DNA of 64,000 nucleotides. It comes from an uncultured Candidatus Saccharibacteria bacterium (GTDB lineage: Bacteria; Patescibacteriota; Minisyncoccia; Phycocordibacterales; PALSA-1337). Of this stretch, positions 1 to 64,000 are shown piece after piece. Under the pieces are notes generated by a model, which saw only the letters and a list, made by a program, of their open reading frames with translations, was not told the origin of the DNA and did no database searches. Location of the stretch: the NCBI GenBank assembly GCA_964467225.1, contig CAYXPQ010000001.1, forward strand, positions 75,803-139,802. The letters are read 5' to 3'. Both the position numbers and the translations under genes were made by a program. Each line of letters starts with the position of its first letter. Within the stretch, counting starts at the first letter, position 1.

Positions 1-1
1 A

Positions 2-1456
2 GAACATAATGATTCTCTAATGCAACAATATCTTGATGGTAAAGAGATTGCCATTGATGTTTTGAAAGCGGAAATTAGAAAATTAGTTATTGAAAACAAG
101 ATTTTCCCAGTATTTACTGGATCAGCCTTGAAGAATGTCGGTGTTCAACTAGTTCTAGATGCTGTGGTGGATTATCTACCAGCACCAACAGATATTAAAG
201 CTGTGAAAGGAACTGATCCAAATACAGGAGAGGAAATATTAAGAAAGCCATCAGATGAAGAGCCATTTGCTGCACTAGCTTTCAAGCTTCAGAATGATCC
301 ATTCGTAGGACAATTAACATTCTTCCGAGTATATTCTGGAACAATTGAGGCTGGGACATACATTTACAATTCAACTACAGGTAAGAAAGAGAGACTTGGT
401 CGTATTGTTAGATTGCAGGCTGATAAGAGAGAGGAGGTAAAGAAAGTCTTCGCGGGAGAGATCGCGGCAGCAGTGGGTCTAAAGGATGCTCTAACATCTC
501 ATACTTTCTGTGATGAGAACAACCCAATAATCCTTGAAGCTATCAAATTCTTGGAGCCAGTTGTATCCCTACGTGTTGAGCCAAAGACAAAGGCAGATCA
601 AGAGAAAATGGGTATGGCGCTTAGAAAGTTGGCAAATGAGGATCCTACATTTAAGATTTCTTCAAACAATGAAACAGGCGAGACTATTATCTCAGGTATG
701 GGTGAATTACACCTAGATATCATGGTTGATCGTATGAAAAGAGAGTTTGGTGTTGAGACAAATGTAGGTAAGCCACAAGTAGCATATCGAGAGACAATTC
801 TTGGTACTGCAGAAGCTGAACACAAATACATCAAGCAATCAGGAGGTAAGGGTCAATACGGTCACGTAAAGATTACTATTAAACCAATGGAGAAGCTTGC
901 AGAAGGTGAGAAAGTGGCAAAGAATGTAAGTAGATATGATGATTTCGAATTCATCAACTCTATTAAAGGAGGAGTTATTCCGCAAGAATTCATTCCAGCT
1001 GTTGAGAAAGGAGTTCATGAAGCTATGGATAGAGGAATTGTGGCAGGATTCAGAATGGTAAATGTAAGTTGTGAATTAACATTCGGTTCATATCATGATG
1101 TGGACTCATCAGAAATAGCATATAAGATTGCAGGATCACAGGCATTCCAAGAAGCTGCAAAGAGAGCAAAACCAGTTATTCTTGAACCTATAATGAAGCT
1201 TGAAGTTCTTTTCCCTGACAAATTCATGGGAGATGTAACAGGAAGCATTTCATCAAAGAGAGGAACAATTGAAGAAATGACAGAAAGAGGTCAATCAAAG
1301 GTTCTACATGCCATGGTACCTCTATCAGAAATGTTCGGTTATACAACTCAATTAAGATCAATGACATCAGGACAAGGCTCAGCAACAATGGAATTTGATC
1401 ATTACGAAGTGGTTCCAAAGAATGTGGAAGCATCAATAGTTGAAGCAAGGAAATAG
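2..1456 (+). CDS. fusA: elongation factor G, C-terminal ~478 aa (5' end lies upstream of window)
   Basis: ORF open to the window edge. The translation shows EF-G domains II–V. It is followed by a strong terminator and lies in the str-operon context upstream of tuf. Confidence 0.9.
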   Translation, partial: EHNDSLMQQYLDGKEIAIDVLKAEIRKLVIENKIFPVFTGSALKNVGVQLVLDAVVDYLPAPTDIKAVKGTDPNTGEEILRKPSDEEPFAALAFKLQNDPFVGQLTFFRVYSGTIEAGTYIYNSTTGKKERLGRIVRLQADKREEVKKVFAGEIAAAVGLKDALTSHTFCDENNPIILEAIKFLEPVVSLRVEPKTKADQEKMGMALRKLANEDPTFKISSNNETGETIISGMGELHLDIMVDRMKREFGVETNVGKPQVAYRETILGTAEAEHKYIKQSGGKGQYGHVKITIKPMEKLAEGEKVAKNVSRYDDFEFINSIKGGVIPQEFIPAVEKGVHEAMDRGIVAGFRMVNVSCELTFGSYHDVDSSEIAYKIAGSQAFQEAAKRAKPVILEPIMKLEVLFPDKFMGDVTGSISSKRGTIEEMTERGQSKVLHAMVPLSEMFGYTTQLRSMTSGQGSATMEFDHYEVVPKNVEASIVEARK

Positions 1457-1511
1457 TATTGGGGATAACTAAATTTGTGAGATTATAAATTAGATATATA
1501 ATATACTCACT

Positions 1512-1556
1512 ACCAAAGAAGGTGTCTCGCAAGTCGAGCACCTTCTTTGTTTGGTA
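1512..1556 (+). terminator. rho-independent terminator after fusA
   Basis: Nested GC-rich hairpin accaaagaaggtg-t-ctcg-caagt-cgag-caccttctttg followed by a T-rich tract ttggt. Confidence 0.7.
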
Positions 1557-1581
1557 AATTATTAAAATATAAAAAACAAAA

Positions 1582-2061
1582 ATGTTCGGTATACACTTAA
1601 AGCATGTTCTTGTTCTAACTCTGTTGGCAGGTATAGCATATTCTTTGCCACAAGTTAAAGACGGACTTTCAGATTCTTTCTCCAGTATATATGTGCAAAA
1701 TCAAGCAGCACTTTTTAATTTTCCAAATATTAATCCTCAAAATAGCTATGGTAATAGAATGATGAATAATCAGGCTATAGGTGTTGGGGAGATTAAGAAA
1801 ATGATAATTGTTCCTGAAGAAATAGTACGTGTTCTAGTCAAAGAAGGAGTAATTCCACAAGACAAAGCAGTTCTTGCAGTAAAAATCTTGAAGGAAAGAC
1901 TATTTAATAATCAACCAATGCCTCCACAACAACAAGGAGCAAGTACCACTAGACCAAATGTAATAAGGGTACAGGTATCTACTTCTTCACGACCTATGAT
2001 GAAATTGGAATTACAGAGATCTCCATATGAATTTCAGGAAAGGGTACAACTGGATAACTAA
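1582..2061 (+). CDS. hypothetical secreted protein (N-terminal signal-like hydrophobic segment, Q/N/P-rich)
   Basis: 159-aa ORF with an ATG start. The N-terminus has the signal-peptide-like stretch LVLTLLAGIAYS. Terminators lie before and after the gene. Confidence 0.5.
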   Translation: MFGIHLKHVLVLTLLAGIAYSLPQVKDGLSDSFSSIYVQNQAALFNFPNINPQNSYGNRMMNNQAIGVGEIKKMIIVPEEIVRVLVKEGVIPQDKAVLAVKILKERLFNNQPMPPQQQGASTTRPNVIRVQVSTSSRPMMKLELQRSPYEFQERVQLDN

Positions 2062-2094
2062 TCTTTTATAGGTATCCTTTTGGGTTTATAATAA

Positions 2095-2116
2095 AGACCA
2101 GTTAAGCTGGTTTTTA
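2095..2116 (+). terminator. rho-independent terminator-like hairpin
   Basis: Hairpin accag-ttaag-ctggt followed by a T5 run. Confidence 0.45.
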
Positions 2117-2134
2117 TTATTTATTATTTAATTT

Positions 2135-5100
2135 ATGAAGAATATTATTAAAGTTTCTGTTTCAATATCTGTAATTTTTGTAGTTTTATTTGGTTTTAAT
2201 ATACAAATTTCAAATGCACAGACAAATTCTAATAAAGTTTTGAGTGGAGCTTGTATTTCTATAAACTCTTCTAAAACAATGAAAATTTCTTCCGGTAAAG
2301 TTTATATTAACGGAAAGGAATATGAATATACTGGGGGCGGCGGAAGTTTTCCAAGTAATAAATCATTTCCACTTTATGTAAAAACTCTTTATGGAAGTGT
2401 ATATAATCCATTGCCTGGAGAGGGTAAGGATGGTCCAGATAGTCTTAAGATTGGATATGTTACTACAGGTAAAGATAGTTTGATTACTGAAATAGTAAAT
2501 GTTTCACCATGGTGTGAGAATTATTCTTATGATATTGCAACAACAGCTACTACAAGTAAACCAGTAATAAAGGTTATTAGTCCAAATGGAGGAGAAGTTT
2601 TATATGTTGGCCAAAGTTATCCTGTAAAGTGGAGTGACAACAGTGGAGATGTAAGCAATGTATCTATTTCCCTAATAGATTACAATTCTGGAACGGAATT
2701 TAATCTATCTGGAGATGTCTCATCTAGGTCTTCAGGTGTAGATGGAACAAGCGTTTATTCACTACTAATACCGTCATATATAACAAAGAATATGACAACT
2801 ACAGGTGATGGTAACAATAAATTTAAAATTAGAATTTATTCTAAAAATGGAGCGGTAGATTCAAGTGATAACTATTTTACTGTAAGATCTACAACAACGC
2901 CATCTCTAAAAGTTATTAGTCCAAATGGTGGTGAGACACTATTAATGGAAGGATATTATCCTATAAAATGGTATGACACTAGGGATAGAAGCGATGTTAC
3001 TATATTTCTCGTTGATTACAAAAGCGGAACTGCAATACCTTTAGCTAGTAATGTATCTGTTACTGCATCAGGTATTGATGGTATAAGTACTTATACAGTC
3101 CAAATTCCAGGATATGTAGAAAGAAAGTTGGCAGTCGATACTAAGAGCTTTAAAATTAGAGTTGATTCAACTGGCGGGAGTGATTTAAGTGATGATTACA
3201 TTACTATAGCTTCTGCAACTTCTTCCAGCATAGACACCCCATGCTTTACTTTTAACAGAGACCTATCATACGGATCAGAGAACAAGGAAGTTGACTATCT
3301 AGTCAAAGCTCTACTTAAAGAAGGATCAATAAGAAATCCAAATAATCTAACTATTAAAAGTGAGAAATTTGATGAATCAGTATTAACTGGTGTAGTAGCA
3401 TTTCAAGGTAAATACGGAATACCACAAACAGGATATGTAGGACCTCTTACAAGAGCGATGTTAAATCGACTTTATGGTAATTGTAATCAGAGTGAGAATA
3501 TTTCTGCTACATTAAAGTTAATTAGCCCAAATGGTGAGTTATATAATGTTGGCTCAAGAGTTCCAATCTCATGGAATCACAATGGTAATCTAAAGAGTGT
3601 AACAATAGATATAATGACTGCTGATGGACAGAAAACATTACTTTCTCAATCATATAATGAAAATCCAGGAAGATATTCTTTCTTAGTAGCTACAGGAACA
3701 CCAGAAGGTAAGTATATGGTAAGAATAAGAACAACCAACTATTCTTCAAGTAATTATTTCTATGTGGGTAGCACAGGAAATTCTGCGACAAACTCAAAAT
3801 GTGATTTTGAGGTAAAATCACCAATAGCAAATTCTAAGGTTAACTTCCCACTGACAGTAACTGGTACTATAGATAGAAGTAAGTCAAATAATGCTGGATG
3901 TAGATGGCAAACATTTGAAGGGGTAGCTGGTACGGCCAAATTTTACGCTTATCTTACAGAAAAGAATCGTGATGGAACAATGAAAGGCTGGACATCAATA
4001 GGTGATTCAGTAATTATGAATCTAGAGAAAGTTAACTCAGATAAATCAAATTTTAATGTCAGATTTAATTTTCCGGAGGGAGGTTTCCAAATTAATAATC
4101 CAGTTAAGATTGTGTTTACAGAGGAAAATCCAGCAGCAATACGTCCAGCACTTACCTTTGAATTACCATTATACTTAGATACCTCAGGAAATTCTGCGAC
4201 AACAACTCCAAACATCTCCAAGGCTCAAATATCTGGTTCATGTGTTCTGAGTGCACCATCTGGTTATGCCATTACTTCAGGTAAATTAAAATTAAACGAT
4301 AAAGAATATTCATTTAGTGGTGGAAGAGGGTCATATTTGCCAAGTAATAGAGTAATGCCAGTATATCTATATATGCCAAGAGAGGGTTATGTGGCAAGTT
4401 ACGTATATTTGAATCCACCAGTAAATGTAGGGGTTGGAACAACTACAGCATTGAAGATTGCAACAATTGTTACAGGAGATAAAGGGGTTATAAGAAATAT
4501 TTATAATCTAAATCCTCTTTGTCAAAGTTATACAAATATCAAAGCTGAAGCAACATCAGTGCCTACAACTAATCAAACAATAAAGGTTATAAGTCCAAAT
4601 GGTGGGGAAGTGTGGCAGATAGGTAAGACATATGAATTTAGATGGAGTTCAAGTGGAATAGATAAGGTAATGATCAATCTTACAAATCAAGATAATAATT
4701 TTGGATATGGTACATTGAATGCTATTGATGCGAGAACAGGAAGGGTCACCTATACACTTCCAAATACTCTACCGGCAGGTAAATACAAAGTATTTATGGT
4801 GGATGCATCAGGTAAAACAATTACAAATGATTCAAGTGATAATTATTTCACAATAGTAAATTCAACATCAGGATATACACCAACTCCATCTACTACATAC
4901 ACTCCATATCCAAGCTATACACCTACATACTCACCAACTCCAAGTCAAACATATAATTCATACCCAACAGCAACCTACACCTCATCACCAACATACACAA
5001 CTAGCCCAACATATTCATCTACTCCAACATATACCTATACACCAAGTCCAACTTATTCATCATCACCTACAGCAACATATTCACCTAGTTATACATACAG

Positions 5101-5218
5101 TCCAAGTCCATCATATTCACCATCGCCATCTTCTTCACCGACTTCATTCTATGATATAGACAGGTTCTCATTAGGTGCAGCAATACTTAGTGCATTTAGG
5201 GGAATGATGGGGTTGTAG
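2135..5218 (+). CDS. large secreted surface repeat protein with a peptidoglycan-binding domain and an S/T/P/Y-rich tail
   Basis: 1027-aa ORF with a signal peptide. It has at least four internal repeats of a ~90-aa module carrying the motif (I/V)SPNGGE..W..G..Y.(I/F)(K/R)W; this resembles the Kre9/KNH-like family (tentative). A PG_binding_1-like segment is present (DYLVKALLKEG..VVAFQGKYGIPQTGYVGPLTRAML). There are duplicated large N-terminal and central modules (SGKVYINGKEYEY... and SGKLKLNDKEYSF...). The C-terminus has ~90 aa of T/P/S/Y-rich low complexity followed by a short hydrophobic end. Confidence 0.75.
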   Translation: MKNIIKVSVSISVIFVVLFGFNIQISNAQTNSNKVLSGACISINSSKTMKISSGKVYINGKEYEYTGGGGSFPSNKSFPLYVKTLYGSVYNPLPGEGKDGPDSLKIGYVTTGKDSLITEIVNVSPWCENYSYDIATTATTSKPVIKVISPNGGEVLYVGQSYPVKWSDNSGDVSNVSISLIDYNSGTEFNLSGDVSSRSSGVDGTSVYSLLIPSYITKNMTTTGDGNNKFKIRIYSKNGAVDSSDNYFTVRSTTTPSLKVISPNGGETLLMEGYYPIKWYDTRDRSDVTIFLVDYKSGTAIPLASNVSVTASGIDGISTYTVQIPGYVERKLAVDTKSFKIRVDSTGGSDLSDDYITIASATSSSIDTPCFTFNRDLSYGSENKEVDYLVKALLKEGSIRNPNNLTIKSEKFDESVLTGVVAFQGKYGIPQTGYVGPLTRAMLNRLYGNCNQSENISATLKLISPNGELYNVGSRVPISWNHNGNLKSVTIDIMTADGQKTLLSQSYNENPGRYSFLVATGTPEGKYMVRIRTTNYSSSNYFYVGSTGNSATNSKCDFEVKSPIANSKVNFPLTVTGTIDRSKSNNAGCRWQTFEGVAGTAKFYAYLTEKNRDGTMKGWTSIGDSVIMNLEKVNSDKSNFNVRFNFPEGGFQINNPVKIVFTEENPAAIRPALTFELPLYLDTSGNSATTTPNISKAQISGSCVLSAPSGYAITSGKLKLNDKEYSFSGGRGSYLPSNRVMPVYLYMPREGYVASYVYLNPPVNVGVGTTTALKIATIVTGDKGVIRNIYNLNPLCQSYTNIKAEATSVPTTNQTIKVISPNGGEVWQIGKTYEFRWSSSGIDKVMINLTNQDNNFGYGTLNAIDARTGRVTYTLPNTLPAGKYKVFMVDASGKTITNDSSDNYFTIVNSTSGYTPTPSTTYTPYPSYTPTYSPTPSQTYNSYPTATYTSSPTYTTSPTYSSTPTYTYTPSPTYSSSPTATYSPSYTYSPSPSYSPSPSSSPTSFYDIDRFSLGAAILSAFRGMMGL

Positions 5219-5250
5219 AAGTTATCAACTTTTAACAGAATTAATTTAAA

Positions 5251-5289
5251 AATATACTTTATGGGTGAAGAATATCCATAAAGTATATC
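5251..5289 (+). promoter_or_regulatory. perfect inverted repeat spanning the start codon of the downstream protease gene
   Basis: The sequence is aatATACTTTATGG-gtgaagaatat-CCATAAAGTATatc. Each arm is 11 bp perfect (13/14 when extended). The loop begins with the GTG start codon at 5265, and a T-rich tract follows. Confidence 0.5.
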
Positions 5290-7349
5290 TTTTCATATTA
5301 ATTTTTCTATTCAGTTCATCACCTGTATCAGCGATTGAGATTCAGTGCATAAATAATGAAACAAACGATTTAGCTTTTCATGTTAATAATCAAATAGACA
5401 ATAGAATTAAATTGTCTGATTCATCAACGGGGTTAAATATCTATAGTGTTAGGTCTACTGAGGCAGGGTCAAATTGGACTAGGAATTCTAATTCTTGGAC
5501 TCAAAAATTATCACCTCTAGATTTTACTGGAGTAAGTGGATCAAATAATGATTTAGCACATCATGCTAACAATCCTTATTGGGGAGGGGCAACACTTATT
5601 ACTCCAAGACATTTTGTAACAGCAAATCACTTTAGATTTGAAAATGGTTCAACTGTTAATTTCTATGATAAGGAGGGAAGGGTAGTCTCTAGGAAAATGA
5701 CTAATTCCTATACAGTTCCAAATACTGATATTACAGTAGGACTACTCGAAAGCGATGTCGATAACAGTATCACATATTATCCTGTTATGAAAATTTCTAC
5801 ATTAGAGAGTATGTTATCAAGACCAGACGGATATTTCTATAATGATTTACCAATAGTAGTATTTAATCAAAATGCACAAGCAATAATTCGCTCCCTTATA
5901 AAAAAAGACACACCAAAAAGTTTTAATCATGCTAATTACGGTGATAGTATTAGATCTAGCTTCACCAAGGACTTAATAGAAGGAGACTCAGGACAGCCAG
6001 GTTTTATTATCATTAATGATAAGCCAATTTTACTTTTTGCAAATTTTCTAACGAATACATCTCCAAGTTTGGGTGATTATATTAATGAAATAAATTCTGG
6101 CATACAATCTTTGGGAAATAGTAATGGATATAATATTACAGAATATACAAATAATAATTTTAAAACATATAGTTCATTCTGTACTGGGCCAGTGTTACCA
6201 TCGCCTGATCAGTTTAAAGTTACAACAAATACCGCATGCTTATCTCCTACAGATAAATTAAAGGTAGATATAACTTGGTCTAAGCCACTAAATTATTCTA
6301 TGCAATCTAGTGGATATCAGTATAGATTATATAAGAACAATCAATCTCCAGATTTCTTATCAATGAATACTTATAATTATACTGATATAAATGTTCAACC
6401 TAATACAGAATATACTTACATATTAAAACTATATTACGGAACATATTCATCAGGTGAAGTAAAATTCCAAATAAAAACTCCATCTTTGTGCTCATCTTCT
6501 GTTATAGTAAATAATCCTCCAGTTGTTGTATCTAATCCAGTTCCAGTTACTACTCCTCTATCCAATTATGAACCTTTACCAGCCAAAAATAATGATGCGG
6601 ATAAGGACGGAATAATAGACGGCCTGGATATGTGTCCAAATACAAGTATTGATCAAAAAAGTTTTGTTAATACCAAAGGATGCATTAAACCAAAAATAAC
6701 TAAATTTAGTTTTTCAAAAGATTTATCCAATATTGATCTTAGAGAAGTTGATAATCTTGAAATATCTAATTCATATGGAAGGGTGTTGTTCACTTCACCC
6801 GTTTCACTTACAAGATCTAATCAACAATTAGACATTGATACTAATTTATACATTGGCAATAATATAGTTTCATTAAATTCTGTTAATCTTCCTGAATTAA
6901 ATAGGGGAGCGATAATTACATTTAACAATCTTTCCTATAGAAATCCAGTAATATATAAAGATGATTCAATTTGTACTACTTGTGAAGTTGTTTCTTATAC
7001 CAATAATACTTTCAGATTTAAAGTCCTAGGATTTTCAAATTATTCTGTTGTAGATATGCCACTTATTCCAGACAAACCTGTAATAATAGATAACCCCATT
7101 CAGGATCCAACTCAACCTGTGACAATTACGCAACCCGCAGTACAGCCAGTAATCATTACTCAGTCAGTTGTTAATCAGAGTGTTGTCCAACAAGTACAGA
7201 CACCACCAACACAACAAACAAAACCATTATCACAACAAGGAATACCAAAACTCCAATCAAATCCCAACATTGAAGTTCCAGTTGATAATAATCAAGTACC
7301 AGATGCAGATATTTTTAATACTGGTTATTTCCCTGAAGATATATATTGA
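5265..7349 (+). CDS. secreted trypsin-like (S1 family) serine protease with Fn3-like domain, thrombospondin-type-3-like Ca-binding repeat and Q/P/V-rich C-terminus
   Basis: 694-aa ORF with a GTG start and a signal peptide ending VSA|IEI. His motif WGGATLITPRHFVTANHF, compared with trypsin CGGSLI..WVLTAAHC. Asp candidate in NTDITVGLL. Ser motif EGDSGQPGF, compared with GDSGGP. An Fn3-like region follows (YQYRLYKNNQSP...TEYTYILKLYYG), then DADKDGIIDGLDMCPNT (TSP3/OmpA-like Ca-binding). Confidence 0.65.
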   Translation: MKNIHKVYLFILIFLFSSSPVSAIEIQCINNETNDLAFHVNNQIDNRIKLSDSSTGLNIYSVRSTEAGSNWTRNSNSWTQKLSPLDFTGVSGSNNDLAHHANNPYWGGATLITPRHFVTANHFRFENGSTVNFYDKEGRVVSRKMTNSYTVPNTDITVGLLESDVDNSITYYPVMKISTLESMLSRPDGYFYNDLPIVVFNQNAQAIIRSLIKKDTPKSFNHANYGDSIRSSFTKDLIEGDSGQPGFIIINDKPILLFANFLTNTSPSLGDYINEINSGIQSLGNSNGYNITEYTNNNFKTYSSFCTGPVLPSPDQFKVTTNTACLSPTDKLKVDITWSKPLNYSMQSSGYQYRLYKNNQSPDFLSMNTYNYTDINVQPNTEYTYILKLYYGTYSSGEVKFQIKTPSLCSSSVIVNNPPVVVSNPVPVTTPLSNYEPLPAKNNDADKDGIIDGLDMCPNTSIDQKSFVNTKGCIKPKITKFSFSKDLSNIDLREVDNLEISNSYGRVLFTSPVSLTRSNQQLDIDTNLYIGNNIVSLNSVNLPELNRGAIITFNNLSYRNPVIYKDDSICTTCEVVSYTNNTFRFKVLGFSNYSVVDMPLIPDKPVIIDNPIQDPTQPVTITQPAVQPVIITQSVVNQSVVQQVQTPPTQQTKPLSQQGIPKLQSNPNIEVPVDNNQVPDADIFNTGYFPEDIY

Positions 7350-7467
7350 ATATGAGAAGCCAAGTTACTATAGGATTGCCGTAGATTTTGTAAAACATCA
7401 AGCAAATGAAATTATTGGAAGAATTACTAGAGGTTTTATGAAAATATGGAGTAAAATTTGACAAGCA

Positions 7468-7501
7468 AATGCGTACTTGCTATGATGGCGAGTACGCATT
7501 T
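7468..7501 (+). terminator. stem-loop (possible terminator) downstream of the protease gene
   Basis: Perfect 11-bp stem aaatgcgtact ... agtacgcattt with a 12-nt loop. The tract after it is only weakly U-rich. Confidence 0.4.
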
Positions 7502-7592
7502 AGCGTTGGTGTTTCTAGGGTTACTACCCTTATTTTATTAATTTAGTTAACAATTTATCTTTAATTCTTCGGGATTAAAGCACTAAAATTAT

Positions 7593-8780
7593 ATGGCAGC
7601 AGAATTTAATCGTTCAAAGACCCATGTTAACGTAGGTACTATTGGCCACGTGGATCATGGAAAGACAACACTTACTACTTCAATTCTAGCAGTACAAGCA
7701 AAAGACGGTCTTGCTACACTCAAGGCTTATGCTGATATTGCAAAGGGAGGTACTGTTCGAGATGCAACAAAGGTGGTTACTATTTCTCTAGCTCACGTAG
7801 AATACGAGACAGCAAATAGACATTATGCTCATATCGATGCTCCAGGTCACGCTGATTACATAAAGAACATGATCACAGGTGCCGCTCAGATGGACGGTGC
7901 TATTCTTGTAGTATCTGCTCTTGATGGAGTTATGCCACAAACAAGAGAGCATATTCTTCTAGCTTATCAGGTTGGAGTGCCAAATATTGTTGTTTTCCTT
8001 AATAAATGCGACATGGTTGCTGAAGCTGATCTACTAGATCTAGTGGAAGAAGAGGTAAGAGATCTTCTTACAAAGAACCACTACGATGGTAAGAATGCTA
8101 CAGTTATCAGAGGTTCTGCTCTAAAAGCTCTTGAGGGTGATCCAGTATGGGTAGCCAAGATCAAGGATCTTATGAACGCTCTAGATACAGCAATCCCAAC
8201 ACCAGTACGCGAAACAGATAAGCCATTCCTTATGCCAATTGAAGACATCTTCTCAATCGAAGGTAGAGGAACAGTAGTAACAGGCCGTGTAGAAAGAGGA
8301 ACTCTAAATCTAAACGACGAAGTTGAAATAATTGGATTCAAGGATACTTCAAAGACTACAGTTACAGGTATTGAAATGTTCAATAAGTCTCTAAAGCAAG
8401 CTATTGCTGGAGATAATGCTGGACTTCTGCTAAGAGGAACAGGCAAGGATGATGTCACAAGAGGTATGGTTCTTGCAAAAACTGGCTCAGTAAAGCCACA
8501 TACAGATTTTGAAGCTGAGGTATACATCCTTAAGAAAGAAGAGGGAGGAAGACACACACCTTTCTTTACAGGATATAAGCCACAGTTCTACATCAGAACA
8601 ACAGATGTTACAGGAGAAGTAACACTAGCTCAGGGAGTTGAGATGGTTATGCCTGGAGATACAGTAACATTTAAGGTTAAGCTAGTAGCACCAGTAGCTC
8701 TTGAAGACAAAATGAGATTTGCTATTCGAGAGGGGGGTAAGACAGTAGGTGCAGGAGTTGTAACAAAGATTGTTGCATAA
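7593..8780 (+). CDS. tuf: elongation factor Tu
   Basis: 395 aa with [19 protein letters not shown] and NKCD GTPase motifs; full-length EF-Tu. Confidence 0.97.
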
Positions 8781-8798
8781 TTAATTTAGATTAATATC

Positions 8799-9176
8799 AT
8801 GACTACAATCGCTAAAGAAACAAATAAAGTATCAAAGCCAAGAGCAAGTAAGGTTGCTAAGGAAGGAGAAGTTGCAAAGCTTCGAATTCGAGTTAAGGCT
8901 TATGAGAATAAGATTCTGGATGCTTCATTAAAGCAGATAATGGATACAGCGATTCGTTATGATGTACAGTTCTTTGGCCCTATTCCACTTCCAACAGAGA
9001 TTAAGAAATACACAGTCAATCGTGCTTCTTTCGTATTCAAGAATGCTAGAGAGCAATTTGAAATGAGAGTTCACAAGAGATTAATTGATATTCTAAATCC
9101 AAATCAGAAGATTATAGAGGCACTTACTAACCTAAGCTTACCATCTGGAGTCAATATTGACGTTAAAATGATGTAA
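8799..9176 (+). CDS. rpsJ: 30S ribosomal protein S10 (with N-terminal K-rich extension)
   Basis: Core sequence RIRVKAYENKILD...FFGPIPLPT matches S10. It is 18 nt downstream of tuf. Confidence 0.93.
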   Translation: MTTIAKETNKVSKPRASKVAKEGEVAKLRIRVKAYENKILDASLKQIMDTAIRYDVQFFGPIPLPTEIKKYTVNRASFVFKNAREQFEMRVHKRLIDILNPNQKIIEALTNLSLPSGVNIDVKMM

Positions 9177-9194
9177 GATAAGTAAAATACTGCA

Positions 9195-9800
9195 ATGAAA
9201 TTTATTCTTGGACGAAAATTAAATATGACTCAAATATTCGATAAAGATGGTGTAGTTCAGCCAGCTACTCTTATCGCAACTACTCCAGTAGTGGTAACTC
9301 AAATAAAGACAAAGGAAAATGATGGTTATGATGCTATTCAAGTTGCAACAGGCAAGACAAATCCAAGTAGATTAAATAAAGCAATGAAGGGTCATGTAAA
9401 GGATCTAGGTGCTTTTACTGATCTCAGGGAATTTAGAGTTGATAATCCAACAAATAAAGTAGGAGACAAAGTTGAATTAACTCAATTCAATCCAGGCGAT
9501 ATTGTAGAAGTTAGTGCAATTACAAAGGGTAAGGGATTCCAAGGTGTAGTTAAGAGACATGGTTTCGGAGGAGGACCAAGAACTCATGGTCAGAAGCACT
9601 CAGAAAGAGAGCCAGGTTCTATCGGAGGAGGATTGAGAAATAAAGTTCCAAAGAAAATGAGAATGGCAGGAAGAATGGGTGGAGATAGAGTTACTGTGAA
9701 GAATTTAAAAGTTCTTCATGTTGATTCTACAACAAATACTCTATATATTTCTGGAGCAGTACCAGGTCGTCGAGGTACATTGATAGAGATCACCTCATAA
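9195..9800 (+). CDS. rplC: 50S ribosomal protein L3
   Basis: 201 aa with L3-like sequence, at the conserved S10-operon position. Confidence 0.93.
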   Translation: MKFILGRKLNMTQIFDKDGVVQPATLIATTPVVVTQIKTKENDGYDAIQVATGKTNPSRLNKAMKGHVKDLGAFTDLREFRVDNPTNKVGDKVELTQFNPGDIVEVSAITKGKGFQGVVKRHGFGGGPRTHGQKHSEREPGSIGGGLRNKVPKKMRMAGRMGGDRVTVKNLKVLHVDSTTNTLYISGAVPGRRGTLIEITS

Positions 9801-9805
9801 ATTTT

Positions 9806-10459
9806 ATGGAACATATAATATACAATCAGAAAGGAAAGGAAGCAGGAAAGATTAAATTACCAGAATCAGTTTTTGGTATTGCTTGGAATGCAGACTTGGT
9901 TCATCAAGTTGTTACATCAATGATGTCTAGTGCTAGACATCCTATAGCTCATACTAAGACTCGTGGAGAGGTAAGTGGAGGAGGTAAGAAGCCATGGCAA
10001 CAGAAGGGTACAGGTCGCGCAAGACATGGTTCTACAAGATCACCTATTTGGGTTGGTGGAGGTATTGCTCATGGTCCGAGGAATGACAAGAATTTCGACA
10101 GAAAAGTAAATAAGAAAGCTAGATCAAAAGCTCTTTATACTATTCTTTCAAAAAAATTAAAAGATGGTGAAATACTATTTGTAGATTCATTGAATTTCTC
10201 AAAACCACAGACAAAGGATGCAAAAGAAATAATTGTTTCATTCTCAAAAATCAAAGGATTTGAGAAATTCTCAACAAAACCAAAAAATGTTGCATTGATC
10301 GCTCTAGACAAGAAGACATCAGAAGTTACAAAGAGTTTCCAGAACTTTGGCAATGTTTCAGTAGAAGAATTGAGAACAATTAACCCCGTTTCACTTATGA
10401 ATCATAAGTATTTGGTTATTGCTAATCCAAAAGAAAGCCTTAAAATTTTTGATAAATAA
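9806..10459 (+). CDS. rplD: 50S ribosomal protein L4
   Basis: 217 aa with L4-like sequence and conserved position. Confidence 0.92.
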   Translation: MEHIIYNQKGKEAGKIKLPESVFGIAWNADLVHQVVTSMMSSARHPIAHTKTRGEVSGGGKKPWQQKGTGRARHGSTRSPIWVGGGIAHGPRNDKNFDRKVNKKARSKALYTILSKKLKDGEILFVDSLNFSKPQTKDAKEIIVSFSKIKGFEKFSTKPKNVALIALDKKTSEVTKSFQNFGNVSVEELRTINPVSLMNHKYLVIANPKESLKIFDK

Positions 10460-10460
10460 C

Positions 10461-10730
10461 ATGACAACAATAATCCGACCAAGAATAACAGAGAAATCAG
10501 GAATTGCAGGTGAGAACTTGAATGTTTACACATTTGAGGTTTTCAAAAACTCTACAAAGCTCTCAATAGAGAAAGAAATAAAAGCTTTGTACAAAGTTAA
10601 TCCTGAAAAGATTAGAATTATTAATCTTCCAGCAAAGACTATTATTGTCAGAGGCAAAAGGGGCACTCAATCTGCAGTTAAAAAGGCATTAGTTTATCTC
10701 AAAAAGGGAGATAAGATAAATATCGCTTAA
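10461..10730 (+). CDS. rplW: 50S ribosomal protein L23
   Basis: ATG at 10461 immediately after the L4 stop. The product MTTIIRPRITEKS... is L23-like. The longer ORF from 10419 overlaps rplD and was not used. Confidence 0.88.
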   Translation: MTTIIRPRITEKSGIAGENLNVYTFEVFKNSTKLSIEKEIKALYKVNPEKIRIINLPAKTIIVRGKRGTQSAVKKALVYLKKGDKINIA

Positions 10731-10746
10731 ATTTATAATAATCACC

Positions 10747-11607
10747 ATGAAAAGCTATCATCCATCAACACCATCAAGAAGACACATGACTACGATTCCA
10801 TATCGTAAGTATCTTACAGCATCTGAACCTTTCAAAGCTCTTACAAAGGGTATGAAGAGAGATATGGGAAGAAACTCTGCTGGAAGAATTACTGTTAGAC
10901 ATAAGGGTGGAGGAAATAAAAAGCTATATCGTATGGTGGATTTCTCTTATGATAAGAAGAATATTCCTGCTAAGATTATAACTATTGAATACGATCCATT
11001 CAGAACAGGATTTATCGCTCTTGCACAATATGCAGATGGTGAGAAGAGATACGTACTTGTACCAAAGAATATGAAAGTTGGTGATAAGTTCATTGTTTCT
11101 GAGACGGCTTCTATAGAAATAGGCAACAGACTACCATTGAAGAACATTCCAGTTGGAACATTTGTATATAATATTGAGATCAAGCCACAAGGTGGTGCAA
11201 AGTTAGTTAGAGGAGCAGGATCATTTGCTCAAGTTATTGCTAATGATGCAGGATATACTCATATTAAATTACCTTCAACAGAAGTAAGAAAAGTTCATGA
11301 TAATGCATGGGCTACTGTTGGTACAGTATCAAATGATGAAAGCAGACTTGTTAATATTGGTAAGGCAGGAAGATCAAGATGGCTAGGTATACGTCCAACT
11401 GTCAGAGGTTCTGCTCAAAACCCAGTCGATCATCCATACGGAGGAGGAGAGCAGAGAGCGGGTCGAGGTCTACGAAGGCTTAAGACTCGATGGGGTAAGC
11501 CAGCCGGCAAGGGTCAGAAGACAAGAACTCCAAAGAAATATTCAAACATCTTTGTAGTATCACGAAGAAAGGTCGGTAAGAATAAAAATGTAGAGTCAAA
11601 TGGATAA
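10747..11607 (+). CDS. rplB: 50S ribosomal protein L2
   Basis: 286 aa with a C-terminal GGGEQRAGRG..R L2 signature region. Confidence 0.95.
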   Translation: MKSYHPSTPSRRHMTTIPYRKYLTASEPFKALTKGMKRDMGRNSAGRITVRHKGGGNKKLYRMVDFSYDKKNIPAKIITIEYDPFRTGFIALAQYADGEKRYVLVPKNMKVGDKFIVSETASIEIGNRLPLKNIPVGTFVYNIEIKPQGGAKLVRGAGSFAQVIANDAGYTHIKLPSTEVRKVHDNAWATVGTVSNDESRLVNIGKAGRSRWLGIRPTVRGSAQNPVDHPYGGGEQRAGRGLRRLKTRWGKPAGKGQKTRTPKKYSNIFVVSRRKVGKNKNVESNG

Positions 11608-11682
11608 GTTCATTAAAAAAACAAAATCAATAATAGACAATTTGATAATCAGTCTTATTGATTCGCTAAATTAATGAATAAT

Positions 11683-11710
11683 TTGACTTAATACGAAATT
11701 TTGTTAGTAT
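11683..11710 (+). promoter_or_regulatory. sigma70-like promoter TTGACT-N16-TAGTAT upstream of rpsS
   Basis: Lies in the 110-nt rplB–rpsS gap. The same hexamers occur upstream of rpsN. Confidence 0.45.
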
Positions 11711-11718
11711 AAAAAACC

Positions 11719-12066
11719 ATGTCACGATCACTTAATAAAGGACCATACGTTGAAGAGCGACTCTTGCAAAAGATAGCTGGAAAGAAACCTACTGAAACTG
11801 GGGTTATTAAGACATGGTATAGAAGAAGTCAGATTTCTCCTGAAATGGTCGGATTTATCTTCGGAGTATACAATGGGAGACAGCATGTTGATGTACTGGT
11901 CTCAGAGGATATGGTAGGACACAGATTGGGTGAATTCGCTCCTACTCGTAAATTCCTTAGACATGGAGGTAAAATGCAGAAAGAGCTTGAATTAAAGGCT
12001 AAGGAGAATGAAATGGCAGCTGCAAAATCAGCAAAGGAGGCTGCAGCAGCACCTGCTAAAAAATAA
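11719..12066 (+). CDS. rpsS: 30S ribosomal protein S19 (with Ala/Lys-rich C-terminal extension)
   Basis: S19 core GPYVEERLL...[13 protein letters not shown]. It carries an extra ~25-aa A/K/E-rich tail. Confidence 0.92.
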
Positions 12067-12075
12067 TTTAAATAT

Positions 12076-12417
12076 ATGATTACCGCATCACTAAAAAATT
12101 ATAGACAATCACCACGAAAGGTAAGAAGTGTGGCTAATCTTGTACGCGGTAAATCAGTCGATCAGGCTTTAAATACTTTGAATTTCTTGAGTAAAAAAGC
12201 AGCAGACCCACTTTATGGTTTGTTACTTTCTGCAATTGCTAATGCCAAGAATAATTTTAAAATCGAAAAGGACAATCTTATTATAAAAGAAATACGAGTA
12301 GATGCTGGCTATATATTAAAGCGTCGAATGCCAAGAGCTCGAGGGAGTGCATTCCCAATTAACAAAAGAACAAGTCATGTAAATTTGGTACTTACACCAA
12401 AGCCAGTTAAAAAATAA
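12076..12417 (+). CDS. rplV: 50S ribosomal protein L22
   Basis: 113 aa with L22-like sequence and conserved position. Confidence 0.92.
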   Translation: MITASLKNYRQSPRKVRSVANLVRGKSVDQALNTLNFLSKKAADPLYGLLLSAIANAKNNFKIEKDNLIIKEIRVDAGYILKRRMPRARGSAFPINKRTSHVNLVLTPKPVKK

Positions 12418-12421
12418 TTTT

Positions 12422-13102
12422 ATGTCACATTCAGTACACCCATATTCACATAGATTAGGAGTAATACGAGACTGGAAGAGTCGATGGTTCTCTCTTAATA
12501 AAGGATATAGAACAGCCTTGAAGACTGATTTAATTATTCGTGAATTTTTAATAAAAGAGCTTAGAAATTTCTATTTAGCTGATATACATATTGAAAGAAA
12601 TAGAAAGACTTTGAGAATTGTTATTAAAACTTCAAGACCAGGTATGATAATTGGTCGTGCAGCAGATGGAGTTCAAAAGTTAAATCAAAAGATTCTTAAT
12701 TTATTAAAGAAAAAGGGTATAGATCTAGTTGGACAAGAATTGAGATTAGACATTGAAGAAGTTAAGAACCCAGAATCAAATGCATCAATCGTAGCTATGA
12801 TGGTTGCAGAAGGTCTTGAGAAGAGACTTCCATTCAGAAGAGTTCTAAAACAAACTCTTGAGAAAGTTCTGGCTAACAAGGAGGTAAAGGGAGCAAAGAT
12901 CAAACTTGCTGGAAGACTTGGTGGTGCAGAAATGGCAAGACAAGAGGATTTAAAGAAGGGTCAAATTCCACTTCAGACATTGAGAGCTGATATTGACTAT
13001 GCTCGTGAGAAAGCCCATATGACATATGGAGATATCGGTATAAAGGTCTGGATATACAAAGGTCAAATTTTCAGTAAAGATATTAAGATAAATAATAAAT
13101 AA
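12422..13102 (+). CDS. rpsC: 30S ribosomal protein S3
   Basis: 226 aa with KH-domain S3 sequence. Confidence 0.94.
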   Translation: MSHSVHPYSHRLGVIRDWKSRWFSLNKGYRTALKTDLIIREFLIKELRNFYLADIHIERNRKTLRIVIKTSRPGMIIGRAADGVQKLNQKILNLLKKKGIDLVGQELRLDIEEVKNPESNASIVAMMVAEGLEKRLPFRRVLKQTLEKVLANKEVKGAKIKLAGRLGGAEMARQEDLKKGQIPLQTLRADIDYAREKAHMTYGDIGIKVWIYKGQIFSKDIKINNK

Positions 13103-13107
13103 CTACC

Positions 13108-13539
13108 ATGCTTTTCCCTAAAAAAGTAAAATTCAGAAAGTGGCATACTGGCAGGACAAATGCTAAGAAGCTTGCTAATGGTGTAGAGACAAGAGGTGTT
13201 AAATTATCTTTCGGATCATTTGGTCTTAAGGCGCTATCATATGGAAGACTTTCATCAAATGAGATTGAAGCAGCAAGAAAGGTTATGGCAAGATATGCTA
13301 CAAAGTCAGGAAAGGTATGGGTTAGAATTTTCCCTGATAGACCATTTACACAGAAGCCACCTGAAGTTAAGCTAGGAAAGGGTAAGGGAGATCCAGTCGG
13401 ATTCGTAGCCCAAGTCAAAGCTGGTCGTGTACTCTTTGAAATTGACGGAGTTGATGATAAGGTAGCACAAGAAGCTCTGAGAAAGGCTGGTACAAAGATT
13501 TCCGTTAAGACAAAGGTTGTTAGTAGAAATATGATGTAA
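13108..13539 (+). CDS. rplP: 50S ribosomal protein L16
   Basis: 143 aa with L16-like sequence. Confidence 0.94.
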   Translation: MLFPKKVKFRKWHTGRTNAKKLANGVETRGVKLSFGSFGLKALSYGRLSSNEIEAARKVMARYATKSGKVWVRIFPDRPFTQKPPEVKLGKGKGDPVGFVAQVKAGRVLFEIDGVDDKVAQEALRKAGTKISVKTKVVSRNMM

Positions 13540-13552
13540 TTCAAACAAAATT

Positions 13553-13729
13553 ATGAAAGAACTAAAAAATAAAACTCCACAAGAATTGAAAAAACTCGTA
13601 GCAGAGAAGCGAGAGGTTCTTCGTAATTTTAGATTTGGAACTTTGGGTGGAAAGTCAAAGAATGTAAAGCTTGGACATACAACAAAGAAAGAAATCGCAA
13701 GAATAATGACAGAATTGTCACTTCGATAA
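13553..13729 (+). CDS. rpmC: 50S ribosomal protein L29
   Basis: 58-aa ORF MKELKNKTPQELKKLVAEKREVLRNFRF... It is below the length cut-off of the ORF track and was found by manual translation. L29-like coiled coil at the conserved position. Confidence 0.85.
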   Translation: MKELKNKTPQELKKLVAEKREVLRNFRFGTLGGKSKNVKLGHTTKKEIARIMTELSLR

Positions 13730-13745
13730 AAAGTAAAATAATTTT

Positions 13746-14006
13746 ATGGATAAGAAAAATACACAAAATAATACAGTATCAAAAAGAAAGATTCTTTCAG
13801 GAGTTGTTGTGTCCGACAAAATGAAAGATACAATAGTAGTTCTTGTTGAGAGATTTGTTAAGGATAATAAATACAAGAAATACATTACTCTTAGAAAGAG
13901 ATACAAGGTACATGATGCTGGAAACACAAAGAAGATCGGAGACAAAGTCTCAATAGAGTCATGTAGACCTATTTCAAGACATAAGTCTTTTAAAGTAATT
14001 TCATAA
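13746..14006 (+). CDS. rpsQ: 30S ribosomal protein S17
   Basis: 86 aa with S17-like sequence. Confidence 0.92.
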   Translation: MDKKNTQNNTVSKRKILSGVVVSDKMKDTIVVLVERFVKDNKYKKYITLRKRYKVHDAGNTKKIGDKVSIESCRPISRHKSFKVIS

Positions 14007-14016
14007 CAAAACTACC

Positions 14017-14388
14017 ATGATACAACCACGTTCAATAGTAAGAATAACAGATAATTGCGGAGCAAAAATTGGCCGTATATTCAAAGTTCTTGGTAGCTCA
14101 AAGAAGAGATATGCTGAGATAGGAGATTTGGTAATACTTTCTGTACAAAAAGCAGAACCAAGAAAGACAATTAAGAAAAAAGACGTTCTTCAAGGTGTAG
14201 TCGTAAGACAAGTAAAAGCTTATAGAAGGAAGGACGGTTCTTATATTAGATTTGATGAGAATTCAGTAGTTATTCTTGAAAAGGGAAAGAAGGAGCCAAT
14301 TGCAGGTCGTATATTCGGTCCAATTCCAAGAGAGATTGCTGAGAAGGGCTTCCAGACAATTGCTTCTAAAGCACCAGAAATAGTATAG
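14017..14388 (+). CDS. rplN: 50S ribosomal protein L14
   Basis: 123 aa with L14-like sequence. Confidence 0.95.
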
Positions 14389-14401
14389 TAATTTAAATAT
14401 C

Positions 14402-14620
14402 ATGAAAATCAAAAAGGATGACAATGTAATAGTTTTGACTGGAAAGGACAAGGGTAAGTCTGGTAAAGTTTTAAAGTCTTTCCCCAAGGAGAATAAAGTT
14501 CTAGTATCAGGAATCAATGTATTTAAGAAACACCAAAGACCAACAAAGCAAGGTCAGAAGGGACAAGTGGTAGAGAAGAGCGGTCCTATTCATGTTTCTA
14601 ATGTTGCATTAAAGAAATAA
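14402..14620 (+). CDS. rplX: 50S ribosomal protein L24 (short, KOW domain only)
   Basis: 72 aa with KOW motif [15 protein letters not shown], at the conserved position. Confidence 0.88.
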
Positions 14621-14621
14621 T

Positions 14622-15191
14622 ATGAAAACACATACAGCAAAAACTACATTTGAGATGAATAAGGAGTCTTTCAAGGCTTTGAAGGAGAAATTTGGTCTCA
14701 AAAATCCTATGCAAGCACCAATGCTTTCTAAGGTTGTTATTAGTACAGGTACTGGATCAATTAAAGACAAAAAGAAGATTGAGCTTGTTGCCGATAGACT
14801 TTCAAAAATAACAGGACAGAAGCCAGCTCCAAGATCAAGCAAGAAGTCAATCGCTTCATTCAAAGTTAGACAAGGAGATCTCGTCGGTTATCAAGTAACA
14901 CTAAGAGGTAAGAGAATGTGTGATTTTATTGATAAGCTTATTCATATAGCACTCCCAAGAACAAAGGACTTCCGTGGTATTACAAAGACTGCAGTAGATC
15001 AGATGGGTAACTACACTCTAGGAATCAAAGAGCACACAATTTTCCCTGAGACAGCAGATGAAGATCTAAAGGATGTATTCGGATTTGGTATTACAGTAGT
15101 GACAACATCAAAGAGCAAGGAACAGACATTAGCTTTCATGGAGTATCTCGGTTTCCCATTTAAGAAAGAAGAGGTAAAGAAGAGGGGGTAG
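14622..15191 (+). CDS. rplE: 50S ribosomal protein L5
   Basis: 189 aa with L5-like sequence. Confidence 0.94.
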   Translation: MKTHTAKTTFEMNKESFKALKEKFGLKNPMQAPMLSKVVISTGTGSIKDKKKIELVADRLSKITGQKPAPRSSKKSIASFKVRQGDLVGYQVTLRGKRMCDFIDKLIHIALPRTKDFRGITKTAVDQMGNYTLGIKEHTIFPETADEDLKDVFGFGITVVTTSKSKEQTLAFMEYLGFPFKKEEVKKRG

Positions 15192-15194
15192 GTT

Positions 15195-15224
15195 TGACTA
15201 GAAAAATTACATTTGTTAATATTT
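15195..15224 (+). promoter_or_regulatory. sigma70-like promoter TTGACT-N17-TAATAT immediately after rplE
   Basis: Near-consensus hexamers. It directs plus-strand transcription into a ~60-nt unit that ends at a hairpin and T7 run. Confidence 0.45.
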
Positions 15225-15228
15225 GATC

Positions 15229-15292
15229 ATGAAAGAAACTTTCGGCCGTGGTTTATATACCACACTTGGCGGAGGGTTTTTTTCTTTTAATC
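15229..15292 (+). ncRNA. candidate small RNA / terminator module (could also encode a 25-aa peptide MKETFGRGLYTTLGGGFFSFNLFL)
   Basis: Bounded by the promoter at 15195 and the hairpin GTGGT-ttatat-ACCAC plus gagggTTTTTTTc. It is convergent with the minus-strand gene 15287..15706. Confidence 0.3.
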
Positions 15293-15706
15293 TATTTCTG
15301 TAGGAAATACTGACATTAAATGCTTATTTCTGTTCCTTATATTCTCAGTTATTTGAATACAAAATAGTTCTCCACTTTTTGTTTTTCCGAGAAACCTATG
15401 TAATTTTTCAGAAGATTTATTTGGATTTATTTTTGAAATAGGTTCAATACTCGAATTTTTAATTAAATCCAGAGCACATTCATAATACCTTAATCTTCGA
15501 GTGCGATCATTTGGATTTTTTGTTCTGATATGATCCCAAAAATAGTCAAGAAATATTTTATCCTTATTAAAGTATTTGGATCTAATATAAGGTCTTCTTT
15601 TAGTTTTTGAACATAGTTTTTTATAAATTGATAATGCTTGCGGGTATACATCTTTATAACTTGTACCAGATAACTTTTTAATTTTTGCTTCGTAAAATTT
15701 CCTCAT
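15287..15706 (-). CDS. hypothetical small basic protein encoded antisense within the spc ribosomal operon
   Basis: 139-aa ORF (420 nt without a stop) in AT-rich DNA. It is very K/R-rich. An upstream perfect -35 TTGACA is present on the minus strand near 15752–15757. No family could be recognised. Confidence 0.55.
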   Translation of the reverse strand: MRKFYEAKIKKLSGTSYKDVYPQALSIYKKLCSKTKRRPYIRSKYFNKDKIFLDYFWDHIRTKNPNDRTRRLRYYECALDLIKNSSIEPISKINPNKSSEKLHRFLGKTKSGELFCIQITENIRNRNKHLMSVFPTEID

Positions 15707-15814
15707 TCACTAACCATAACAAAAACACTATTAAGAAAAGCTTAAGAAAAGTGTCAAAAAACAGCATTGGGAAATGGAGGGGTGAGGGTGTCTACATTTA
15801 TTTTATTGAGTAGT

Positions 15815-15843
15815 TTGACTTATTTTTGGCTATTTGATAGTAT
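15815..15843 (+). promoter_or_regulatory. sigma70-like promoter TTGACT-N17-TAGTAT upstream of rpsN
   Basis: Lies in the 245-nt non-coding region before rpsN. It shares its hexamers with the rpsS promoter. Confidence 0.45.
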
Positions 15844-15951
15844 AACTCCACGTTCTAGAAAACAAAGAAATACAAGGAATTAGCGACTTGAAGCATTAAC
15901 CCAGCGAAAACAATAGGGTGAAGCTAACTAGTCCTCATTTTTATTTAAAAT

Positions 15952-16137
15952 ATGGCAAAGACATCAGTAAAAGCACGAGCAGCAAAGACCCCTAAATTCA
16001 AATCAAGGGTAGTTAGACGATGCTTCCGATGCGGAAGAAAGAATGGATATATGAGGGATTTTGATTTGTGCCGTATTTGTTTCCGAGAGTTTGCTAACGA
16101 AGGAGTTATTCCAGGAATAAAGAAATCATCATGGTAA
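15952..16137 (+). CDS. rpsN: 30S ribosomal protein S14 type Z (zinc-binding)
   Basis: 61 aa with C..C...C..C motif CFRCGRKNGYMRDFDLCRIC. Confidence 0.93.
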   Translation: MAKTSVKARAAKTPKFKSRVVRRCFRCGRKNGYMRDFDLCRICFREFANEGVIPGIKKSSW

Positions 16138-16523
16138 CAGACCCAATCGCAGATTTAATAATAAGAATTAAGAATGCTAGCGATGCTGGCAAGGCTTCGA
16201 TAACAGTTCCTTATTCAACTCTTAAAGAGAATATTTCACATGCTTTATTAAAAGGTGGATATATTACTTCAGTAGAAGTTAAGGGAAAGAAAATCGACAA
16301 GACTCTAGAAATAAATTTAGCTTATATTGGCGGCGAACCAAGAGTTCATGGTATTGATAGAATTTCAAAGCCATCAAGACGCTTATACCAAAAGTCAAAG
16401 GATATAAGAATGTTTAAGAGTGGTTTTGGAAATATTGTATTCTCAACACCACAGGGAATACTTCTTGATGCTGATGCAAAGAAGCTTAAGGTCGGAGGAG
16501 AGATTTTATTTAAAATCTGGTAA
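16131..16523 (+). CDS. rpsH: 30S ribosomal protein S8
   Basis: 130 aa with S8-like sequence. Overlaps rpsN by 7 nt. Confidence 0.93.
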   Translation: MVTDPIADLIIRIKNASDAGKASITVPYSTLKENISHALLKGGYITSVEVKGKKIDKTLEINLAYIGGEPRVHGIDRISKPSRRLYQKSKDIRMFKSGFGNIVFSTPQGILLDADAKKLKVGGEILFKIW

Positions 16524-16533
16524 TAAAAATATT

Positions 16534-17067
16534 ATGTCAAGAATAGCAAAAAAACCTATAGCAATACCAGAAAAGACAGAAGTTACATATTCTGCTGGGG
16601 TTCTAACTGTTAAGGGACCTTTAGGAGAAGTAAAGAAGACATTAAGACCAGAGATCAATGTTGCTATTGCTAACAATGAAATTACGCTTATTCCTTCAAG
16701 ACAATCATTGGATGTTCTAGCTCTATGGGGAACATATGCTTCTCATATTAGAAATATGTTTGAGGGCGTTCACAAAGCTTTTGAGAAGAAGTTAATAGTT
16801 GAAGGTATTGGATTCAAGTCAGATATTAAAGGTAAAGAAGTTCATCTTGCACTAGGTTTCTCACATCCAGTTATAAAGGCAATTCCTGATGGTCTAAAGG
16901 TTACTTCAGAAAAAAACGTCATAACAGTTTCTGGTATCGATATAGAGAAAGTAGGTCAATTTGTTGCTCAGATCAGAGCGCTGAAGAAGCCTGAACCATA
17001 CAAGGGTAAAGGAATTCGATATAGTGATGAAGTTATAAGACGAAAGCAAGGTAAGAAGTCTGTATAA
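16534..17067 (+). CDS. rplF: 50S ribosomal protein L6
   Basis: Start chosen at MSRIAKKPIAIPEK (ATG 16534). The longer ORF from 16420 overlaps rpsH in another frame. Confidence 0.9.
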   Translation: MSRIAKKPIAIPEKTEVTYSAGVLTVKGPLGEVKKTLRPEINVAIANNEITLIPSRQSLDVLALWGTYASHIRNMFEGVHKAFEKKLIVEGIGFKSDIKGKEVHLALGFSHPVIKAIPDGLKVTSEKNVITVSGIDIEKVGQFVAQIRALKKPEPYKGKGIRYSDEVIRRKQGKKSV

Positions 17068-17079
17068 TAAATAATTTGT

Positions 17080-17403
17080 ATGAATACAAGCAAACAAAAA
17101 CAATTAAAGATTGCAAGACGACATAATAGAATTAGATCAATTCTATCAGGTACTTCAGAGCGACCAAGACTTTCTGTCTTTAAGTCAAACAAATTCATAT
17201 ATGCTCAGATTATTGATGATACAAAGGGCCATACTCTTGTTCAATCTTCATCAGATGATGCAAAGAAAGTCGGAAGTGATATTGCAAAAAAGGCAAAAGC
17301 ACTTAAGATTGTAAAAGTAGTATTTGATCGAGGAGGATATCTTTATACAGGCAAGATAAAAGCAATAGCAGATTCTGCTAGAGAGGGTGGACTTGAATTT
17401 TAA
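17080..17403 (+). CDS. rplR: 50S ribosomal protein L18
   Basis: 107 aa with L18-like sequence. Confidence 0.92.
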
Positions 17404-17415
17404 GATTTAAATAAT

Positions 17416-18033
17416 ATGGAACCAGAAATAATTACAACTGAACAAAAGCCAATAGAAAGTAAGCCTGTAGAGAAGGTAGCTGATAAGCCTTTTGATAATA
17501 GACCTCCACGAGATAACAATCGTAGATCTGGTGGTAAGAGACCACAAAGAACAGATAAAGAGAGAGTTAAGCCAGAATTTGATACAAAAATCATTGCAAT
17601 AAGAAGAGTGACCCGTGTTGCTTCAGGAGGAAGAAGATTCACATTCTCTGTAGCAGTAGTATCTGGAGACAAAAAGGGTAGAGTTGGTGTTGGACTAGGA
17701 AAGGCAGGGGATACATCTCTTGCTATTGATAAAGCTACAAGAAACGCCAAGAAAAACATGATAAAGGTTACTCTTTCACCAGCAATGACAATTCCACATA
17801 TGGTAGAGGCAAAATATTCAAGTGCAAGAGTTATGATTATGCCAGCAAGAGGAAGAGGAGTAGTAGCAGGAAGTTCAGTAAGAAATGTTATTGAACTAGC
17901 AGGTATAAAGGATGTATGTGCTAAACTCCTTTCAGGAAGTAAGAATAAGCTTAATATAGCAAGAGTAGCCATAAAGGCTCTTTCCAAGCTTTCAAAATAT
18001 CCAAGAACAGGATCAGTAGTAGCAGCTAAATAA
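17416..18033 (+). CDS. rpsE: 30S ribosomal protein S5 (with ~50-aa basic N-terminal extension)
   Basis: S5 dsRBD and C-terminal domain (IIAIRRVTRV..GGRRF.F...VV.GD). The N-terminal extension is K/R/P-rich. Confidence 0.93.
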   Translation: MEPEIITTEQKPIESKPVEKVADKPFDNRPPRDNNRRSGGKRPQRTDKERVKPEFDTKIIAIRRVTRVASGGRRFTFSVAVVSGDKKGRVGVGLGKAGDTSLAIDKATRNAKKNMIKVTLSPAMTIPHMVEAKYSSARVMIMPARGRGVVAGSSVRNVIELAGIKDVCAKLLSGSKNKLNIARVAIKALSKLSKYPRTGSVVAAK

Positions 18034-18046
18034 TTAATACACTACC

Positions 18047-18490
18047 ATGCAACTCCATAATTTAATTCCAAAAACAAAGAATAAGAAAACGATGACAGTC
18101 GGCCGAGGAGGCAAAAGAGGCAAGACTTCTGGAAGGGGTACAAAAGGCCAAAATGCTCGTGCTGGACACAAGAAGAGACCAGAGCTAAGAGATTTTATTA
18201 AGAGAATCCCAAAGATGCGAGGTCGTGGTGTAAATTCTAATAAGTCTATTAATGATAGATTTATTCCTATTAACATTAAAGACATTGAAATGGTATTTGA
18301 GGCTGGATCTCAAGTTAATCCTAGTACTTTAATTGAGAAGAAGCTTATTTCAACAATCGATGGTAAAATACCTGCAGTTAAGATCCTTGGTGCAGGTGAT
18401 ATTACTAAAAAGTTACAATTTAGTGGTTGTAAAATTTCAGATCAAGCAAAAGCAAAGATCGAGAAAGTTGGAGGTTCAGTACAGTTATAA
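18047..18490 (+). CDS. rplO: 50S ribosomal protein L15
   Basis: 147 aa with Gly/Arg/Lys-rich L15 N-terminus GRGGKRGKTSGRGTKGQNARAG. It follows rpsE directly with no rpmD between them. Confidence 0.92.
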   Translation: MQLHNLIPKTKNKKTMTVGRGGKRGKTSGRGTKGQNARAGHKKRPELRDFIKRIPKMRGRGVNSNKSINDRFIPINIKDIEMVFEAGSQVNPSTLIEKKLISTIDGKIPAVKILGAGDITKKLQFSGCKISDQAKAKIEKVGGSVQL

Positions 18491-18502
18491 TAGAATAAAA
18501 AT

Positions 18503-19774
18503 ATGAATGGATTTCTATCAAAAATAAGCATTGTTCTAAAAGATCCAACAATGCGCAAGAGAATTGCGTTTACTATAGTTGCACTTATAGTTTTTAGATT
18601 ATTTTCAGCTATTCCAATTCCAGGTATTGATGTGGCAAGTCTTGAGAGGTTATTAGCTGGTAATCAGTTTTTTGGATTGCTAGATATTTTCTCAGGAGGA
18701 GGTATATCTAGACTTTCTATTGTGATGCTTGGAGTCAGCCCATTTATTACAGCTTCTATTATTATGCAATTGCTTGGAATGATGATTCCAAAAATGAAAG
18801 CAATGATGCAAGAAGAAGGGGAAATAGGTCGTCAAAAGATGTCTCAGTATTCTAGATTGATTTCTGTACCACTCGCTGCTATTCAAGCTTTTGCTTTTAT
18901 AAGTCTTTTCCAAAGTCAGAATGTTATTCCAGAACTTTCTGGAATGATGCTAGTGGTAAATATTATAATTATCACTGCCGGTTCAGTAATGTTAATGTGG
19001 CTTGGTGAACTTATATCAGAGTTCGGTATAGGAAATGGAGTATCTTTGATTATATTTGCAGGTATAGTTGCTGTCTTGCCTACAAGAATAATGCAATTCG
19101 TAGCCGGATTTGATCCAGCACAGTTGCCAGCTTATCTTCTATTCCTTCTGATATCACTTGTTGTGATTGTTGGAGTAGTTGTTATAACTGAAGCAGAAAG
19201 ATCAATTCCAGTCACTTATGCAAAGCAAGTTAGAGGGAATAAAGTTTATGGTGGTACCTCAACATATTTACCACTTCGTTTAAACCAAAGTGGAGTTATT
19301 CCAATCATATTTGCACTTTCTATACTTCTTTTCCCTCAAATAATCTCAAATGTTCTCTCAAAAGTTTCAAATCCCGTTATTGCAGATACCGCTCGATCAA
19401 TTTCTGATTTTCTAAATGCTCCTTGGCCGCATGCAATAATCTACTTCTTATTAGTATTTATATTCACATATTTCTATACTGCTGTAACTTTTGATCCAAA
19501 GTTGATATCAGAGAATTTGCAAAAGGGTGGAGCATTTATACCAGGCGTTAGACCAGGTGAATCTACTATGAATTATTTAGGTAAAGTAGTTACAAGAATA
19601 ACTTTAGTAGGTGCTTTATTTCTAGGCTTTATTGCTGTGCTACCATTGGGTATTCAAGCTTTCACAGGAACTCAAACCTTGGCAATAGGCGGAACAGCTC
19701 TATTGATTGTGGTGTCAGTTGTATTGGATCTCATCAAAAAGATTGATGCTCAGGCCTCAATGCGAGAATACTAG
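18503..19774 (+). CDS. secY: preprotein translocase subunit SecY
   Basis: 423 aa polytopic membrane protein with SecY sequence. Confidence 0.95.
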   Translation: MNGFLSKISIVLKDPTMRKRIAFTIVALIVFRLFSAIPIPGIDVASLERLLAGNQFFGLLDIFSGGGISRLSIVMLGVSPFITASIIMQLLGMMIPKMKAMMQEEGEIGRQKMSQYSRLISVPLAAIQAFAFISLFQSQNVIPELSGMMLVVNIIIITAGSVMLMWLGELISEFGIGNGVSLIIFAGIVAVLPTRIMQFVAGFDPAQLPAYLLFLLISLVVIVGVVVITEAERSIPVTYAKQVRGNKVYGGTSTYLPLRLNQSGVIPIIFALSILLFPQIISNVLSKVSNPVIADTARSISDFLNAPWPHAIIYFLLVFIFTYFYTAVTFDPKLISENLQKGGAFIPGVRPGESTMNYLGKVVTRITLVGALFLGFIAVLPLGIQAFTGTQTLAIGGTALLIVVSVVLDLIKKIDAQASMREY

Positions 19775-19795
19775 AAATATGTTATCCTGATCCTT

Positions 19796-20380
19796 ATGGA
19801 TCAAAAAGTCTTTATTCTAATAGGAAGATCAGGTTGTGGTAAGGGAACCCAGGGTGAACTTCTTACAAAATATCTAAAGGAAATAGATAGCCAAAGAGAT
19901 ACACTCTATATTCAGAGTGGTAGTGAAGTACGTGAATTTATAAAAGGTAATTCTTTGACTCAGAGAATATCAAATCAATACTATAAAGATGATAAATTAC
20001 AGCCAGAATTTATCTCAGTTTATATGTGGATTAATGTATTGGTAAATAATTTTGATGAATCAAAACATTTGATATTTGACGGTACTCCAAGAAGAAAGCA
20101 TGAAGCGGGAGTGCTAGATTCTGTATTTGATTTCTATTCTTTAAAAAAGCCTACAGTCATAAATATTGATGTAAGTGAAGAATGGGCCACTGCTAAACTT
20201 TCTGCAAGACACAGGATGGATGATAATATGGATGATATAAAAAAGAGACTGGCTTGGTATATTACAGATGTAGTTCCAGCCATTGAATTTTACAAAGACA
20301 ACCCTCGTTATAATTTTATTTCAATAAATGGGGAAAGAAGCATAGACGAAGTATATAAAGATATTATAAAACACATATGA
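19796..20380 (+). CDS. adk: adenylate kinase-like nucleoside monophosphate kinase
   Basis: P-loop GRSGCGKGTQ at the conserved post-secY position. 194 aa. Confidence 0.75.
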   Translation: MDQKVFILIGRSGCGKGTQGELLTKYLKEIDSQRDTLYIQSGSEVREFIKGNSLTQRISNQYYKDDKLQPEFISVYMWINVLVNNFDESKHLIFDGTPRRKHEAGVLDSVFDFYSLKKPTVINIDVSEEWATAKLSARHRMDDNMDDIKKRLAWYITDVVPAIEFYKDNPRYNFISINGERSIDEVYKDIIKHI

Positions 20381-21147
20381 TAAGAATTAAGACAAAGGAG
20401 GATATACAGAAATTGAGAGAGGGAGGCAAAAGACATGCGGAAATCCTCGACTTGCTTAAAAATATGGTTAAGCCGGGAGTAACTGCAAAGGAGTTGGACG
20501 ATGAGGCATATAGATTGATCAAAGAAGGCGGGGATATTCCTGCTTTTTTAAACTATAAGCCAAGAGGCGAGTCTAGACCTTTTCCTGCCAGTCTATGTGT
20601 TTCTATTAATGACGAAATAGTGCATGGTATTCCAAATGAAAAAGAAAAGATTTTGAAAGATGGAGATATTGTTACAATTGATTTGGGTTTAATTCATAAA
20701 GGATTAATCACTGATGCAGCAATTACAGTTCCAGTGGGCAACATAACTCCCGAATTAAAAAAGTTATTAGAAGTCACCAAAGAAGCATTATATTCAGGAA
20801 TTAAAGCTGCAAAAGGTGGCAAAAGAGTTGGCGATATTAGTGTGGCTATTGAGAGACTGGCTGTATCTGCCGGTTTTGGAGTTGTTGAAGAATTATCTGG
20901 TCATGGAGTTGGCTATAGTGTGCATGAAGATCCATATGTTCCAAATTATGGTGTTGCTGGTACAGGAGATGTACTCAAACCTGGCATGGTGCTGGCTATT
21001 GAACCAATTTTTAATCTAGGCGATCATAGAACTCTTCTAGATAAAGATGGGTACACCTATAGAACACGAGATGGAAAACCAAGTGCACATTTTGAACACA
21101 CAATTTTAATTACAAAAAGCGAGCCAGAAATATTAACTAAAATGTAA
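20377..21147 (+). CDS. map: methionine aminopeptidase type I
   Basis: 256 aa pita-bread fold sequence with metal ligands (D..D..H..E..E). 4-nt overlap with adk. Confidence 0.9.
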   Translation: MIRIKTKEDIQKLREGGKRHAEILDLLKNMVKPGVTAKELDDEAYRLIKEGGDIPAFLNYKPRGESRPFPASLCVSINDEIVHGIPNEKEKILKDGDIVTIDLGLIHKGLITDAAITVPVGNITPELKKLLEVTKEALYSGIKAAKGGKRVGDISVAIERLAVSAGFGVVEELSGHGVGYSVHEDPYVPNYGVAGTGDVLKPGMVLAIEPIFNLGDHRTLLDKDGYTYRTRDGKPSAHFEHTILITKSEPEILTKM

Positions 21148-21151
21148 ACAT

Positions 21152-21763
21152 ATGAAAACACAACATTCAAAGCATGAAAGAACATTAGTAATAATAAAAC
21201 CCGATGGTATTCAAAGAAGTTTGATAGGGGAAGTGATTAATAGATATGAAAGAACTGGTCTGAAGTTAGTTGCCATCAAAATGCTTGTACCGACAAAAGA
21301 AATGGTTGAGGCTCATTATACTCTCGATCCTGAATGGAAATTAAAAACCGGAATAAAGAATATTCAGGCATACAAAGATAAAGGTCTTACTCCTCCACAT
21401 GATGATCCCATCAAACAATCAGAAATGATCTTGGAGAAATTAAAGAAATACATGGCAAGTGGACCAGTAATAGCAATGGTGTGGCAAGGAATGCATGCCG
21501 TAGCTATAGTTAGAAAGATTACAGGTGGAACTGAGCCACTATTGTCCGATGTGGGAACAATAAGAGGGGATTATGTTCTTGATTCATATCAAGTCGCTGA
21601 TGAAGATATTCGAGCTATAAGAAATATTGTTCATGCTTCTGGTGCTGTAAAAGAAGCAAATGATGAAATCAAATTCTGGTTCAAGGATAATGAGATTATG
21701 AAATATAATCACATTCAAGACAGAATTTTGTACGATGTCAATCTAGACGGTATTCTTGATTAG
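21152..21763 (+). CDS. ndk: nucleoside diphosphate kinase (with C-terminal extension)
   Basis: N-terminus ERTLVIIKPDGIQRSLIGEVI..GLKLVA is NDK-like. At 203 aa it is longer than the canonical ~140 aa. Confidence 0.75.
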   Translation: MKTQHSKHERTLVIIKPDGIQRSLIGEVINRYERTGLKLVAIKMLVPTKEMVEAHYTLDPEWKLKTGIKNIQAYKDKGLTPPHDDPIKQSEMILEKLKKYMASGPVIAMVWQGMHAVAIVRKITGGTEPLLSDVGTIRGDYVLDSYQVADEDIRAIRNIVHASGAVKEANDEIKFWFKDNEIMKYNHIQDRILYDVNLDGILD

Positions 21764-21969
21764 AATATAATTATAGTAGGTTACGAGAGTATTAACTCTA
21801 TAACTTTTAATTTGGGAGATCAACGAGTCCTCGTGATTCACATTATGTTGCACCTTGGTGTTAACATTGAGATCACCCACCTAGTATTTTACTAGGCTTG
21901 ATACTCTTGTAGCCTATCGAAAACGTCTGCTTCATGCAGATGTTTTCGTATCTGATATAATTAATCATA

Positions 21970-22353
21970 ATGCGTCATATAAAGATTTCTGTTATTACAA
22001 TATTTTTCTCTACTTTACTATATTATCTACACAAAATAGCTTTAGATAATCATTTGTATATGCAGTTTTGGTTCTACGACATAATGATGCACTTCTTGGG
22101 TGGGGTATGTATTGCACTGCTTTTGTATTGCATTTCAATATTTTTTAATATAAATCATATAAGAAATAATATTTTTAATTTAATTTTCTATACTTTTATT
22201 ATTGGTATATTCTGGGAAGTCTTTGAAGTCTATTATAGAATAGCAGGTCATCCTATTCATACTTTGGCATATAAGTTAGACACAATAAAGGATTTGATAA
22301 TGGATAGCTTGGGGGCAGTAGCAGTTGGGTTAATTTTTAAAAATAAAAAATAA
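21970..22353 (+). CDS. small integral membrane protein (VanZ-like, tentative)
   Basis: 127 aa with four predicted TM segments. Confidence 0.5.
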   Translation: MRHIKISVITIFFSTLLYYLHKIALDNHLYMQFWFYDIMMHFLGGVCIALLLYCISIFFNINHIRNNIFNLIFYTFIIGIFWEVFEVYYRIAGHPIHTLAYKLDTIKDLIMDSLGAVAVGLIFKNKK

Positions 22354-22354
22354 A

Positions 22355-23713
22355 ATGAGTGCAAATATTACATTCTGTAGTGGTGTGGGCAGTGTAACTG
22401 GAGCGAATTTTCTCTTAGAAATTGCTGACAAAAAAATCTTAATAGATTGTGGATTGATTCAAGGTGAGAAGTCTGCTCAAGTAGAGAATAGGGGAGGTTT
22501 TGGTTATGATGCTAGGGAAATTGATATGCTTTTTGTTACTCATGCTCATCTTGATCATGTTGGCCGAATACCAAAATTAGTTAGAGAAGGTTTCTCAGGT
22601 GTAATATATTCAACACTTGAGACTCGAGAACTAGCGTTGCTAATATTAGAAGATGCTGTAGGTCTTCTGGAGAGAGAAGCAAATAATGACGGACTAACTC
22701 CTATTTATGATATGGAAGATGTAAAAAAATCTTTCACATTATGGCAAACAATTCCATACCATGAGGAGACGAATTTCCCTGAGGGATTCTCAGTATATTT
22801 AAGAGATGCTGGACATATTCTAGGTTCTTCCATGATTCAATTTACCTATGGTGGCAAGAGAATTGTATTTACTGGAGATCTTGGCAATACTCCTACTCCG
22901 ATTCTTAGGGATACAGAATCAATAGAAGGTGCAGATTATGTAATTATGGAAAGTGTATATGGCGATAGGAATCATGAACCAAAGAGTGAAAGGATTAAAA
23001 AATTAGAAAATATTATTAGAGATACTTTCTCCAGAGGGGGAACTGTAGTTATACCTACATTTTCATTAGAGAGAACTCAAGTTATTCTTTATGAAATAAA
23101 TAAATTAATAGAATCAAAGTCAATTCCCAATATTCCTGTATATGTTGATTCTCCTCTAGCCACAAAAATTACTGATATCTATAAATCCAGTACCCATCTT
23201 TTCAATCAAAAAGCACAAGATGAAATAAAAAATGGTGATGATATATTTGATTTCCCTAAATTATCATTTACAGTCAGTGGGGAAGCATCAAGAAGTATCG
23301 ATCATATCAAAACTCCAAAAATAATAATAGCTGGCTCAGGAATGTCTATAGGGGGCAGAGTAATACATCATGAGGAAATATATTTACCCGATTCCAAGAA
23401 TACTATTCTGCTTGTAGGTTATCAAACTTTAGGTTCTGTTGGCAGACATCTTATAGATGGTGATAAAAAAGTTCAAATACATGGTAATGAAATTCCAGTC
23501 AAAGCCAAGATAGAGAGTATACTAGGGTATTCTTCGCATAAGGATTCAGATAATTTATTGGATTTCGTTGTTACAACTCAAAAGACAGTTAAAAATGTTT
23601 TTGTAGTAATGGGTGAACCCAAGGCCTCGCTGTATTTGGTTCAGAAAATAAAAGACTATCTTGGTTTGAATGCTATTTATCCTGAAAGATTGAAGAAATA
23701 TAAGCTGTGGTAG
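22355..23713 (+). CDS. metallo-beta-lactamase fold / beta-CASP ribonuclease
   Basis: 452 aa with MBL motif HAHLDHVGRIP. The overall length and layout resemble RNA-metabolising beta-CASP enzymes. Confidence 0.7.
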   Translation: MSANITFCSGVGSVTGANFLLEIADKKILIDCGLIQGEKSAQVENRGGFGYDAREIDMLFVTHAHLDHVGRIPKLVREGFSGVIYSTLETRELALLILEDAVGLLEREANNDGLTPIYDMEDVKKSFTLWQTIPYHEETNFPEGFSVYLRDAGHILGSSMIQFTYGGKRIVFTGDLGNTPTPILRDTESIEGADYVIMESVYGDRNHEPKSERIKKLENIIRDTFSRGGTVVIPTFSLERTQVILYEINKLIESKSIPNIPVYVDSPLATKITDIYKSSTHLFNQKAQDEIKNGDDIFDFPKLSFTVSGEASRSIDHIKTPKIIIAGSGMSIGGRVIHHEEIYLPDSKNTILLVGYQTLGSVGRHLIDGDKKVQIHGNEIPVKAKIESILGYSSHKDSDNLLDFVVTTQKTVKNVFVVMGEPKASLYLVQKIKDYLGLNAIYPERLKKYKLW

Positions 23714-23715
23714 AT

Positions 23716-24066
23716 TTAAGCAACCTTCTTTACAATTGCCTCAAATGACTTAGGATTCTCAGCTGCTAGGGCAGAAAGAACCTTTCTGTCTAATGCAATA
23801 TTTGCTTTCTTTAGATTGCCTATAAATTTACTGTATGAATATTTCTCATTTAGATTTCTCAATGCAGCATTGATTCTTACATTCCATAGGTTTCTCATAT
23901 CACCCTTCTTGTCTCTTCTGTGTGCGAAAGCATAAGCTCCAGCATGTGAAATGGCTTCATAAGCATTTCTTTCTTTCTTACTTCTTGAGAATCTGTAACC
24001 CTTTACTTGGCTTAATATATTTCGTCTTGTCTTTAGTGCGTGTACACCTTTCTTTACTCTTGTCAT
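23716..24066 (-). CDS. rplT: 50S ribosomal protein L20
   Basis: 116 aa with L20-like sequence. It is last in the infC-rpmI-rplT operon. Confidence 0.92.
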   Translation of the reverse strand: MTRVKKGVHALKTRRNILSQVKGYRFSRSKKERNAYEAISHAGAYAFAHRRDKKGDMRNLWNVRINAALRNLNEKYSYSKFIGNLKKANIALDRKVLSALAAENPKSFEAIVKKVA

Positions 24067-24084
24067 GGTATTTTATTTAATTAA

Positions 24085-24270
24085 TTATGCATTTACTAAG
24101 AAACGACTCTTCTCTTTGTTAGTCATTGAGAATTCCATTCCTCGCTTCTTGGCTAATTGAGATCTTCTGCTTTCTTTTGAATTGAAATGATTTTGACCCT
24201 TTGAACGAGCAATAATCTTGCCGTTTCGTGTTAGCTTAAGTCTTTTTAAAAATGATTTGTTTGTTTTCAT
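24085..24270 (-). CDS. rpmI: 50S ribosomal protein L35
   Basis: 61 aa and very basic. It lies between infC and rplT. Confidence 0.85.
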   Translation of the reverse strand: MKTNKSFLKRLKLTRNGKIIARSKGQNHFNSKESRRSQLAKKRGMEFSMTNKEKSRFLVNA

Positions 24271-24278
24271 ATTATTAA

Positions 24279-24794
24279 TTATGATTTCCTCTCAATAACT
24301 GCAGAAAGTCCCTTTAGTCCTTTTGTTGGAGGTACTGCGACCTTATATTCAACAGTTATAAGCTTTAGGATTCTTTCCATTCTTTCTTTGAGAAAGTTAA
24401 AGTCCATAAACTTAGATCGTCCTACGAGATATAGATCAATTTTTACTCTATTTCCATCTTTTAGCCATTCTGAGGCTTTTTTGGCTTTGAGTTCTAGATC
24501 GTGGTCTCCTGTGCCGATTTTAACCTGAATATTCTTTAATTCTGACGTTTGAGTGCGAGATTTTGCAACCTTCTGCTTCTTCTTTTCGTCATATTGAAAT
24601 TTACCATAATCCATGATTTTTGCAACTGGGGGAGTGGCATTGGGTGATATTTCAATGAGGTCTAGATTTCGAGCCTGAGACTGCTTTAAAGCTTCTGCAA
24701 GAGGAATAACACCAAGATTTTCACCTTCGTCGGTGATAACTCTTAGTTCTGGAGCCTTTATGTATTGATTAATCCTAACTCGTTGGGTACTCAT
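24279..24794 (-). CDS. infC: translation initiation factor IF-3
   Basis: 171 aa with IF3 N- and C-domains (INQYIKAPELRVI..., LDLIEISPNATPPVAKIMDYGK). Confidence 0.93.
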   Translation of the reverse strand: MSTQRVRINQYIKAPELRVITDEGENLGVIPLAEALKQSQARNLDLIEISPNATPPVAKIMDYGKFQYDEKKKQKVAKSRTQTSELKNIQVKIGTGDHDLELKAKKASEWLKDGNRVKIDLYLVGRSKFMDFNFLKERMERILKLITVEYKVAVPPTKGLKGLSAVIERKS

Positions 24795-24833
24795 GTATTA
24801 GAACATATTTATAGCATAATTTTTTTTCAATGT

Positions 24834-25913
24834 CTAGAAAAGACTTCTTATAAGTTTGATAAAAATTCCGGCAAATTTCTCTAACCAGTAACGTTGATCC
24901 CATTTCTCTAATGTTATCTCTTCAGTATTTTGTAAGTCTATATTAAATTGCTCTTTCAACTGATTTGATAGTATAACATTATTACTTACTATATTTGCTT
25001 CAAAGTTGTATAACAGACTTACGTGGTCAATATTTAAAGTGCCTATTGTCGACCAATTATCATCAATAGCAATAGTCTTGGCATGCATCATCCTATTTTT
25101 ATAAAGAAAAATTCTAATTCCTGATTTTAATATTGTGTGGAAGTAAGTTCGGGCAGCCAAGTCAACAAAAGTATGATCTGATCTTTCTGGTATTAGTATC
25201 TTAACTTCAACACCTCTTCTTGATGCCCGTTTGAGTGCATGAGTAATCCTGTGCGTGGGAACAAAGTAGGGAGTAGTAATGCAAATGCATTTTTTTGAAT
25301 TTTTTATTGCTTCTACTAATTGATTATATAATTTTCTCTGTCTAGGAAGGGGATTGTTGCTTACGTATCTGAATTCGAGGTCACTTGGTAACTCTCTTTT
25401 TATATTGCGCACCCTTTTTCTTTGAGATCTATTCCACATTTTTTCAAAATCTTTTTGCATGTTATTTACCACGGGTCCTTGTATCATAAGATTTGTCTCG
25501 CGCCAGTCTTTTGTCTTTTCCCAAATACATACACTGCCTGTGAAAGCGATTTTGCTATCGATTACTATTGTTCTGCGATGATTTCTAAAATACCACGATC
25601 TATAATTGGGCACGTCGAGAAAATCTGGCAAAAGCGTTTTAAAAAATAATAGCTCTATTCCTTTTTGCTTTAGATTCTCGATAGCATCATTGCCGAAAAA
25701 TAAGAAGCTTCCTGCGGCATCCCAAATAAATCTAACCTTAACTCCTTCTGCTGCTTTCTTGGCACAAATATCGATTATTCTATTTCCAAATGCGTCTGAT
25801 ACGAAAATGAATTGCTCAAGATCTATTGTCTTTGTGGCAGATTCACAAGTTCTTACAATATCGTCCAAAACTTCTTCAGTTGTTGTATAGATTTTCCAAG
25901 TAGTCTGATTCAT
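24834..25913 (-). CDS. phospholipase D superfamily protein (cardiolipin synthase-like, two HKD-type motifs)
   Basis: Second motif HAKTIAIDDNWSTIGTLN is a canonical HxK(x)4D(x)6G.xN. The first motif HRRTIVIDSKIAFTGS is degenerate. Confidence 0.7.
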   Translation of the reverse strand: MNQTTWKIYTTTEEVLDDIVRTCESATKTIDLEQFIFVSDAFGNRIIDICAKKAAEGVKVRFIWDAAGSFLFFGNDAIENLKQKGIELLFFKTLLPDFLDVPNYRSWYFRNHRRTIVIDSKIAFTGSVCIWEKTKDWRETNLMIQGPVVNNMQKDFEKMWNRSQRKRVRNIKRELPSDLEFRYVSNNPLPRQRKLYNQLVEAIKNSKKCICITTPYFVPTHRITHALKRASRRGVEVKILIPERSDHTFVDLAARTYFHTILKSGIRIFLYKNRMMHAKTIAIDDNWSTIGTLNIDHVSLLYNFEANIVSNNVILSNQLKEQFNIDLQNTEEITLEKWDQRYWLEKFAGIFIKLIRSLF

Positions 25914-25971
25914 TCAACTTAATTATAGCTTTTTATAGCGACTAAAGAAATATTATAGGATTTGTAGTAAG

Positions 25972-26259
25972 ATGATGGCAGAAAGGAGTGGTATGAAAAA
26001 AAATTCAAGACGCCGGAAAAATAGAATGACTCTCGTGGATCCGTTTGATAGGGATATGAGAGTAGTGGATGCAAAAGCTCTTTTCAGAGCTTACATGATC
26101 AAAAACATAGTTTATTCTAAGCTTCCACCACCTAAGAAGTGCTGTGATTGCTGTTCAACTCCTCTGGGAAATAATTGTAAGGTAAGAGGGATTGATTCAA
26201 ATGGCTTAGAATGTATTGTGTATATTTGTCCAGCTTGTGATCTTATGCACAGACTATGA
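25972..26259 (+). CDS. hypothetical small protein with Arg-rich N-terminus and C-terminal Cys-rich zinc-ribbon-like motif
   Basis: 95 aa with CCDCC...C..C...C..C. It is followed by a strong terminator. Confidence 0.5.
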   Translation: MMAERSGMKKNSRRRKNRMTLVDPFDRDMRVVDAKALFRAYMIKNIVYSKLPPPKKCCDCCSTPLGNNCKVRGIDSNGLECIVYICPACDLMHRL

Positions 26260-26270
26260 AAACTTTTTCA

Positions 26271-26310
26271 AGCGCTGATTTGTTCAACAAGTCAGCGCTA
26301 TTGTTTTTAT
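26271..26310 (+). terminator. rho-independent terminator
   Basis: Stem agcgctgatttg / caagtcagcgct followed by attgttttta. Confidence 0.7.
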
Positions 26311-26368
26311 AGTACAACATAGTGTGGATAATAAAAATCTTAAAAGTAATATAATTATATGAGATCCT

Positions 26369-26563
26369 ATGATAACCGTCGACGATATAACCCAAGTTGT
26401 CTTTGAGGGGGTCAATTCTGATTTCAATAGATGGTGTGCGGGAGTTTCTCTGGGGCATAGTCCAACAAGTATTGAGGCACTCTCACACTTTCTATCAAAT
26501 GGTGGATATTTGTGGGCGCTTTCTGTTCTTGGTATACAGGAGAGGAATTATTGTGGTGAATAG
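26369..26563 (+). CDS. hypothetical small ORF in locally GC-richer patch (alternative overlapping frame 26397..26639 ends exactly at a terminator)
   Basis: Only weak support from ORF length and the adjacent hairpin terminator. It cannot be decided which frame, if either, is real. Confidence 0.2.
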   Translation: MITVDDITQVVFEGVNSDFNRWCAGVSLGHSPTSIEALSHFLSNGGYLWALSVLGIQERNYCGE

Positions 26564-26640
26564 TTATCAAGTTCAGAAGAGAGTTGGTCGGTATTATCGA
26601 GATCTTAGTCGTTGTGGCTGGGATCTTTTTGATAAATAAA

Positions 26641-26684
26641 ATCAGACCACAGTAACTTGCGTCAGTGTGGTCTGTGAGTTGGGG
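26641..26684 (-). terminator. hairpin terminator (minus-strand orientation; possibly bidirectional)
   Basis: Stem cagaccaca / tgtggtctg. On the minus strand it is followed by attttatttat. It lies ~55 nt downstream of the minus-strand gene 26739..26939. Confidence 0.55.
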
Positions 26685-26738
26685 GTATTACTGACCACTT
26701 TGGTGTTGGTGTGAGTTATTTGTATAATGAGATTATTG

Positions 26739-26939
26739 CTAGAAAATCTTCCCACACTGGGTGCAAATTTCATAGTCGCATCCAAAAACTGGATCATGAT
26801 CACCCTCGATCTTGTCTTGGGGGTGTTCGCATGAATTCTGAAGATCTTGAATTCTCTTTTTCAAATCTTCAATTGATAAATTATGGACTTTGATTTGTTG
26901 ATTTATCGCATCAACTTGAGCCTTGATAGTGTCAGACAT
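26739..26939 (-). CDS. hypothetical small coiled-coil protein with C-terminal zinc ribbon
   Basis: 66 aa with CEHP...C.YEICTQC and a terminator downstream. Confidence 0.45.
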   Translation of the reverse strand: MSDTIKAQVDAINQQIKVHNLSIEDLKKRIQDLQNSCEHPQDKIEGDHDPVFGCDYEICTQCGKIF

Positions 26940-27014
26940 ATTCTTGGGTGTTGATTGTGATTACTCTAACTTTCTGGTCGCAATCATACACTTATGTAAG
27001 TAATAAATCAATTT

Positions 27015-27035
27015 CTGTGGAGATGGGCGGAATCG
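27015..27035 (-). repeat. 21-nt exact copy of the tmRNA 3' end (T-loop to 3' terminus), att-like
   Basis: ctgtggagatgggcggaatcg is identical to 28419..28439, which is the 3' end of ssrA on the minus strand. Confidence 0.7.
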
Positions 27036-27233
27036 GTCAATGTTGTATACAGATTACCCTCTACAGATGAGAAAACTTTATTTGTAACGGACAAAAACAA
27101 ATAAAATTTATAGCCTTATTTAAAAGGATATTTAGTAGATTTATTTGCAAAATATATACCAGGGATACACTACCACTACACCAAAAACACAGACCTTCTT
27201 TATATTTAATATTTATGGTATAGTGTTGCTACT

Positions 27234-36488: not shown

Positions 36489-36575
36489 GGAGAGATGGGT
36501 GAGTGGTTTAAACCAGCGGTTTACTAAACCGCCGTTCTTTAATTAGAACCGCGAGTTCGAATCTCGCTCTCTCCG
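36489..36575 (+). tRNA. type II tRNA-Ser-like gene with apparent anticodon ACU (unusual)
   Basis: Acceptor GGAGAGA/TCTCTCC, anticodon arm GCGGT-TTACTAA-ACCGC, long variable arm gttct-ttaat-agaac, T-arm GCGAG-TTCGAAT-CTCGC and discriminator G. Confidence 0.65.
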
Positions 36576-36577
36576 CA

Positions 36578-36706
36578 ATGATAAGCAAGGACGGCTAAAT
36601 GCCGTCCGAGCTTAGCATCATTGCGTGAGAAGAGCAGATGAGAAAGCCGGAGCGCGACGGCGCGAGGCAGGGTCGTAGGCTGAGCCAGCAGGCGAAGACC
36701 TATGAC
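36578..36706 (+). other. 129-nt GC-rich structured insert downstream of the second tRNA-Ser-like gene
   Basis: Hairpins caatgataagc..gcttagcatcattg and ggacggc-taaat-gccgtcc. It ends ...tgaCCGAAT, like element 1. Confidence 0.5.
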
Positions 36707-36726
36707 CGAATCTCGCTCTCTCCGCA
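36707..36726 (+). repeat. exact 20-nt direct repeat of the tRNA 3' end (T-loop to CA)
   Basis: cgaatctcgctctctccgca is identical to 36558..36577. Confidence 0.7.
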
Positions 36727-36732
36727 AATTAT

Positions 36733-37257
36733 TTACCCCTCAATCAACTCAACATTTATATCTAGAGTAACATCATTTGCAACTACTAATCCTCCCGCTT
36801 CCATAACAGCATTCCATGATACTCCATAATCTTGTCTGTTTAATGTACCTGTAACTGTAAAAGCTGCTACTCTTTTACCATATATACCCATAACTATTCC
36901 ATCAAAATATGCATCAAGTGTAACTGTTTTTGTTACTCCTCTCATTGTTAGATCACCTTCTATTAAATATTTATTTCCAGATGACTTCTTAAATGATTTT
37001 GAGACAAAAGACATAGTAGGATGATTGGCAGAGTCGAATAAGTCTGCAGATCTTAGATGATTATCTCTTGTTTCATTGTTTGTACTGATGCTTGAAGTCT
37101 TCGTACTGAATTCTATCTTTGCATTTTCAAAATCATCATTATCAGTGATTACATTTCCTGAGAATTCATTGAAATGACCCTTTACAGTTGAGACAACCAA
37201 ATGCTTTATCTTAAAACCTATTGTTGAATGTGCCGGATCAATATTCCATTGTGACAT
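36733..37257 (-). CDS. YceI-like polyisoprenoid-binding protein
   Basis: 174 aa. The N-terminus WNIDPAHSTIGFKIKHLVVSTVKGHFNEFSG matches the YceI family signature. Confidence 0.8.
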   Translation of the reverse strand: MSQWNIDPAHSTIGFKIKHLVVSTVKGHFNEFSGNVITDNDDFENAKIEFSTKTSSISTNNETRDNHLRSADLFDSANHPTMSFVSKSFKKSSGNKYLIEGDLTMRGVTKTVTLDAYFDGIVMGIYGKRVAAFTVTGTLNRQDYGVSWNAVMEAGGLVVANDVTLDINVELIEG

Positions 37258-37358
37258 AATTTTATTTATTTATATTTTTAATGCATCTATTTTAACACTA
37301 TGTACTTTACAAAGTAAAGTATTTACAAAATCATTTTATTATAATATTATTCCGAATT

Positions 37359-37661
37359 ATGAAGGGCTCAAATAAAAAGCATAATAAATGCCCAGTAACT
37401 CTAGTAGCAGACCTATTATCAGATAGATGGACTATGTTGATTATTAATAATCTTCTGAATAATGGGGAAATGAGATTCTGTGAACTTGAGCGTGCTCTTG
37501 TTGGTATTAGTACTAGAACTTTAACTTTAAAATTAAAGCATCTGGAGGAACAGTTGATAATTGAGAAGAACGATAACTATTATTGTCTTACAAAAATCGG
37601 CTCTAAATTGAATCCAATAATCAACGAAATGCGCTCGTTTGGTAAATATTTAATGATATAA
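37359..37661 (+). CDS. HxlR-family winged-helix transcriptional regulator
   Basis: CPVTLVADLLSDRWTMLIINNLLNGEMRFCELERAL.GISTRTLTLKLKHLEEQ matches the HxlR signature. Confidence 0.8.
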   Translation: MKGSNKKHNKCPVTLVADLLSDRWTMLIINNLLNNGEMRFCELERALVGISTRTLTLKLKHLEEQLIIEKNDNYYCLTKIGSKLNPIINEMRSFGKYLMI

Positions 37662-37690
37662 TTAGAATATTAAAAACTAATTATAAAATT

Positions 37691-38083
37691 ATGAAAGGAT
37701 ATGTAACAAATATTGAGAAAGTCTCTCTTGATAATGATAATTTTCGTAAAGTGCTCTACACAGATACAAATAGCCAATTGGTAGTAATGTCTTTATTACC
37801 AAGCGAGGATATAGGAGAAGAAGTGCATGATGTTGATCAATTCTTAAGAGTAGAGAAGGGAAATGGAAAGGCGGTTCTAAATGGAATTGAACATGAAATA
37901 TCAGATGGAAGTGTAATAATAGTACCTGTTGGAGTAAAGCATAATATCATCAATTCTTCTAATGGGTCCATGAAATTATATTCACTATATATGCCACCTC
38001 ATCACAAGGACGGAGTAGTACATAAGACCAAAGAAGAAGCTGAATCTGATACAGAACATTTCGATGGCGAAGTATCTGAATAG
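37691..38083 (+). CDS. cupin domain protein
   Basis: 130 aa with cupin motifs G.EVHDVDQ... and VIIVPVGVKHNI. Confidence 0.6.
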   Translation: MKGYVTNIEKVSLDNDNFRKVLYTDTNSQLVVMSLLPSEDIGEEVHDVDQFLRVEKGNGKAVLNGIEHEISDGSVIIVPVGVKHNIINSSNGSMKLYSLYMPPHHKDGVVHKTKEEAESDTEHFDGEVSE

Positions 38084-38085
38084 TA

Positions 38086-38694
38086 TTAATGTGTTAGTGT
38101 TAAGTTCATAATATTATTATATCCACCTTCGTCGAGACATCTATTTGCTTCATTTAATGTACTACCAGTAGTTGTTACATCATCAATAACTACTATTCTC
38201 TGATTTTTATCAATACTTTTGACTAAACTAAATATTTTTTGAGAATTTACTATTCTTTCTTTACGATTTTTATGTGTTTGCTTTTCTATATTTCTATTTC
38301 TAATAATAAAATCAAAGTCTTTTTTAAATATTTTATCTTTATCAAGTTTAATTATTTCATCAATCATTAATTCACATTGATTATAGCCACGTTCTCTTCT
38401 TCTTTCTTTAGAAATAGGTATTGGTATCAGTAATAATGGCTGATTATGCTTAATGAGTTCACAATATAGAGAATACCCAGCGATTTCTATGGCCTTTTTA
38501 TTTCTTTTGTATTTGATTTGCCATACTAACTCCTTAATTATTGGTTCTTGATATGGATAAATAGAGCTATTCCACTCATTTTTAAATGAATATTTACTAT
38601 AAAGCTCTTCTTTATTGATATTTCTTATTTCAACTTCATTTATATTAGGAGGGAAAATAAAGTCTAGAATGTAGTCAATTATTTTTAACATCAT
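38086..38694 (-). CDS. ComF-like phosphoribosyltransferase-domain protein (lacks N-terminal zinc ribbon)
   Basis: C-terminal PRTase motif RIVVIDDVTTTGSTL. It is adjacent to the type IV pilus locus. Confidence 0.6.
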   Translation of the reverse strand: MMLKIIDYILDFIFPPNINEVEIRNINKEELYSKYSFKNEWNSSIYPYQEPIIKELVWQIKYKRNKKAIEIAGYSLYCELIKHNQPLLLIPIPISKERRRERGYNQCELMIDEIIKLDKDKIFKKDFDFIIRNRNIEKQTHKNRKERIVNSQKIFSLVKSIDKNQRIVVIDDVTTTGSTLNEANRCLDEGGYNNIMNLTLTH

Positions 38695-38735
38695 ATCATT
38701 CTACACTAATTCTTGATTAGTGATATAATACTGCA

Positions 38736-39875
38736 ATGAGTTTTATGAGTAGTATATTCTCAATTTTCTCAAGCAAGAGCCCCAGTGTTCTTGGTGTTGA
38801 TATTGGTTCCTCTGCGATAAAGGTAGTACAGATAAAGAAAAAAAGAGGAAGGGCAGTGCTCGAAACCTACGGAGAACTTGCTCTAGGCCCATATTCTGGT
38901 GTGGAAGTTGGTAGGGCCACGAATCTTCCTGTAGACAAAATTATTGATGCATTAAAGGATATTCTAAGAGAATCAAAGACAACTACAGTCTCAGCTGGAG
39001 TAGCTCTCCCGTTATCTTCAAGCCTCATTTCATTTATCAGTGTTCCCGCAGTTCCAGACAAGCAATTAGCTGATGTTATAAAACTTGAAGCTAGAAAGTA
39101 CATACCAGTGCCTATGAATGAAGTAATGATTGATTATTCTATTGTTCCTAAGGAAGATAATTATCCTCCTGAGGATGATAGTCAAAATCAAAATACAAAG
39201 CCAGATCCTGCTCAACCTTCAAAGTTAGTTAATAAAGATGTATTGGTTGTGGCAATTCACAATGAATACGTAAATAATTACCAATCAATTATGACTGGAA
39301 GCGGTATACAACCGACTTTCTATGAAATTGAGTTATTTAGTTCAATAAGAGCTGTGGTAGATCAGGGTATTAATGCTGTAATGATTGTAGATATGGGTGC
39401 AAGTATTACCAAGCTCTATATAGTCGAAAGAGGAATATTACGCACATCTCATATTATAAATAGAGGAGGTCAAGATATTACCTTAGCTATTTCAAAATCA
39501 CTAAGTGTTAGTGTCAGTGAAGCAGAAAACTTAAAGAGAGTAAATGGTCTCAAGGGTGGTCCAGAATACAAAGAATTGACTGAAATCATAACAGTTAATC
39601 TAGATTACGTATTCTATGAGGCAAATGCTACAATGCTGAATTATCAAAAGAAATACATGAAGAATGTAAGTAAAGTAATACTTACTGGTGGGGGAGTATT
39701 ATTAAAAGGTCTTACAGATCTTGCAAAGATCAGTTTCCAAACTGAAGTGATATATGCAGACCCATTTTCAAGATTAGAAACCCCTGCTTTCTTAGCAGAT
39801 CATTTCCTTCAAGCGGGTCCAGAATTTGCAGTAGCGATTGGTTGTGCTCTGAGAAGGCTTTCCGAGGTTGATTGA
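38736..39875 (+). CDS. pilM: type IV pilus assembly protein PilM (actin-like ATPase fold)
   Basis: 379 aa with N-terminus VLGVDIGSSAIKVVQI. It is first in the pilMNO order. Confidence 0.8.
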   Translation: MSFMSSIFSIFSSKSPSVLGVDIGSSAIKVVQIKKKRGRAVLETYGELALGPYSGVEVGRATNLPVDKIIDALKDILRESKTTTVSAGVALPLSSSLISFISVPAVPDKQLADVIKLEARKYIPVPMNEVMIDYSIVPKEDNYPPEDDSQNQNTKPDPAQPSKLVNKDVLVVAIHNEYVNNYQSIMTGSGIQPTFYEIELFSSIRAVVDQGINAVMIVDMGASITKLYIVERGILRTSHIINRGGQDITLAISKSLSVSVSEAENLKRVNGLKGGPEYKELTEIITVNLDYVFYEANATMLNYQKKYMKNVSKVILTGGGVLLKGLTDLAKISFQTEVIYADPFSRLETPAFLADHFLQAGPEFAVAIGCALRRLSEVD

Positions 39876-39933
39876 TAAGATATACACATAAGCTATCGAT
39901 TTAACTTTAATAATCTAGTATAATTTATACTGA

Positions 39934-40575
39934 ATGGAGACTAAATTTCAAACATCATTTATACCAAAGAAACCTTTAGTAACTGATCCTACTAAACCTA
40001 TAGTCGTTCACCGCGGAGGTGTAAGTATAATGATGATTGTATCAATAATTCTATTCATTGCATCAATAGGAGGTGCAGTATTTAGTGTTGTTTGGATTGG
40101 AGTTCTAAACCAAGCTCAAGAATCATATAAACAACAATTAGCGGATAGCGAAAAGAGATTTAATATATCCTTAATTGAAGATTTAAAGAAATTTAGTTCA
40201 AAAATTGAAATCAGTAAGGAATTATTCGAGAAACATTTAAGTGTTTCAGAGATTTTTCCAATTATTAATGAATTGACTATTGAAACAGTAAAATTTGATA
40301 GTTTTGTATTTTCTGAACCAGAGAAAGGTGGAGATAATATAAAGATTACAATGTACGGAGTAGCAAAAAACTATAATTCTATAGCATTTCAGTCAGATGT
40401 ATTCGGTTCTTCAGAGAAATTCGGCAAGAATAAAGTAATAAAGAATCCAGTGGTTGCAGATCTCTCAGAAGAAGAGAGTGGTGAGATCAACTTTACATTT
40501 AGTGGTTTATTAAGTACCAATGATGTGTTGTATGAGAAGACGGTAGATGCAAGTGTTAATATCAACAATCAATAA
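39934..40575 (+). CDS. pilN: type IV pilus assembly protein PilN-like (single TM)
   Basis: 213 aa bitopic protein following pilM. Confidence 0.65.
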   Translation: METKFQTSFIPKKPLVTDPTKPIVVHRGGVSIMMIVSIILFIASIGGAVFSVVWIGVLNQAQESYKQQLADSEKRFNISLIEDLKKFSSKIEISKELFEKHLSVSEIFPIINELTIETVKFDSFVFSEPEKGGDNIKITMYGVAKNYNSIAFQSDVFGSSEKFGKNKVIKNPVVADLSEEESGEINFTFSGLLSTNDVLYEKTVDASVNINNQ

Positions 40576-40580
40576 ATTAT

Positions 40581-41156
40581 ATGAATAAAGGAGTTGCACC
40601 AATTCTACTTTTAATACTAGCTGTCGGAGTATACTTTACTTTTACTAAGAGTAAGGTCGATGAAATTAAGTCTATAAAAACCGTAAATGCTGGATACGAA
40701 GAAGCTCTAGAGAATGTAGAGAAGCTTATTAAGGTCCGTGATGGAGTTCTAAAGACATATAATTCGATTGATGAGGTTGATAGAAGAAGATTAGATAAGA
40801 TTATCCCAAATAACATAGACAATGTAAGATTGATAATTGATATTAAGGGAATTGGTGAGCAGCATGGCTTAACGCTAAGAAATGTTAAAACAAGTGCAAA
40901 GAGTGCCGCTACAACAAATTCAGCTAATGGTGTAGGTATAGGTTCAGAAGTTTCTGCCTATGGTAGTGACTCATCAAAATATGAGACAGTGACTCTTTCA
41001 TTTGAAGTAGCAGCAAGTTATAAGAGTTTTGTTGAATTACTAAAATCAATAGAATCTAGTTTGAGAATATTAGATATTTCAAAAATAGATATTATAGCCA
41101 ATGATACAAATATCTATGATTATGAGGTTGAGTTAAAGACATATTGGTTAAAATAA
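40581..41156 (+). CDS. pilO: type IV pilus assembly protein PilO-like
   Basis: 191 aa with an N-terminal TM helix and a coiled-coil region. Confidence 0.6.
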   Translation: MNKGVAPILLLILAVGVYFTFTKSKVDEIKSIKTVNAGYEEALENVEKLIKVRDGVLKTYNSIDEVDRRRLDKIIPNNIDNVRLIIDIKGIGEQHGLTLRNVKTSAKSAATTNSANGVGIGSEVSAYGSDSSKYETVTLSFEVAASYKSFVELLKSIESSLRILDISKIDIIANDTNIYDYEVELKTYWLK

Positions 41157-41163
41157 TAAAATT

Positions 41164-41529
41164 ATGAATAATCAATCTTCATCAAAAAAAACAATAATAG
41201 TATTCATCATAATTTTGGCAATTAGTGGATTATTGTATTTCTATTCTATTGGTTCACCAAGTGATTCCTCAGTGTCATCATTGGATGTAAGCATTCCACC
41301 AGATGCAATGGTATCAGGTGTGGTCAGTTCCAAGGCTTTAGTTTTACTTAGAGAAGTCAGTACATTAAAGATAGATCCTAATTTCTTTGGTGGTGCTATT
41401 TATAAATCTCTACTAGACTATTCTGTTGAAGTACCACCTCAAAATGTTGGAAGACCAAATCCATTTCAACCATTCCCAGGACAGTCAAAGACTTCCATGA
41501 ATAAGTCGATAGCTCCAAGGACAAGATAA
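41164..41529 (+). CDS. hypothetical membrane-anchored protein (PilP-like position)
   Basis: 121 aa with an N-terminal TM helix, between pilO and pilB. Confidence 0.4.
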   Translation: MNNQSSSKKTIIVFIIILAISGLLYFYSIGSPSDSSVSSLDVSIPPDAMVSGVVSSKALVLLREVSTLKIDPNFFGGAIYKSLLDYSVEVPPQNVGRPNPFQPFPGQSKTSMNKSIAPRTR

Positions 41530-41533
41530 ATAT

Positions 41534-43249
41534 ATGAGTGTAGTTGATATTCTATTAAAGAAAAATCTTATATCACAAGATGATATACGTGAGATTAAAA
41601 AGAGAACTGGAGAAGGAGAATCTCTAGATCAAATTTTGGTTGAAATAGGAGTCCATTCAGAAGATATATTGGCTGCCAGAGGTGAATTTCTGAATATTCC
41701 TATTAGAAATTTAGGTGAATCTAGTGTTCCATTTGAAGCTTTGGATTATATCCCAGAAGAATCAGCAACCCATTATAAATTTGTTCCAATTGGATTGAAA
41801 GAAGGGACTTTAGAAGTTGGTATTGTTGATCCTGATAATATAGAAGCTAGAGATGCATTAAATTTTATTGCATCAAAAAGTAATATTCCTTACAAAATAT
41901 TTTTGATAAGTGGTACAGATTATACAAAAGTAATAGAGTTATATAAGGGAATTGGTGGAGAGGTATCAAAGGCTCTTTCTGAACTTGAAACTGTTCTCTC
42001 TATTGATAACGAAGCTACAGTAGATGTAAAGAAAGGCAAGACAGAGAAAGACACAAATGCAATAATCATAGAAGATGCTCCTGTGGTCAAGATTGTAGCA
42101 ACTATTGTTAGATATGCTACAGAGGGTAATGCTTCTGATGTACATATTGAACATATGCGTGACAGAGTCAGGGTACGTTTCCGTGTCGATGGTACTCTAA
42201 ACACTAGTCTCGTTCTTCCATCTCAAGTTCATAGTGCTGTGGTCGCACGCATTAAGGTTCTTTCTAATATGAAATTAGACGAGAAAAGAAAACCGCAGGA
42301 CGGCAGATTCTCAGCAAGAATTGATGGTAGGAAAGTGGATTTTCGAGTCTCTACATTTCCAGCTTACTATGGGGAGAAGGTCGTGATGCGTATCCTAGAT
42401 CAAGAGAAGGGTGTAAAGAAGATTGAGGAGATGGGACTGTCTGAGAAAAACCTAGCACATTTCAAAGAGGCAATTAATAAACCATATGGACTAATTTTGA
42501 TCACTGGACCTACAGGTTCTGGAAAATCAACAACACTTTACTCTATGTTAAATGAAGTTGATAGAGAAGGAGCAAATGTGCTTTCTCTAGAAGATCCTAT
42601 TGAATATAATATGGATGGTGTAAGTCAGTCACAGGTCCATCCAGAGATTGGTTATACATTTGCTTCTGGATTGCGTACAACTCTTAGACAAGATCCAGAT
42701 ATAATAATGGTCGGTGAGATCCGAGATAAGGAGACTGCGCAGCTTGCTGTGCAAGCTGCGCTTACAGGTCACTTAGTGTTCTCAACCCTACACACTAACA
42801 ATGCCGCTGGAGTTATACCAAGACTTATAGATATGGGTGTAGATCCTTATCTTATTGCGCCAACACTTATTCTCGCAATCGCTCAGAGACTTGTCGGAAC
42901 TCTGCCTCAAGGTGGGGGTAAGCCTATTCCGGTTGAAGGTAGTATAAAAATGCTTATTGATAGACAATTCTCTGATCTTCCAGAGCAATATAAGAAGGAG
43001 ATTCCATTTACAGATACAGTATTCGGAATAAATCCAACCCCCGACTGTCCAAAAGGAACACGAGGACGTATGGCAGTGTTTGAAGTTATGAGAATGGATA
43101 AAGAAATTGAAGCAGCAATTCTAAAAAACCCAAATGAGTTAGAGATTTCAAGAATATTAAGACAAAAGGGAATGTTGACGATGAAAGAGGATGCAATGCT
43201 GAAAGCCTTTCAAAGGATAATTCCATTTGAGGAAGTTAATAAGCTCTAG
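41534..43249 (+). CDS. pilB: type IV pilus assembly ATPase PilB (GspE family)
   Basis: 571 aa with an N-terminal GSPII_E_N-like domain and Walker A GPTGSGKSTTLY. Asp and His boxes are present. Confidence 0.9.
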   Translation: MSVVDILLKKNLISQDDIREIKKRTGEGESLDQILVEIGVHSEDILAARGEFLNIPIRNLGESSVPFEALDYIPEESATHYKFVPIGLKEGTLEVGIVDPDNIEARDALNFIASKSNIPYKIFLISGTDYTKVIELYKGIGGEVSKALSELETVLSIDNEATVDVKKGKTEKDTNAIIIEDAPVVKIVATIVRYATEGNASDVHIEHMRDRVRVRFRVDGTLNTSLVLPSQVHSAVVARIKVLSNMKLDEKRKPQDGRFSARIDGRKVDFRVSTFPAYYGEKVVMRILDQEKGVKKIEEMGLSEKNLAHFKEAINKPYGLILITGPTGSGKSTTLYSMLNEVDREGANVLSLEDPIEYNMDGVSQSQVHPEIGYTFASGLRTTLRQDPDIIMVGEIRDKETAQLAVQAALTGHLVFSTLHTNNAAGVIPRLIDMGVDPYLIAPTLILAIAQRLVGTLPQGGGKPIPVEGSIKMLIDRQFSDLPEQYKKEIPFTDTVFGINPTPDCPKGTRGRMAVFEVMRMDKEIEAAILKNPNELEISRILRQKGMLTMKEDAMLKAFQRIIPFEEVNKL

Positions 43250-43261
43250 TATAATAAAGTC

Positions 43262-43657
43262 ATGAATAATGAAAATGTAAGCATACTTTTTATTGATGAT
43301 GATAAATTTCTACTTGATATGTATGCATTGAAATTTTCAAAGAATAATTTTGATGTTCATACTGCTCAGGGTCCTGAGGAGGGTCTGAAATTACTAAGAG
43401 ATGGATTGAGGCCAAATATAATTCTGACAGATGTGGTAATGCCTGCTATGGATGGAATAGAATTACTAGAGACAGCACAGAAGGAAGGCTTGGTTAAGAA
43501 TAGCGTTCTTATAATTCTTACGAATCAAGGTTTACCTGATGATATAGCTAGAGCTAAGAAGATTGGTGTAGATGGATATATTATTAAGGCAACCACCATT
43601 CCATCCGAAGTACTTATACAAGTTCAAAAGATTTATTTATCATCAAAAAGACAATAG
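43262..43657 (+). CDS. response regulator receiver domain protein (CheY-like, stand-alone)
   Basis: 131 aa with phospho-acceptor region ILFIDDD...DVVMPAMDG. It lies between pilB and pilT. Confidence 0.8.
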   Translation: MNNENVSILFIDDDKFLLDMYALKFSKNNFDVHTAQGPEEGLKLLRDGLRPNIILTDVVMPAMDGIELLETAQKEGLVKNSVLIILTNQGLPDDIARAKKIGVDGYIIKATTIPSEVLIQVQKIYLSSKRQ

Positions 43658-43658
43658 T

Positions 43659-44717
43659 ATGGAATATAAAAAAGAAATTGAGCAATTAGTCGACATGGTT
43701 ATAAAGGAGAATGCTTCAGATCTTCATTTGGCTGAAGGTAGGAATCCTATTATTCGTGTATCGGGCAATCTAATTCCTTTAGCTAAACTTCCCAAGCTTA
43801 GTTCTGCTGATATGAATGGTCTTATTTCTCAATTTTTAACTCCAGAGAACAAAGAGATATTTAAAAACGATAGGTCTGTGGATTTCTCTTATAGTATGAC
43901 CTCAGCACGTTTCCGAGGTAATGCTTTCTATCATCAAGGTGAAATATCAATTGCACTAAGACTTATTCCAAAACAGATTAGAACTTTAGCTGAGCTTAAT
44001 CTTCCACCCATTATTGAAACATTTACACGTAAACAGCAAGGGTTCTTTCTTGTTGTTGGACCAATTGGTCAAGGAAAGTCTACCACTCTTGCTTCTTTGA
44101 TTGAGATGATAAATCAAACTAGAACTGAGCATATTATGACCATTGAAGATCCTATTGAGTATATGTATGAGTCCAAAAAATCTATCATTGATCAAAGAGA
44201 GGTTAGGGTCGATACTCCAGGTTTCAAAGAAGGACTTGTTTCAATGTTCAGACAAGATATTGATGTGTGTTTAGTAGGGGAAATGCGCGATACAGACACT
44301 ATCGCTACTGCTGTAACTGCTGCAGAGACAGGTCATTTGGTATTCTCAACTCTACATACAAACAACGCAGCCCAGACCATTAACCGTATTATTGATTCAT
44401 TCCCATCAGGTCAACAAGATCAGATTAGGATTCAGCTTGCTGGAAGTCTTACAGGAATATTTTCTCAGAGATTAATTCCTAGAATTTCTGGAGGTTTGAT
44501 TCCTGCATTTGAGCTACTTATTAATAATAATGCAGTTGCGAATCTTATAAGAGAGAAGAGAATTCATGAAATTAATACTGTAATAGAAACAAGTTCTGGA
44601 GATGGAATGGTTGATATGAACAGATCTTTGGCAGAATTAGTACGCGCAAGAGAGATTACTGTAGAGAGTGCATATCTGAATTCACTTAATCCCAAAACTC
44701 TTGAACGTCTGGTATAA
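43659..44717 (+). CDS. pilT: twitching motility ATPase PilT
   Basis: Start set at MEYKKEIEQLVD (ATG 43659), just after the receiver stop. Walker A GPIGQGKSTTL. ~352 aa. Confidence 0.85.
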   Translation: MEYKKEIEQLVDMVIKENASDLHLAEGRNPIIRVSGNLIPLAKLPKLSSADMNGLISQFLTPENKEIFKNDRSVDFSYSMTSARFRGNAFYHQGEISIALRLIPKQIRTLAELNLPPIIETFTRKQQGFFLVVGPIGQGKSTTLASLIEMINQTRTEHIMTIEDPIEYMYESKKSIIDQREVRVDTPGFKEGLVSMFRQDIDVCLVGEMRDTDTIATAVTAAETGHLVFSTLHTNNAAQTINRIIDSFPSGQQDQIRIQLAGSLTGIFSQRLIPRISGGLIPAFELLINNNAVANLIREKRIHEINTVIETSSGDGMVDMNRSLAELVRAREITVESAYLNSLNPKTLERLV

Positions 44718-44729
44718 TTAAACAAAATT

Positions 44730-45938
44730 ATGCTTTTTATATATCAAGCAATAGATCAAACAGGTGCACCAAAGAATGGATCAATAGATGCAGTGAATGT
44801 TGATGTTGCCATTGCTTCTCTACAGAGAAGAGGGTTGGTAATAACGTCTATAAATGAAGAAGGTGCGAAGAAATTCAATATGTCCATGAATATTTCATGG
44901 TTAGAGAGAGTGTCTAATAAAGATATTGTTATTCTTTCTAGACAATTGGCTACACTTTTTGAAGCTCAAGTCTCTGCGCTTAGAATCTTCAGACTATTAG
45001 GAGGAGAAGCAGAGAATAAAGTCTTGAGATCAAAACTTAATATAATTGCTGATGATCTTCAAGCGGGTAGTTCTATTTCTATAGCATTGTCTAAGCATCC
45101 CAAAATTTTCTCAGAATTTTATGTAAGTATGGTTAAATCAGGTGAGGAATCAGGTAAATTAAATGAGACCTTTAGCTATTTGGCAGATTATCTCGATAGA
45201 ACTTATGAATTAGTATCCAAAGCTCGTGGTGCGCTTATCTATCCATCATTTGTTATTATGACCTTTATTACTGTGATGATACTAATGTTCACTATGGTTA
45301 TTCCAAAAATTAGTACCATTTTGGTTGAATCTGGTCAGGATATCCCAATATATACCAAGATCGTCTTGGGTATTAGTAATTTCTTTGTTGATTTTGGCTT
45401 TATATTGGCGGGTATAGTTATAATTGGAGGTTTCTTATTAATTAGATATATTCGAACTCCGACTGGTAAAGCAGCTTTTGATAGATTTAAGTTAAGTGTT
45501 CCTTATGTTAGTAACCTTTTCCGTAAGTTATATTGGTCAAGGCTTTCGGATAACATGAATACAATGCTTGTATCAGGCATTCCTATTGTTAGAGCACTAG
45601 AATTAACATCCTCAGTTATTAACAATTCCATCTATCAGAAGATTCTGGCAGATGCAGTTGATTCAGTTAAGGCTGGTAAAGCTGTATCTGAAGCTTTAAC
45701 TGTAAATGGTGAGATTCCTGGAATTATGATTCAAATGATGAAAGTGGGTGAGGAGTCTGGAGAGTTGGGTCCAATATTGAAGACTCTTGCTAGATTTTAC
45801 GCTAGAGAGGTCACTACAGCGGTGGACGCCTTGGTGGGATTGATTGAGCCACTTATGATTGTCTGTCTTGGAGGTGGTGTTGCCGTGCTACTAGCTTCTG
45901 TCCTAATACCTATTTACAATGTAGCCTCTGCACAATAG
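44730..45938 (+). CDS. pilC: type IV pilus inner-membrane platform protein PilC (GspF family)
   Basis: 402 aa with two GspF repeats. Confidence 0.85.
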   Translation: MLFIYQAIDQTGAPKNGSIDAVNVDVAIASLQRRGLVITSINEEGAKKFNMSMNISWLERVSNKDIVILSRQLATLFEAQVSALRIFRLLGGEAENKVLRSKLNIIADDLQAGSSISIALSKHPKIFSEFYVSMVKSGEESGKLNETFSYLADYLDRTYELVSKARGALIYPSFVIMTFITVMILMFTMVIPKISTILVESGQDIPIYTKIVLGISNFFVDFGFILAGIVIIGGFLLIRYIRTPTGKAAFDRFKLSVPYVSNLFRKLYWSRLSDNMNTMLVSGIPIVRALELTSSVINNSIYQKILADAVDSVKAGKAVSEALTVNGEIPGIMIQMMKVGEESGELGPILKTLARFYAREVTTAVDALVGLIEPLMIVCLGGGVAVLLASVLIPIYNVASAQ

Positions 45939-46023
45939 TTTTCCACAAACAATATCATTGTTATGTTTTATCTGTTATAATTATAGCCATCAAGTAATTA
46001 TTAATAAGTAATTTAATTAGTTT

Positions 46024-46488
46024 ATGAAGAAATATTCACAAGGCGGTTTCACATTGATCGAGTTGCTGGTTGTTATTGCGATCATTGGTATATTGTCATC
46101 AGTAGTATTAGCAAGTTTGAGTACAGCGAGAAATAAGGCTAAGGATTCAAAAGTTCAGAGTCAATTGGGCGCAATGAGAGCACAAGCTTTGTTATACACT
46201 GGAACAGGTACTGGGGTTGCGGCAGTATCACCATGTGCAGCTACAGCCAATACGTTATTTGATACTAACAATAACGGTCTAGGTAATTTAGTGGGTCCAA
46301 TTATTGCTCAAACAACAACAAGATGTTCATCTCAAGCAGGACAACCTTCAGCAGGAAATGTTAATTGGGCGGTAGCTGCTGATGTAACAGGAGGTACATG
46401 GTGTGTAGATAGTACAGGAGTATCAAGATTTTCTACAACAGCTCTTAACGCAGTTATTCAAAACGGAGGATACACTTGTCAGCCATAA
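46024..46488 (+). CDS. type IV pilin (candidate major pilin, paralogue A)
   Basis: N-terminus MKKYSQGGFTLIELLVVIAIIGILSS and a C-terminal Cys pair. A terminator hairpin follows at ~46517–46545. Confidence 0.85.
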   Translation: MKKYSQGGFTLIELLVVIAIIGILSSVVLASLSTARNKAKDSKVQSQLGAMRAQALLYTGTGTGVAAVSPCAATANTLFDTNNNGLGNLVGPIIAQTTTRCSSQAGQPSAGNVNWAVAADVTGGTWCVDSTGVSRFSTTALNAVIQNGGYTCQP

Positions 46489-46516
46489 TTTTTTTATAGA
46501 TAGAATACTTAATAAA

Positions 46517-46545
46517 GACCGCATGTTTATGCGGTTTTTTATGTG
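46517..46545 (+). terminator. rho-independent terminator after pilin A
   Basis: Stem accgcat-gttt-atgcggt followed by a T6 run. Confidence 0.7.
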
Positions 46546-46649
46546 TTGTGGATAACTAGTATTTCACATTATTAACACTTATAGCTATTTATTGCTATAA
46601 TTATCACCATAAGTTTATTATTAGTTTATTAAAAGTAATTAATTAGTTT

Positions 46650-47105
46650 ATGAAGAAATATTCACAAGGTGGTTTCACATTGATCGAGTTGCTGGTTGTT
46701 ATTGCGATCATTGGTATATTGTCATCAGTAGTATTAGCAAGTTTGAGTACAGCGAGAAATAAGGGTGCAGATGCAAAGATTCAATCTCAATTACAATCAA
46801 TGAGAGCACAAGCTGAATTATTTACTGGTACACATCTAGCTATCTCTAACACAGGTACTCCATGTGCTACAACTGGAATCTTTCAGACTGCAAATAATGG
46901 TCTAGGTAACTTATTAGGTGGTATTACAACTCAAACAAGATGTGCCTCAGACACATCTGGTAATTGGGCTCTTTCTGCCGTCACATCCACTGGAGCATGG
47001 TGTGTAGATAGTACAGGAGTATCAAGAGGTGCTACTTCAGGAGGGGTGGCTTATACTACTACTCTAACTACTTCGATTGCAGCTGCTGGTGTATCTTGTC
47101 TATAA
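46650..47105 (+). CDS. type IV pilin (paralogue B; 5' 132 nt including upstream region near-identical to paralogue A)
   Basis: The N-terminal 38 aa are identical to paralogue A. The two genes also share a conserved C-terminal block. Confidence 0.85.
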   Translation: MKKYSQGGFTLIELLVVIAIIGILSSVVLASLSTARNKGADAKIQSQLQSMRAQAELFTGTHLAISNTGTPCATTGIFQTANNGLGNLLGGITTQTRCASDTSGNWALSAVTSTGAWCVDSTGVSRGATSGGVAYTTTLTTSIAAAGVSCL

Positions 47106-47129
47106 TTTAATCAAATTACACCCTACATT

Positions 47130-47160
47130 ACCTCACCTTACGGTGGGGTTTTGTTTTTTA
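47130..47160 (+). terminator. rho-independent terminator after pilin B
   Basis: Stem cctcacc-ttac-ggtgggg followed by ttttgtttttt. Confidence 0.6.
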
Positions 47161-47216
47161 TAAACTGTGGAATTCTTTTGTATTTTTAATTTATATCTCT
47201 GATATACTTAAGGAAT

Positions 47217-47702
47217 ATGAAAAAACACTTAACAACAAAAGGTTTTACATTAATAGAATTATTAGTAGTTATCGCGATCATCGGTATATTGTCATCAGTA
47301 GTATTATCAGATTTAAGTACAGCCAGAAGTAAAGGAGGTGATGCGGCTATAAAGCAAGCATTAGCAGGAGCTAAGACTCAAGCTCAATTATTCAATACTA
47401 CAAATGGCACATTTACAGGAGTATGTGGATCCGGAGGTGAGACTATTGGAGATATGGTTTTGAATGCAGCTCAGAATCTAGGACAGACTGCTATTGTTGG
47501 TGGTACTGCAGATGCATTCGCATACAATCTTGACGGTTCTGTTACAGGAGCGGCGGTATGTCATGAGACAAATGATGGATGGGCAGCTATAGTGTCATTA
47601 AAAAATCCTATTGCTACCAGTTCTGGATGGTGCGTAGATTATTCTGGTAAGTCAGAAGAGAATACAACTCTAAGTTCTAACTCAGTAGATTGTGGTTTGT
47701 AA
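47217..47702 (+). CDS. type IV pilin-like protein (paralogue C)
   Basis: Prepilin N-terminus KGFTLIELLVVIAIIGIL. 161 aa. Confidence 0.8.
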   Translation: MKKHLTTKGFTLIELLVVIAIIGILSSVVLSDLSTARSKGGDAAIKQALAGAKTQAQLFNTTNGTFTGVCGSGGETIGDMVLNAAQNLGQTAIVGGTADAFAYNLDGSVTGAAVCHETNDGWAAIVSLKNPIATSSGWCVDYSGKSEENTTLSSNSVDCGL

Positions 47703-47708
47703 AATTAT

Positions 47709-48206
47709 ATGAAATTAAAATTTAACAACAAAGGATTCACTCTTATAGAGTTAATGGTGGTGGTTGTAATAATTGCAATTCTTACTTCTGTTGTTATGGC
47801 AAGTTTTGCTCAAGCCAAGGCTAAGAGTAGAGATGCAAAAAGAATTTCTGATTTGGCACAATTGCAGTTGGCACTTGAGTTGGGATTTGATAAGTGTAAT
47901 TCTTTTCCAGCAGTATCTACGGTTAATGGTGTTCATGTAGTCGTTCTGGGTTCTGTCTTTAGTACAACATGCATTCATCCCACTAGAGGAACTCCGTATG
48001 TTTTATCTGATTTTATTTCTAGAGTTCCTAATGATCCAAGTGGACCAACTGTCAACTATGTATATGAAGTTTATGCTACCAGATTTGATTATAGATTAAT
48101 GGCAACCCTTGAGACAATGAATGGTGCAACTGCAGGAGGTGTGACGGGAAATATTGGTCAGGCATTGTGTGCTACAGGAAATAATTATTGTGTGGCTCCA
48201 AGATAA
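47709..48206 (+). CDS. type IV pilin-like protein (paralogue D)
   Basis: Prepilin N-terminus NKGFTLIELMVVVVIIAIL. 165 aa. Confidence 0.75.
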   Translation: MKLKFNNKGFTLIELMVVVVIIAILTSVVMASFAQAKAKSRDAKRISDLAQLQLALELGFDKCNSFPAVSTVNGVHVVVLGSVFSTTCIHPTRGTPYVLSDFISRVPNDPSGPTVNYVYEVYATRFDYRLMATLETMNGATAGGVTGNIGQALCATGNNYCVAPR

Positions 48207-48209
48207 TAA

Positions 48210-49007
48210 ATGCAAAGTTATTTTTTTACATTTTCATTCATACTAGGTGTATTAATCGGTAGTTTTTTGAATGTTGTTGCTTTGAGATATAACACTGGTA
48301 TGACTCTGAAGGGAAGATCAAAATGCTTTTCTTGTGGTAAAAATCTGAAATGGTATGAACTTGTTCCTCTATTCAGCTTTTTATTCCAAAAGGGTAAATG
48401 TAGAAATTGTAAAAGCAAAATTTCATGGCAATATCCAGTAGTAGAATTACTTGCAGGCATATTATTTGTTCTTGTAATATGGACTTTCCCTCCTCTTACA
48501 GTTCAGGCTAGTTTTACAACTCTATATTATATCTTTATTACTTGCCTGCTATTAGTCATTATTATCTACGATATAAAGCATAAGATAATACCCGATCAGA
48601 TGGTGTACCTTTTTGGAGTTATAGCATTGCTTAAATTATTTATTTCTTCAGATCTAAGTTTTGTTGCTCCTTCAATAAATTCTATTCTGGCAGGACCATT
48701 GCTCGCTCTACCTTTTGCTCTTTTGTTTCTATTTTCAAAAGGTACATGGATGGGACTAGGGGATGCAAAACTCGTATTGGGTATTGGTTGGACATTGGGT
48801 CTCATCAAAGGTATTTCAGCGATTGTTCTTGCATTTTGGATTGGTGCAATATTGAGTGTTATTTGGATGTATATTGTATTTAGGAAATTAAAATCGCATT
48901 ATGAAATTCCTTTTGGCCCATTTCTAGTATTAGGTATGTATTTGGTATTAATATTCAACATTCAAGTGATAGATTTCAGGCCATTCTTGTCTTTATTTTC
49001 AAATTAA
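48210..49007 (+). CDS. pilD: prepilin peptidase PilD (A24 family)
   Basis: 265 aa polytopic protein with N-terminal CxxC...CxxC zinc motif (CFSCGKNLKW...CRNC) and conserved Asp-containing loops. Confidence 0.85.
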   Translation: MQSYFFTFSFILGVLIGSFLNVVALRYNTGMTLKGRSKCFSCGKNLKWYELVPLFSFLFQKGKCRNCKSKISWQYPVVELLAGILFVLVIWTFPPLTVQASFTTLYYIFITCLLLVIIIYDIKHKIIPDQMVYLFGVIALLKLFISSDLSFVAPSINSILAGPLLALPFALLFLFSKGTWMGLGDAKLVLGIGWTLGLIKGISAIVLAFWIGAILSVIWMYIVFRKLKSHYEIPFGPFLVLGMYLVLIFNIQVIDFRPFLSLFSN

Positions 49008-49010
49008 ATT

Positions 49011-49613
49011 ATGCCTAAAATAAATTTTAAAAATAAAGGATTTACTTTAGTGGAGCTCATGGTGACTGTGGGTATATTTACGATTATTTCTGGACTGCTT
49101 TTGGCTCGATATAGTAATTTTAATCAAGGAATTATTCTAACAAATCTGGCATATGATATTGCGCTTACTATTAGAAGTGCCCAATCTTCAAGTATCAATG
49201 TAAAAAGTTATCCAGGTAGCACAGGATATTCAGGAGAATTCAATTATCCTTTTGGTGTATATTTTACTGACAACTCTACATCTTTTATCAGTTTTGCAGA
49301 TTCTAACTATAACGATAATACTGATATCGGTAGTTATAATACAGGTGAAGCAATAGCGACGACAAATATTACAAGAGGTAGTAGAATTAGTGATATATGT
49401 TCTGGAACAGAGACAAACTGTAATAACAATATATCAGAGCTGAATATAGTTTTCAAAAGGCCAGATCCTATAGCTCATATAGTGTCAGTAGATCCGACTA
49501 ATGGAAATAAAATCACTACAGAGAATCCATATGCAGAAATTACAGTATCATCAGTTGAAGGGCTAACAAAAAAGGTGATTGTTAGATCTACAGGTCAAAT
49601 ATCAGTTAGATAA
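49011..49613 (+). CDS. minor pilin / pseudopilin
   Basis: Prepilin N-terminus NKGFTLVELMVTVGIF. 200 aa. Confidence 0.7.
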   Translation: MPKINFKNKGFTLVELMVTVGIFTIISGLLLARYSNFNQGIILTNLAYDIALTIRSAQSSSINVKSYPGSTGYSGEFNYPFGVYFTDNSTSFISFADSNYNDNTDIGSYNTGEAIATTNITRGSRISDICSGTETNCNNNISELNIVFKRPDPIAHIVSVDPTNGNKITTENPYAEITVSSVEGLTKKVIVRSTGQISVR

Positions 49614-49614
49614 A

Positions 49615-50226
49615 ATGATAAGAAATAATATTAAATACAATAAAGGATTTACTTTGTTAGAGATGATAGTCTCATTAGGTATATTTGCTGTGGTGGCTGT
49701 TATAGCAGTAGGAGCTTTACTCAAGATTTCCGATGCAAATAGAAAATCTTTGATATTAAAGACCGCAGTTAATAATCTCAATTTTGCACTCGAGACAATG
49801 TCTCGTGAAATGAGATTGGGATCAGGTTATACTTGTTCGCCAAATATCAATTCAATTACTAGAAATGGTAACACAACGAATTGTTCTAATAATGGAGGTT
49901 GGGTTTTAGCATTTGATTCGCAATATAGAGGAAAGGATTCAACAAATATTAATGTGGAATGTAATCTTACTTATGTATATTTTTTTGACAAAGCAGTGAA
50001 TAAGTTAAAAAAGATGCAAAGCAGATATTGTGACGATAATATTAATGATTCTAATAAATATTTTGATGTAATTTCCCCTGATGTAAATATTATTGATTCT
50101 GATATAAGAATTGATAGATCTAATCAACCAAAAGCATTTATTTGGCTAAAGGGGGAAGTGGGTACAAGAGAATTTGATAAAGTTGGGTTCTCACTTCAGA
50201 CAACCATATCACAAAGAGCACCATAA
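49615..50226 (+). CDS. minor pilin / pseudopilin
   Basis: Start at ATG 49615 (MIRNNIKYNKGFTLLEMIVSLGIF), immediately after the previous stop. The longer ORF from 49579 overlaps that gene. Confidence 0.7.
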   Translation: MIRNNIKYNKGFTLLEMIVSLGIFAVVAVIAVGALLKISDANRKSLILKTAVNNLNFALETMSREMRLGSGYTCSPNINSITRNGNTTNCSNNGGWVLAFDSQYRGKDSTNINVECNLTYVYFFDKAVNKLKKMQSRYCDDNINDSNKYFDVISPDVNIIDSDIRIDRSNQPKAFIWLKGEVGTREFDKVGFSLQTTISQRAP

Positions 50227-50229
50227 TTT

Positions 50230-50753
50230 ATGACAACAATTAATTATAAAAAAGGATTTACAATTATAGAAACACTAGTTGCTGTGACAATACTTATGTT
50301 GGCAATTATAGGTCCAATGACAGTATCTCAAAAGAGTCTAGTAGCTTCTATATATGCTAAGGATCAGATAATTGCATCATATCTTGCTCAAGATGTAATG
50401 GAGTATTTAAAAAATAAAAGAGATACTTATTTATCCACTTCATCTTTCCAGAATTGGGTAAATACTTATGCAGTATGTACAAGTTCTAATCCATGCAGTG
50501 CAGATACATTCATGGATAGATTCGATGCTCCATGTGTAAATTCATGTAGATTATATGATAGGGGTACCCGTTATACTCCAGACAGTACTTCTGCTGAACC
50601 TACTATTTTCTATAGAAGTTTCTATATAGACCGTCTAGCAACCGCAACTTCAAATGCTGCAAATGAGGTAAGGGTGGTTGTAAGAGTATGGTGGCAGAAT
50701 AGTAACAATCCGAGCGAAACATTATTAGAAAGTCAATTTTTTAATGTTGTAAG

Positions 50754-50757
<4 letters not shown>
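50230..50757 (+). CDS. minor pilin / pseudopilin
   Basis: Prepilin N-terminus KKGFTIIETLVAVTILMLAI. 175 aa. Confidence 0.7.
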
Positions 50758-53250
<2,493 letters not shown>

Positions 53251-53275
53251 AATAGTTTGTGATATATTTCTATTT

Positions 53276-53581
53276 ATGATAACAGTTAAGGAAATAGAGA
53301 ATCTGGCAAATCTAGCTCGAATTAAATTGGACGAATCAGAGAAGCAGTCTTTGACGAAGGAGATTGATTCTATATTGAATTATATTGATGAAATTAAAAA
53401 AGCTACAGTCAATATCGATTTTGAACCCACTGTTGGAGCTGTAAATAATATTTACCGAGAAGATAGCCTCGAGTCCATTTCCTCAGATACAAGAGAAGCA
53501 ATTCTAAATGAAGCTCCTGACAGAGAAGGGGATTTTGTAGCAGTGAAAAAAATTATCGATCAAGAACAATTTGATTTATGA
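53276..53581 (+). CDS. gatC: Asp/Glu-tRNA amidotransferase subunit C
   Basis: 101 aa with ITVKEIENLANLARIKLDESEKQ. Confidence 0.85.
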   Translation: MITVKEIENLANLARIKLDESEKQSLTKEIDSILNYIDEIKKATVNIDFEPTVGAVNNIYREDSLESISSDTREAILNEAPDREGDFVAVKKIIDQEQFDL

Positions 53582-55002
53582 TTGATTTAAATAATCTGAC
53601 AATTAAAAAGGCGCATGAAGCAATGAAAAGATGTGAGTATACTGCTGTAGATCTTGCAAATGCTTATTTATCTGAAATTAAAAATAAAAATGGAGAAATA
53701 AATGCTTATCTAGAAGTGTTCTCAGATGTGATAGAACAAGCTAAGGAAGCTGACAAAAGATTTAAGGATGGTACAGCGACTCTTCTAACTGGTATACCTT
53801 TTGCAGTTAAAGATAATATTCTGATAAGAGGTAGAATTGCTAGCTCAGCTTCAAAAATATTGGATGATTACCATGCGACTTATGATGCTACTGTTATTGA
53901 AAGATTGAAGAAAGAAGGAGTTATATTTGTTGGGAGAACAAATATGGATGAGTTTGCTATGGGTGGATCGACCGAGAATTCTGCTTTTGGAGTTACAAAA
54001 AATCCTTTTGATACTTCAAGAGTTTCGGGCGGATCATCTGGAGGTACTGCAGGTGCTATAGCAATGAATGGAGCTCTAGCCGGCCTGGGTTCTGATACAG
54101 GAGGATCGATAAGACAGCCTGCGAGTTTTTGTTCCCTTGTCGGTCTAAAACCAACTTATGGCAGAGTCTCAAGGCATGGAGTAATGGCTATGGGTTCTTC
54201 TCTAGATCAAATAGGACCATTTGGTAAAACAGTTACTGATGTAGAGACAATTTACAATATTATTTCTGGTAATGATCCCAAAGATAGCACGACCATAAAA
54301 AAAGAGACTTATAAATCAAAAAAAATATCTGGAAAGCCAATAATAGGTATTCCAAGACATTTCTTAGGTGGTGATGGTATTGATAAGGATACTATGGATA
54401 ATTTCAATGAATCTCTAGATAAATTAAAATCCTTAGGATATCAAATTAAAGATATAAATTTACCAAATATCTCTTATTCCTTGGCAGTGTATTATGTCAT
54501 TATGCCTGCAGAAGTATCTTCAAATCTTTCTCGCTTTGATGGAGTAAGATTTGGTCTTCATAAAGATGGCAAAAGCGGCATAGATGACTATTTCGAAACT
54601 AGAGGAGCTGGCTTTGGTAAGGAAGTTAGAAGGAGAATTTTGCTTGGAACTTATGTTCTTTCTTCTGGATATTACGATGCATATTACAATAGAGCAAATG
54701 CCGTTAGGAGAATTATTACACAGGACTTCGTGAAAGCATTTGAAAATGTTGATATAATATTAACACCTACGACACCGGCACCAGCCTTCAAAATCGGTGA
54801 GAAAGTTTCTGATCCAGTAGCAATGTACCTTGAGGATATATTTACAGTAACTGCAAATCTCACTGGTATGCCAGCTATGTCTATACCTTCAGGATTTTCG
54901 GAAAAGGAAGGCAAGCAACTTCCTTTAGGTATACAGCTTACAGCAAGACATGGTGAAGAAAGTTTACTTTTTGAAGTTGGTAAAAAGTTTTTGGGTGAAT
55001 AA
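53578..55002 (+). CDS. gatA: Asp/Glu-tRNA amidotransferase subunit A (amidase signature)
   Basis: 474 aa with GGSSGG and the amidase signature region. 4-nt overlap with gatC. Confidence 0.92.
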   Translation: MIDLNNLTIKKAHEAMKRCEYTAVDLANAYLSEIKNKNGEINAYLEVFSDVIEQAKEADKRFKDGTATLLTGIPFAVKDNILIRGRIASSASKILDDYHATYDATVIERLKKEGVIFVGRTNMDEFAMGGSTENSAFGVTKNPFDTSRVSGGSSGGTAGAIAMNGALAGLGSDTGGSIRQPASFCSLVGLKPTYGRVSRHGVMAMGSSLDQIGPFGKTVTDVETIYNIISGNDPKDSTTIKKETYKSKKISGKPIIGIPRHFLGGDGIDKDTMDNFNESLDKLKSLGYQIKDINLPNISYSLAVYYVIMPAEVSSNLSRFDGVRFGLHKDGKSGIDDYFETRGAGFGKEVRRRILLGTYVLSSGYYDAYYNRANAVRRIITQDFVKAFENVDIILTPTTPAPAFKIGEKVSDPVAMYLEDIFTVTANLTGMPAMSIPSGFSEKEGKQLPLGIQLTARHGEESLLFEVGKKFLGE

Positions 55003-55004
55003 AT

Positions 55005-55601
55005 ATGGAACAAACAACTAATATAGTTTCTCCACCTACTATTGATAGTGTCAGTTATTTGAGTAATCTACTTACTTATATAATTAATCATATACCAAAT
55101 GTGATTGATTTTATGAAATATATAGTAGGTGTTTTTGTTGGGATTTCTTTTATTCTATCCCTCATGCTTTTTATCGGAATTATATATAGTGTTGAGAAAT
55201 TGAAACAGATTAGAAAAAAGGAAGAAGAAATTTATAATCCAAAGATTGAAGTTGCTTATCAAGAAGTAATGAAAGGTGACCCAGAACTCGCTTATAGGTG
55301 GGATAAAGTCAAAAATCATATTGAAAGTGAGAACGATAATGATTGGAGACAAGCTATTATCGAGGCAGATATTATGCTTGGTGAATTATTAACCAAGATG
55401 GGTTATAAGGGTGAGGGAATAGGTGAGCAGTTGAAGCGTGTTGAAAAATCAGATTTTAATACTCTTGATGATGCTTGGGAAGCTCATAAAGTTCGCAATA
55501 GAATTGCGCACGATGGTTCTGATTATGTTCTAAATAAGACTGAAGCGAAGCGTATAATAGATTTATATAGAAAGGTCTTTGATGAATTTTATTTCATTTA
55601 G
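55005..55601 (+). CDS. hypothetical membrane-anchored protein with HEPN-like R-x4-H motif
   Basis: 198 aa with one N-terminal TM helix. The C-terminal region carries DDAWEAHKVRNRIAHDG. It starts 3 nt after the gatA stop. Confidence 0.5.
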   Translation: MEQTTNIVSPPTIDSVSYLSNLLTYIINHIPNVIDFMKYIVGVFVGISFILSLMLFIGIIYSVEKLKQIRKKEEEIYNPKIEVAYQEVMKGDPELAYRWDKVKNHIESENDNDWRQAIIEADIMLGELLTKMGYKGEGIGEQLKRVEKSDFNTLDDAWEAHKVRNRIAHDGSDYVLNKTEAKRIIDLYRKVFDEFYFI

Positions 55602-55654
55602 TTGCACTATTGCACCCTTGTCATTTTTATTTATTATGTTAATATTGTTTTAAT

Positions 55655-55726
55655 AGCGGGGTAGAGCAACGGTAGCTCGTCAGGCTCATAACCTGAAGAT
55701 TGTCGGTTCGATTCCGACCTCCGCAA
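55655..55726 (+). tRNA. tRNA-Met (anticodon CAU), initiator-like (A1·A72 unpaired)
   Basis: Cloverleaf with anticodon loop CTCATAA, T-arm GTCGG-TTCGATT-CCGAC and acceptor AGCGGGG/CTCCGCA with a 1–72 mismatch. Confidence 0.7.
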
Positions 55727-55783
55727 CAAGTATTAATTTAAAAACTGGCGGATTCTGGCTTTTTTTGTTATATTTTGTTTTAT

Positions 55784-55860
55784 GTCGGCGTAGCTCAGTT
55801 GGCTAGAGCGTGGGACTCATAAGCCCAAGGTCGAAGGTTCGATCCCTTCCGCCGACACCA
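55784..55860 (+). tRNA. tRNA-Met elongator or tRNA-Ile2 (anticodon CAU), CCA encoded
   Basis: Acceptor GTCGGCG/CGCCGAC, anticodon loop CTCATAA, T-arm GAAGG-TTCGATC-CCTTC and a genomic CCA. Confidence 0.75.
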
Positions 55861-55918
55861 TAGAATGGTTATTATATATTTTGAATTTATACAATATTAT
55901 GTATAATAGGTTATAAAT

Positions 55919-55992
55919 GCGGTCGTAGCTCAATTGGTTAGAGCACTCCCCTGTCACGGGAGAGGCCGCGGGTTCGAGTCCCGTCGACCGCG
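55919..55992 (+). tRNA. tRNA-Asp (anticodon GUC)
   Basis: Acceptor GCGGTCG/CGACCGC, anticodon arm CTCCC-CTGTCAC-GGGAG and discriminator G. Confidence 0.85.
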
Positions 55993-56024
55993 CATTCGTA
56001 AAATAAATAAGTTATAATACAAAT

Positions 56025-56405
56025 ATGAAACATAAAGTAGCAAAGATCCTTCTTGTAGAAGATGACCCCACACAAAGACTGGCTTTAGGTGTGAATCTTG
56101 TAAATGAAGGATTTGTTGTTTACAATGCTAAGAATGGAGAAGAAGGATTACTATATGCCTTAGGAGAACATCCAGATGTGATTCTTCTGGATATTGTGAT
56201 GCCAAAGATGAATGGGTTTGAAATGATAAAGCAGTTACGAGCAGATGAATGGGGTAAGAATGCAAAAATAATAATTTTGACTAATTCGCCAGACCTGCAA
56301 AATGTTGAGAAGAGTATAAATAGTGAGGTCTATGAATATATTATAAAAAGTGATACAACTACTGAGAAGATTATTCAGAAAGTTAGGGATTTGTTATTAG
56401 TATAA
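56025..56405 (+). CDS. response regulator receiver domain protein (CheY-like, stand-alone)
   Basis: 126 aa with ILLVEDDP...DIVMPKMNG. It is embedded between tRNA-Asp and tRNA-Thr. Confidence 0.8.
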   Translation: MKHKVAKILLVEDDPTQRLALGVNLVNEGFVVYNAKNGEEGLLYALGEHPDVILLDIVMPKMNGFEMIKQLRADEWGKNAKIIILTNSPDLQNVEKSINSEVYEYIIKSDTTTEKIIQKVRDLLLV

Positions 56406-56410
56406 TTTAA

Positions 56411-56486
56411 GCCGACGTAGCTCGGTTGGTAGAGCACTCCATTGGTAATGGAGAGGTCATCGGTTCAATCCCGATCGTCGGCTCCA
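56411..56486 (+). tRNA. tRNA-Thr (anticodon GGU), CCA encoded
   Basis: Acceptor GCCGACG/CGTCGGC, anticodon arm CTCCA-TTGGTAA-TGGAG and T-arm with TTCAATC loop. Confidence 0.85.
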
Positions 56487-56603
56487 TTTTGTGAATAATG
56501 TTGTTGATTGTACATATAGAAGTTGTATAATTATGAGCATGTGAGTACTAATAAGGCTGTTGCCTAACTGTTAGTATTTACCAAAATAGAATGTCTACAT
56601 AAG

Positions 56604-56630
56604 ATTCTGCCTTGGCAGAATTTTGTGTTT
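56604..56630 (+). terminator. rho-independent terminator after the tRNA cluster
   Basis: Stem attctgcc-ttg-ggcagaat followed by ttttgtgtttt. Confidence 0.6.
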
Positions 56631-56664
56631 TACAGAGGTAAATATTAAATGTATAATTCTATAT

Positions 56665-57864
56665 ATGACGAATAGAGAAAGACTTGGAATAGTTTTTATT
56701 AGTCTATTTGTACTTTTTAGTTTAGTCTCATCAACTAGCCAGTTTGATCTCAACTATATTTTTACTAAAGTAAATAATTTATCAAATTCAATTCTTGCAA
56801 AAGTTGGTGATGCCTTACCAAATGAGACCCCAATAGCAAAATCTAATTCTGATACAGTTCAAGTGATTAAACCTAGTGATAGTCTCTTAGTTCAACTTGA
56901 AAATATAAATGATAATCAAGTCTTTTCAGTTGATAGATGTGAGACGAAGGAATCTCTTGCAAGATACCCTATCGACAAAAATAAGTTAGCTAAAGATGCA
57001 AAATGCACAGCAGGATACATGGAAGGTACTGTTTTGAATATCAAAATCGCTAATGCAAATAATAGTGTTGAAATTCTTGATGATCTAATTAAATTACTAA
57101 AAGGCACTTTAAATAATCTTAATGCAAAAGGCACAATAGATGGTATGGTAATTGCTGGCCTTCCTGTAGGTGCAGAGATAAAGACAGTAATAGAAAATGC
57201 CAATAATATCTCAGTTGCATGTATAAACAAAGATGGTGATAAGTTGAAAAATCAAAGAGTTGGAAAGTATAAGCCAGTTAATGATGAAATGTATACTTCT
57301 GTTACAGAAGAACAAAAGAAGAGTCTAGAATTTATCAAAAATGGAATTAAAGATTTAAATACAAAAATCCAGAAGTCACAGGAAAGTAAAGAAGATATAG
57401 TACAAAAATTATTGCTCCAGTCATTGGAGATTGTAAAAAGATTTAAAACAGATTTCATACCAGTTGATGCGTCACTTCTGGCAGATAATAGAAATCTTGA
57501 TAATCTAGCTAAATTAAAAATGACTGTTGATATGCAAAAAGATAATTCAAATAATCTTATAATAGATAATCCGAATAAATTCTTATCATATAAGATAAGT
57601 ATAGCAACAAGATTTATGTCTGGCATTCCGCATATTAGTGAACCTTATTATAAGGGCAAGGTTACAATGTCTGTAGAAGATGAAAGTATTGAGAATGACA
57701 CTGTGGTGATTCCAGAACCAATTATTTTTAAAGATTTGAGGGAGACTATTGTTGCCAAAATCAATGAATTAACAAAAATAAGATCAAAGTTTGCAAAAAA
57801 TTTATCAATAGCTCAAGAATCAAAGAAAAAGTTGGAATCAAATAGTTATTATTGCCAACTGTAA
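56665..57864 (+). CDS. hypothetical secreted protein
   Basis: Start moved to ATG 56665 (MTNRERLGIVFISLFVLF...). This places the terminator at 56604–56630 upstream of the gene. Signal peptide. No recognisable family. Confidence 0.55.
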   Translation: MTNRERLGIVFISLFVLFSLVSSTSQFDLNYIFTKVNNLSNSILAKVGDALPNETPIAKSNSDTVQVIKPSDSLLVQLENINDNQVFSVDRCETKESLARYPIDKNKLAKDAKCTAGYMEGTVLNIKIANANNSVEILDDLIKLLKGTLNNLNAKGTIDGMVIAGLPVGAEIKTVIENANNISVACINKDGDKLKNQRVGKYKPVNDEMYTSVTEEQKKSLEFIKNGIKDLNTKIQKSQESKEDIVQKLLLQSLEIVKRFKTDFIPVDASLLADNRNLDNLAKLKMTVDMQKDNSNNLIIDNPNKFLSYKISIATRFMSGIPHISEPYYKGKVTMSVEDESIENDTVVIPEPIIFKDLRETIVAKINELTKIRSKFAKNLSIAQESKKKLESNSYYCQL

Positions 57865-57867
57865 GTT

Positions 57868-59151
57868 ATGAGAGATATATTCCAGCCTATTATAGCAAAC
57901 TTGGAAAGCATTATTGAACATGGAGGTTATGTTATTTTATCTTTGATAACTATTTTGGAAGGTGTACCAATAATTGGTTCACTAATTCCAGGACATACAG
58001 TAGTGATAATATCTGGATTTTTATCAAAGATAGGAGTATTTCATCTGGGTGTTGTTATTTTTGTAGTGATATTATCTGCTATGATAGGGGATTTCTCAGG
58101 ATTCTATTTGGGCAAAAAGTATGGATATGGTTTTTTGAATAAATTTGGAAAAGCGCTATTTATCAAAGATGAATATATAGAAAAGGCAAAACAAATAGTA
58201 GTAAATCACACAGGCAAAGCAATAATTCTTGGTAGATTTAATCCTATTACTAGACCATTAGTACCATTCATTGTTGGTGCCAGTAAGGTTCATATAAATA
58301 AGTTTTGGTTATTTGATTTTCTGGGAGTTGCATTGTGGGCAGTATTTTCAATTCTGCTGGGGTATATATTTGGTGCGAGTTATCATCTAGTTTCAGGCGT
58401 AATAGGCAAATTTATTTTTATCGCTGTAATTATTTCTATTTTAATAATATGGGGATATAGTTTGATAAACAAAAGATTTCATATTTTTGCTAAATATGAA
58501 TTAATAGTACTTATATTTAACTTGATAGGTCTTTATGGATTTTTCAAAACAATTCAAGATGCGATTACTGATCATACTTTCATGGCGGAATTGGATATTT
58601 GGTTGAATACTTTTTTTATTACTAATGCCAAATTGTCATCACTTGTTTTCATGAATTTGATTACTGATATATTCAGTCCGTTATCGTTGTTGCTTGTTTC
58701 AATTGTGATCTCATTTTATTTATTTCACAAAAAAAGGTGGAGGTATTTGCTGATCACACTATCTTCGGTGTTTGGAGGTTTTATTATGGGTGGATTCATA
58801 AAGGAAATTATAGAAAGAACTCGACCACTAAATTCTTTTGTCTTTGAATCAGATTATAGTTTCCCTAGTGTGCATGCACTCATGGCAACAATCTTTTTTA
58901 CTCTAATCATATATATTTTCATTTGCAAAATAAAATCTCTAGTTATTAGAGAATTATCTATTGTGTTATCGGTTCTTCTTATTGTACTGGTTTCTGTTTC
59001 TAGATTATATTTAGGTGTACATTGGTTGTCAGATATTATTGCTGGATGTTCGTTTGGTCTATTTTGGACTACCTCGATTATATTGTCGGTTAGATATTTT
59101 GGTCTTATTTATACTAATATCAGAGACAACTGGTATAAAAAAACAATATAA
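57868..59151 (+). CDS. DedA-family / PAP2 (type 2 phosphatidic acid phosphatase) fusion membrane protein
   Basis: N-terminal DedA/SNARE-associated region (VPIIGSLIPGHT...GFYLGKKYG). C-terminal PAP2 motifs KEIIERTRP, PSVH and SRLYLGVHWLSD. Confidence 0.7.
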   Translation: MRDIFQPIIANLESIIEHGGYVILSLITILEGVPIIGSLIPGHTVVIISGFLSKIGVFHLGVVIFVVILSAMIGDFSGFYLGKKYGYGFLNKFGKALFIKDEYIEKAKQIVVNHTGKAIILGRFNPITRPLVPFIVGASKVHINKFWLFDFLGVALWAVFSILLGYIFGASYHLVSGVIGKFIFIAVIISILIIWGYSLINKRFHIFAKYELIVLIFNLIGLYGFFKTIQDAITDHTFMAELDIWLNTFFITNAKLSSLVFMNLITDIFSPLSLLLVSIVISFYLFHKKRWRYLLITLSSVFGGFIMGGFIKEIIERTRPLNSFVFESDYSFPSVHALMATIFFTLIIYIFICKIKSLVIRELSIVLSVLLIVLVSVSRLYLGVHWLSDIIAGCSFGLFWTTSIILSVRYFGLIYTNIRDNWYKKTI

Positions 59152-59158
59152 ATTATAA

Positions 59159-59890
59159 TTGAACATTATGTATAAAATAGTATTACTTAGACATGGACAA
59201 ACAGTCTATAACAGGGATAAAGTATTTTGTGGTTGGACAGATGTAGATTTAACAGAACAAGGAATAAATGAAGCTATTGAGGCAGGTAAAAGCCTCAAAC
59301 TTTCTGGTTATAAATTTGATATTGCATTTTGTTCAGTACTCAAGAGATCTCGAGAAACATTGAGTATTGTATTAGATGAATTAGGTCAATCAGATTTACC
59401 AATAAACTATACTTGGAGATTAAATGAAAGACATTATGGAGCATTACAAGGTCAGAAGCATGCGGATGTTGCTGCTACATGTAGTGTTGAGCAAGTTCAG
59501 AAATGGCGCAGAAGCTTCTGTGAAAGACCACCATTGCTTACTGAGGAAGATCCTAGAAATCCATGTAATGACGAGAAATATTGTGATATTGATAAAAAGG
59601 ATTTGCCTTGTGGAGAATCTCTAGAAGATACTGTGAAGAGAGTTTTGGTATATTGGCAAAATGATATCGTACCTGTTGTTAAAGCTGGCAAAATTTCTAT
59701 AGTCGCAGCAAGTGGAAATAGCCTTAGAGCACTTGTAAAACATATTGATGGTATAAGTGATGATGGTATAGTGGGATTAGAAATACCAACTGCTACTCCG
59801 TTAGTCTATGAATTAGATGAGAATCTAAAGCCTATTAGTAGATACTATCTTGTGAAGGATGGTGTAAAACAGCCATTGTCCAGAAATTAA
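59159..59890 (+). CDS. gpmA: 2,3-bisphosphoglycerate-dependent phosphoglycerate mutase-like (histidine phosphatase family)
   Basis: N-terminus LLRHGQTVYNRDKVFCGWTDVDLTEQG (RHG catalytic motif). 243 aa. Confidence 0.8.
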   Translation: MNIMYKIVLLRHGQTVYNRDKVFCGWTDVDLTEQGINEAIEAGKSLKLSGYKFDIAFCSVLKRSRETLSIVLDELGQSDLPINYTWRLNERHYGALQGQKHADVAATCSVEQVQKWRRSFCERPPLLTEEDPRNPCNDEKYCDIDKKDLPCGESLEDTVKRVLVYWQNDIVPVVKAGKISIVAASGNSLRALVKHIDGISDDGIVGLEIPTATPLVYELDENLKPISRYYLVKDGVKQPLSRN

Positions 59891-59918
59891 TATTGTTGAT
59901 ATAATATTTGCAGTTGTT

Positions 59919-59998
59919 CCAAGTGTTGGCGGACGGCTGTACTCACATATTAATTTAGACATTATATTTGGAGCTAGCACCCGTTCGCCAACATTTGG
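59919..59998 (+). other. long-range imperfect inverted repeat between gpmA and murB
   Basis: ccaagtgttggcggacg ... cgttcgccaacatttgg (15/17 complementary) separated by a 46-nt spacer. Confidence 0.3.
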
Positions 59999-60023
59999 CG
60001 CAATTTTATGCTAGTATAGGGAA

Positions 60024-61043
60024 ATGAAAATTACGGAGAATCAGGGATTGAAAGAATTGACTACATTTAAAACTGGTGGGAATGCTCGTTATTTTTGTAT
60101 TGTTACAAATGAAGATGAGCTTATAGAAGCTATTGGATTTTCTAAAAAAAATAAAATTCCTTTTTTCATATTAGGTGGTGGCTCTAATATTCTTGTAGCA
60201 GACAAGGGCTTTGATGGTCTTGTAATAAAGATTGAAATAAAGGGAATAAAGTATGAAGAGAATGGAAATTCTGTAAAAGCAATTGTAGGAGCAGGGGAGA
60301 ATTGGGATAATCTGGTAGCTGATACAATAGAAAGAGGATATTATGGTCTTGAGAATCTTTCTTTAATTCCTGGTACTGTGGGAGCTTCTCCGGTGCAGAA
60401 TATTGGCGCGTATGGAAGCGAGGTCAAAGATACTATTGAATCCGTCTATGTTCTAGATGTTAAAAAAGACGAATACAAAACTTTTTCAAATTCAGAATGT
60501 GATTTTTCATATAGAGATAGTATTTTTAAAAAAGAAAAGGGTAGATATGTGGTTATTTATGTTACTTTTAATTTAAATAAAGATGGCAAATTAAATTTAA
60601 CTTATAAGGATGTACAAGAATATTTTAATAAAAGGCAGAATTCCAATCCAAGTCTAAGACAAGTTAGAAATGCAATAGTTGATATTCGGACAAATAAATT
60701 ACCAAATTTGCAGGAATATGGTACTGCTGGATCATTTTTCAAAAATGTGATTGTTTCTCAAGCGAAAGCAAGGGAATTGGTCTCAAAATATCCGGATATA
60801 ATAGTTCATCAAGTAAATGATAAGAAAGTCAAAATCCCATTGGCTTGGATACTTGATAATATTTGTGGATTTAAGGGTAAAAGAAAGGGAAATGTCGGTG
60901 TCTACAAAAATCAGGCATTAGTATTGGTAAATTATGGCAATGCAATTTCAAATGAGGTTATTGAGTTAGCTCAAGAGATGGTGGACTGTGTATATGAAAA
61001 GACTGGTATTGAGATTTTTCCTGAGGTGGAATATGTGATATAG
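60024..61043 (+). CDS. murB: UDP-N-acetylenolpyruvoylglucosamine reductase
   Basis: 339 aa with an FAD-binding region (ILGGGSNIL) and a MurB C-terminal domain. Confidence 0.88.
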   Translation: MKITENQGLKELTTFKTGGNARYFCIVTNEDELIEAIGFSKKNKIPFFILGGGSNILVADKGFDGLVIKIEIKGIKYEENGNSVKAIVGAGENWDNLVADTIERGYYGLENLSLIPGTVGASPVQNIGAYGSEVKDTIESVYVLDVKKDEYKTFSNSECDFSYRDSIFKKEKGRYVVIYVTFNLNKDGKLNLTYKDVQEYFNKRQNSNPSLRQVRNAIVDIRTNKLPNLQEYGTAGSFFKNVIVSQAKARELVSKYPDIIVHQVNDKKVKIPLAWILDNICGFKGKRKGNVGVYKNQALVLVNYGNAISNEVIELAQEMVDCVYEKTGIEIFPEVEYVI

Positions 61044-61056
61044 TGTCATTCACATT

Positions 61057-63537
61057 ATGGCATTTTCAATAAAGAACATATTTGGCGATCCTAACAAGAA
61101 ATTATTAAAGAAATATGAGCCAATAGTGGCTCAGGTTAATAGTTTTGAAGCAAGTATATCTGCTCTAACAGATGAACAGTTGAAGTCCAAAACTGCAGAT
61201 TTTAAATCTAGGCTGAATTCTGGAGCGAGTCTTGAATCTATTTTACCTGAGGCATTCGCTACTGTTCGCGAGGCGTCTAAGAGGCTTCTTAGACAAAGAC
61301 ATTTTGATGTTCAACTTATTGGAGGTGCAATTCTAAATAGTGGAAGTATTGCCGAGATGAGAACAGGAGAGGGTAAAACTCTTGTTGCAACTCTGCCTGC
61401 ATATCTCAATGCTCTTACTGGTAAGGGTGTGCATGTTGTAACTGTAAATGATTATCTTTCAAGACGTGATGCAGCATGGATGGGTCAGATCTATAATTTC
61501 CTAGGATTATCTGTAGGAGTTATTAATCACGAGAGTTCATTTATTTATGATCCTACTCATACTGAGAAAGATAAAGAAAGAGATGAGCTAGGATCATTTA
61601 AAGTTGTTCATGAATTTCTAAGACCTGTAACAAGAAGAGAAGCATACAATGCTGATATAACTTATGGTACGAACAATGAATTTGGTTTTGATTATTTGAG
61701 AGATAATCTTGAATACGAAATCGGTGCTTTGAGACAAAGGCCATTTAACTATGCGATTGTTGATGAGATCGACTCTATCTTGATCGATGAGGCTCGAACA
61801 CCCCTTATCATTTCTGCTCCAACTACGGATTCTGAGAATTTGTATAAAACATTTTCTGTTATGGTTAGAGATTTTATCAAAGATGAGGATTATACAGTTG
61901 ATGAGAAGCAGAGAACTATTTCCCTAACTGCAAAGGGAATTGAGAAAGCAGAGAGAAATTTGGGAGTTGATAATATTTATACTGATAAAGGTATCAAATA
62001 TGTTCATCATCTAGAAACAGCGGTTAAAGCTAAAGCTTTATACAATTTAAATACAGAATACGTTGTCAAAGACGATCAAATAGTGATTGTCGATACATTT
62101 ACTGGAAGATTACAACCTGGACGAAGATGGTCAGAAGGCTTACATCAAGCTATTGAAGCCAAAGAAGGTGTAACAGTTCAGAAAGAAAGTAGAACTTTTG
62201 CTTCTATTACTTTCCAGAACTATTTCCGACTTTATAAAAAGCTTTCTGGTATGACAGGTACTGCTGCGACTTCTAGCGAAGAATTCTACAAGGTGTATGG
62301 ACTTGAAACTGTAATAGTTCCGACAAACAATCAAACTCAAAGAAAAGATCTTAATGATTATATTTTTCAAACTGAGATAGGGAAATTTAAAGCTATTGCT
62401 CGTAAGGTGAAAGAATTGAATAAGACTGGACAGCCTGTGCTTATCGGTACTGTTTCAATAGATAAAAACGAAGTGCTTTCAGAATTTCTAAAAGCAGAAG
62501 GTGTTAAACATGAGATTTTGAATGCCAAAAACCACGAACGTGAAGGAGAGATAATTGCGCAAGCGGGTAAGAAGGGTGCAGTGACGATTGCTACAAACAT
62601 GGCGGGTAGAGGAGTAGATATTAGACTTGGAGGCAATCCTGGTTCAAAGGATTTATATGAAGAAGTAAAATCTCTTGGAGGATTATTCGTACTTGGCACA
62701 GAAAGACATGAAGCAAGAAGAATAGACAATCAGCTTCGAGGTCGTTCTGGTAGACAGGGAGATCCAGGAGCTACTCAGTTTTTCGTATCTCTTGAAGATT
62801 CACTTATGAGAATTTTTGCCTCAGATACTATCAAATCCTTGATGGGCAGACTTGGTGTTGCTGAAGATGAACCTATTGAGAATAGAATAATTACAAGATC
62901 TCTTGAAACTGCACAGACAAAGATCGAAGGATTCAATTTCGATTCTCGAAAGCATATCTTGGAATATGATGATATTCTCAATCATCAAAGAAAGACAGTA
63001 TACGAAAGAAGACTAGCTATTCTTCTGGGAAATATTGATGAAGTAGAAGCAAAATTAATGGAAGTTGTAGGTGATAATGCAGAAATAAAGAAGATTATTG
63101 ATGATAAGATTAAGTTGATTGGTCGAGAAAGATTTATCAATACTGCTAGACAATTAATGCTTCAATCTATTGATATGTTCTGGGTTGAGCATTTGGAAGT
63201 AATGGATTATACAAGATCAAGTGTAAATCTTCGTGCTTATGGACAGCGAGATCCATTGGTGGAATATAAAAAAGAAGGATTAAGATTATTTAAAGAAATG
63301 CAAGCTGCAATTAATAATCAAATATTAAATCTCTTACCTCATGTTGGTGGTAATGTTGCAACCCCCGAGGCAGTAGAATTGAAGGAAGTACATGATCAAG
63401 CTCAAGTAATAGGTAAGGGTGATGGTAGTGATTCTATTGTTAATACTTCATCTTCCAATAAGCCAGAATTAGGTAGAAATGATCCTTGCTATTGTGGATC
63501 GGGTAAGAAGTATAAACGTTGCCACGGCAACGTGTAA
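61057..63537 (+). CDS. secA: preprotein translocase ATPase SecA
   Basis: 826 aa with DEAD-like motor, Walker A GEGKTLVATL and C-terminal zinc finger CYCGSGKKYKRCHG. Confidence 0.95.
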   Translation: MAFSIKNIFGDPNKKLLKKYEPIVAQVNSFEASISALTDEQLKSKTADFKSRLNSGASLESILPEAFATVREASKRLLRQRHFDVQLIGGAILNSGSIAEMRTGEGKTLVATLPAYLNALTGKGVHVVTVNDYLSRRDAAWMGQIYNFLGLSVGVINHESSFIYDPTHTEKDKERDELGSFKVVHEFLRPVTRREAYNADITYGTNNEFGFDYLRDNLEYEIGALRQRPFNYAIVDEIDSILIDEARTPLIISAPTTDSENLYKTFSVMVRDFIKDEDYTVDEKQRTISLTAKGIEKAERNLGVDNIYTDKGIKYVHHLETAVKAKALYNLNTEYVVKDDQIVIVDTFTGRLQPGRRWSEGLHQAIEAKEGVTVQKESRTFASITFQNYFRLYKKLSGMTGTAATSSEEFYKVYGLETVIVPTNNQTQRKDLNDYIFQTEIGKFKAIARKVKELNKTGQPVLIGTVSIDKNEVLSEFLKAEGVKHEILNAKNHEREGEIIAQAGKKGAVTIATNMAGRGVDIRLGGNPGSKDLYEEVKSLGGLFVLGTERHEARRIDNQLRGRSGRQGDPGATQFFVSLEDSLMRIFASDTIKSLMGRLGVAEDEPIENRIITRSLETAQTKIEGFNFDSRKHILEYDDILNHQRKTVYERRLAILLGNIDEVEAKLMEVVGDNAEIKKIIDDKIKLIGRERFINTARQLMLQSIDMFWVEHLEVMDYTRSSVNLRAYGQRDPLVEYKKEGLRLFKEMQAAINNQILNLLPHVGGNVATPEAVELKEVHDQAQVIGKGDGSDSIVNTSSSNKPELGRNDPCYCGSGKKYKRCHGNV

Positions 63538-63622
63538 ATTTCCGTCGCTCGTCCATTATGTAAGTAGACTTCCATATGGACTCGCTAGGAAATAAAAAAA
63601 GTGTCATGGGAAGTAGGGAATG

Positions 63623-63651
63623 AAATAAGTCCCAGACAGACTAGCTGACTG
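63623..63651. terminator. hairpin (possible bidirectional terminator) after secA
   Basis: Stem agtcccagaca / tgactgggact with a single mismatch. Weakly U-rich tracts on both strands. Confidence 0.45.
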
Positions 63652-63689
63652 GGACTTGTGTTCATTCTGATATGCGTAAAGTGTTGATA

Positions 63690-63902
63690 CTACCAACACT
63701 TCGGGGCAGCAGGATGACTCGGACTAGTGAGGTTGAAAGCATGAGTCATAAGAGGGCCTATATCGCATCTGAATGCTCTGACTTCAGCATTGAATCTCTC
63801 ATGTTCATCCTTTGCTCTTTCAATGGCCTCTTTTTCATTTGAGGCCTTCACATCAAAATTGCGGCCACAACTTGTGCATGGTACACTCCAAGTATTTTCC
63901 AT
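63690..63902 (-). CDS. hypothetical small zinc-ribbon protein
   Basis: 70 aa with C..C ... C..C(W) pairs in a locally GC-richer stretch. No recognisable family. Confidence 0.35.
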   Translation of the reverse strand: MENTWSVPCTSCGRNFDVKASNEKEAIERAKDEHERFNAEVRAFRCDIGPLMTHAFNLTSPSHPAAPKCW

Positions 63903-64000
63903 AAAGAACTCCTTTCTTGAACTGAATTATATATTAAATAAAACACTCAGTCAAGTTGATACCTACTGTACATGCTATATAATACCCCTACATTATTAGA

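Follow-up and report, generated by a model that had tools for sequence, protein, structure and literature searches.

Organization of two serine tRNA loci

An intact tRNA-Ser gene with anticodon ACU (ACT in the DNA) occupies positions 36489..36576 on the + strand of the window, the whole 64,000-nt stretch analyzed here, and is recognized by ARAGORN and by the Rfam tRNA model (56.9 bits). Its G73 and C74 lie at 36575 and 36576, and CCA is only partly encoded, the gene reading G-C-A-A. The 3' end of this gene is duplicated downstream: the 21-nt direct repeat CGAATCTCGCTCTCTCCGCAA occurs without change at 36558-36578 and 36707-36727, base 1 being C56 of the T-loop and base 19 being C74. The first copy (36558..36578, +) comprises C56-C74 and AA, that is, the 3' part of the T-loop, the 3' strands of T-stem and acceptor stem, the discriminator and C74, and the second (36707..36727, +) repeats this series as C56'-C74' and AA. 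By an arithmetic estimate, the chance expectation for a 21-nt repeat within 150 nt (~150 x 4^-21) is negligible. The exact 20-nt duplication that an earlier note had reported here is thereby confirmed and extended by one A. The features that the note had listed for the 129-nt insert, namely a hairpin, the block GTGAGAAGAG / GATGAGAAAG and the junction TGACCGAAT, are all present, and the YceI-like ORF indeed stops 6 nt past the 20-nt repeat, which ends at 36726. The same note had spoken of tRNA genes carrying inserts; the tRNA is in fact uninterrupted and the element is placed behind it. The interior between the repeat copies (129 nt) holds no credible ORF. The convergent YceI-family gene (36733..37257, -), taken from the ORF list and matched by Pfam PF04264 with E = 8.6e-50, is a boundary of the element and lies outside it, and the element copy at this locus (locus 2) may well correspond to positions 36577-36727.

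The minimum-free-energy fold of locus 2 opens with a long hairpin, P1 (36577..36622, +), which reads AAUGAU-AAGC-AAG-GACGGC-loop-GCCGUC-CGA-GCUU-AGC-AUCAUU and is interrupted by a conserved 2x2 internal loop of purines and by a bulge of 3 nt; the outer stem can continue onto C72-G73-C74 of the tRNA. It is followed by an antisense segment, AS (GCGUGAGAAGAGCAGAU; 36623..36639, +), complementary to tRNA positions 59-74 with three 1-nt bulges. AS is the 5' strand of the closing helix P2 and has copy 1 as its alternative partner in the folds. The purine junction strand J2/3, GAGAAA (36640..36645, +), leads into hairpin P3 (36646..36668, +), GCC-GGA-[GCGC GACG GCGC]-GA-GGC, with a conserved GGA/GA internal loop, and into the long hairpin P4 (36671..36707, +), with base GGUCG/UGACC, a variable distal stem and the loop AGCA. 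Within copy 2, positions 36710-36725 provide the 3' strand of P2, and G36708-A36709, opposite G36640-A36641, possibly form a tandem G.A pair.

A sister element (35007..35144, +) lies behind tRNA-Ser(GCU) (34917-35006) at locus 1, with P1 at 35010-35044, AS GACGGUGGGU at 35045-35054, GAGAAA at 35055-35060, P3, P4, and copy 2 at 35124-35144. Its repeat is imperfect (CGAATCCCTCCGGTTCCGCA vs CGAATCCCTCCGTCTCCGCA), with two mismatches between copy 2 and copy 1 (34988-35008), and AS fits copy 2 (-17.7 kcal/mol) better than copy 1 (-13.2). As the note had proposed, each insert lies between two copies of the 3' end of its tRNA, exact at locus 2 and imperfect at locus 1. Their GC content is ~60%, against ~30% around them, and their folding exceeds that of shuffled sequences (z = -7.6 and -6.2). 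A covariance model of 62 family members, both window copies included, assigns them 107.3 and 92.3 bits (E = 3.7e-27 and 4.7e-23) and finds no other credible match in the 64 kb; since both copies contributed to the model, the independent evidence of homology is their alignment and their similar folds. On that evidence the two inserts are homologous, as claimed before, and their resemblance is not due to chance.

Distribution of the element family

A single pattern scan of 185,579 species genomes yielded 79 loci, which were compared as 8-kb sequences; the related sequences recovered all come from metagenome-assembled genomes. Covariance-model matches of 62-114 bits were obtained at 60/79 loci, all in Patescibacteria and distributed over ~50 genomes of Saccharibacteria, Paceibacteria, Moranbacteria, WWE3 and other groups. 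The model has no match at the 19 non-CPR loci, which agrees with an estimate of ~17 chance pattern matches. Most copies (47/65) lie within 120 nt after a tRNA gene in the same orientation; the tRNA is Ser in 36, Ala in 4, Leu in 2, Tyr in 2, and Val, Trp and Phe in 1 each, a bias towards Ser that is partly one of ascertainment, since the search pattern was drawn from tRNA-Ser-linked copies. Weaker model matches follow further tRNAs, with anticodon loops read as Glu, Arg and Leu.

An exact repeat of at least 18 nt starting at C56 is present in 26/47 tRNA-adjacent copies, the repeats being 19-21 nt long. The start-to-start period in these 26 copies ranges from 110 to 153 nt, with nine of them at 149 nt; the base after copy 1 is A in 24/26, and CA follows copy 2, giving an encoded CCA, in 8/26. 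The bases before the repeat are RGTT at the tRNA copy and GACC at copy 2. Many copies have a truncated or interrupted copy 2 (L012, L018, L024, L040, L062, L067, L075, L080). The tRNA-Ser(ACU) of the window is kept in L055, L067, L079, L080, L083, L086 and L090, and a synteny of GroEL, LemA, TPM and tRNA-Ser around the element is common to Saccharibacteria and Paceibacteria. These copies seem to make up a family of GC-rich elements of 130-150 nt, limited to Patescibacteria (CPR) and located at tRNA 3' ends with the tRNA undamaged. The family had not been catalogued before.

A conserved fold and its covariation

From 5' to 3', the family is arranged as tRNA C56-C74, P1, AS, a three-way junction (GAGAAA / P3 / RG / P4 / GA) and a second C56-C74. 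AS measures 16-20 nt and forms P2 with the downstream repeat, a pseudo acceptor/T-arm helix that closes the junction. Paired cells amount to 90.6%, against 35-45% when the partners are slid, and the covariation score is 0.461, against 0.06-0.10 when slid, a value reached by 0/500 shuffles. Compensatory changes affect 12/20 pairs of P1 in 19 copies of the tRNA-Ser/Tyr/Trp type and number 11-37 for each of the distal pairs of P4; in P3, column pair 29:54 switches between CG (47 copies) and GC (15), and the inner pairs covary too. The P2-proximal pairs are 83% paired, with a covariation that follows tRNA type. G.U pairs are frequent and C.A pairs seldom seen, which shows that folding takes place in the tRNA-sense strand.

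Invariance of the core must be read against the search pattern, which fixed GAGAAAG, CGGA and TGACCGAAT, so that only the positions between them count. The junction strand GAGAAA is the same in 62/62 aligned copies, but its bases were set by the pattern and this is not independent evidence of conservation. Likewise, the UGACC strand of the P4 base was fixed by the pattern and only GGUCG is independently near-invariant, so that we infer the basal helix, in which a G.U wobble is kept in 60/62 copies.

The AS of locus 2 pairs with its own copy 2 at -20.8 kcal/mol, compared with -10.4 +/- 2.8 for the copies of other elements (rank 0 of 63). Over the family, its specificity for the tRNA type behind which it lies has a median z of -1.2 and is strongest, at -3 to -4.5, for Ala, Trp, Phe and window locus 2. 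Bulges and mismatches are frequent in AS, and in 21/30 cases, L076 and L060 among them, it fits the tRNA better than copy 2. The whole-length minimum-free-energy fold of locus 1 consists of the tRNA plus a closed element; in that of locus 2, copy 2 is bound to the tRNA 5' strand and AS to copy 1, which makes a two-state fold thermodynamically accessible. P1 resembles, in many non-Ser copies, an intrinsic terminator (GC stem and T run) placed before AS and the core, and no terminator was found between tRNA and element in tRNA-Ser-type copies. A kissing interaction of the P4 loop (AGCA) with the GCU anticodon loop was considered and rejected, as the loop is unchanged by the anticodon (L055a, L055b).

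The pairing of an internal AS with the downstream repeat and the conserved, covarying three-way junction are features absent from the earlier note. They point to a structured single-strand element, probably RNA, and to more than an insertion scar.

Multiple copies, variable loci and cargo genes

Locus L019 carries two copies with identical ~130-nt interiors, AS included, behind tRNA-Ser(CGA) and tRNA-Ser(UGA), each flanked on both sides by the 19-mer of its own tRNA, and L055 is similar. The identity of the L019 interiors could reflect gene conversion of two older copies instead of a new insertion. Tandem copies occur in L073 and L078, and several copies per genome are found behind different tRNAs, with P3/P4 modules recombined.

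Orthologous tRNA-Ser(ACU)/(GCU) loci of Saccharibacteria differ in their content. The element is full in the window, L079, L067 and L080; a 3'-deleted stump of P1, AS and GAUGAGA only is found in L090-L095, and L083 has a degenerate P1 alone. The ACU locus of L086 is empty, the tRNA being followed by CAAATTG, which resembles the window flank after copy 2; its neighbouring protein is only ~63% identical, and this comparison is not a clean filled/empty pair between near-identical strains. Truncation is of both kinds, with one 5'-truncated copy (L028) and 3'-truncated ones (L090), and the duplication varies little in length.

In L044, L048 and L074, copy 1 is separated from P1 by cargo ORFs, and L080 has a 197-aa ORF inserted exactly at copy 2. 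Those of L080, L044 and L048 gave no Pfam, NCBIfam or PADLOC match, and that of L074 no Pfam match. In L028, four tRNA-3'-end copies separate the element, a gene for an MBL-fold (metallo-beta-lactamase-type) hydrolase and a methyltransferase gene; the cargo is flanked there by 44-nt repeats, which are better explained by homologous recombination. The methyltransferase next to the element in L080 (P0001) is 98% identical to that of the window.

Searches for associated genes and related RNAs

Of 319 neighbouring ORFs, 148 were scanned with Pfam, and the 25 most frequent of the 139 families matched are all housekeeping, with no mobility domain. Among the families listed for neighbouring ORFs there is no transposase, integrase, recombinase, reverse transcriptase, HUH, Cas1, TnpB, IscB or Cas12, and a crude motif scan of the window detected no mobility gene. 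The tyrosine recombinase that the earlier note had suggested looking for was thus not found in the element, in the 148 neighbouring ORFs or, by that motif scan, in the window. All-against-all clustering of 459 ORFs within 4 kb returned housekeeping synteny only and one spurious read-through ORF family, the latter being a reading frame through the element itself.

A search of the window and 13 loci against Rfam release 15, at gathering thresholds and at E <= 10, matched only tRNAs and tmRNA. Weak matches to sX4, plastid UTR families, mascRNA and permuted tmRNA all fall on the tRNA itself, and over the insert all other Rfam matches are at chance level, so that it does not qualify as a hammerhead, twister, pistol, hatchet, HDV, RNase P, tmRNA, Y RNA/YrlA or omega RNA/HEARO. 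Covariance models of group I/II introns had no match at E <= 10, and the tRNA is complete upstream of the element. No match was obtained by blastn in 50,697 phage or 72,556 plasmid records, and scanning viral contigs twice produced either nothing or a single high-GC match, due to chance and not recognized by the model. The element is not described in the literature searched, including PMC13011429, PMC11109978 and PMC11665869.

Three motif resemblances were examined and set aside. When the junction was mapped by hand onto the hammerhead core and a K-turn, neither agreed in strand order and spacing. The segments GUGACCGA / GAGAAA / GGGUC recall CUGAUGA / GAAA / GUC of the hammerhead ribozyme, but strand order and spacing do not match. 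A K-turn or box C/D motif is suggested by AUGAUGA ... CUGA in P1 of locus 1, but it lacks a 3-nt bulge in register, the GA is absent from other copies and the covarying register favours a plain helix. Finally, GAGAAAGCCGG agrees at 11/13 positions with GAGGAAAGUCCGG, which we take to be a conserved stretch of RNase P; there is no model match, the pairing partners differ, and the likeness is treated as a coincidence.

Origin of the element

The reading that we favour, with a probability of roughly one half, is that of a non-autonomous insertion element, mobilized in trans and directed to tRNA 3' ends. The mobile or templated origin proposed in the earlier note remains the best explanation of the more than 60 copies behind many different tRNAs in ~50 Patescibacteria genomes, of the near-identical interiors at different tRNAs of one genome (L019, L055), and of orthologous tRNA loci that are full, truncated, remnant or empty. 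The attL/attR-type recombination implied in that note fares less well. A simple Campbell model gives the wrong repeat parentage in L019a and window locus 1; integration of a 149-nt circle would fit the 149-nt period, but the chimeric repeats that it predicts are absent in L019a.

We infer the following mechanism. The element would be co-transcribed with the tRNA, which normal 3' processing at copy 1 would release, so that insertion would cost the host nothing. A trans-acting enzyme, presumably encoded away from the neighbourhood of the element, would recognize the folded single-stranded form, with RNA favoured and top-strand DNA as the alternative, while AS and the T-loop-like CGAAU would provide base-pair recognition of the tRNA gene 3' end. 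Insertion would then proceed through breaks staggered between positions 55/56 and 74/75, by target-primed copying or by a staggered-cut integrase, duplicating C56-C74. Copies would afterwards decay, be deleted or be rearranged, and the repeats would serve as a hotspot for small cargo genes. The repeat, which the earlier note took for a target-site duplication, may be either that or a copy brought along by the element.

Several observations count against a mobile element. No mobility gene appears among the families listed around any copy, and terminal inverted repeats are lacking. A duplication of 19-21 bp is unusual for bacterial transposons and weighs in the same direction. The core is almost invariant across CPR classes and synteny is shared, which long-term purifying selection explains equally well, so that a host function fits as well as recurrent insertion. 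AS matches copy 2 at locus 1, yet it matches the tRNA better in the 21/30 cases mentioned above; the divergence of copy 2 from the tRNA at locus 1, while still matching AS, implies either selection on P2 after insertion or that AS and copy 2 travel together.

A more specific, and decidedly tentative, version of the mobile reading is a protein-less, nucleic-acid-guided mobile cassette peculiar to CPR, taking the form either of a SINE-like retroelement or of an integron-like system. In the former, AS would act as primer-binding or target-recognition site for positions 59-74 of the tRNA 3' end, and a reverse transcriptase acting in trans, perhaps of the type found in CPR diversity-generating retroelements, would copy the tRNA-like 3' end. 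The reverse transcriptases of diversity-generating retroelements are abundant in CPR. In the latter, the folded helix of AS and copy 2 would be the recombination site, and small genes would ride in the slot after the tRNA.

A serious rival, which we regard as possible rather than probable, is a structured RNA that benefits the host: a conserved tRNA 3' trailer of ~150 nt ending in a mimic of the acceptor/T-arm helix. Enzymes acting on tRNA 3' ends (RNase Z, RNase P, the CCA-adding enzyme), or toxins, might take such an RNA as a substrate or be drawn off by it as a decoy, or the RNA might be a conformational switch in which AS chooses between copy 2 and the 3' end of the tRNA itself; the repeat would then, with the same reservation, be kept by selection instead of stemming from recent insertion. 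Very strong covariation, a junction almost invariant across CPR classes and a synteny conserved across classes all suit this explanation, as do the orientation shared with the tRNA without an intervening terminator (in tRNA-Ser-type copies), the compensated divergence of copy 2 and AS at window locus 1, and the pairing of copy 1 with AS in the full-length fold of locus 2. On the other hand, the element is missing or reduced to a stump at orthologous loci of related Saccharibacteria, which indicates that it is dispensable, and the terminator-like P1 of many non-Ser copies would stop transcription of the supposedly functional part. The truncated or interrupted copy 2 of many copies, the bulged and mismatched AS, and the occurrence of several copies per genome at different tRNAs with recombined P3/P4 modules also speak against a host RNA.

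It is unlikely that the element is instead a cassette site of the integron or CTX-phage kind, in which top-strand AS and copy 2 would form a pseudo-duplex copy of the tRNA gene 3' end. On this reading, a trans-encoded tyrosine recombinase (Xer- or IntI-like) would recombine this fold with the real tRNA gene, and the slot between copy 1 and AS would hold nothing, a hairpin or cargo genes. In its favour, the target duplex is reproduced by the AS:copy 2 helix, whose bulges are confined to one strand, the cargo ORFs of L044, L048 and L074 occupy exactly the interval from copy 1 to P1/AS, and arrays are punctuated by tRNA-3'-end copies (L028, L073, L078). Moreover, the terminator-like P1 of many copies suggests that transcription of the core may be unneeded, and the uptake of single-stranded DNA would be served by competence and type IV pilus genes present in the window. 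Against this, no integrase adjoins the tRNA or the element among the families listed or in the motif scan of the window, and the fold, a multi-helix junction whose purines are invariant and whose G.U wobble is conserved, is more in keeping with RNA than with the known folded DNA recombination sites, which are simple hairpins. A crossover at either end of the 19-mer also predicts one donor-type repeat; both repeats of L019a are local and copy 2 of window locus 1 is non-local, so that no single crossover point fits both. The 44-nt cargo flanks of L028 are, as noted, more readily ascribed to homologous recombination.

Far less probable is a guide RNA, with a structured scaffold and a 19-21-nt 3' guide identical to the tRNA gene 3' end; it would serve an RNA-guided protein, encoded at another place, for homing or binding. 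The scaffold and 3' 'guide' layout is suitable, the tRNA target comes directly after GGTT/AGTT, a T-rich motif of the kind recognized by Cas12/TnpB, and the contrast between RGTT before the tRNA copy and GACC before the guide copy would give self/non-self discrimination. Type V-K CRISPR transposons home to tRNA genes by short guides. The supposed guide is locked in P2 by AS, however, and guides are often truncated; TnpB, IscB and Cas12 are not found among the Pfam families listed for 148 neighbouring ORFs, and Rfam returns no omega-RNA or HEARO match. Lastly, a chance repeat or an assembly artefact is refuted by the recurrence of the same architecture in more than 60 independent assemblies from many studies, by the locus-specific repeats of each copy and by covariation; its one point of support is that the window, like all related sequences recovered, probably stems from a metagenome assembly.

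Comparison with known systems

Integrase-mediated islands and prophages at tRNA genes, with their attL/attR and T-loop sublocation, were reportedly surveyed by Williams in 2002. The element resembles these islands in its repeat from T-loop to tRNA 3' end, intact tRNA, tandem accretion and cargo between repeats; it differs in an interior of only ~130 nt, in that no integrase was found, and in having no arm-type sites, in its internal antisense copy of the core and covarying multi-helix fold, and in a repeat parentage that misfits a single crossover (L019a vs window locus 1). Casposons are transposons that depend on Cas1 and integrate at tRNA 3' ends, where they duplicate 14-15 bp of the target. 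The long target duplication covering the tRNA gene 3' end and the plausibility of staggered integration are common to both, but the element has no Cas1, PolB or terminal inverted repeats, duplicates 19-21 bp, is 100x smaller and is confined to CPR bacteria. With integron attC and CTX-phage attP(+) it shares inverted repeats that fold to mimic the duplex target, strand-specific mismatches and bulges, cassette arrays at one anchor site and a site of 60-150 nt. Unlike them, it is anchored on a tRNA 3' end, no adjacent IntI was seen, its folding strand is the transcribed strand, and its fold is a three-way junction with invariant purines, not a simple hairpin.

Among retroelements, the comparison extends to the primer-binding site of retroviruses and LTR elements, to SINEs and to the 3' tRNA-like end of the Mauriceville plasmid. 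Like a retroviral primer-binding site, AS can base-pair with the tRNA 3' end and reaches only as far as position 59, beside A58. In common with retroelements, the element is flanked as R ... R, its duplication length falls within the range of target-primed reverse transcription, and it is non-autonomous with a tRNA-like 3' end, sometimes with CCA; it differs from them in that no reverse transcriptase is known to accompany it and in having no LTRs, poly(A) or internal promoter boxes. We know of no bacterial precedent for such retroelement logic. A survey of tRNA introns reported no group II introns in Patescibacteria (PMC13011429).

The element is small, multicopy, non-coding, structured, intergenic and patchy, like MITEs and REP-like repeats. 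In contrast to both classes, its ends (AAUGAU... and ...GUGAC) are not inverted repeats, its repeat is of 19-21 nt, not 2-10 bp, and it is strictly site-specific for tRNA 3' ends and conserved across the superphylum. With mascRNA, viral tRNA-like structures and the tRNA-like domain of tmRNA it has in common an acceptor/T-arm-like helix, a discriminator with (C)CA and a location downstream of other RNA, but it lacks a T-arm hairpin and analogues of the D and anticodon arms, its helix spans positions 73-74, and Rfam models of tRNA-like RNA families do not match it.

A conserved ~150-nt fold, found neither in Rfam release 15 nor in the literature searched, thus recurs behind tRNA genes across a superphylum. 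Patescibacteria represent a large share of bacterial diversity, with tiny genomes whose mobile DNA and non-coding RNA are little known. If mobile, the element would embody a new and harmless way of targeting tRNA genes, by an internal antisense guide and duplication of positions 56-74, and would mark hotspots of small-gene gain and loss; the SINE-like or the integron-like reading, if true, would introduce a new class of mobile element, as well as a new way for ultrasmall bacteria to gain genes. As a functional RNA, the element would found a new tRNA-linked class with two-state pairing between the tRNA 3' end and a decoy copy. The element may also confuse tRNA annotation and genomic-island prediction in metagenome-assembled genomes, thousands of which can be annotated with the covariance model, and cultivable, naturally transformable Saccharibacteria permit a direct test.

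Two tRNA-Ser loci with homologous inserts

The window carries two tRNA-Ser genes on its forward strand, called by ARAGORN and Rfam alike: tRNA-Ser(GCU) at 34917-35006 (locus 1) and tRNA-Ser(ACU) at 36489-36576 (locus 2). At locus 2 an exact 21-mer repeat, CGAATCTCGCTCTCTCCGCAA, occupies positions 36558-36578 (copy 1, the tRNA's own 3' end) and 36707-36727 (copy 2, closing the insert); from T-loop residue C56 it takes in the 3' strands of the T-stem and the acceptor stem, discriminator G73 and C74, followed by AA. Locus 1 has the same layout, with an imperfect repeat (34988-35008 and 35124-35144) that differs at two positions. Both inserts are about 60% GC, against some 30% for the genome, fold more stably than dinucleotide shuffles (z = -7.6 and -6.2) and share one architecture. 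The earlier note's own observation is right in all its details, from the exact repeat beginning at 36558 and 36707 to the homology of the inserts by shared architecture and the convergent YceI gene, which ends 6 nt beyond the 20 nt it had recognized as repeated. The upstream tRNA is intact, the element being an addition with a copy of C56-C74 at either end. A search of the window with the family covariance model (R1) recovers the two known copies only; a further, weak match at 42266-42366 (+; 16.3 bits, E = 0.026 on rough R1 E-values; 40% GC), within a long coding region, was judged spurious.

In the lowest-energy fold predicted for the whole of locus 2 (36489-36730; -122 kcal/mol), copy 2 takes the place of the acceptor 3' strand and pairs with the tRNA 5' strand, while copy 1, the 3' end belonging to the tRNA, is locked onto an antisense segment (AS) of the insert. 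For locus 1 (34917-35146), where copy 2 has lost its match to the 5' strand of the tRNA, the predicted fold is a normal tRNA and a closed element. On these modelled folds, a two-state RNA is therefore possible.

The tRNA-Ser(ACU) gene at 36489-36576, with a UUACUAA loop and a covarying anticodon stem, is kept across Saccharibacteria beside the normal tRNA-Ser(GCU) (the window and, among loci from other genomes, L055, L067, L079, L080, L083, L086 and L090-L095). Bacterial tRNAs very seldom carry A34. Arg codons here are mainly AGA (29 per 1000), and AGU and AGC stand at 14.4 versus 4.0 per 1000; since an inosine that also read AGA would do harm, this tRNA probably reads AGU with an unmodified A34. 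The window also encodes a tRNA-Ile with anticodon UAU (31877-31951), ATA being used at 35 per 1000 codons; tRNA-Ile(UAU) is rare in bacteria and decodes AUA without lysidine. A standard one-piece tmRNA on the reverse strand (28419-28827; Rfam, 109.5 bits) has an unusually long predicted tag, AKVKSIVSPYFGSRDFTFALATA, and no element behind it.

Distribution of the family

The genomes of 185,579 species, one per species, were scanned with a pattern of two conserved blocks, GAGAAAGSCGGA and TGACCGAAT, separated by a gap of 35-65 nt. The scan yielded 79 loci. Nineteen lie in coding sequence of unrelated phyla, against about 17 matches expected by chance, and R1 matches none of them. The other 60 loci are from Patescibacteria (CPR) assemblies of Saccharibacteria, Paceibacterota, Taylor-, Morani-, Harrison- and Yanofskybacteria, Minisyncoccia and WWE3; the count includes three bins labelled Bdellovibrionales or Pseudobdellovibrionaceae, possibly mis-binned, in which the element is the same. 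Window gene content is itself typical of Patescibacteria (FtsH, RecG, prepilin, PilM/N/O, ComF). Against R1, whose training set was 62 copies, the CPR copies score 62-114 bits; diverged, weaker matches stand behind other tRNAs (Glu, Arg and Leu by anticodon-loop reading). No family of Rfam release 15 matches the element, and it was not found in phage and plasmid collections or in the viral contigs scanned.

A same-strand tRNA lies at most 120 nt upstream in 47 of 65 copies (Ser 36, with all five anticodons; Ala 4; Leu 2; Tyr 2; Val, Trp and Phe one each), an excess of tRNA-Ser that is partly ascertainment, because the pattern was derived from tRNA-Ser-linked copies. The other 18 mostly follow cargo or lie where a contig ends. 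Twenty-six of the 47 have, 3' of ...GUGAC, an exact copy of at least 18 nt of the neighbouring tRNA, from C56 on, with a start-to-start period of 110-153 nt (149 nt in nine). The base after copy 1 is A in 24 of these 26, and CA, completing an encoded CCA, follows copy 2 in eight.

Anatomy and fold

In copies of the tRNA-Ser/Tyr/Trp type, the first hairpin (P1) is conserved, with a 2x2 purine internal loop, a 3-nt bulge and 12/20 compensatory pairs; in many others it is a terminator-like hairpin. AS, 16-20 nt long, is complementary to tRNA positions 59-74 and pairs with copy 2 in a helix, P2, that closes the junction. The core runs GAGAAA, P3 (GSC-GGA-hairpin-GA-GSC), RG, P4 and GA, the P4 hairpin having a GGUCG/UGACC base, a variable distal stem and an AGCA-type loop; GAGAAAG, CGGA and TGACCGAAT were set by the collecting pattern, and independent evidence of conservation comes from the positions between them only.

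Across a 62-sequence alignment, standard pairs fill 90.6% of cells, as opposed to 35-45% when partners are slid by 1-3 columns, and the covariation score is 0.461 against 0.06-0.10, the observed value being reached by none of 500 shuffles. G.U pairs are frequent (60 of 62 copies have the wobble at the P4 base) and C.A pairs rare; hence it is the tRNA-sense strand that folds, and the folding molecule is RNA or top-strand DNA. Covariation in P2 follows tRNA identity, and AS binds its own copy 2 better than those of other elements (median z = -1.2; -3 to -4.5 for the Ala, Trp and Phe elements and for that of window locus 2, the last ranking 0 of 63). The single-strand fold of the element is conserved, with a closing helix that mimics the tRNA's acceptor/T-arm helix.

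Full, truncated and empty loci, and cargo

Comparison with other genomes rests on 8-kb pieces around loci, orthologous ones being gathered through homologues of the gene before tRNA-Ser(ACU), which encodes a methyltransferase. Where this protein is 98% identical (L080), the same element is present, its copy 2 broken after CTCGCTC; an insertion of about 630 nt (L080:3800-4430, equivalent to window 36716-36733) replaces the last 10 nt or so and brings a Cys-rich 197-aa ORF of no known family (no match in Pfam, NCBIfam or PADLOC), directly before yceI. In L090-L095 the remainder is P1, AS and GAUGAGA only, and in L083 the tRNA-Ser(ACU) locus keeps a degenerate P1 alone, the tRNA-Ser(GCU) locus a short remnant. 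The tRNA-Ser(ACU) of L086 is without the element and directly followed by CAAATTG, resembling the window flank after copy 2; its tRNA-Ser(GCU) has a diverged element with copy 2 perfect over 18 nt. In L019 the elements behind tRNA-Ser(CGA) and tRNA-Ser(UGA) are identical throughout their interiors, including AS, and each is bounded on both sides by its own tRNA's 19-mer; L055 is similar, and L073 and L078 have tandem copies. The element is dispensable, multicopy and decaying. The mobile or templated origin argued for in the earlier note is supported by the repeats, by homologous copies behind many tRNAs and by the differing states of orthologous loci; mobility itself we infer, reading the element as non-autonomous.

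The leading alternative is a tRNA-trailer RNA of benefit to the host. Synteny is conserved and the core is near-invariant across CPR classes, with the reservation that the pattern fixed 21 core positions exactly, besides one two-fold S position, and their invariance is therefore uninformative on selection; but stumps and empty sites exist, copy 2 is often truncated, and terminator-like P1 variants stand before the core, all of which weakens this reading; we think it unlikely, but a serious competitor.

L044 (497 aa), L048 and L074 have cargo ORFs in the interval from copy 1 to P1. An array in L028 (oriented 2890-5340) comprises tRNA-Ser(CGA), element, copy 2, a gene for an MBL-fold (metallo-beta-lactamase-type) hydrolase, a core fragment with copy 3, a methyltransferase gene and a tRNA 3' fragment. 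It holds four copies of the tRNA-Ser(CGA) 3' end; the fragment before copy 3, which has CCA, is the last 29 nt of the core, and the first cargo gene lies between 44-nt direct repeats. In L101 the element behind tRNA-Ser(GCU) ends in CGATTCTCTGTAGGGTCACA, the 3' end of a different, Glu-like tRNA, suggesting recombination between elements at two tRNA loci. A folded DNA site of the integron or CTX-phage kind would account for the cargo slot and the arrays, but it would be one without an integrase, and no single crossover point fits; we regard it as improbable. ORF clustering around copies reveals conserved housekeeping synteny only, and the 25 most frequent Pfam families of 148 neighbouring ORFs (RecG, FtsH, aminoacyl-tRNA synthetases, Ddl, LemA, PilM and similar) include no integrase, transposase or reverse transcriptase. 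A crude scan of the window for motifs of mobility genes was likewise negative, and neither survey shows a tyrosine recombinase such as the earlier note proposed to look for elsewhere in the genome. Prepilin-like, ComF-like and PilM/N/O-like genes, read from translations, surround both window loci (32063-32698 and 38086-41156), with Pfam support for PilM and ComF-type (Pribosyltran) domains only, in related loci; such competence and type IV pilus genes would be relevant if element or cargo spreads through DNA uptake.

Smaller insertions were also seen. Copy 2 is split inside its T-stem strand by 22-23 nt (ACTTAGCAAAGTCGCTTACGTG) in L067, L098 and L099, and the junction sequence recurs about 1.4 kb downstream in L067, which suggests a second, still smaller repeat; L098 has an additional hairpin in P3. 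L006 and L030 have a GC-rich palindrome (CTGCCGGCAGG-like) inside copy 2 and, upstream of their elements, degenerate core fragments (GAAGAAAGCCGAGGCGGGGCAAUUCC) with a TTCGAAC...CACCGCA block that look like older, decayed tandem copies. Between cargo and P1, 60-75 nt upstream of the latter, L008, L036 and L044 share a module, ...AAAGCCUU...AAAGGUUCUAAC(A/U)CGAGAC, with a CUCCGCA-like end and flanking 6-8-nt direct repeats (CTCGAGAC or CACGAG). A different module in L048 and L074 is a tRNA-like sequence of about 88 nt, not called as tRNA, ending in GUGGGCCGCA. Rfam matches neither module.

Mechanism and relationships

A mobile element of this kind might arrive through a staggered break, with nicks at 55/56 in the bottom strand and at 74/75 in the top strand, and subsequent fill-in or target-primed copying. 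Such a break would produce an imported interior between two local repeats (as in L019a), an A after copy 1 with native CA or flank after copy 2, a repeat start at the universally conserved CGAAU, which would offer microhomology with the element's own ...GACCGAAU end, and an AS inherited from the donor. Misfits occur in both directions: AS of locus 1 matches copy 2 (-17.7 kcal/mol) over the tRNA copy (-13.2 kcal/mol), from which copy 2 differs at two positions, and the opposite, an AS closer to the tRNA, is seen in L076, L060 and 21 of 30 informative cases overall. Non-Ser copies combine a perfect repeat with a well-matched AS, and AS-guided target choice, AS templating or ongoing homogenisation is therefore needed. 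A guide RNA as such would agree with the layout and with the RGTT that precedes the tRNA copy, but the supposed guide is taken up in base pairs and no gene for an effector lies nearby, making it a very remote prospect; chance or assembly artefact, the latter named in the earlier note as a possible refutation, is excluded.

The finding is real and not ordinary: a new, widespread family of structured elements targeting tRNA 3' ends. We would give roughly one chance in four to its being a guided mobility system of a categorically new kind. No description was found in a literature search; the nearest publication treats group I introns of Patescibacteria tRNA genes, and the element is absent from it (PMC13011429). 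Its kinship is with tRNA-targeting insertion elements and tRNA-linked structured RNAs and, as in a retroviral primer-binding site, the complementarity of AS (positions 59-74) stops next to A58, an analogy that would fit a putative recognition or priming role.

Follow-up and report, generated by a model that had tools for sequence, protein, structure and literature searches.

A putative serine tRNA with anticodon ACU, conserved in Patescibacteria and in uncultivated phages

The stretch of DNA analysed here (the window, 64 kb) contains a gene for a type II tRNA-Ser with the anticodon ACU, and genes of the same kind are conserved under selection in well over a hundred species of Patescibacteria and in many uncultivated phages. 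This is a natural, conserved exception to the textbook rule that excludes anticodons starting with A from split codon boxes. The gene probably encodes a functional, serine-charged tRNA that decodes AGU, and possibly AGC, with an A34 that is not deaminated. The ANN anticodons of split boxes, Ile's excepted, have been called "universally missing", including in the Ser-Arg box, and phages are said to lack the same "prohibited" tRNA genes (PMC8007984). The usual argument for this exclusion is the poor discrimination reported for unmodified A34 (PMC6103715). ACU has been called 'non-native', and engineered orthogonal ACU tRNAs decode AGU efficiently in E. coli extracts; unlike the tRNA described here, these are synthetic, and AGA and AGG were removed from their templates for fear of misreading (PMC6158751). 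A natural bacterial or phage tRNA-Ser(ACU) was not described in the mostly open-access literature that we searched, nor is it mentioned in a 2026 survey that covers the tRNA genes of 95 complete genomes of Patescibacteria.

The gene and its parts are located as follows.
36489..36575 (+): tRNA-Ser(ACU) gene, type II, ending at discriminator G73 (ARAGORN; Rfam RF00005; family covariation)
36489-95 / 36568-74 (+): acceptor stem GGAGAGA/UCUCUCC, perfect 7 bp (sequence)
36516-20 / 36528-32 (+): anticodon stem GCGGU/ACCGC, 5 bp (sequence)
36521..36527 (+): anticodon loop UUACUAA, positions 32-38 (sequence; flanked by the covarying 5-bp stem 36516-20/36528-32)
36523-36525 (+): anticodon ACU, within this loop (sequence)
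36534..36549 (about; +): long variable arm GUUCU-UUAAUU-AGAAC, the type II / Ser hallmark (fold; 5/5 pairs doubly changed across the family)
36551-67 (+): T arm GCGAG-UUCGAAU-CUCGC (sequence)
36575 (+): discriminator G (sequence)

The original prediction of a type II tRNA with loop TTACTAA and anticodon ACU was borne out in each of these analyses. ARAGORN calls a tRNA-Ser with anticodon ACT at 36489-36576(+), and the Rfam tRNA model, whose gathering score is 29, matches 36489-36575 with 56.9 bits. The single-sequence fold is the cloverleaf (-34.1 kcal/mol, z = -3.6), and none of 200 shuffled sequences folded as well. All helices are perfect, U33 and a purine at position 37 are present, and the T arm carries UUCRAAU, as expected of a bacterial elongator tRNA. 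G73 is followed by CA, and CCA is not encoded. A better fold with a standard anticodon had been named as grounds for rejecting the ACU reading; as covariation across the family (below) fixes the register of the cloverleaf, there is no such fold. The anticodon lies outside the known Ser set (NGA or GCU) and is complementary to the Ser codon AGU. The gene thus encodes an ordinary tRNA-Ser in every tested respect save an anticodon that was believed not to exist. Around the gene, a 10-nt direct repeat (AATGATAAGC, at 36468-36477 and 36577-36586) brackets the tRNA and an 11-nt leader. In its upstream copy, the repeat overlaps a candidate extended -10 (TGATAAGCT). Its downstream copy is the 5' arm of a hairpin that precedes the element E2 described below, so the leader could pair with the 3' arm of this hairpin.

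To survey the spread of such genes, we searched 185,579 species, each represented by one genome, for a generic pattern in which ACU was required by design: the D-loop GAGNGGT, the loop YTACTAR and, after a long gap, the T-loop. This gave at least 120 matches, where by a rough estimate about 12-25 are expected by chance. ARAGORN calls a tRNA-Ser(ACT) in 119 of the 120 genome loci listed, with 110 distinct sequences. Nearly all of the listed loci come from metagenome-assembled genomes (MAGs) of Patescibacteria (labelled Paceibacteria, Nomurabacteria, Magasanikbacteria, Taylorbacteria and 'Saccharibacteria'), and about ten belong to other phyla or are unassigned. The combined sample holds 281 distinct ACU sequences among the matches listed. 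The original prediction held that A34 is essentially absent from bacterial tRNAs other than tRNA-Arg(ACG); this agrees with the published record (PMC8007984) and is contradicted by the sequences gathered here.

An alignment of 53 non-redundant ACU sequences supports the cloverleaf, with 99.5% of cells paired and double (compensatory) changes at 17 of 25 pairs, distributed over all five helices. The covariation score in these 53 sequences is 0.616, compared with 0.185 for shuffled alignments (0/500 reached it) and at most 0.116 for slid registers. The anticodon was tested separately in a metagenome scan with the commonest backbone of the ACU lineage, in which the three anticodon bases were left free (GAGTGGTTTAAATCAACGGTTTNNNAAACCGTCG). 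All 120 matches listed carry ACT; among them are 107 different extended sequences and 79 different tRNAs. These results show that the anticodon ACU is itself under selection, and that the gene is intact, old, widespread and selected on both structure and anticodon.

A second serine tRNA gene, for which the original prediction had proposed a check, lies upstream in the window.
34917-35005 (+): tRNA-Ser(GCU), the canonical AGY decoder, loop UUGCUAA (ARAGORN, at 34917-35006; Rfam)

ARAGORN and Rfam agree on its identity as Ser(GCU). It is no close paralogue: neither its acceptor (GGAACCG) nor its anticodon stem (CCUCU) is common to the ACU gene. The two tRNAs share the type II cloverleaf with a long variable arm, G73, the pairs G1-C72, G2-C71 and A3-U70, a loop of the form U-U-N-C-U-A-A and the AGY half-box, and they are often genomic neighbours. 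A GCU gene is present inside the same locus (up to 8 kb) in 68 of 119 ACU genome loci, and 73 GCU genes lie within 120 metagenome ACU loci, in both cases among the matches listed. In many bacterial loci the ACU tRNA thus adds to the tRNA set instead of replacing the GCU tRNA. The two differ at position 34 (A, not G) and in the anticodon stem, where, among the matches listed, ACU tRNAs have G30:C40 (180/180 bacterial, 97/102 viral) and GCU tRNAs have C30:G40 (120/120). Across the 119 listed genome loci, mean identity is 0.77 among ACU tRNAs and 0.59 between an ACU tRNA and the GCU tRNA of the same locus. The nearest neighbour of each ACU tRNA is another ACU tRNA (119/119), which rules out a recent duplicate or G>A mutant of the upstream GCU gene. 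The ACU tRNAs form an old, distinct isoacceptor lineage and are not variants of that gene. The proposed G-to-A variant that restricts AGY decoding accordingly stands in part: this is an A34 serine tRNA for AGY codons, from a separate lineage with 59% identity to the GCU tRNA of the same locus.

It is very improbable that the gene is a pseudogene, or a recent mutant of tRNA-Ser(GCU), that was possibly damaged by an adjacent insertion. ACU is a single transition away from GCU, and a repeat-flanked element abuts the gene. Against this reading stand the number and compensatory changes of the distinct ACU sequences listed, the invariant anticodon in the free scan, and the differences in acceptor and anticodon stem from the GCU gene of the window. 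The tRNA is complete despite the element, which is also found after normal GCU, GGA and CGA genes. The earlier suggestion of a decaying pseudo-tRNA associated with element insertions fails on the same evidence.

Viral contigs also carry this tRNA. The same generic pattern matched at least 120 contigs in IMG/VR, where viral status is the collection's label, and all 120 listed loci contain a tRNA-Ser(ACT). Many of these genes sit in tRNA arrays, often near-complete, together with Ser(UGA) and Arg(UCU); locus L126 is such a near-complete array, with 27 tRNAs and about one per box. In the listed viral loci, the remaining NNY two-codon boxes are served by G34 tRNAs (Asn 45, Asp 21, Tyr 16, Cys 11, Ile 9, His 5, Phe 2), with a single Asp(AUC) as the sole exception. 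Ser(GCU) is also present in only one of the 29 viral arrays with at least eight tRNAs among the matches listed, which suggests that ACU replaces GCU in many phage tRNA arrays. Diversity is greater among the viral ACU tRNAs (mean identity 63%) than among the bacterial ones (81%), and the closest relatives of the viral ACU tRNAs within the sample, among the matches listed, are always other ACU tRNAs. The few matches in MAGs of Planctomycetota, Verrucomicrobiota and similar phyla are often most like the viral ACU tRNAs. Among deposited named phage genomes, BLAST relatives turned out to be UGA, GCU or CGA tRNAs and no ACU was found; three abundant viral ACU types, used as queries in near-exact searches, gave no match among deposited phages.

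SerRS recognises its tRNA by the long variable arm, the acceptor stem and G73, not by the anticodon. Of the NNY half-boxes, only that of Ser is known to have a synthetase that does not read the anticodon. The anticodon-independent Ser identity features are all present in the ACU tRNAs: in the alignment, G1-C72 and A3-U70 are invariant (53/53), and G2-C71 and G73 each occur in 52 of 53 sequences. Within the sample, the nearest relatives of the ACU tRNAs are all Ser tRNAs. Because these features are present, charging by SerRS is most likely. As SerRS ignores the anticodon, serine decoding with ACU would be possible, and a change from G34 to A34 would cost a Ser tRNA none of its identity. This anticodon-blindness is likely the reason why Ser is the split box in which ACU evolved.

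This genome uses the AGN box in the standard way. Arg is most often encoded by AGA in the window (496 in 50 ORFs), which also specifies invariant arginines, in the FtsH motif RPGRFDRR (arginine finger) and in a RecG motif. AGU is the codon for the conserved Ser in the FtsH motif GPxRKS, as aligned to Thermotoga and Thermus structures. Reassignment of AGA to Ser is ruled out by the AGA codons at the invariant Arg positions of FtsH and RecG.

These codons also bear on the fate of A34. Almost all known A34 tRNAs become I34 (PMC6103715, PMC8007984), and deamination of the ACU tRNA by TadA or a relative would give ICU, which would read AGU, AGC and, weakly, AGA. In support of this, the loop UUACUAA departs from the extended TadA motif YUACGAA at position 36 only, and Arg(ACG) is also found in some ACU-bearing phage arrays, which implies TadA-positive hosts. 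We nonetheless consider inosine unlikely. TadA sites require UACG or UAMG, and G36 is always present (PMC11472039); the loop UUACUAA has U36 and thus lacks the core U33-A34-C/A35-G36. Known I34 tRNAs serve boxes in which U, C and A specify the same amino acid, whereas here AGU is Ser and AGA is Arg. ICU would thus insert Ser at the most used Arg codon, including at invariant catalytic arginines, and would be harmful. The Arg tRNAs that lie beside ACU in Patescibacteria loci and read CGN are GCG, not ACG (two cases, L034 and L067), a pattern that has been associated with lack of tadA (PMC8007984). Within the 64-kb window, we found no ORF with the tadA signature HAE...PCxxC. The I34 tRNAs Arg(ACG) and Leu(AAG, read as IAG) resemble the ACU tRNA in that A34 is encoded in the gene and, for Arg(ACG), in a loop that starts with Y-U-A-C. 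They differ in having G36 and codon sets in which I34 changes no amino acid, whereas ACU has U36 in a split box, where inosine would misread the Arg codon AGA. The earlier proposal that the tRNA needs modification of A34 thus survives in part, as a modification other than inosine may apply.

Under the preferred reading, A34 probably stays undeaminated, so that the Arg codons AGA and AGG of the same box would not be read. AGU would most likely be read through a Watson-Crick A34:U pair. AGC may be read as well, as A34:C reading has been published (PMC6103715) and phage arrays without GCU carry this tRNA. The closest precedents are Mycoplasma tRNA-Thr(AGU) and yeast mitochondrial tRNA-Arg(ACG), which share a probable undeaminated A34 and a reduced, AT-rich genome (PMC6103715). 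Unlike the ACU tRNA, which must discriminate against AGR, these serve four-fold boxes, where poor discrimination is harmless. A bolder version, which we advance tentatively and to which we give somewhat less than even weight, is that an A34 tRNA, unmodified or newly modified, routinely serves to decode a split box in Patescibacteria and in a wide range of uncultivated phages. In phages ACU would then be the sole AGY decoder, an unrecognised fidelity mechanism would keep ACU off AGA, and the rule of 'prohibited ANN' anticodons would be overturned. This mechanism could possibly involve the lineage-specific G30:C40 pair or a modification of position 34 of a new type.

The benefit of a second AGY tRNA is not obvious from codon usage. 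We saw no special enrichment of AGU as a reason for the gene (AGU/AGC is 4.1, within the 3.7-6.5 of most pairs). EF-Tu (7593-8780, +), the most highly expressed gene, shuns the half-box of the ACU and GCU tRNAs: it has no AGU or AGC codon, while AGY makes up about 27% of the Ser codons in the window. This codon usage would fit a tRNA with a mainly non-translational role, as a Ser donor to a different pathway or in escape from a nuclease or toxin specific for the anticodon loop, with the anticodon kept for recognition. Charging would persist in such a tRNA, since SerRS ignores the anticodon, and phages often carry the gene. Some phage tRNAs may serve to escape host defences directed at tRNA. 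We think such a role improbable: in near-complete phage arrays, which have one tRNA per box and lack GCU, ACU takes precisely the AGY place, and conservation extends to the complete elongator cloverleaf with its T arm.

An ACU tRNA that is naturally conserved across hundreds of genomes provides a direct test case for the wobble-A discrimination argument. It raises the questions of how misreading of AGA and AGG is avoided, whether A34 is modified and why the Ser split box is involved. It also bears on the pipelines that annotate genomes of Patescibacteria and phages and on models of their codon adaptation, on phage-host inference from tRNA content, and on synthetic reassignment of AGU, which already uses ACU anticodons.

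Both serine tRNA genes of the window are followed by a structured element.
35010-35044 (+): hairpin preceding E1 (fold)
35038..35144 (+): E1, structured tRNA-linked element after tRNA-Ser(GCU) (model R1, 98.3 bits; fold z = -6.1)
36578..36618 (+): GC-rich hairpin between tRNA-Ser(ACU) and E2 (fold; relatives have a terminator-like hairpin at the same position)
36623..36727 (+): E2, structured tRNA-linked element (class A) after tRNA-Ser(ACU) (model R1, 96.1 bits; fold z = -7.4; family covariation)
36707..36727 (+): direct repeat that copies 21 nt of the tRNA 3' end (36558-36578) exactly, CGAAUCUCGCUCUCUCCGCAA (sequence; tail-repeat screen)
L077 2441-2545; L001 6207-6312; L356 ~330-470: example relatives of the element in other loci

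E1 and E2 have a GC content of about 62%. Each ends in a copy of the T-loop 3' half, the T-stem 3' strand, the acceptor 3' strand and G-CA. In E1 this is a 20-nt repeat (35124-35143) with two mismatches to the GCU tRNA of the window, and it matches the CGUCUCC acceptor of the GCU tRNAs of relatives. As the strands of the E1 helix still pair while differing from the window's own GCU acceptor, the helix itself is maintained. In the closing helix of E2, a degenerate acceptor-5'/T-stem-5' strand pairs with the exact copy of the tRNA 3' end. The 5' part of the element in relatives repeats the acceptor 5' strand in 24 of 42 cases and the T-stem 5' strand with AUUCGAA in 33 of 42, and these two repeats are often about a 20-nt hairpin apart. 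With tRNA strands repeated at both ends, the element forms a mimic of the acceptor and T-stem that encloses a structured insert.

The element occurs in at least three core classes. Strong covariation, including strand-specific G·U pairs, is found at 26 of 39 pairs in class B (12 sequences) and at 16 of 23 in the class that holds E1 and E2. In the window, E1 and E2 are the only matches to a covariance model, which detects 37 copies of at least 35 bits in 200 bacterial loci among the matches listed. In 29 of the 37, the copy lies 40-144 nt 3' of a Ser tRNA (13 GCU, 13 ACU, 2 GGA and 1 CGA); two follow tRNA-Ile(UAU), and the others are tandem copies, lie behind tRNA-like genes without a call or, once, occupy a tRNA D-loop. 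In this last case (L247 9294-9414, -), the D-loop that contains the class A core belongs to an incomplete copy of tRNA-Ser(GCU), its 5' part, which lies 32 nt upstream of the intact gene, so the core can occupy a different tRNA loop. Strict Ser specificity is rejected by the copies after tRNA-Ile(UAU) and after a tRNA-like gene that ARAGORN did not call, and the apparent Ser preference may partly reflect the choice of loci, which were Ser-enriched by design. No element follows the 633 viral tRNAs, and no Rfam family matches the elements at gathering or permissive thresholds. The elements appear to represent a previously undescribed structured-RNA-like family 3' of Patescibacteria tRNA genes. 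A GC-rich stretch after the tmRNA terminator (28260-28390, -; candidate copy at 28284-28370) was considered as a third copy in the window, as it contains a motif, AGAAAGACGGA...GAGUCGGG, that resembles the core of E1 and E2. It was rejected at 8.2 bits (E = 2.9; fold z -0.6) and has no tRNA-end repeat; it may be a decayed copy or a chance similarity.

Like the att-site duplications that integrative elements make at tRNA genes, both elements carry a direct repeat of the tRNA 3' end. The presence of the element varies among relatives with near-identical tRNAs. Unlike integrative elements, they have no integrase or other coding capacity: the insert (105-150 nt) contains no ORF and no mobility gene. 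Synteny among relatives is too weakly conserved for an empty-site comparison, and none was identified. The formation of an acceptor/T-stem mimic from the 5' and 3' ends is shared with the tRNA-like domain of tmRNA and probably with two other tRNA-like RNAs, the Y-RNA-like tRNA mimic YrlA and mascRNA. E1 and E2 differ from these RNAs and from integrative elements in lacking an anticodon and a D arm and in having a large insert at the T-loop. The element may be a non-autonomous insertion with tRNA scaffolds as its target, a tRNA mimic that lacks an anticodon and is processed by tRNA enzymes, or a decoy. It leaves the tRNA undamaged and has no bearing on the authenticity of the tRNA.

The window, a chromosome segment with 35% GC, is of Patescibacteria type, with a ribosomal operon, EF-Tu, SecA, LigA, FtsH, RecG, type IV pilus genes and tmRNA, and ARAGORN finds eight RNA genes in it. 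Several of its tRNA genes are followed by G/A-CA in place of an encoded CCA (for example at 35005-35007, 36575-36577 and 55990-55993) and others encode CCA; the tRNA-end copies in E1 and E2 carry the same GCA tail. A tRNA-Ile(UAU) is located at 31877-31951 (+), and its codon AUA is very frequent (564 codons). This anticodon is listed as generally lost in prokaryotes (PMC8007984). Among the matches listed, tRNA-Ile(UAU) is also present in 7 genome and 13 metagenome ACU loci, near the Ser tRNA pair. One Patescibacteria metagenome locus contains a match to the Rfam LOOT RNA (76.8 bits, L316 6221-6344, +), which is unrelated to the tRNA or the element.

Follow-up and report, generated by a model that had tools for sequence, protein, structure and literature searches.

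Two tandem type IV prepilin genes, pilin A and pilin B, of a Paceibacteria-like CPR bacterium are very probably old duplicates in which the 5' ends of ~130 nt have been homogenised by gene conversion while the head domains have stayed different. This reading has been drawn from the comparison of their sequences with the pilin loci of related genomes. The pattern is that of ordinary concerted evolution and not that of a demonstrated antigenic-variation switch. No new mechanism is revealed by these genes; tandem paralogs are well known to undergo partial concerted evolution. All the data considered are consensus metagenome assemblies, and conversion is deduced from their comparison.

The pilin array and its genomic context

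CPR/Patescibacteria live as episymbionts, and type IV pili are their best-supported host-contact organelles. The window considered in the current analysis, that is the whole stretch of 64 kb, encodes a complete type IV pilus cluster with four pilin genes in tandem, of which A and B come first. The pilins are associated with the prepilin peptidase and the assembly machinery, as PilM, PilO, PilB, PilT and PilC are encoded upstream and PilD and minor pilins downstream. The genes from PilB to PilC (41534..45938) have been assigned on the basis of their ORFs and the Pfam families of their syntenic orthologs, T2SSE, Response_reg and T2SSF. The features of the locus are listed below.

38736-41156: PilM and PilO, upstream of PilB
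41534-43249, + strand: PilB ATPase
43262-43657, + strand: receiver-only response regulator
43659 (probable start)-44717, + strand: PilT
44730-45938, + strand: PilC
45973..45981, + strand: extended -10 element of pilin A, TGTTATAAT, read from the sequence
46006..46138, + strand: constant 5' block, copy 1 (~18 nt at the end of the 5' UTR, leader of 8 residues, and helix α1-N as mature residues 1-30)
46024-46488, + strand: pilin A, type IV prepilin of 154 aa (ORF; N_methyl, PF07963)
46397-46428, + strand: 32-nt block, copy 1 (exact repeat; encodes (T)WCVDSTGVSR, β-hairpin around Cys127)
46514..46545, + strand: intrinsic terminator-like hairpin (46514-46539) and T run after pilin A
46547..46601, + strand: pilin B promoter region (scan score 11/12, TG before the -10)
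46547-46556, + strand: TGTGGATAAC, conserved motif of the pilin B promoter region
46572-46577, + strand: -35 element of pilin B, TTAACA
46593-46601, + strand: extended -10 element of pilin B, TGCTATAAT
46633..46764, + strand: constant 5' block, copy 2
46650-47105, + strand: pilin B, type IV prepilin of 151 aa with a B-type head domain (ORF; N_methyl, PF07963)
46996-47027, + strand: 32-nt block, copy 2 (exact repeat)
47130..47159, + strand: intrinsic terminator-like hairpin (47130-47149) and T run after pilin B
47217-47702, + strand: pilin C, further paralog (ORF; N-terminal protein motif as in A and B, other codons)
47709-48206, + strand: pilin D, further paralog (ORF; N-terminal protein motif as in A and B, other codons)
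48210-49007, + strand: prepilin peptidase PilD (Pfam Peptidase_A24, A24_N_bact)
within 48210..51266, with PilD, + strand: four minor-pilin-like genes (ORFs; N_methyl)

RecG and LigA are also encoded in the 64-kb window, within which no recA has been seen.

Pilins A and B share an amino-acid identity of 59%, and the N_methyl family (PF07963) has been assigned to both with E-values of 3e-9 (A) and 2e-9 (B). In both proteins the leader MKKYSQGG is followed by the mature start FTLIELLVVIAIIGIL, which conforms to a class III signal peptide, a short basic leader with a final Gly before a hydrophobic N-terminal helix that has Phe+1 and Glu+5. The GAST content is 44% in pilin A and 50% in pilin B, and each protein has four cysteines, the third being Cys127 (A) or Cys118 (B) and the C-terminal one Cys152 or Cys150. 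The AlphaFold2 model of pilin A (pLDDT 87.5) has a helix at residues 11-55 and a β-sheet with strands at 65-68, 99-103, 115-121, 124-129 and 134-137, corresponding to the 'lollipop' topology of type IV pilins. A Foldseek comparison of this model with the PDB revealed nothing significant, the top matches being Thermus and PAK type IV pilins (E=0.2-1.7). As these matches are weak, the assignment of the fold is based on Pfam, the topology of the model and the genomic context. On the basis of composition and of the layout, in which each gene has a strong promoter and a terminator of its own, A and B are considered to be type IVa-like pilins and probably major pilins. At least two adjacent full-length pilin genes with a common leader and α1-N are present inside the pil cluster, as in loci with multiple major pilins.

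The initial annotation of this DNA had ascribed a separate terminator to each gene, and terminator-like hairpins with T runs are indeed found 3' of both. The 3' flanks and terminators differ between A and B, and the terminator of pilin B accompanies the B-type genes in relatives. The further suggestion that the two genes may share a promoter is not borne out: upstream of the ATG their identity reaches back only ~18 nt, and a conserved extended -10 element is found separately in front of each gene. A TGnTAnnnT element is located 40-50 nt 5' of the first-slot pilin in 5/5 related genomes examined, and the promoter region of pilin B is kept in the equivalent intergenic regions of the relatives L001, L003, L004 and L005. 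Each of the two genes is apparently transcribed independently, and both would be expected to be expressed.

The constant 5' block and the head domains

The near-identity of the 5' ends, previously placed at -17 to +115 with one or two mismatches, is essentially right, the measured limits being about -18 and +114, between which there are one mismatch and a 1-nt indel. The gapless stretch of 126 nt extends from -11 to +114 (46013-46138 vs 46639-46764), and its sole mismatch, at 46044 (GGC vs GGT), is synonymous. The indel (TTT vs TT) carries the identity out to about -18 (46006), and at the other end the similarity of A and B falls sharply at codon 39. Where the amino acid is conserved, A and B differ synonymously at 1/37 codons in the 5' block and at 17/44 elsewhere in the gene (Fisher p=8.6e-5), so that the identity of the block exceeds protein constraint. 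The corresponding pS values are 0.04 in the block and 0.55 in the remainder. Pilins C and D serve as an internal control for this comparison of N-terminal codons; the N-terminus of pilin C is nearly identical, yet it uses other codons at 12/28 conserved positions. In 49 adjacent pilin pairs of related genomes the median fraction of synonymous differences is 0.38, and the A/B pair is extreme (0/31).

The GC3 of the 5' block is 0.37-0.39 vs 0.15-0.18 in the remainder of the genes (0.39 vs 0.18 for pilin A) and 0.23 in the background. This enrichment of the converted tract fits GC-biased conversion (rho=-0.55, p=4.7e-5, 49 pairs), a correlation that is suggestive only. The block uses rare G/C-ending codons, which are conserved across genomes, and codon optimisation has been ruled out as the source of the identity for this reason. 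The GC content of the genome is 35%.

The middle of the two genes, described earlier as ~75% identical, has a codon-aligned nucleotide identity of 63%; a value of 73% is that of the whole blastn alignment including the identical blocks. Synonymous divergence of the head domains is saturated (pS 0.55, dS about 1) and is similar to that of orthologous pilB/T/C between these genomes (pS 0.55-0.74). In the NJ tree of cores from four or five related genomes the A and B types form separate clades with bootstrap values of 99-100. Cores of one type share a nucleotide identity of 67-84%, those of different types one of 54-64%. B-type orthologs are present in L001, L003, L004 and L006. A and B are ancient paralogs, with A-type and B-type heads that are older than the split of the related species. 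Between orthologs the average dN/dS of the head domain is 0.11-0.24, with no gene-wide signal of positive selection. The duplication is old and the homogenisation younger than speciation, since the flanking pilB/T/C have already diverged to the extent given above.

In the 5' block the paralogs of one genome differ at 1 site in the window, 1-2 in L001, 1 in L004 and 6 in L003, and different genomes differ from each other at 2-14 sites. Variable sites of the block follow the genome in 12 cases and the type in none, compared with 6 and 11 in the core. The NJ bootstrap values for genome clades in the block are 90 for L001, 100 for L004 and only 27 for the window pair. A GENECONV-like permutation gave p about 0.001 for A and B of the window and p<=0.008 for the pairs of L001. 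Genome-specific synonymous variants common to all paralogs have been identified in L001, L004 and L088/L089. The last two, from one metagenome, encode an A-type and a novel X-type pilin with identical 5' blocks including a private CTA variant; they are the only two short contigs that matched the degenerate 5'-block pattern in a metagenome scan, and both end inside the block. The independent lineage L015 has a like mosaic, with 0/31 synonymous differences in the 5' block and an amino-acid identity of 46% in the remainder.

Recurrent intragenomic gene conversion is indicated by these comparisons, because the heads cluster by type and the 5' blocks by genome with private synonymous variants. The proposal of the initial annotation that conversion accounts for the identical 5' block is thus upheld as the best explanation. 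As is characteristic of concerted evolution, paralogs are closer than orthologs within the tract, orthologs cluster together outside it, and the deficit of synonymous differences is significant. The window pair has no private shared variant, and its pilin A is only 2 nt from that of L003. Given this and the low bootstrap value, conversion in the window lineage itself rests on the A-B distance of 1, which is smaller than every ortholog distance (2-10), and on the contrast in pS. The homogenisation is not uniform, as seen from the 6 differing sites in L003. Between genomes the pS of the 5' block is 0.08-0.48, below that of the flanking genes, and extra nucleotide-level constraint or inter-lineage exchange must therefore contribute.

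Under the proposed mechanism, non-reciprocal homologous recombination between the tandem copies, presumably of the RecA type, would repeatedly homogenise the 5' ends (about -18 to +114) within each genome. The homogenised tract takes in the region of translation initiation, the leader peptide and the buried polymerisation helix α1-N. The two genes are mosaics, in which the module for processing and assembly is identical and the heads, exposed at the surface, differ. The benefit could lie in the compatibility of both pilins with one machinery, or in the homology made available for gain, loss and exchange of cassettes.

The second region of identity, CATGGTGTGTAGATAGTACAGGAGTATCAAGA (32 nt), occurs exactly twice in the 64 kb, where none would be expected by chance even with 3 mismatches. 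It had been placed around the C-terminal Cys; the block itself has been confirmed, and it encloses the third of the four cysteines. In the AlphaFold2 model of pilin A it corresponds to a hairpin of strands 124-129 and 134-137. In a set of 90 homologs no exceptions occur at C127 and D129, and V128, S130 and G132 are kept in at least 90%. The block is considered to be mainly a strongly conserved structural motif, near-invariant across the family. Synonymous differences between A and B number 0/9 here (p=0.044). The paralogs differ in the block at 3-4 positions in L001 and 5 in L004, and 30 nt of it are present in both paralogs of L003. The nucleotide identity may represent a short conversion patch or retained ancestral codons. 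As evidence of conversion it is weak, and the block has been downgraded from a clear conversion tract because the p-value is marginal and the identity is not reproduced in 2/4 related genomes (L001 and L004).

Alternative explanations

Constant ends with a variable core had been interpreted as the product of gene conversion in antigenically variable pili. A programmed system of pilin variation would use the 5' block and the 32-nt Cys block as anchors for exchange, duplication or deletion of head cassettes at appreciable frequency, as in Neisseria pilE/pilS, and would yield antigenic, host-range or phage-receptor variation. Such a system is considered improbable here. The observations in its favour come from the arrays of relatives, whose composition is A-B in the window, L003 and L004, A1-IS1595-A2-B in L001 and B-A′ in L006/L007. 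L088 carries its new X-type head on the same 5' block, L005 and L006 are 100% identical from -25 of A′ through pilin C and unrelated upstream, and contigs of relatives repeatedly stop within the block. Exchange between lineages is also indicated for pilin C, with a pS of 0.18 vs about 0.56 in neighbouring genes. These differences in cassette number and order are suggestive only, and those at the array junctions could be repeat-induced misassemblies. The search for cassette shuffling among relatives, recommended in the initial annotation, has a divided outcome: number and order of the cassettes do vary and the constant block is a place where contigs break or switch, but three assemblies of one relative (L001, L002 and L008) are 99.98-100% identical across the array.

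The remaining evidence is opposed to programmed variation. Both A and B are full genes with promoter, start codon, leader and terminator, their heads are stable by type across species, and their cores in the window are saturated at synonymous sites, without recent exchange. The second supposed anchor, the 32-nt block, is not identical between the paralogs of L001 or L004. No silent or partial pilin copies have been found elsewhere in the 64 kb by blastn and tblastn, no G4 motif (G3+N1-7 x4) on either strand of the whole window and no CCGG sites in 45900-47250. The logic of the earlier interpretation is reversed in these genes: conversion homogenises the constant end, and the core remains type-specific across species that are as far apart as their pilB/T/C genes indicate. 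In the invertase-type switching of Moraxella tfpQ/tfpI with Piv, inverted alternative pilin segments are accompanied by inverted repeats and an adjacent recombinase. A and B are direct repeats on the + strand with no significant flanking inverted repeats, and no recombinase domain has been found among the cluster genes scanned.

It is a speculative and rather unlikely suggestion that the DNA-identical 5' module, perhaps together with the WCVDSTGVSR block, is a portable anchor for duplication, deletion, reordering or import of head cassettes in Paceibacteria-like CPR, the array being a population-level diversity system and the anchor being maintained and GC-enriched by biased conversion. If so, the pilin array would serve host attachment or phage evasion, with pilus-mediated DNA uptake as one conceivable route of import.

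An explanation without any recombination would be purifying selection on the DNA sequence as such, with an equal effect on A and B by way of translation initiation, codon choice, membrane targeting or an mRNA element. It would agree with the unusual conservation of the 5' block between genomes relative to flanking genes, with the rare codons kept across genomes and with the lack of a private variant in the window pair. Selection alone cannot yield genome-specific synonymous variants common to paralogs, as observed in L001, L004 and L088/L089, and in pilin C and 42 other adjacent pairs many synonymous differences are found at codons for these same residues. No RNA-structure signal has been detected in the 5' UTR and the 5' block (z=+0.36 and +0.58), and an RNA element has been dropped as an explanation on this account. 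Selection of this kind as the whole cause is very unlikely. Even less credible is an assembly artefact, or a very recent duplication of the whole gene with fast divergence of the heads. The contig is metagenome-assembled, repeats of ~130 nt are near k-mer or read length, and the contigs of relatives break there. A like architecture has nevertheless been assembled independently in at least five data sets from different projects, and a substitution and an indel distinguish the two copies, which implies that they were resolved separately. The divergent middle had already been held against a very recent simple duplication, and such a duplication is refuted by the saturated synonymous divergence of the core and the type-specific orthologs in other genomes. 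Artefact and recent duplication are both regarded as largely refuted, and gene conversion between old duplicates is the reading retained.

Comparison with known systems

Interlocus gene conversion with partial concerted evolution is known from tufA/tufB in enterobacteria and from babA/babB in Helicobacter pylori, the latter with conserved ends and a divergent middle. As in these cases, orthologs of different genomes are less alike than the pilin paralogs of one genome, but only within a bounded tract; outside it orthology prevails. The present tract differs from them in being ~130 nt long, in covering the 5' UTR, leader and α1-N of CPR pilins and in being GC3-enriched in a genome of low GC content. 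Tandem pilin pairs are also found in Pseudomonas stutzeri (pilAI/pilAII) and Synechocystis (pilA1/pilA2). PilA1/PilA2 of Legionella are a further tandem pilin pair (PMC13170364). All three resemble A and B in having adjacent paralogous pilin genes, one or both encoding major pilins, and for none of them did we find a report of a 5' block that conversion keeps identical at the nucleotide level.

In Streptococcus sanguinis, two to three adjacent full-length major-pilin genes with conserved N-termini (pilE1/pilE2; pilA1-A3) are encoded in the pil cluster, the PilA paralogs are more alike within a strain than between strains and copy number is strain-variable (PMC11121087). Some of these paralogs are >90% identical over the whole protein, which has been attributed to duplication, and their co-assembly into one filament has been shown (PMC11121087). 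A and B share the adjacent full-length genes, the conserved N-termini and the location in a pil cluster. Unlike in the streptococcal pilins, the identity of their heads is only about 50%, the divergence of these heads is ancient, and homogenisation is confined to the 5' block.

Neisseria gonorrhoeae and N. meningitidis have one expressed pilE; about 19 further copies are silent and have neither a promoter nor the constant N-terminal region (PMC13321361). Other features of their system are SmaCla repeats, a G4/gar element and cleavage that depends on CCGG sites, which lie at tract borders and are cut by restriction-modification systems (PMC13321361). A and B resemble this system in that the N-terminal part is constant and the head variable, in the conserved segment around a Cys and in conversion between pilin copies. 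With respect to the cys and 3' repeat features of the Neisseria type, the window has one identical 32-nt block around the third Cys, at which the paralogs differ in L001 and L004, and the 3' flanks of A and B differ. A and B are both complete and apparently expressed, and their conversion homogenises the constant region, whereas that of Neisseria diversifies the variable region.

The Saccharibacteria TM7x is another CPR organism with type IV pilus clusters, whose small, GAST-rich and highly expressed major pilins serve in host binding and motility (PMC11623550). The present locus is similar in being a CPR type IV pilus cluster with GAST-rich pilins. It is different in that pilA1 and pilA2 of TM7x belong to two separate systems at distinct loci, and no tandem mosaic pair has been described there (PMC11623550).

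The probable major-pilin genes considered here form small tandem arrays in which the assembly module is kept uniform by conversion and several old, distinct heads are retained, and the content of the array changes between close relatives. The locus provides a testable handle on how uncultivated CPR cells might vary their surface specificity. The identical repeat of ~130 nt breaks metagenome assemblies, or can misjoin them, exactly at the pilin array. GC-biased gene conversion could also be studied here, on a small natural example from an AT-rich bacterial genome.

Organisation of the tandem pilin genes

The mosaic structure of the type IV pilin genes A and B, the first two of four tandem pilin genes (A to D), is real. 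It is best explained, with good probability in our view, by partial concerted evolution, in which recurrent intragenomic gene conversion would keep a module of 5′ UTR, leader and α1-N identical in ancient paralogs, the heads of which would stay distinct. The type IV pilus cluster holding the two genes has been judged complete, and its features are as follows.

38.7-41.5 kb: PilM, PilN-like ORF, PilO and a 121-aa ORF
41.5-45.9 kb: PilB, receiver-only response regulator, PilT and PilC
45973, + strand: extended -10 element of pilin A, TGTTATAAT, conserved in relatives
46013-46138 (A) and 46639-46764 (B), + strand: 5′ block, gapless, 126 nt, -11 to +114 from the ATG
46024-46488, + strand: pilin A, ORF of 154 aa
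46397 and 46996 (starts), + strand: 32-nt block CATGGTGTGTAGATAGTACAGGAGTATCAAGA, exact 32-mer repeat
46514-46539, + strand: terminator-like hairpin and T run after pilin A (hairpin scan)
46572-46601, + strand: promoter of pilin B, TTAACA-18-TGCTATAAT (extended -10), conserved in relatives
46650-47105, + strand: pilin B, ORF of 151 aa
47130-47149, + strand: terminator-like hairpin and T run after pilin B (hairpin scan)
47217-47702: pilin C
47709-48206: pilin D
48210-49007: prepilin peptidase
49.0-51.3 kb: four minor-pilin-like genes

The N-terminus common to pilins A and B, MKKYSQGG|FTLIELLVVIAIIGIL, matches the Pfam N_methyl family with an E-value of about 1e-9. The near-identical 5′ blocks, the shared 32-nt block and the separate terminators described in the initial annotation are all borne out. 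The gapless 5′ block has a single mismatch (46044, synonymous), and the identity reaches about -18 when one 1-nt indel is allowed; the 32-nt block has exactly two copies in the window, where chance would be expected to give none. Two details had to be corrected. In the middle, which runs from the 5′ block to the 32-nt block, the codon-aligned nucleotide identity of A and B is about 63% and not the ~75% claimed, and the cysteine of the 32-nt block, taken to be the C-terminal one, is the third of four. The C-terminal tails share a codon-aligned nucleotide identity of 46%, and the two proteins are 59% identical overall.

Synonymous differences have been counted over codons whose amino acid agrees between A and B. 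Such differences are found in 1 of 37 codons within codons 1-38, 13 of 38 in the middle, none of 9 in the 32-nt block and 4 of 6 in the tail (Fisher p=8.6e-5 for the 5′ block against the rest; p=0.044, marginally significant, for the 32-nt block against the rest). The Nei-Gojobori pS of the pair rises from 0.04 within the 5′ block to 0.55, with a dS of about 1.0, once codon 39 is reached. Pilin C has nearly the same N-terminus as A, and 12 of the 28 conserved codons differ synonymously. A set of 49 adjacent pilin pairs of related loci, with at least 26 of 32 N-terminal residues conserved, has a median fraction of synonymously different codons of 0.38, and the window pair (0/31) forms the extreme of the distribution.

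An exact stretch of 24 nt, GGTATATTGTCATCAGTAGTATTA (codons GILSSVVL), is common to A, B and C (window 46087-46110 and 47283-47306), and of the 14 codons just 5′ of it 9 carry synonymous differences. The shared stretch may be a micro-conversion patch or a chance occurrence.

Comparison with related loci

Syntenic loci in other assemblies have been reached through the homologs of pilin A.

Pilin arrays of related loci
L001, L002, L008 (one population): pilC-A1-IS1595-A2-B-C-D
L003: A-B-C-D
L004: A-B-C-D
L005, L006, L007: B-A′-C-D
L088 and L089 (found by DNA-pattern scan of metagenomes): pilC-A... and ...X-C-D

Between these genomes the genes that flank the pilins, pilB, pilT and pilC, show a pS of 0.55-0.74, and the synonymous divergence of the genomes is therefore saturated. 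The head-domain region sorts by type, with neighbour-joining bootstraps of 99-100 for the type clades; identities are 67-83% among A-type heads, 84% and 73% for the B-type pairs, and 54-64% between A and B. The 5′ block sorts by genome. Paralogs differ in it at 1 site in the window, 1-2 in L001, 1 in L004 and 6 in L003, and genomes at 2-14 sites; of its 20 variable sites 12 follow the genome pattern and none the type pattern. For the 5′ block the L001 clade has a bootstrap of 90 and the L004 clade one of 100, and the A-type pilin of L089 agrees with the X-type pilin of L088 throughout the block, a private TTG-to-CTA change included. A GENECONV-like permutation has flagged the 5′ run for the window pair (p about 0.001) and for each of the three pairs in L001 (p<=0.008). 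A 5′ block that sorts by genome beside heads that sort by type is, as judged from these alignments, the pattern that interlocus gene conversion within a bounded tract classically leaves. The window genome has no private 5′-block variant, its pilin A is 2 nt from that of L003 and its clade has a bootstrap of only 27%. Conversion in the window lineage is argued from the paralog distance of 1, which is lower than every ortholog distance (2-10) despite a duplication that is older than speciation, and the 14-fold contrast in pS within the window pair supports the same conclusion.

The same mosaic is seen independently in a distant lineage (L015). In this distant Paceibacteria MAG, the 5′ coding sequences of the tandem pair at 3001-3447 and 3568-4041 are near-identical over ~125 nt that begin inside the leader, and the remaining parts of the proteins are only 46% identical.

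The 3′ boundary of the tract is codon 39 in all genomes, where the A-type (KAKDS...) and B-type (KGADAK...) sequences start. From general pilin structure, this codon would correspond to mature residue 31, at the passage from the buried α1-N to the head-packing part of the helix. The 5′ boundary is variable: in the window, L003 and L089 the tract takes in the final ~18 nt of the 5′ UTR, and the first-slot gene of L001 and L004 retains a different UTR (...AAATTTTCTT).

Rare codons ending in G or C, among them CTG, ATC, GCG and GAG, abound in the 5′ block (46024-46137 and 46650-46763). The block has a GC3 of 0.37-0.39; the remainder of A and B has 0.15-0.18, the corresponding segment of pilin C in the window and relatives 0.08-0.21, and the background (8,488 codons) 0.23, against which the block ranks among the highest 2.3% of 38-codon windows. 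Across the set of 49 adjacent pairs, the GC3 excess rises as the synonymous divergence of the block falls (Spearman rho -0.55, p=4.7e-5, the homogenised pairs being phylogenetically non-independent). This pattern resembles, and would fit, GC-biased gene conversion. Some extra constraint or inter-lineage exchange must also act on the 5′ block, because its divergence between genomes (pS 0.08-0.48) is below that of the flanking genes. No RNA-structure signal has been found for the 5′ block (z=+0.36 and +0.58).

Pilin A, modelled with AlphaFold2 (pLDDT 87.5), shows the 'lollipop' topology of pilins, with a helix at 11-55 and a β-sheet. In this model the 32-nt block covers the last part of strand 124-129, a turn and strand 134-137. 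Across 90 aligned homologs C127 and D129 never vary, and V128, S130 and G132 are kept in at least 90%; on the model, the amino-acid conservation of the block is explained by structure. The same 30 nt are present in both L003 paralogs, and the paralogs differ there at 3-4 sites in L001 and 5 in L004. As a second anchor the block is inconsistent. A short conversion patch is one possible origin, the retention of ancestral codons the other.

Proposed antigenic variation and possible turnover of the array

The mosaic had initially been read as the product of gene conversion between cassettes of antigenically variable pili. Gene conversion between the copies is upheld for the homogenised 5′ block, which sorts by genome, but recent exchange of A and B cores has not been seen, the heads being type-specific across species. 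Neisseria pilin variation is defined by silent copies, G4/gar, CCGG sites and SmaCla repeats (PMC13321361). Promoterless 5′-truncated silent pilin copies were not found within the 64 kb, nor was a G4/gar element, and no CCGG cleavage site was found in 45900-47250. As to SmaCla-type 3′ repeats, the 3′ flanks of A and B differ. Both genes are complete direct repeats, each with its own promoter and terminator, and no invertase was found near them. The mean head dN/dS between orthologs is 0.11-0.24. With silent copies, G4/gar and CCGG sites not found in these stretches and the heads stable by type across species, the antigenic-variation reading is not sustained. In function the pair comes nearest to the multi-major-pilin array of Streptococcus sanguinis, in which paralogs are likewise more alike within strains than between strains (PMC11121087). 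In mechanism it comes nearest to the interlocus gene conversion seen in tandem paralogs of bacteria. The phylum to which the pair belongs is understudied.

Array content, which the initial annotation proposed to compare between related strains for cassette shuffling, has changed over evolutionary time (two or three copies, IS1595 between A1 and A2, B-A′ order), but the three assemblies of the one population L001/L002/L008 have arrays that are 99.98-100% identical. L001 has three cassettes with the same 5′ block, and the novel X head also carries it. The segment that separates A1 from A2 in L001 (5570-7069) contains an IS1595-family transposase gene and two small ORFs, as it does in L002 and L008. 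L005 (1-170) is 100% identical to L006 (337-506) and L007 from -25 of the A′ ATG through the start of pilin C and is unrelated 5′ of that, where an A-type gene that shares the 3′ UTR of A′ ends in L005 and a B-type gene ends in L006 and L007. This switch reflects either rearrangement of the array between strains at the constant block or a misjoin caused by the repeat. The pilin C genes of the window (47217-47702) and L004 (6227-6712) share 94% nucleotide identity with a pS of 0.18, compared with about 0.56 for the adjacent pilB/T/C, which suggests recent recombination or transfer of this pilin between lineages. The array differences, the switch and the closeness of pilin C count in favour of variation. 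They fit recombination at the constant block and exchange between lineages, although they may instead come from repeat-induced misassembly. A role of the constant block as a portable anchor by which cassettes turn over, with GC-biased conversion shaping it, appears rather unlikely to us.

The repeat formed by the 5′ block breaks short-read assemblies. Related contigs repeatedly stop in or near it, namely at the ends of L002 (7804) and L088 (1993) and the starts of L089 and L005. The last ~21 nt of L006, a Logan contig, resemble an Illumina adapter (AGATCGGAAGAGCGTCGTGTA) and are a contig-end artefact.

Protein composition, closest loci and other genes of the window

The Gly/Ala/Ser/Thr content is 44% in A, 50% in B and 44% in C, compared with 25-29% in PilB and PilC. 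Such richness is a major-pilin criterion quoted in PMC11623550, and by it A, B and C resemble major pilins in composition. The window has a GC content of 34.7%, and the closest loci in a species-representative genome collection belong to Patescibacteria MAGs labelled Paceibacteria, Taylorbacteria, Nomurabacteria or Kaiserbacteria.

A conserved TGTGGATAAC motif (46547-46556) lies just 5′ of the -35 of the second-slot pilin promoter, and likewise in L001, L003, L004, L005 and L006. TGTGGATAA is the DnaA-box consensus in reverse complement, and a related CTGTGGAATTC stands 5′ of the pilin C promoter. The motif could be a candidate regulator site; its 9-mer occurs twice in the window, which alone is not significant.

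The longest pilT ORF (43572-44717, 381 aa) runs 86 nt into the response-regulator gene, and the true start is probably 43659 because the called length of the orthologs is 352 aa. A fifth pilin-like gene, an orphan of 211 aa with the N_methyl motif, is situated 14 kb 5′ of the cluster beside a RecG helicase gene. It resembles A and B in the N-terminal helix only (76% nucleotide identity over 68 nt).

32063-32698 and 32707-34884, - strand: orphan pilin-like gene and RecG helicase region
36489-36576 and 31877-31951: tRNA-Ser (ACT) and tRNA-Ile (TAT), called by ARAGORN
28421-28827, - strand: tmRNA gene, predicted tag peptide AKVKSIVSPYFGSRDFTFALATA

A34 Ser tRNA is unusual in bacteria. On inspection, the loop of the tRNA-Ser called with anticodon ACT reads TTACTAA, and a normal tRNA-Ser(GCT) is present at 34917. 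The predicted tag of the tmRNA is longer than usual.
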